Positions 1 to 14,045 of a DNA stretch of 14,045 bases are shown here, one piece after another. The DNA is from Selaginella moellendorffii (lineage: Eukaryota; Plantae; Lycopodiophyta). The stretch is taken from assembly GCF_000143415.4 (NCBI RefSeq), contig NW_003314547.1, positions 1 through 14,045 on the forward strand, in the 5' to 3' direction. Numbering within the stretch: the stretch's first letter is position 1; each line of letters starts with the position of its first letter. The notes under the pieces are model-generated. The model ran no database searches. It was given only the letters and a program-made list of their open reading frames with translations, and was not told where the DNA came from. Both the position numbers and the translations under genes were made by a program.

Positions 1-1723
1 GTTTCTTCTCCTTGCTCAGCATTGAATGGATCTCCATCCCGAAGCGTAGAGCTCTCTCCCTCTTCTCACTGGATTCGGTAGCAAGTGTGGAGCAGGCGCT
101 GATCACCGCGACATGGGTCCGATCGTTAGGTTGAATGGTGGTACAAGCTCTCAGGGCAGAGTAGTACTCCAGAGCAACTTCAGCTTGCCCGTTCGAGCCG
201 CAGCCCTGGATGATCGCGTTGTAGGACACAACACTCCGGGTTCCCATGGAGTCGAAAATCTTGCGAGCCTCCTCAAGCTCGCCACACTTGCAGTACATGT
301 CTACCAGGCAATTCGCCACGAACAGATCTACCTGTTTCTTCTTGCTCAGCATTGAATGGATCTCCATCCCGATGCATAGAGCTCTCTCCCTCTTCTCGCT
401 GGATTCGGTAGCAAGTGTGGAGCAGGCGCTGATCACCGCGACATGTGTCCGATCGTCGGGTTGAATGGTGTTATCAGCTCTCAGGGCAAAGTAGTACTCC
501 AGAGCAACTTCAGCTTGCCCGTTCGAGCCGCAGCCCTGGATGATCGCGTTGTAGGACACAACACTCTGAGTTCCCATGGAGTGGAAAATCTTGCGAGCCT
601 CCTCAAGCTCACCACACTTGCAGTACATGTCTACCAGGCAATTCGCCACGAACAGATCTAGCTGTTTCTTCTCCTTGCTCAGCATTGAATGGATCTCCAT
701 CCCGATGCGTAGAGCTCTCTCCCTCTTCTCGCTGGATTCGGTAGCAAGTGTGGAGCAGGCGCTGATCACCGCGACATGAGTCCGATCGTTGGGTTGAATG
801 GTGGTACAAGCTCTCAGGGCAGAGTAGTACTCCAGAGCAAGTTCAGCTCGCCCGTTCGTGTTGCACCCCTGGATGATCGCGGTGTAGGACACAACACTCC
901 GAGTTCCCATGGAGTGGAAAATCTTGCGAGCCTCCTCAAGCTCGCCACACTTGGAGTACATGTCTACCAGGCAAGTCGCCACGAACAGATCTAGCTGTTT
1001 CTTCTCCTTGCTCAGCATTGAATGGATCTCCATCCCAATGCGTAGAGCCCTCTCCCTCTTCTCGCTGGATTCGGTAGCAAGTCTGGAGCAGGCGCTGATC
1101 ACCGCGACATGTGTCCGATCGTTGGGTTGAATGGTGGTACAAGCTCTCAGGGCAGAGTAGTACTCCAGAGCAACTTCAGCTTGCCCGTTCGAGCCGCAGC
1201 CCTGGATGATCGCGTTGTAGGACACAACACTCCGAGTTCTCATGGAGTCGAAAATCTTGCGAGCCTCCTCAAGCTCGCCACACTTGGAGTACATGTCTAC
1301 CAGGCAAGTCGCCACGAACAGATCTACCTGTTTCTTCTCCTTGCTCAGCATTGAATGGATCTCCATCCCGATGCGTAGAGCTCTCTCCCTCTTCTCGCTG
1401 GATTCGGTAGCAAGTCTGGAGCAGGCGCTGATCACCGCGACATGTGTCCGATCGTTGGGTTGAATGGTGGTACAAGCTCTCAGGGCAGAGTAGTACTCCA
1501 GAGCAACTTCAGCTTGCCCGTTCGAGCCGCAGCCCTGGATGATCGCGTTGTAGAACGCNNNNNNNNNNNNNNNNNNNNNNNNNNNNNNNNNNNNNNNNNN
1601 NNNNNNNNNNNNNNNNNNNNNNNNNNNNNNNNNNNNNNNNNNNNNNNNNNNNNNNNNNCTCCGGGTTCCCATGGAGTCGAAAATCTTGCGAGCCTCCTCA
1701 AGCTCGCCACACTTGCAGTACAT
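1..1723. repeat. Coding tandem repeat, 333-bp unit (one unit 330 bp), about 4.7 units before the gap plus a partial unit after it
   Basis: Equivalent positions recur at 113, 443, 776, 1109 and 1442 (offsets 330, 333, 333, 333). Units are roughly 94-98% identical by eye count. The only indel is an in-frame 3-bp loss near 340 (SKEKKQ to SKKKQ). Confidence 0.97.
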
Positions 1724-2095
1724 ATCGATCAATCCCGTCAACAAGTAGATGTTGCTTTTGTGCTCATCACTCTTGAGCACAGCTTCATGGGCTTGTTTTC
1801 CCAAAGAAAGGGATCTGCTCTCAGCTGAGTCTCTCACGCGGTGTATCAGCCTCCCTAAACTCACCGGTTCATCACCAGCTACAGGTGGGGTATGTGGAGA
1901 TTTGTAGCGGACCGCCTTACCTACAGCTGGGTCAGCGAGCGACTCGAGTTTTGCAGAGACCCAGGTTTTCCTGTTGGCGATGCACAGGCTCTCTCCAGTA
2001 GAAACATGTTTGAAATCCGGGTAGGACTCTGAGAAGAACTTGTTTTTCTTCTTGAACCTGTTGTCCCACCAGAAAGTGGGATCCCTGAACTCCAT
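2..2095 (-). CDS. PLS-class pentatricopeptide repeat protein, 3'-incomplete (C-terminus lies left of the window); candidate organellar RNA-editing/RNA-binding factor
   Basis: Hand translation from ATG 2095 gives MEFRDPTFWWDNRFKKKNKF...SLSLGKQAHEAVLKSDEHKSN-IYLLTGLIDMYCKCGELEEARKIFDSMGTRS, then the gap, then repeating P (VVSYNAIIQGCGSNGQAEVALEYYSALRACTTIQPN, 36 aa), L (DRTHVAVISACSTLATESSEKRERALRIGMEIHSMLSKEKKQVD, 44 aa) and S (LFVANCLVDMYCKCGELEEARKIFDSMGTRS, 31 aa) motifs. No stop in any called base from 2095 to 2, and the frame is the same on both sides of the 100-N gap. LxDMYxKCG..EEARK.FD.M / VVS.NA.I.G are hallmark S/P motifs. The start codon is less certain than the family call. Confidence 0.95.
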   Translation of the reverse strand, partial: MEFRDPTFWWDNRFKKKNKFFSESYPDFKHVSTGESLCIANRKTWVSAKLESLADPAVGKAVRYKSPHTPPVAGDEPVSLGRLIHRVRDSAESRSLSLGKQAHEAVLKSDEHKSNIYLLTGLIDMYCKCGELEEARKIFDSMGTRXXXXXXXXXXXXXXXXXXXXXXXXXXXXXXXXXXAFYNAIIQGCGSNGQAEVALEYYSALRACTTIQPNDRTHVAVISACSRLATESSEKRERALRIGMEIHSMLSKEKKQVDLFVATCLVDMYSKCGELEEARKIFDSMRTRSVVSYNAIIQGCGSNGQAEVALEYYSALRACTTIQPNDRTHVAVISACSRLATESSEKRERALRIGMEIHSMLSKEKKQLDLFVATCLVDMYSKCGELEEARKIFHSMGTRSVVSYTAIIQGCNTNGRAELALEYYSALRACTTIQPNDRTHVAVISACSTLATESSEKRERALRIGMEIHSMLSKEKKQLDLFVANCLVDMYCKCGELEEARKIFHSMGTQSVVSYNAIIQGCGSNGQAEVALEYYFALRADNTIQPDDRTHVAVISACSTLATESSEKRERALCIGMEIHSMLSKKKQVDLFVANCLVDMYCKCGELEEARKIFDSMGTRSVVSYNAIIQGCGSNGQAEVALEYYSALRACTTIQPNDRTHVAVISACSTLATESSEKRERALRFGMEIHSMLSKEKK
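1559..1658. other. Assembly gap (100 N) inside the PPR array
   Basis: Run of N. The flanks are only 4 nt apart in repeat-unit register. Confidence 0.99.
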
Positions 2096-2127
2096 GAGAT
2101 TGTTGAGAAATGACACACACACCACAC

Positions 2128-2136
2128 AAACCCTAG
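2128..2136 (+). promoter_or_regulatory. Telo-box-like motif (AAACCCTAG) just upstream of the PPR ATG
   Basis: aaaccctag lies 33-41 nt upstream of ATG 2095. AAACCCTA is a known plant promoter/5'UTR element, but the motif is short and could occur by chance. Confidence 0.35.
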
Positions 2137-2150
2137 CGCCGCACGCATAC

Positions 2151-2527
2151 CCTAGAAATCCCGATTTGTTATTACTTAACTGTAGTAGTAAAAAGCTCGT
2201 GTTTTCTGTTTTTTCTTTTTCCAATTCTTTTCCTTTTTAAACTTTACAATGTCACAGCTTAACTGCAGCAGCTTAGATGTTTATTGTTAAAAAAAAATCT
2301 CTTTGATATATATAGAAAGTGAGCCAGAAGCAATCAGTTGCTCAAGAGCTGAAGAATCAGTACATGCATAATTTTCAGACAATCTTCTAACTGGCTGAAC
2401 TGATATCAGGATTTTATGATTATTATTATTATTACTAACAACACGCACGAACTTCCTAGAAATCCCGATTTGTTATTCTCTGCATTCATTTTTTATATGA
2501 TCTGTTGCTGCATGCACTTAACTGTAG
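2151..2527. repeat. Dispersed direct repeat upstream of the PPR gene
   Basis: cctagaaatcccgatttgttatt (23 bp) is exact at 2151-2173 and 2455-2477. Each copy is preceded by cacgca and followed by acttaactgtag (2174-2185 and 2516-2527). Confidence 0.85.
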
Positions 2528-3319
2528 GTAGTCTGAATTCAGTTCTTCAATATAATCTGCTAACTAAAAGATATCGATACACTCAATATGCAAAAATAAA
2601 CCACACTCTACACAAATTAAATAAAAAATGCTCTTCATGGGGCCAGAAGCCTCAGGGCACCAGTTTCATGCAGAACACTTTCGCAAATGACTCTCGCCGG
2701 GGGCCCATGCGGTGGTAAAACCTCACAAGGCCTCACGTACTTATATTCACCCTTCTGGCTGCTCTGCAACATACCTTACCACACCAAACTCTTCGCACAT
2801 GAAGCCACACACGGAGGAAAAAACCAGCGAGGCCTCACGTGCTTACAGTCAGTCCTTATATGTGTTCTTGGCCTCGCTCAGTTCATCTCCTTTGTTGTCC
2901 ACCTGCGCTTCTTTACTTCATGTTTTTGCTTGCATGCTTCGATTGACATCTTCAGATTTTCAAGTGAACAATTGTGGCATACCGTGGCTACGTTTTTTGG
3001 CAGAGCTTGGAGGTGCTGAAAGTGGCATTAAGTTCGTGGAGGATTGATCTTGATTTGGATTGTATGGATCTCTATAAATTTTGAAACTTGAGTTTATTTT
3101 TCTTCTTTTTCTTCTGTGTTGCCAAAATAACTGGTGTCAAACTTGCTTTTTCAGACTATCTCTAGTACTTCTGGATGCGATCAAGGCCTGCTGCTCATTG
3201 CTTCAAAGGAGGAGATGATAATTGATCCCTAAAGAGCGAGCTTGATGGTTTTGTTGCTTTCATCAAGTTATCATTCCGCTGCAATCTGAAACACCACATC
3301 GTCCACTGTACTTTCACAG

Positions 3320-3788
3320 GTTTCGAGACAGGTACCCGGAAAAGGTGTATTCCATTGTTGTTCCTCAGGACCTGGACTTGTTTTGCCGCCTCAAGTGTGA
3401 GCTGATCAAGATGAGGGAGAAGCTTGCGATGGTGGAGGCTTGGGCTCGAGCAAGGTTGCAGATGCAGTATGAGGATGATTTCTTCTACAACTATGATGAG
3501 TGGGACAGCTTTGTGGATCTTTCCACATTGAGATCGTTGAGCAGAGAGTGTTGTAGCATAAGTTGTCTCCTGGAGAAATGGTCCTGGCTCAAGGAGCAGT
3601 TTGCACGCATCCACACGTCAAGATTGTTGGAGAGCTCAACTAGAAGATGGAAAAAGGCCAAGGTGACTCATGGGGTTTCAAAACCTGCACTCGGCTTGGT
3701 AAGGTTTGGTGAGTTAAATAAGTATGATGAGTTTGAAGAGACAATCGCAAAAAAAAAAAGGGGGACGTCTAGACGTGAAGCGTGCTAG
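3320..3788 (+). pseudogene. Hypothetical exon-like or degenerate coding segment, unknown product
   Basis: 147-aa ORF with protein-like composition, open in frame from an acceptor-like ctttcacAG at ~3319. It ends shortly after an A-run/G-run that may be a frameshift. No recognisable domain. Confidence 0.25.
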
Positions 3789-4250
3789 CTCTCCTGAATG
3801 GCTTCAAAGAGGTGAGGTGTCTTAAAGAGGAGATGATAGAGCTGAGCATGGAGCTGAACTTGGCTTGTGCTCCTTGTAAGAGCTAACTAGCTAGCAAAAA
3901 CAGAGGAGACGGTGAAGAGGATGCCTCTTGAACTCCAAGAGAACAACAGACCTTTTTTTTAAGGAGGGGAGAAGCTGCTAGCAGCTCAGAAGTATGAGCA
4001 GTGCAGCCTGTGCACCAAGACTGCTGGGTGGTTCGGGGCTTGGTTAAAGTAGGCAACCGGGTGGAGGCAGGGGGTTGGGAGCAATCCAAGGCTTGAGGTA
4101 TGACTTGTCTTTTCTACCTGGTGGAACTCCATCCGAGCATTCCTACTTCATTTCATAATAACTCTCATTTTCACTCTAATTAATTCCTTTTTTTCCTTCC
4201 TCTAACTTAAATCTGTTCACACACAATATTGAGCTAACCACTTCACAATT

Positions 4251-4262
4251 GCTCCGATACCA
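4251..4262 (-). other. Primer-binding-site-like motif (initiator tRNA-Met)
   Basis: The reverse complement is TGGTATCGGAGC, one mismatch from the common plant PBS TGGTATCAGAGC. It is preceded on the minus strand by gtgctaTA-tt, possibly a decayed LTR end (..CA). Confidence 0.45.
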
Positions 4263-4349
4263 AATATAGCACATTTGAATTTGGAGTTGAACTCCAAGCC
4301 CGTTGCGCTACGAAATGAGGGTTCGATACAATCCCACAAGTAGCAACTT

Positions 4350-5096
4350 ATGAAACCTACTCCTAGCAGAATGAGTAGTGTGGGTCATTGCTTCCATTAT
4401 AAAGAGTCAGGACATAGATCCTTGAAATGTCCCAACAAGCATAAGACAAGGTTTCATGTTAATGTCATGAGGGAAGACGGTGATGGTGAAGCTGAAGGGG
4501 TTGACGAGTTGGTTAATGTAGATTACAAGGAAGAGGAGGTGAGTTACTTTCGTTGCTTTCCTCAAGCTTTTCTCGCAGCCAATGCAAACACTAATCCGTT
4601 GATATATCTAGTAGGCTTTGTCTGTGGACACTGAATCCGAGTGATGATTGACACAAAAGCTATGCATAGCATGATATCTGAAGACTTAGTTAAGTTGTTA
4701 AGATTGAATGCTGAGCAAATGTCACATATGCACTTCCGGTTTGCATAAGGTGGACAAGTAGCCAAAAAGTTTGTGAGTGATGTTCAAATAAAAATATCCA
4801 AGTGGAAAGAAAGAGTGAACTTGGTAGTGTTGAAGATACCAGATTTTTAAATGGTGTTTGGTATTGATTTCTTCAACAAGTATATAAAAGGGATTTATGG
4901 TGCTGGACAAAGTTGGATCACATTGAAGTCAGAAGGACATCCCAATGTGTCCTTCCAATTGCAAAAGTGCTCTTCAAAGGATTGGGATGCCAAGTTTCTG
5001 ATTACGAGAGCCACTCAAAAAGCAGCTAAGAAGGGATGTCAAACCTTTTGGGTTCAAGTGATGGAAGCTGAAAGTGTTGGTGACTCAGTTCGAATC
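4350..5096 (+). pseudogene. Gag zinc knuckle and aspartic protease remnant
   Basis: One frame with in-frame stops: CFHYKESGHRSLKCP (CCHC with C to Y, 4389-4430), VMIDTKAMHSMIS (decayed D-T-G-A-T-H-S motif) and MVFGIDF (ILG.D flap-like). Confidence 0.88.
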
Positions 5097-6222
5097 TGTC
5101 ACGAATGTGACTTCAGGTATCAAATGTTACCTGTTGGCTAGTCCTTTTGGATACTCTTTCCTTACTGCCATGACGGCAGGAGGTCGGTATTGCTGGACTT
5201 GTTATCAGTTTCCCACTTGAACTAGTTGAGAAACTGGTCAATGACCGTGTACTTAGATCGGATAAATATAAGGTAGGAACCCTATGTGTTTCTTGCTGAG
5301 CATATTCGGCCTAGTTTGAGAAACTCTTGTCATTGGCTTACACTTGCTAGTATCAAGAACCCCTGCGATATTGAGATTGGTCCCTCAATATCGCTGAATG
5401 ATAGCTTACTGTGTTTGCCAAACACCCTCGCTATCATGCCTTTTGTGTTAGTCTCATTTCGGTCCCAAATGTTATTTATGGAAAGTGTCTAGATTTGCTC
5501 ATTTGGCATATTTATGGAATGTAGAGATTGTCTTGAACACAATGGTGTTCGTCCCGTGTCCAAATTCGCAATCTAAGGACATTCCATATTTAATAAGTTT
5601 CAAGCTTGTCCCAGAGACTAACTCTTGATACTAAGGAAAGCTTGGGGTGAAAGCCTAAAGTGTGTGTTCCTCAACCGGGGGGGGGGGGCTTGTGGGGGGT
5701 TCCAAATGTATAGTAGGGATAGTGGGTAAGTCGGGCATGGCTGACCAACCTGAGGCATAGTCTAGCTTTCGCTTGCATGCCTGTCCTTGTTCTGTGTCTG
5801 GCTTGGGTATAAGCCCAAGTTCCATTCCATGCTAGCTGGTGGAGTACCCATGTCCTCGCGTTAGGCCACCGATATGCCAAAATAGCACAAGACTCCGTTT
5901 GGCTCTGTTTTGCGTGTTGGTCCTGGCATTGGGATGCTGGTTGCTCCAGAACTGTTCCAAGTCACTTCGGGCTCCTGTCCCTTCACTCCTTAGGCTATAT
6001 GCTCGGGAGTTGCTTCATGGACCGGTTCCGTCACTCCTTGGCTCCGTTCTTGGGAGTTTGGCACCATTCCTTCGTTCAGTGGCCCAAGGCCCTAAACCTC
6101 AAGTTCCGCACCACTGTCCTATGGACACGTGGCATATGTCACGTGGCATAAAGAGGGTTTAGGTTCCGCTTCGTGGTGTTATCCTATGGTAAACCACCAT
6201 AGGATAAACCACGTGTGCTACA
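5097..6222. mobile_element. Nested 1126-bp insertion, probable solo LTR, with 5-bp TSD GAATC
   Basis: Begins TGTCAC and ends GCTACA. It is flanked by gaatc at 5092-5096 and 6223-6227. Removing it plus one TSD copy restores the host frame GDSVRI-GDGVNPIPKKILELL. No convincing coding content. Confidence 0.88.
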
Positions 6223-6227
6223 GAATC

Positions 6228-8585
6228 GGTGACGGTGTTAATCCTATACCAAAGAAGATATTGGAGTTGTTGGCGAGGAATCAGGATATCTTCCCAAAGG
6301 ATTTACCACCAGGGCTACCTTCTAGCCGTGAGGCTGATCATCAAATAAGGTTATTCCGGGTTCTAAACCACCTACAAAAGCTCTATATCGATTAAACATC
6401 AAGGAGATGGCTAAACTCAAGAAGCAACTCATGGAGCTTCTTGACAAAGGTCATATCCGACCAAGCAAGTCACCTTATTCTCAATGGCTCGTATTCCACT
6501 ATATCAGATGTTCGTTCCTTTCTCGGTTTGGCAAGATACTATTGCAAGAATTGCTCTTCCGTTGACTGAGTTGATAAAGAGTAGTATTCTGTTTCATTGG
6601 ACACCAACTTGTCAGCGTGCTTGAAGGAGATCTTGATGACAGTTCCTATTCTCCAGATCCCAAATCTTGATAAACCCTTCAAAGTGCATTGTGATGCATC
6701 TGGCTATGCTATTGGTGCCGTGTTGCAACAAGATTATGACAAAGCGGTTGGTGTTATGCTAAGGCGACATGGTTGTCCTATTGCGTTCTATTCCAAGAAA
6801 TTGGATAAAACTCAACGAAGATGGCCAACGCACAAGAAAGAGATGTTTGCTATAGTGTCGGCCTTAGAACACTGGAGACACTGTTTGGGTGGACATACCA
6901 AGGTTTATACAAATAATAACACACTAAGCTACTTTGCTACGCAGCCAAAACTTATGCCGAAGTAGATTCGTTGGCAAGAGAAGCTTGCTAGATATGATAT
7001 TGAAATCATATATAAACCTGGTAAAGACAATATTGTTCTGGATGCATTGAGTCGTCAGGCTCAATTCCGGGAAATATCAGCAATCAGTTCAGATTGGTTG
7101 GAGGATGTTCAGGTTTTGTATGGAAGTGATCCATTAGCGAAGGCAATCTTGCACCGTGCGGAGTTGGTGAAGTAGAAACCTGGTAGTGAAGTGGCAAAAG
7201 TTGCTAGTTGCACCAATGCAAAGCTTCACTTCTTAGTTCAGGATGAGCTTATATTCTGTAAGCAAGAAAGATTGTATCTTCTCTCTAAGGATTTGCAGCA
7301 GTTGTTTCTGTGGGAACATCATGATGTTCCGACAATAGGACATGGTGGAAAACGGAAGACTTTGGCTTCATTGAAAAAGGGATTTTTCTAGTCTGGTATG
7401 GAAGGTGATGTAGCGGACTATGTCCGTTCTTGCCCTATATGCCAGAAATGTAAGCACAAAACTAAGAAGCAGGCTGGAAAGTTGCAGTGCATTCTAGCAC
7501 CGACATAGCCATTTCAAAGTGTGACACTTGATTTTGTCACTTGTTTGCCGAAATCTGAGGGTTATGATACTTTGATGGTGGTTATGGATCGGTTGTCAAA
7601 GATTGCACACTTCATTCCAACTGTGGGAATAGTGAATGTGAAACAAGCAGCAAAGCTCTTTTTCCATGAAGTAGTTCGGGTTTGTGGTCTTCCCGAAGAG
7701 ATGATCTCAAATAGAGATTCGAGATTTACAGGGAAGTTTTGGGGCACACTATTCCAGTTGTTCGGTACCAAGTTGAAGTTTAGTACAGCTTATCATCCTC
7801 AAACCAATGGGCAGACCGAATGCATGAATGCTCAAGTAGAGGATTATCTGCAGTACTATGTCATGGCAGACAAACACCATTGGGTTGAGCATTTAGACAT
7901 AGCAAAAATTTGTTATAACAACACATTTCACAGCACTATTGGCTGTTCTTCATAGGAGATATTGCAAGGGAATGCTTGTGGGGTGCCTCAACAGATAGTT
8001 GTACCAAAACCATTGTCCAAAGTGTTGGTCCTGGCTGTTGAGACTTATGCAGAGTAGCTACACCAAGATTGGTCTAGAGCTACTGAGGCAATGGGCAAAG
8101 CTTAGAATAGGTATTGACGTGATAAGGATCTGCATCGTCAAGATGTATCCTATTAAGTGGGAGATCAGGAGTGGCTATCTTCCCGGAACTTGAACATTAA
8201 GGGATCTTTGTCTCGGAAGCTGTTACCGAGATATGTTAGACCCTATCAGGTGTTAAAACACATTGGTGATGTATCCTATAAGTTAGATTTTCCGAATGAG
8301 TTATCCTAGCTACATAATATGTTTCATGTCAATTTACTGGCACCATATCATGCTGCTGTGGAACGCTCTACGGACATGCGTCTTCCACCAGTGATCATGG
8401 ATGGTGAACCTGAGTATGAAGCTGAGTCTATCTTAGATTCTCGGTTTCGGAGATGGGCTCGTGCGAAGGAATACCTAGTTAAGTGGAAAGGTTACCCGAC
8501 TTGTGAATCAACTTGGGAACCTCTTAGGAATCTTACATATGCTCATGAGCTTGTCACGGAGTATGAGAATCGTAATAAAGATTAG
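6228..8585 (+). pseudogene. Chromovirus pol remnant: partial RT, RNase H, integrase, chromodomain
   Basis: DIFPKDLPPGLP..DHQI, LLDKGHIRPSKSPYS, VRSFLGLARYY, RNase H (HCDASGYAIGAVLQQ, PIAFYSKKL, EMFAIVSALEHWRH), integrase (HDVPTIGHGG..CPICQKC, TLDFVTCLP, MISNRDSRF, STAYHPQTNGQTE) and chromodomain EYEAESILDSR..EYLVKWKGYPTCESTWEP from 8412. Confidence 0.93.
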
Positions 8586-8796
8586 CTTTTGTCAATCTTG
8601 TAATAAATCTTACAAATTAATAAAGTAATATATTTTTATACATCAAAGTGTCGTCTCTTTTGTTCATTAGTACTTGGGTCAGTTTTGGCAGGTTGACTTT
8701 GGCACTTCAATGCATGGGTCCAATCCATAACCATGGGGATCACTATTATAGACTGATCACAAGTCCCTGCCTCTCTCTCGATGAGTCATTCTTGAC

Positions 8797-9143
8797 AAAG
8801 GGGCGTGGTTGTGTAAACAACTTTATCTACCAATTTATAATAGTTGTCTAAATCTTCCCAACGGGGTTGATTTTTTGCTCAGGGGAAGTGGGGCCTTTGG
8901 CCTCCTCCCTATGTTCCTATGGGGAGGGGATGTATCATTCCTTTGTAAGCCGAGTGGTACTTGGAGCAGCAAGGGTGGTTAACTTCATTAGCCATTTCCT
9001 TGTCGGCGATGGCCAGAAGGTGTCTGTGTATTAACGTCTTTAAACGTAAAGGAGAGGTCATTCCATAACTCATTTAAGTCGGTGTGTTTCCCACATAGTG
9101 TGCTTTCCGTTAACTTTCAGAGTTGTTTCCTTGACGGTTTGCT
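8797..9143 (+). repeat. Polypurine-tract-like motif and probable start of the chromovirus 3' LTR (runs into the gap)
   Basis: aaaggggcgtgg is followed within a few nt by TGT (8810/8812), about 230 bp after the chromodomain stop. There is no second LTR copy in the window to confirm it. Confidence 0.6.
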
Positions 9144-9404
9144 NNNNNNNNNNNNNNNNNNNNNNNNNNNNNNNNNNNNNNNNNNNNNNNNNNNNNNNNN
9201 NNNNNNNNNNNNNNNNNNNNNNNNNNNNNNNNNNNNNNNNNNNNNNNNNNNNNNNNNNNNNNNNNNNNNNNNNNNNNNNNNNNNNNNNNNNNNNNNNNNN
9301 NNNNNNNNNNNNNNNNNNNNNNNNNNNNNNNNNNNNNNNNNNNNNNNNNNNNNNNNNNNNNNNNNNNNNNNNNNNNNNNNNNNNNNNNNNNNNNNNNNNN
9401 NNNN
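9144..9404. other. Assembly gap (261 N)
   Basis: Run of N. Confidence 0.99.
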
Positions 9405-9933
9405 CGGCCTGGTTTGAGAAACTCGTATCATTGGCTTGCACTTGCTGGTATCAAGAACCCTCATATATTGAGACTAGTCCCTCAATATTGCTAGATGATA
9501 ACTTACTGTGTCTGCCAAACACCCTCGTTATCATGCCCTTTGTGTTAGTCTTATTTTGGTCTCGAATGCTATTTATGGAAAGTGTCTAAATTCGCTCATT
9601 TGGCATATCTACGGAGTGTAGAGATCGGCCTGAACACAATGGTGTTCATCCCATGTCCAAATTCACAATTTGAGGACATTCCATATTTAGTAAGTTTTGA
9701 GCTTGTCCCAAAGACTAACTCCTGGTACTAAGGGAAGTTTGGGGGGTTCCAAATGTATAGTAGGGATAATAGTTGAATTGCATGTCCGACCACCTGAGAC
9801 ATTAGTTTGGCTCCTGTTGGGCTGTGTCACTCCTTCTTTCTTCTACATCTGGCTTGGGTCTAAGCCCAAGCTCCATGCTGGTCTAGTTGGTGGGGTACCC
9901 TCCTCCTCGCGTTAGGCCACCAGTATGCCAAAA
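9405..9933. mobile_element. Partial second copy of the 5097-6222 insertion family, same orientation
   Basis: Collinear with ~5327-5883, from cggcct(a/g)gtttgagaaactc to ttaggccacc..tatgccaaaat, with many transitions and a ~50-bp indel. Confidence 0.92.
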
Positions 9934-11412
9934 TTGTGACCGTCTGGCTGGTCTAACAATTGTGCACATACTTATCAACACCTGACTTCATTCCAGGCCA
10001 AAATAAATGCTTCTCTACCAAAACACATGTCCTCGATGTCCTGCACTTGGTGCAACGAACACTCTTACAGAATCCACTGTAAAAGAACATCATCTCTAGG
10101 AACCATATCCTGATTCCTCTTGACTAGGAAACCATCTCGTACATCGAAGGAAGCACAATTACATTGGAAGAGGTGCCCCCTTCAAAACAACTGCATGTTC
10201 CTTCACTACAAAGGACTCGAAGTTAGTGAGCTCCTTAATGTCATCCAACAAACCTCTAAAGAGCTTCCCAAACAAGATAGAGTTCACCATCCTAGACAAT
10301 GGAGAAACAACCACCTTTACTGTCCACTCCTTTCAGAAACAGGAAAATTGTCTTAAAGAAAAGTTGTAGATCTTGGAAACCTAGCAACTTTGCTTTAAAC
10401 ATCAATCTTCCAAATTCACAAGTAATCTGCAGTCAAAATTACCCTTTGACTTTTACTCGATAATCCCTAGGGAAATTGGTTTTCGTCACCTTAAACCCCA
10501 GGGCTAAACTCCTCTGGTGGTTTGGAATCTGCACATCCATTTCCTGCAAAATCTCCAGTCAATGAGCTACCCGGCCTCAAAGCTCCATCTGGCAAGTGAA
10601 AAGAGTGACAAGCCTATCCCGAGTTGGCAGTTCAGCTAAATTGTGTCAAACTTGTGGCTTATGTAGGCAATAGGACAGCAGTCTTGCATCAAGACAGCTC
10701 CTAGACCCTCATCACTAGCCTTGTTACTGAAAATATGCATAGCACCAGAGTCAAAGAGAACATTGAGCACTTGGCTATGCACAACTCATTGCACAAACAA
10801 CCGTACAGCTCAGATGAGTTGATACAATTCTTCTTCACTCCTTCAGAAATAGTGACAGGAACATGAGTAGATACATTCTCTCCTTGGTCCACACTGACAC
10901 CCATGGCCTCACTAGGATCAGAAAGAGAAAAGGACTCATGAGCCATACCCTCTGAACGCATAGACTCCATAGTGTGAGCCTTAGCCTTCTACCACAAGTG
11001 GCTTATCACAAGCAAATATTTGTAGAATATACATGATTGCTTTAACTGCTCAAATGCTTCTTGACACTTTCACCCCACACCAACTTAACATGCTTGGTGG
11101 TGTTTCAAAGAATATCCATCAAAGGAGCAGCAATCAAGGAGAAGTCCTTCACAAACCGGCAAAAGACTCCCACCATACCAAGGAAACCCATGCACAATAG
11201 GGGGAACAAGCTAGTCAACGACTATCTGAGTCTTTTGAGGATCTTCCCGCACACCATCTCGTGGCACCACATGTCCGAGATAGGTGATCTCCTCCAAGAA
11301 GAACTCACACTTTGACAGTTTAGAATACAGCTTGTTCTCCCTCAATAGTGGCAACATTTGCCTCACATGCATCTCATGTTCCTCCTTAGTCATAGGACAT
11401 CATCAAAGTAGT
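9934..11412 (-). mobile_element. Highly degenerate Ty3/gypsy pol fragment (RT C-terminal half and integrase zinc finger)
   Basis: The minus strand gives YFDDVL (~11392-11409), EEHEMHVRQML..LYSKLSKCEFFLEEITYLGHVV and FLGMVGVFCRFVKDFSLIAAPL. Near 9940-10140 it gives DGFLVK..VPRDD..IL*EC..APSAGHRG..FWPGMKSGVDKYVHNC*TSQ. Confidence 0.82.
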
Positions 11413-11569
11413 GCCTCGCACATGAGATTGCATAACTCTATCAAAAGAACTGTTTGATAATAGTTAGCCTCGGCCATCATATGAAGCAACATCTTTGCTG
11501 AGTTAGAAAAGACTTCTTGAGCATTCCAAAGCTTCAAAACGAGATAGTCAAAGGATCTCAGCTAGCAAT

Positions 11570-14045
11570 AAGTTGTTCTAGTATGGTTGGTCTTCTTTTG
11601 ATTGATTCTTCTTAGTTGATTTTGTATTGTATTGCCATTCGTAATGATGAAACGATGTACTTAAGTGGTGTCAAAGCTTCAAGGCTATAGGTGAGCTTGA
11701 ATGGTGTCGAATTTGTTGAAACCTTATATGTGGTTCAATATGCCTACAAAGCATCATAAATGTGATCGTCCTAGTCTTTCTGATTTATTTTCACAATTTT
11801 CATGAGGATATTTTTGAGTGTCTTGTTTGTAGACTCTGCTTGACCATTGCCTTGAGGGCAGTATAGTGTTGAACCCCTGTGTTTGGATAGTGAATTCTTG
11901 AGTCAAGATTTTGATGGTTTCATTGATGAAGTGTGTTCCTTGATCAATGATGAGTTCTCAAAGTAAACCATATCTTGTGATGATGTTTTTGTAGATGAAC
12001 TGTGTTATGTTCTTTGTGTTGAACTTCAGCCCATTTTATCATATAGTCTATTGCAATTAGAATGTGCTAGTTTTGCTTGGAGCTTGTCATAAGTGGACCA
12101 ACAAAGTCGAGTCCCCATCATTGAAAAGGTTCGAGTGGAGTTTTTGGATGAAGTTCTTGAGTTTAATTTTTTGGTGTATACTTGGTTCATTGGTAAATAT
12201 CACATTTTTGACAAAACTTGGCCAAAGTGTTGGCCACCAAAGTCTTGCTTGTAAAATTTTTTGAGTTGTGATTTCTCTAGCAAAGCGTCTTCCTATTTGT
12301 CCATAGTAGGCTTTTTCAAGTAGATCTTGTGTTTCTTCTAGGTTTGCACATCTTCGTAAAATGTTGTCTCTTCCTTGTTTGTACAGTTTTCTTCCCACGA
12401 CTGAATATGGTCTTGTCCTCAAGACAAATTGCTTACGTTTGTTAGAGGTTGAATGTTAACTTGGTATTGTTGCTGTTATAAGGTAATAATAGATGTTGTC
12501 CATCTAGGTTGGTGATGTGTGGATTTGAAGGATATTGGAGTCAGGAAAGTCATCCATGTTGTGTTTCGATTGTTCATCAATTGTAATGTGGCTTAGGTGT
12601 TCATGTTCTCTTCCAAGCTTGTAGATGATCTTGAAATTGTATTCTTGAAGTAGTAAGAACCATTGTGCAATTTTGTCAGTGAGGATTGTTTTGTTGAGAA
12701 GGTGAAGGAAGTTATAGAGTAGATAGTATCGAAACTTCTGGAGTGCGTAGATCATTGCTAGAGCTTCTTTTTCAGTTGTAATGTAATTCATTTTGGTTGA
12801 GTTGAGTCTTCAATTTGCATAGTAGATTGGTTGGTCTTTATGATCTTCTTGTTGTTGCAAAAGGATCGCTTTGAGGGCATAGTTGGAGTCATCGACTTGG
12901 ATGTTGAAGTCTTTGTTCTAGTTTTGTTGAGCTTGGGTGAGGGAATTCTTGAGGTTGATAAAGGCATTTTGACAATCTTGAGTCTAGTTGTAAACTTGAT
13001 TCTCCTTGAGGAGTTCAGTGATGGGTTTTGCAATTTTGGCGTAGTCTTTCATGAATCTTCGATGGTATCCCATCTTGCTGAGGAATGATTGAAGGCTTGA
13101 AATCTCGAATGGATGTTGTATGTTGATGACTGTGAGGGTCTTGTCTTTGTGGATGAGGATTCCTTCTTTAGAAACTACATGTCCAAGTAGAATTCCTAAT
13201 TTGACGAAGAAAATGCACTTGTCAAGGTTCAATGTAATATTGTGTAATATTGTCAAGGTTCATGGCATTTGATAAAGCATTTCTCTAAGCGTTAGAGATG
13301 ATCTTATTTTTTGCTAAAGACATTGAAGTCATCCATAAATACTCACATAAATTCAGTGAGGTATTCTCAAAAAGTGTCAGTGATAATCCATTGAAACATG
13401 AATGGTGCATTGGAGAGACTAAAAGGTATATGAAGGTAGGCATATGCTCCCCATGGATTGATGAAAGCCATCTTGTGTTGATCTTCAAACGCAATATGTA
13501 CTTGATTGTGTCTACTAAAGCCATTGAGAAAGGAGTACATCTCATATTCTACAACTGCATCAAGAATTTCATTAGAGAATAGAATTGAAAAGGTGTCCTT
13601 TTGAGTTGTATCGTTGAGCTTCTTATAGTTGATATAAATCCTAAGTTTATTGTTCTTCTTGGGGACAATGACTAGTGGTGATAGCCATTTTAGATTTTGA
13701 ATTGGGAAGATGAATTTAACATTTTTGAGTTTATCAAGCTCTTCCTTGACTTTGGTTTGTATGTTGGGATTCATTCGGTAGGCTGATTGCTTTGTTGGTA
13801 CTTCTTGTGATAGAAGCTCAATCTGTGTAGAGTTCAGGTGGAATTCCTCGTAAGTCAGTCTAAGACCAGGTGAAAACATCTTGATAAGTGTCAAGTAGTT
13901 GGGTTGCATTTGCTTTAAAATCTTCATCAAGCTCTTGGGCAATATGAAGTTTTTTTGGTTCTTCAAGTATTCCAAGGTTAATTTCTTGAGCTGGTTCTTC
14001 AAGGTTGAGTATAGGTGTAAGTCATGATCCTTCTTGTGTAGACTG
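11570..14045 (-). mobile_element. Degenerate non-chromovirus Ty3/gypsy pol (RT, RNase H, integrase), continuing beyond the right edge
   Basis: RT: KWLSPLVIVPKKNNKLRI, EMYSFLNGFSRHNQ, PFSLSNAPFMFQ, VFMDDF (~13325-13342), KCIFFVKLGILLGHVVS. RNase H: NYITTEKEALAMIYALQKFRYYL. Integrase: WGLDFVGPL, DQGTHFIN, PQGNGQAESTNKTL. The FMDD motif and overall style resemble Athila-related non-chromoviruses; clade not determined. Left boundary approximate. Confidence 0.9.

Follow-up and report, generated by a model that had tools for sequence, protein, structure and literature searches.

A young family of PLS-DYW editing-type PPR genes in the lycophyte Selaginella moellendorffii probably carries a tract of near-identical units that have been re-assorted by recombination, with differences that include the residues specifying RNA bases. 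One member lies on the minus strand of the window, the whole stretch of 14,045 nucleotides that was analysed. From its reading frame, its motif content and the identity of its N-terminus to annotated proteins, there is a fair case that this member represents the 5' portion of a nuclear PLS-type PPR gene that lacks introns and falls in the E-DYW organelle RNA-editing class. The repeat unit and the gene that contains it are described below, together with the paralogous loci, the variation among units and the explanations that this variation admits.

The repeat unit and the window gene

The array detected by TRF at positions 1-1553 of the window has a period of 333 bp, 4.7 copies, 95% matches and no indels. 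Each unit encodes 111 residues, consisting of an S motif of 31 aa (consensus L-F-V-A-[T/N]-C ... T-R-S), a P motif of 36 aa (V-V-S-Y-[N/T]-A ... I-Q-P-[N/D]) and a long L-like motif of 44 aa (D-R-T-H-V ... K-K-Q-[V/L]-D). The layout resembles that of the PLS class: the S and P motifs bear their typical signatures, and the third motif, with an L-like head, occupies the place of L but has extended helices and is 44 aa long rather than 35-36. Units across the family are 90-100% identical at the DNA level, with a mean of 94.6%.

Assignment of the tract to the PPR clan draws on profiles, fold and structural matches. On the tract of the window, Pfam returns PF13041 (E=5e-59) and PF01535 (E=1e-50). 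Three units modelled by AF2 from a single sequence fold entirely into helical hairpins (18 helices, pLDDT 86, pTM 0.76), with a first helix of 15 residues and a second helix of 21 residues in the L-like motif. The best PDB matches of the model are 9kfx, a synthetic PPR-DYW protein bound to RNA, and 5iww, a designer PLS protein, together with members of the dPPR series (5i9h, 6een). Each unit, as a set of three helical hairpins, would be expected to read three RNA bases.

The ORF of the window gene starts at the ATG at 2095-2093 (minus strand) and its translated frame is open to the window edge at position 1. The sole break is an assembly gap of 100 N, the length of which preserves the frame; because this gap sits within the array, the 4.7 copies are a lower bound. 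The C-terminus of the gene falls outside the window and the E-DYW end is seen in the paralogues only; by homology, the remainder beyond the edge would consist of more units followed by P-L-S-P2-L2-S2-E1-E2-DYW. The string W-W-D-N-R ... Y-P-D-F-K-H ... T-G-E-S-L in the N-terminal region is conserved among the paralogues and bears what we take to be a likeness to the OSB-type 'PDF' motif, a putative assignment. Pfam found no match in this PDF-like region and a search of the ESM Atlas with the N-terminus gave no useful match. Aligned with the paralogues, the window N-terminus proves to have lost 12, 6 and 6 nt in frame and to have C in place of one W. The features of the window are listed in Table 1.

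Table 1. Features of the window, with the fifth and last residues of each motif given as a pair
Feature	Position	Strand	Basis
N-terminal part of PLS-type PPR protein, ORF	2..2095	minus	translation; Pfam PPR families
N-terminal region with W-W-D-N-R...Y-P-D-F-K-H...T-G-E-S-L motif	1937..2095	minus	alignment with paralogues
First S motif, S0: I-Y-L-L-T... head, then repeat-type M-Y-C-K-C-G-E-L-E-E core; truncated by gap	1659..1750	minus	
100-N assembly gap within array	1559..1658	no strand	
Partial unit u0: P NN, L VD; first two codons adjoin the gap and are unreliable	1322..1558	minus	
Unit u1: S TS, P NN, L VD; codons S5 1307-1309, P5 1214-1216, P-last 1121-1123	989..1321	minus	
Unit u2: S TS, P TN, L VD; P5 codon 881-883, linked block T5/N12/T13/R16	656..988	minus	
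Unit u3: S NS, P ND, L VD; P-last codon 455-457, linked block D30/N31/D-last	326..655	minus	
Unit u4: S NS, P NN, L V?; truncated by window edge	2..325	minus	
Upstream flank, 91-94% identical to flanks of paralogous genes	2096..4149	no strand	blastn; alignment

The initial annotation of the window had pointed to unit-to-unit variation at the residues of the PPR recognition code. Its list of fifth/last pairs from N to C (P NN, S TS, P NN, S TS, P TN, S NS, P ND, S NS, P NN) was re-derived by minus-strand translation, which also confirmed V and D in every complete L motif of the window. The bases to which it traced the code changes are correct, namely 1308, 975, 642 and 312 (second codon bases of S5), 882 (P5) and 457 (P-last). 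Its count of about 21 variable positions among 111 needs slight adjustment: there are 20 amino-acid-variable columns, two of which adjoin the N gap, in addition to 7 synonymous-only columns and one in-frame deletion of 3 nt in the L tail of u3, which leaves that unit one codon shorter. Three of the four P/S code positions do vary in the window (hypergeometric p 0.013-0.018 among 18-20 variable columns), an enrichment that is suggestive only in a sample so small and chosen post hoc. Pairwise dN/dS among the window units ranges from 0.24 to 1.6. The code was applied correctly in predicting the address of the visible part, 5'-Y n R Y n R A n C U n C Y n-3', which is incomplete, interrupted by the gap and the window edge.

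Paralogous loci

The N-terminal 105 residues of the window gene are 90-94% identical to four annotated S. moellendorffii PPR-E-DYW proteins of 497-617 aa. The genomic loci of these proteins, labelled L001-L004 and taken from assembly GCA_000143415.2, contain the same 333-bp arrays. A single uninterrupted ORF is present in L001 (2003-5596, 1197 aa), L002 (6001-9090, 1029 aa) and L003 (6001-9705, 1234 aa), from which the public gene models splice parts of the arrays out as introns. All three ORFs end in an E motif and a full-length DYW_deaminase domain (PF14432, positions 1-92 of 93; E about 1e-28 to 1e-31). The plus-strand paralogue in L004 has an intact array and a disrupted DYW region. The same locus holds a fifth paralogue, which lies upstream of the fourth on the minus strand (214-4560). 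This is an ORF of 1449 aa that contains nine units, has its DYW end intact and is absent from the gene annotation.

The E-DYW C-terminus is present in the five paralogous loci that share the N-terminus and the arrays, and is disrupted in one of them; the terminal module of the complete paralogues carries H-x-E and the C-x-x-C-H zinc signature. The layout of the family consists of the N-terminal region, an L-like motif, S0, a series of near-identical units (P-L-S)n and the end P-L-S-P2-L2-S2-E1-E2-DYW. Judged by sequence, these genes most likely form a young gene family with six or more member loci, the window gene included. Upstream flanks of ~2 kb are 91-94% identical among the loci, showing that whole genes were duplicated together with their flanks. 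The assembly comprises two haplotypes, and the six loci may include haplotype pairs, in which case they would be less independent. The window itself was considered as the other haplotype of the L004 minus-strand gene and this was rejected, as the two flanks share only ~93% identity.

Searches of protein sequences with the tract (519 aa), word-indexed as well as exhaustive against 1.84 billion representatives, retrieved only PPR proteins of 26-40% identity, and a query with a single unit retrieved nothing. The tract searches lack a close match because the public models splice the arrays out; since these models remove the arrays or miss a gene altogether, database counts and lengths of Selaginella PPR proteins are biased as well. 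Metagenome contigs were also scanned for the exact pattern, and none matched.

Contigs of four public runs were matched to a reference unit (window 1052-1384) at a likeness of at least 85%. In one DNA run, 611 contig pieces align to this single unit, with no indel at 5% or more. The common differences are S5 T>N, P5 N>T with the linked columns 43, 44 and 47, and P-last N>D, as well as D>H at column 25, V>L at column 110 and several lesser changes, alongside a single synonymous site; the counts understate clustered variants, such as the D30/N31/D-last block, which is partly clipped as loose ends. The tandem junction, at which the alignment goes back by 333, was found with the main variants in four independent runs from four studies, including one under a second organism label. 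By k-mer depth the unit is high-copy, with roughly a hundred unit-equivalents or more, an order-of-magnitude figure uncalibrated for single-copy depth. Runs guessed to be RNA (6-32 Mb of contigs, several studies) contain 36-42% of the words of the tract, which suggests, subject to that guessed label, that a tract of the window type is transcribed.

Variation among units and its explanation

Forty units were aligned codon by codon, 34 of them from the five loci outside the window, with the divergent S0 head, the last L (which is not part of the repeat) and both codons next to the gap masked. If the code positions are special, as the initial annotation had proposed, they should remain more variable than other sites when more units are added, and in the 34 units from the other loci the enrichment persists (Table 2). 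The entropies of these 34 units give a Mann-Whitney p of 0.0025 for the P/S positions and 0.0003 for the P/L/S positions. Under a circular-shift null, which retains the clustering of variable columns, the observed summed entropy was reached in 2 of 110 shifts (P/S) and in 0 of 110 (P/L/S). S5 (T/N), P5 (N/T) and P-last (N/D) are dimorphic in the outside units at minor-allele fractions of 0.41-0.45; L-last varies among D, G and A, and S-last and L5 are nearly fixed.

Table 2. Entropy rank of the code positions among the 111 columns
Position	40 units	34 units outside the window
P5	5	8
P-last	6	7
S5	7	5
L-last	8	3
L5	33	28
S-last	42	44

Each unit is a mosaic drawn from about ten short cassettes, which are dimorphic and assort with near independence. 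A base-specifying residue lies in four of them: S5 T/N, P5 N/T, P-last N/D and L-last D/G. Columns 43, 44 and 47 (P12, P13 and P16) are in near-complete linkage with P5, and columns 61 and 62 (P30 and P31) are linked with P-last, whereas columns 99, 102 and 109 of the L tail follow L-last more loosely (r2 0.48-0.64). Further independent dimorphisms are found at columns 25 (S25), 80 (L13), 110, 69 (L2) and 2-3 (S2-3). Within cassettes other than that of L-last r2 is 0.76-1.0, and between cassettes it is about 0-0.25, even for columns 15-30 codons apart. A codon site test on a single tree is invalid here because the cassettes re-assort freely. In the AF2 model, the variable cassettes map to the opening turns of the first helices (positions 2-6), to the P inter-helix turn and to the motif-ending loops. 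Judging by PPR-RNA structures, all three would be RNA-side elements.

The proposed picture of a constant scaffold with variable specificity residues is therefore supported, with a reservation. The code positions are enriched, but the linked non-code residues vary just as much: S25, L13, P12, P13, P16, P30, P31 and the L tail are as variable as the code positions, and to say that only specificity residues vary is too strong. Equal variability of non-code columns in the same cassettes is what a neutral mosaic would produce. Under this explanation, which is the main rival but rather unlikely, the genes would be recently amplified and partly redundant or decaying PPR-DYW copies. The dimorphisms would be remnants of two or three founding triplets that gene conversion has shuffled. 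The code positions would vary as RNA-facing surface residues that tolerate change, with no selection for new specificities.

The residues at the code positions fit such drift poorly. At S5, P5 and P-last the 40 units contain canonical code residues only (T/N, N/T and N/D, respectively), so that every code change is a swap between such residues, as the initial annotation had noticed for the window units. P5 and P-last assort independently to give all four canonical P pairs in near-equal numbers (TD 12, NN 9, ND 9 and TN 9 in the 40-unit set), which drift from founders does not predict. In a current designer PPR kit, ND, NN, TN and TD address U, C, A and G, respectively (PMC12604669). The S pairs of the 40-unit set are TS (18), NS (14) and NT (1), the L pairs are VD (22), VG (8), LD (2) and VA (1), and all eight unit types defined by S5, P5 and P-last are present.

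Substitution rates bear on the neutral mosaic from both directions. The unit polymorphisms as a whole have a pN/pS of 0.54, indicative of working constraint, as are the value of 0.46 for the rarer variants and an omega of 0.09-0.43 (dS 0.012-0.036) across the C-terminal 378 codons of L001, L002 and L003. Variants with a minor fraction above 0.3 comprise 13 nonsynonymous and 2 synonymous changes, giving a per-site pN/pS of 1.9, compared with 0.46 among the other variants (Fisher p=0.046), and the common nonsynonymous variants, being linked in blocks, represent fewer independent events than these counts. So weak an excess would agree with neutrality, yet if the founders had diverged, many of the common differences would be expected to be synonymous, and only 2 synonymous ones lie above that fraction. 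Nonsynonymous differences between L001 and L003 fall on code codons in 4 of 33 cases, a modest excess that a neutral mosaic could accommodate. The same applies to the paralogue broken in its DYW region and to the N-terminal lesions of the window copy; three ORFs of more than 1000 aa and one of 1449 aa are nevertheless intact. Overall, the units are under purifying constraint. The pattern fits, at a borderline level, purifying selection on the scaffold combined with amino-acid dimorphisms at intermediate frequency, and positive selection at the code positions is suggested only.

The arrays themselves are changeable in length and order. The five paralogous loci have 5, 6, 7, 7 and 9 units, and all length changes are in-frame. 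In the L004 minus-strand gene, three units are duplicated exactly over 999 nt (3546-2548 and 2547-1549, 0 differences). The identity of units is about equal within a gene (94.9%) and between genes (94.5%). L001 and L002 differ by 4 nt in the C-terminal part, yet have 7 and 5 units, respectively, with different code strings. Unequal crossing-over in register, together with the exchange of short tracts among units, would account for such changes. The deaminase ends of the paralogues differ by only 0.4-3%; proteins with ends 97-99.6% identical would in this way come to carry different numbers and orders of units and, with them, different predicted RNA addresses.

Under the preferred explanation of a recombining PLS-DYW family, we infer that base recognition by each motif follows the code and that the proteins act as editors of organelle RNA; selection for new or multiple targets would maintain the dimorphisms. 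The fullest form of this explanation, that the family is a natural set of self-reprogramming editing factors in which a pool of triplets with balanced code dimorphisms is shuffled into new addresses on an unchanged deaminase, is put forward tentatively, as a possibility.

The organelles of S. moellendorffii contain thousands of editing sites. This hyper-edited transcriptome, in a species credited with 3,861 PPR genes in a kingdom-wide PPR paper, leaves some room for expressed proteins that act as a broad-specificity editor or RNA chaperone on periodic or low-complexity RNA, or on many loosely related sites. The predicted addresses are indeed periodic in three bases, with the L position unread and S reading two states only. 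This alternative is nonetheless improbable. High specificity is in principle open to arrays of 15-27 repeat-unit motifs in which all four P pairs are represented. It is scarcely credible that the array is a mis-assembled or collapsed repeat or a PPR-derived satellite varying through sequencing or assembly error: the 100-N gap, the high copy number and an Arg at unit column 28 (codon 1238-1240) that is private to u1 and missing from the contigs of the four public runs would agree with this, but the arrays of the five other loci are gap-free within complete ORFs, the four independent runs share the major variants and the tandem junction, and length changes are in-frame only.

Comparison with known systems

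PPR editing factors are thought to acquire targets slowly, via point changes in diverged motifs. The recombining family suggests a faster route to new targets in a hyper-editing plant, namely recombination among near-identical units that differ at code residues. If this is true, the family would be a generator of new editing specificities, which would help to explain hyper-editing, and a ready-made natural scaffold for designer editors of the PLS type. No description of near-identical PLS triplets in natural PLS-DYW proteins or in a lycophyte was found in the literature searched, the coverage of which is incomplete, so that a prior description is possible.

The closest known systems are the PLS-class PPR-E-DYW factors, including moss PPR56 and PPR65 and the large DYW family of Selaginella. 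They share the fifth/last code, an intronless nuclear gene and, allowing for the L-like third motif, the alternation of P, L and S, and the complete paralogues likewise end in P2-L2-S2-E1-E2-DYW with the zinc signature. In contrast, the motifs of ordinary PPR-E-DYW proteins are ~30-40% identical to one another, whereas the triplets of the Selaginella family are 90-100% identical. The 44-aa L-like motif with its 21-residue second helix and the N-terminal PDF-like motif are further departures from the ordinary type.

A similar mode of evolution is known from the RFL genes of angiosperms, P-class PPR genes with high diversity at motif positions 5 and 35 that has been read as diversifying selection, and with gain and loss of motifs by recombination (PMC5075784). 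RFL proteins lack a deaminase, take part in the cytoplasmic male sterility conflict of flowering plants and have motifs that are conserved but not near-identical. The window family was rejected as RFL-type on account of its PLS layout, the DYW domain of the paralogues and its lycophyte host; the evolutionary mode alone is alike. The TAL effectors of Xanthomonas offer an analogy, with near-identical tandem repeats, a two-residue specificity determinant and recombination of repeats. They are of unrelated fold and origin, bind DNA and have a repeat of 33-35 aa with specificity residues 12/13. The window gene was rejected as a TAL effector, as it is a plant nuclear gene for which Pfam gives only families of the PPR/TPR type.

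A further parallel is to designer PPR proteins (dPPR, cPPR, (PLS)3PPR, dsnS/GRASP and synthetic PPR-DYW), in which a scaffold is repeated and few residues are swapped, chiefly the fifth and last. The Selaginella family offers a natural system in which the PPR code of P, L and S motifs could be probed against a single constant background, and the residues that co-vary with the code (P12, P13 and P16 with P5; P30 and P31 with P-last) are candidate context effects for synthetic PPR design. Designer PPRs are man-made, whereas the near-identity of the Selaginella units is natural and comes with further residues that co-vary with the code residues.

Reading frames and gene models of the paralogues

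The L004 locus of S. moellendorffii carries two paralogues of the window's PPR gene arranged head to head. The minus-strand copy is an intact open reading frame for which the record holds no gene call, and its DYW (deaminase) domain terminates in D-K-Y-F. Within its array, three of the 333-bp units are doubled exactly over 999 nt (L004:1549-3546), such that u2-u4 and u5-u7 display 0 nt differences; either the units crossed over unequally at a very recent date, or the doubling was introduced in assembly. The plus-strand copy, which is annotated, has a reading frame disrupted within the DYW region, and the public model P0268 spans this break by splicing. The broken stretch itself looks as though a short segment had been inverted there.

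The public models of three further PPR-E-DYW proteins (P0266, P0267, and P0269) comprise only 497-617 aa, with portions of the array called introns. In contrast, the DNA at each of L001, L002, and L003 harbors a single uninterrupted reading frame of 1029-1234 aa.

Features of the window and of the paralogous loci
Feature	Location	Strand	Remarks
Intact ORF	L004:214-4560	-	1449 aa; nine units and DYW end
Paralogue behind P0268	L004:6001-10150	+	array intact
ORF	L001:2003-5596
ORF	L002:6001-9090
ORF	L003:6001-9705
N-terminal string	window 1937-2095	-	W-W-D-N-R-F-K-K-K ... Y-P-D-F-K-H ... T-G-E-S-L-W
(TG)n run	window 2108-2118; L002:~6030; L003		immediately upstream of start; columns 175-190 of A1 (N-terminal/upstream alignment)
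LTR retrotransposon fragment	window 6597-6962	+
LTR retrotransposon fragment	window 8319-8582	+
LTR retrotransposon fragment	window 12507-12791	-
Second assembly gap	window 9144-9404

Start region, N-terminus, and a private residue

The length of the (TG)n run differs by 2 nt among the paralogues and thereby sets the frame of an upstream ATG (M-R-A-A-L-G...), which matches that of the gene in L002 but is out of frame in the window and L003. The N-terminal string, also present in the corresponding region of L002-L004, looks like the OSB-type PDF motif; in the window copy, a conserved W is replaced by C. The Arg at column 28 of unit u1 (window 1238-1240) is private to this copy and is either a rare variant or a reference error, since all contigs of four runs encode Gly in this column.

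Retrotransposon remains

The frames of the window's LTR retrotransposon fragments are split into many short ORFs. RT-associated RNase H domains (E=5e-27 and 1e-06) lie on both strands and are accompanied by a chromodomain (E=2e-14), a combination consistent with a chromovirus-type Ty3/gypsy element.

Follow-up and report, generated by a model that had tools for sequence, protein, structure and literature searches.

The 14,045 nucleotides of Selaginella moellendorffii contig NW_003314547.1 analysed here, referred to in the following as the window, raise the question whether the minus-strand reading frame next to position 1 belongs to a genuine PPR gene built from near-identical P-L-S triplets, and in how far such an architecture resembles that of TALE proteins. 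Spikemosses, ferns and hornworts possess hundreds to thousands of PLS-class editing factors, and to our knowledge it is an open question how new editing-site specificities arise fast enough.

The frame opens with an ATG at 2095-2093 on the minus strand and remains open as far as the window edge. It comprises 145 codons plus 2 nt across 2095-1659, up to an assembly gap, and 519 codons without a single stop across 1558-2. The original prediction of an uninterrupted PPR frame was thus correct, and so was its remark that the frame does not appear in the list of open reading frames, which leaves out those running past the window edge. The window covers the 5' part of the gene, and the C-terminus of this copy lies outside it; as its array also contains an assembly gap, the description of the gene as intact is not supported for this copy. 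The features are as follows, L001 and L004b being sister copies described further below.

2096-4149, no strand: upstream non-coding DNA, co-duplicated with the gene, delimited by alignment to L001
2093-2095, minus strand: start codon of the PPR gene, at an ATG position common to the window copy and sister L004b
1946-2092, minus strand: N-terminal leader bearing a PDF signature of OSB-like type (WWDNR ... PDFKH ... TGE), read from the translation
1751-1945, minus strand: unique leader linker, residues about 51-115, with a 6-nt in-frame deletion
1659-1750, minus strand: S-type PPR motif, the first of the gene, with T at code position 5, running into the gap 2 nt past '...GTR'
1559-1658, no strand: assembly gap of 100 N inside a repeat unit, as judged from the repeat register
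1229-1558, minus strand: unit 1, P1-L1-S1, first residue lost to the gap, code NN / VD / TS
896-1228, minus strand: unit 2, 111 aa, code NN / VD / TS
563-895, minus strand: unit 3, 111 aa, code TN / VD / NS
233-562, minus strand: unit 4, 110 aa, with a 3-nt in-frame deletion, code ND / VD / NS
2-232, minus strand: unit 5, first 77 aa only, then window edge, P1 code NN

The protein encoded by the window copy begins straight with the PDF-like signature, and its leader amounts to 145 residues ahead of the triplet array. The PDF motif of OSB type is about 50 aa long and marked by a conserved Pro-Asp-Phe signature (PMC6963530); in the window copy such a signature is visible, as read from the translation, within the first 50 residues of the leader. 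A Pfam scan of the window leader yielded no matching model. Three in-frame deletions have occurred in this leader: one of 12 nt just after the ATG, which is common to the window copy and L004b, a further one of 6 nt, and that in the linker. In addition, a tryptophan within the 'ESLW' stretch has been exchanged for cysteine.

Downstream of the leader, which ends in the first S motif, the window copy carries at least 4.7 tandem units of 333 bp. TRF reported a single array at 1-1553 with a period of 333, 4.7 copies, 95% matches and 0% indels. Each unit encodes 111 aa which, read against motif landmarks, correspond to one PPR triplet of P1 (36 aa), L1 (44 aa) and S1 (31 aa), i.e., a canonical P motif, a longer L motif and a short S motif in P-L-S order, with L1 exceeding the usual length by 9 aa. 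Pfam recognized the translation of 2-1558 (minus strand) as PPR_2 (5e-59), PPR (1e-50) and PPR_1 (1.5e-29). Pairwise comparison of the five window units gave DNA identities of 94.2-97.9%, in full agreement with the 94-98% originally estimated for the 111-aa triplets, and the one in-frame indel that had been announced is the 3-nt deletion in unit 4, the sole array indel in the window. Motifs within typical angiosperm PPR proteins had been held to be highly degenerate relative to each other. The best self-identity over 100 aa at lags of 60-259 residues, a range that takes in the triplet spacing, reaches 98-99 here and thereby lies far beyond the values of 147 other PPR proteins (median 40, maximum 70).

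The assembly gap does not disturb this picture. One 73-nt segment of the unit is found again after 330, 333 and 333 nt, and after 429 nt where the gap intervenes. Subtraction of the 100 N leaves 329 nt, so that 4 nt are absent at this position, either alone or together with any whole number of 333-nt units; the gap may therefore hold further whole units. The 2 nt of the split codon together with the 4 missing nt keep the frame across the gap. Note that the 100 N themselves also preserve the frame, by an accident of arithmetic (437+100=537=3x179). The six bases flanking the gap (1553-1558) are unlike those of all other units, yield two odd residues and are probably read-end errors. We read the gene across the gap with X at this position.

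A search with the leader retrieved four Selaginella moellendorffii XP proteins with 94-95% identity, and their cluster added four more. The DNA of all eight XP loci was fetched from assembly GCA_000143415.2, giving 8 stretches with 11 sister copies, every one of them from a single Sanger whole-genome assembly. The 333-bp array is present on each of the eight stretches, and no N occurs within any sister gene. Two of the stretches, L004 and L006, each carry a second, unannotated copy on the minus strand. None of the fetched loci matched the window at 98.5% identity or above, and the window gene is thus a twelfth copy of a family comprising at least 12 copies on 9 stretches, very probably all belonging to Selaginella moellendorffii. 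No two of the loci resemble haplotypes of a single locus, flank identity being 91-97% with partial coverage. Window positions 1659-4149 align to L001 7941-10461 with 92.6% identity; about 2 kb of upstream DNA were hence co-duplicated with the gene, which shows that the copies arose via segmental duplication. Among the sister copies, the number of units varies from one to eight. Five are uninterrupted single ORFs encompassing leader, array, E motif and DYW deaminase end, and five of the eleven are damaged; the family genes, as read here, are intronless:

L007: 2 units, intact ORF, 783 aa
L003: 4 units, intact ORF, 1012 aa
L006, plus strand: 4 units, intact ORF, 1009 aa
L001: 6 units, intact ORF, 1234 aa
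L004b: 8 units, intact ORF, 1449 aa
L006, minus strand: 1 unit, frameshifted
L005: 4 units, PDF region frameshifted
L004a: 5 units, both ends broken
L002: 6 units, PDF region deleted
L008: 6 units, DYW end broken

To judge from the state of these frames, part of the family is decaying. In the sister copies, the array is followed by a unique P1-L1-S1-P2-L2-S2 tail, the E motif and the DYW domain. Pfam analysis of the full sister ORFs identified PPR motifs, an E_motif (8e-9) and a DYW_deaminase domain (2e-28) covering model positions 1-92 of 93, and the residues HSE and CxDCH of a canonical DYW cytidine deaminase are visible in the translated DYW domains. The ending in E motif and DYW domain that had been anticipated for such arrays is therefore realized in the sister loci. 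By eye, the E-motif stretch reads as E1 and E2. For the 783-aa sister protein with two units, AlphaFold2 in single-sequence mode modelled the array region as regular helix pairs (pLDDT 70-89), in which the second helix of L1 spans 21 residues; pLDDT was below 50 for the leader and the DYW part, for which the model is unreliable.

Protein databases give a very different impression of this family. All eight XP models splice the array out, seven of them via an identical GT/AG pair, with the GT located in the S1 'DMY' codons and the AG in the P1 'ALRA' codons. Since each unit offers the identical GT and AG, a splice pair is always available to a gene predictor. The spliced product retains a chimeric stub of 18 residues, which is not a PPR motif. 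Word searches with the window array and with a full-length sister array, covering proteins of 285-2160 aa from a set of 5.8 billion, returned, among at most 8000 candidates compared, only ordinary PPR proteins with at most 37% identity. In an exhaustive phmmer search with one unit against 1.84 billion representatives, the sole protein exceeding 42% identity was EFJ11447.1, a partial model (223 aa) derived from a sister locus; its cluster holds one further partial model. The public proteins found in these searches keep no more than about two units.

How the units differ from one another was analysed for 50 collected units, 48 of them distinct, with a total length of 16.5 kb. The counts of variants are not independent of each other, since units share ancestry and exchange tracts, and all P values derived from them are indicative only. 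Variants present in at least ten units show an excess of amino-acid exchanges, with 2 synonymous to 15 non-synonymous ones (Fisher P=0.011 versus singletons). These common variants lie in linked blocks, non-code residues included. Between units, pN/pS is about 1 overall (P1 1.63, L1 0.71, S1 0.94). The ten most variable columns, each split near 50:50, are P1-12, 13, 5, 30, 31, 36 and 16, L1-13, L1-43 and S1-5. Variation between units does reach the positions of the RNA code: among the 111 columns, P1-5 ranks third, P1-last (36) sixth and S1-5 ninth, so that of the four code positions in P and S, three fall within the ten most variable columns (hypergeometric P=0.002).

Within P1, positions 5, 12, 13 and 16 form a linked cassette (r2 0.7-0.8), as do positions 30, 31 and 36 (r2 1.0). 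The two cassettes are mutually unlinked (r2 0.02), though they lie only about 40 nt apart. As a consequence, each of the four canonical code pairs of the P motif is present, with comparable counts (TD 14, NN 13, ND 12, TN 8). The predicted code string is distinct in every copy. By this pattern of linkage, the array is a mosaic produced by exchange among units.

The array had been proposed to have arisen by recent tandem amplification or to be undergoing homogenization. This is true of local events only. In the window copy, four of the five units carry a private L19V exchange, which all 45 units elsewhere lack. In L004b, a 999-bp block of three units has been duplicated, and the corresponding units are 100, 100 and 98.8% identical. 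On the other hand, unit identity is 95.2% within arrays and 94.8% between loci, with a range of 92-100% within the arrays of six copies. The divergence of units is about 5%, compared with dS values of 0.01-0.03 for the unique C-terminal regions of the intact sisters. Units are thus as similar within loci as between them, and the unique parts are more alike than the units, which means that the array is older than the gene duplications. Units 1-3 of L001 still match those of L002 position by position, with 97.6-99.1% identity. The comparison within and between loci indicates that the array has been shuffled and not homogenized. Its change is, as far as can be told from unit numbers of one to eight, the block duplication and the spread of L19V, still ongoing.

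We consider it likely that the window contains the 5' portion of a gene from a young PLS-DYW family built on near-identical triplet arrays. In principle, the same observations could be explained in three fundamentally different ways: the array may be an intron, it may have been created by the assembly, or the frame may be a relic that has not yet had time to break. In the first case, the NCBI models would be right and the true protein would be a short PPR-DYW protein of about 470-620 aa. The agreement of seven of the eight models on one canonical GT..AG pair speaks for this, but such a pair is offered by every unit and can always be found by a predictor, and its use leaves the chimeric non-PPR stub. 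The 48 distinct units harbour 125 distinct single-base variants and not one stop codon, where 3.6-5.1 stops are expected (P=0.006-0.03). They show two indels, each of 3 nt, and no frameshift. Singleton variants comprise 30 synonymous and 35 non-synonymous changes, where neutrality predicts that about 0.26 of them are synonymous (P=5e-4), and lean to third codon positions (18/15/32 for the three positions, P=0.02). Open frames over 16.5 kb and a third-position bias of rare variants are unexpected in an intron, which renders this explanation very improbable. In the second case, reads from a few units or from two haplotypes would have been stacked into a longer array. The gap inside the window array, the unreliable-looking bases next to it, the 999-bp block repeated at 100% identity in one sister array and the origin of all data from a single Sanger assembly would fit in with this. 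However, the arrays of eleven other copies are free of gaps, 48 of the 50 units are distinct, and the positional agreement of the first three units of L001 and L002 is not expected from random mis-stacking. We regard an assembly artefact as extremely unlikely.

The third explanation carries more weight. Here, the window copy would be a decaying pseudogene amid transposons, as perhaps would most of the family, and the open frame would be left over from a recent duplication. Five of the eleven sister copies do have broken leaders or tails. The window copy itself, apart from its gap, has lost a leader tryptophan to cysteine, exhibits eight non-synonymous but only three synonymous private changes and adjoins decayed Ty3/gypsy elements. 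A pN/pS ratio of about 1 between units also points in this direction. These observations are opposed by the complete lack of stops and frameshifts in 16.5 kb at a unit divergence of about 5%, whereas the similarly diverged upstream non-coding DNA of the same copies has accumulated 55 indels, 25% of them multiples of three. Measured against this baseline, the coding DNA of the window and the intact copies contains six indels, each of which has a length divisible by three. Rare variants, moreover, favour synonymous changes and third positions. In the unique tail, dS is 0.01-0.03 and dN/dS 0.1-0.5 for the intact-tailed copies L001-L003; comparisons involving the frameshifted L004a gave dS values of 0.11-0.16. 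Absence of stops and frameshifts, constrained singletons and a conserved tail together argue against a neutral remnant just as they do against an intron or an assembly artefact, and we deem the pseudogene explanation unlikely. The arrays are instead real and held in frame, and the indications are that rare array variants are under purifying selection. This statement concerns the family; the window copy itself could be functional or not.

The genes of the family encode, in this order, a leader with the OSB-like PDF signature, one S motif, one to eight P1-L1-S1 triplets, the P1-L1-S1-P2-L2-S2 tail, an E motif and a DYW domain. On the basis of what is known for PPR-DYW proteins, the PPR tract would bind single-stranded organellar RNA with one motif per base, and the DYW domain would deaminate a cytidine downstream of the bound stretch. 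Differing orders of units would address differing RNA sequences. By analogy, the family proteins are thus putative site-recognition factors for organellar C-to-U RNA editing, and module shuffling would be the route by which the family gains new binding specificities.

PLS-class PPR-DYW factors, exemplified by the organellar C-to-U editing factor PPR56 from moss (PMC10482289), share with the sister loci the P-L-S triplets, the P2-L2-S2 motifs, the E motif, the DYW domain with its HxE and CxxCH residues and the lack of introns, and in both cases specificity is expected to reside in the fifth and the last residue of each P and S motif. Four features set the Selaginella family apart. Its triplets are 94-98% identical at the DNA level, compared with about 30-40% at the protein level in those factors, its 44-aa L1 motif has a longer second helix, a PDF-like N-terminus takes the place of an obvious transit peptide, and the paralogues differ in having one to eight units. 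That PPR tracts can grow through the duplication of motif blocks is known from radish Rfo, where the 10 C-terminal repeats derive from a duplicated block of five repeats; the same article (PMC2848758) cites the model that Rivals et al. put forward for PCMP/PLS genes. In these cases, as in ours, blocks of several motifs are duplicated in tandem and so extend the PPR tract, which is altered further by intragenic recombination. The duplications described there are, however, old and diverged, whereas the Selaginella blocks are near-identical, many and variable in number; furthermore, Rfo is a P-class protein with a stable repeat number.

Parallels in design are also found among man-made proteins. 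In the synthetic consensus-scaffold editing factors dsn3PLS-DYW and 9S-DYW (PMC8809517), a single scaffold recurs, and the target is set mainly through exchange of the code residues. The Selaginella arrays, in contrast, are natural, use the whole PLS triplet as unit and let several non-code residues co-vary. Selaginella is also the organism in which monotypic S-type PPR arrays are common (PMC8809517), and these resemble the triplet arrays in being lineage-specific and unusually regular PPR tracts in editing-type proteins. They differ in consisting of single S motifs of 31 aa, for which near-identity is not described in that article, instead of P-L-S triplets. Among 364 species, S. moellendorffii is reported to possess the largest number of PPR genes, and the copies are often flanked by LTR elements (PMC13386178).

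The comparison with TALE proteins, which was part of the original prediction, holds in one respect and fails in another. Near-identical tandem modules (94-98%), varying specificity residues and recombination between repeats are common to both. The TALEs of Xanthomonas are DNA-binding proteins with a single repeat of 34 aa, in which variation hardly extends beyond two residues. The Selaginella triplets, on the contrary, have ten dimorphic columns, three of which are code positions, and their variation is therefore not restricted to specificity residues. A reading of the arrays as a natural 'programmable' PPR scaffold, in which one PLS-triplet module carries two P1 cassettes and one S1 residue that together set the base read, is accordingly put forward as a tentative and somewhat doubtful possibility. 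A literature search, with most subscription journals outside its coverage, brought up no description of natural PLS triplet arrays with such identity or such variation in unit number. While growth of PPR tracts by motif-block duplication is already known, near-identical PLS triplet arrays that vary in unit number appear to be new, which a search of this scope suggests and does not prove.

These findings bear on annotation, engineering and evolution alike. With every XP model of the family cutting the array, repeat-rich PPR genes may be systematically mis-modelled, a blind spot in annotation. A natural PLS scaffold that tolerates swaps of code residues is of interest to the design of RNA editors. 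For the family itself, arrays that still resemble their own building blocks make the model of growth by block duplication directly testable, and the reshuffled code residues of the copies hint at a way in which RNA recognition by such genes could be altered.

At its very start, the gene in the window encodes a PDF-like N-terminal signature:

Window 1946-2095, minus strand: PDF-like signature, WWDNR...PDFKH...TGE

The same signature opens the N-termini of the intact sister copies L001, L003, L006, L007 and L004b, the last being the 8-unit minus-strand copy of assembly stretch L004, and judged by sequence it appears to resemble the PDF motif of the plant OSB proteins, which bind single-stranded DNA. 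In the window copy a tryptophan within the signature is replaced by cysteine (W>C), and in the damaged copies L002, L004a and L005 the region has been lost through out-of-frame deletions. No obvious transit peptide precedes the signature at the N-terminus of the window copy or of the five intact sisters. A (TG)n run lies immediately 5' of the ATG (window about 2110-2130), and its length varies by 2 nt among the copies in a six-copy alignment. This difference sets whether an upstream ATG, which would add 17 residues, is in frame, as it is in L003; in the window copy and L004b it is out of frame.

Among the NCBI models for loci L001 and L003-L008 (XP models P0121, P0123, P0124, P0247-P0250), five cut out an in-frame piece of 117 nt in addition to the array 'intron'. 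The piece is located within the unique S1/P2 motifs and has strong borders, GTGAG...CAG. Its removal could reflect genuine alternative splicing or could be an artefact of the predictor.

Beyond the gene, the window holds two decayed LTR-retrotransposon remnants, both broken into numerous short ORFs, with a second assembly gap between them:

Window 4350-8585, plus strand: remnant 1, chromodomain Ty3/gypsy (RT_RNaseH 6597-6965, Chromo 8319-8585)
Window about 9140-9400: second N run
Window 12087-14002, minus strand: remnant 2 (RT_RNaseH 12504-12791)

Near the L003 family copy, 5 kb downstream, lies an unrelated 291-aa PPR ORF (L003 18247-19119, minus strand) with ordinary, degenerate motifs.

L004 and L006 each carry an inverted pair of family copies:

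L004 4214-8560 (minus) and 10735-13794 (plus): head to head, starts 2.2 kb apart
L006 10001-13027 (plus) and 15507-17600 (minus): tail to tail

For the intact L004b there is no public gene model at all. Its units 3-5 and 6-8 form a duplicated 999-bp block (L004 about 5350-7400, minus strand; 100, 100 and 98.8% identity), which stems either from an unequal crossover of very recent date or from a duplication in the assembly.
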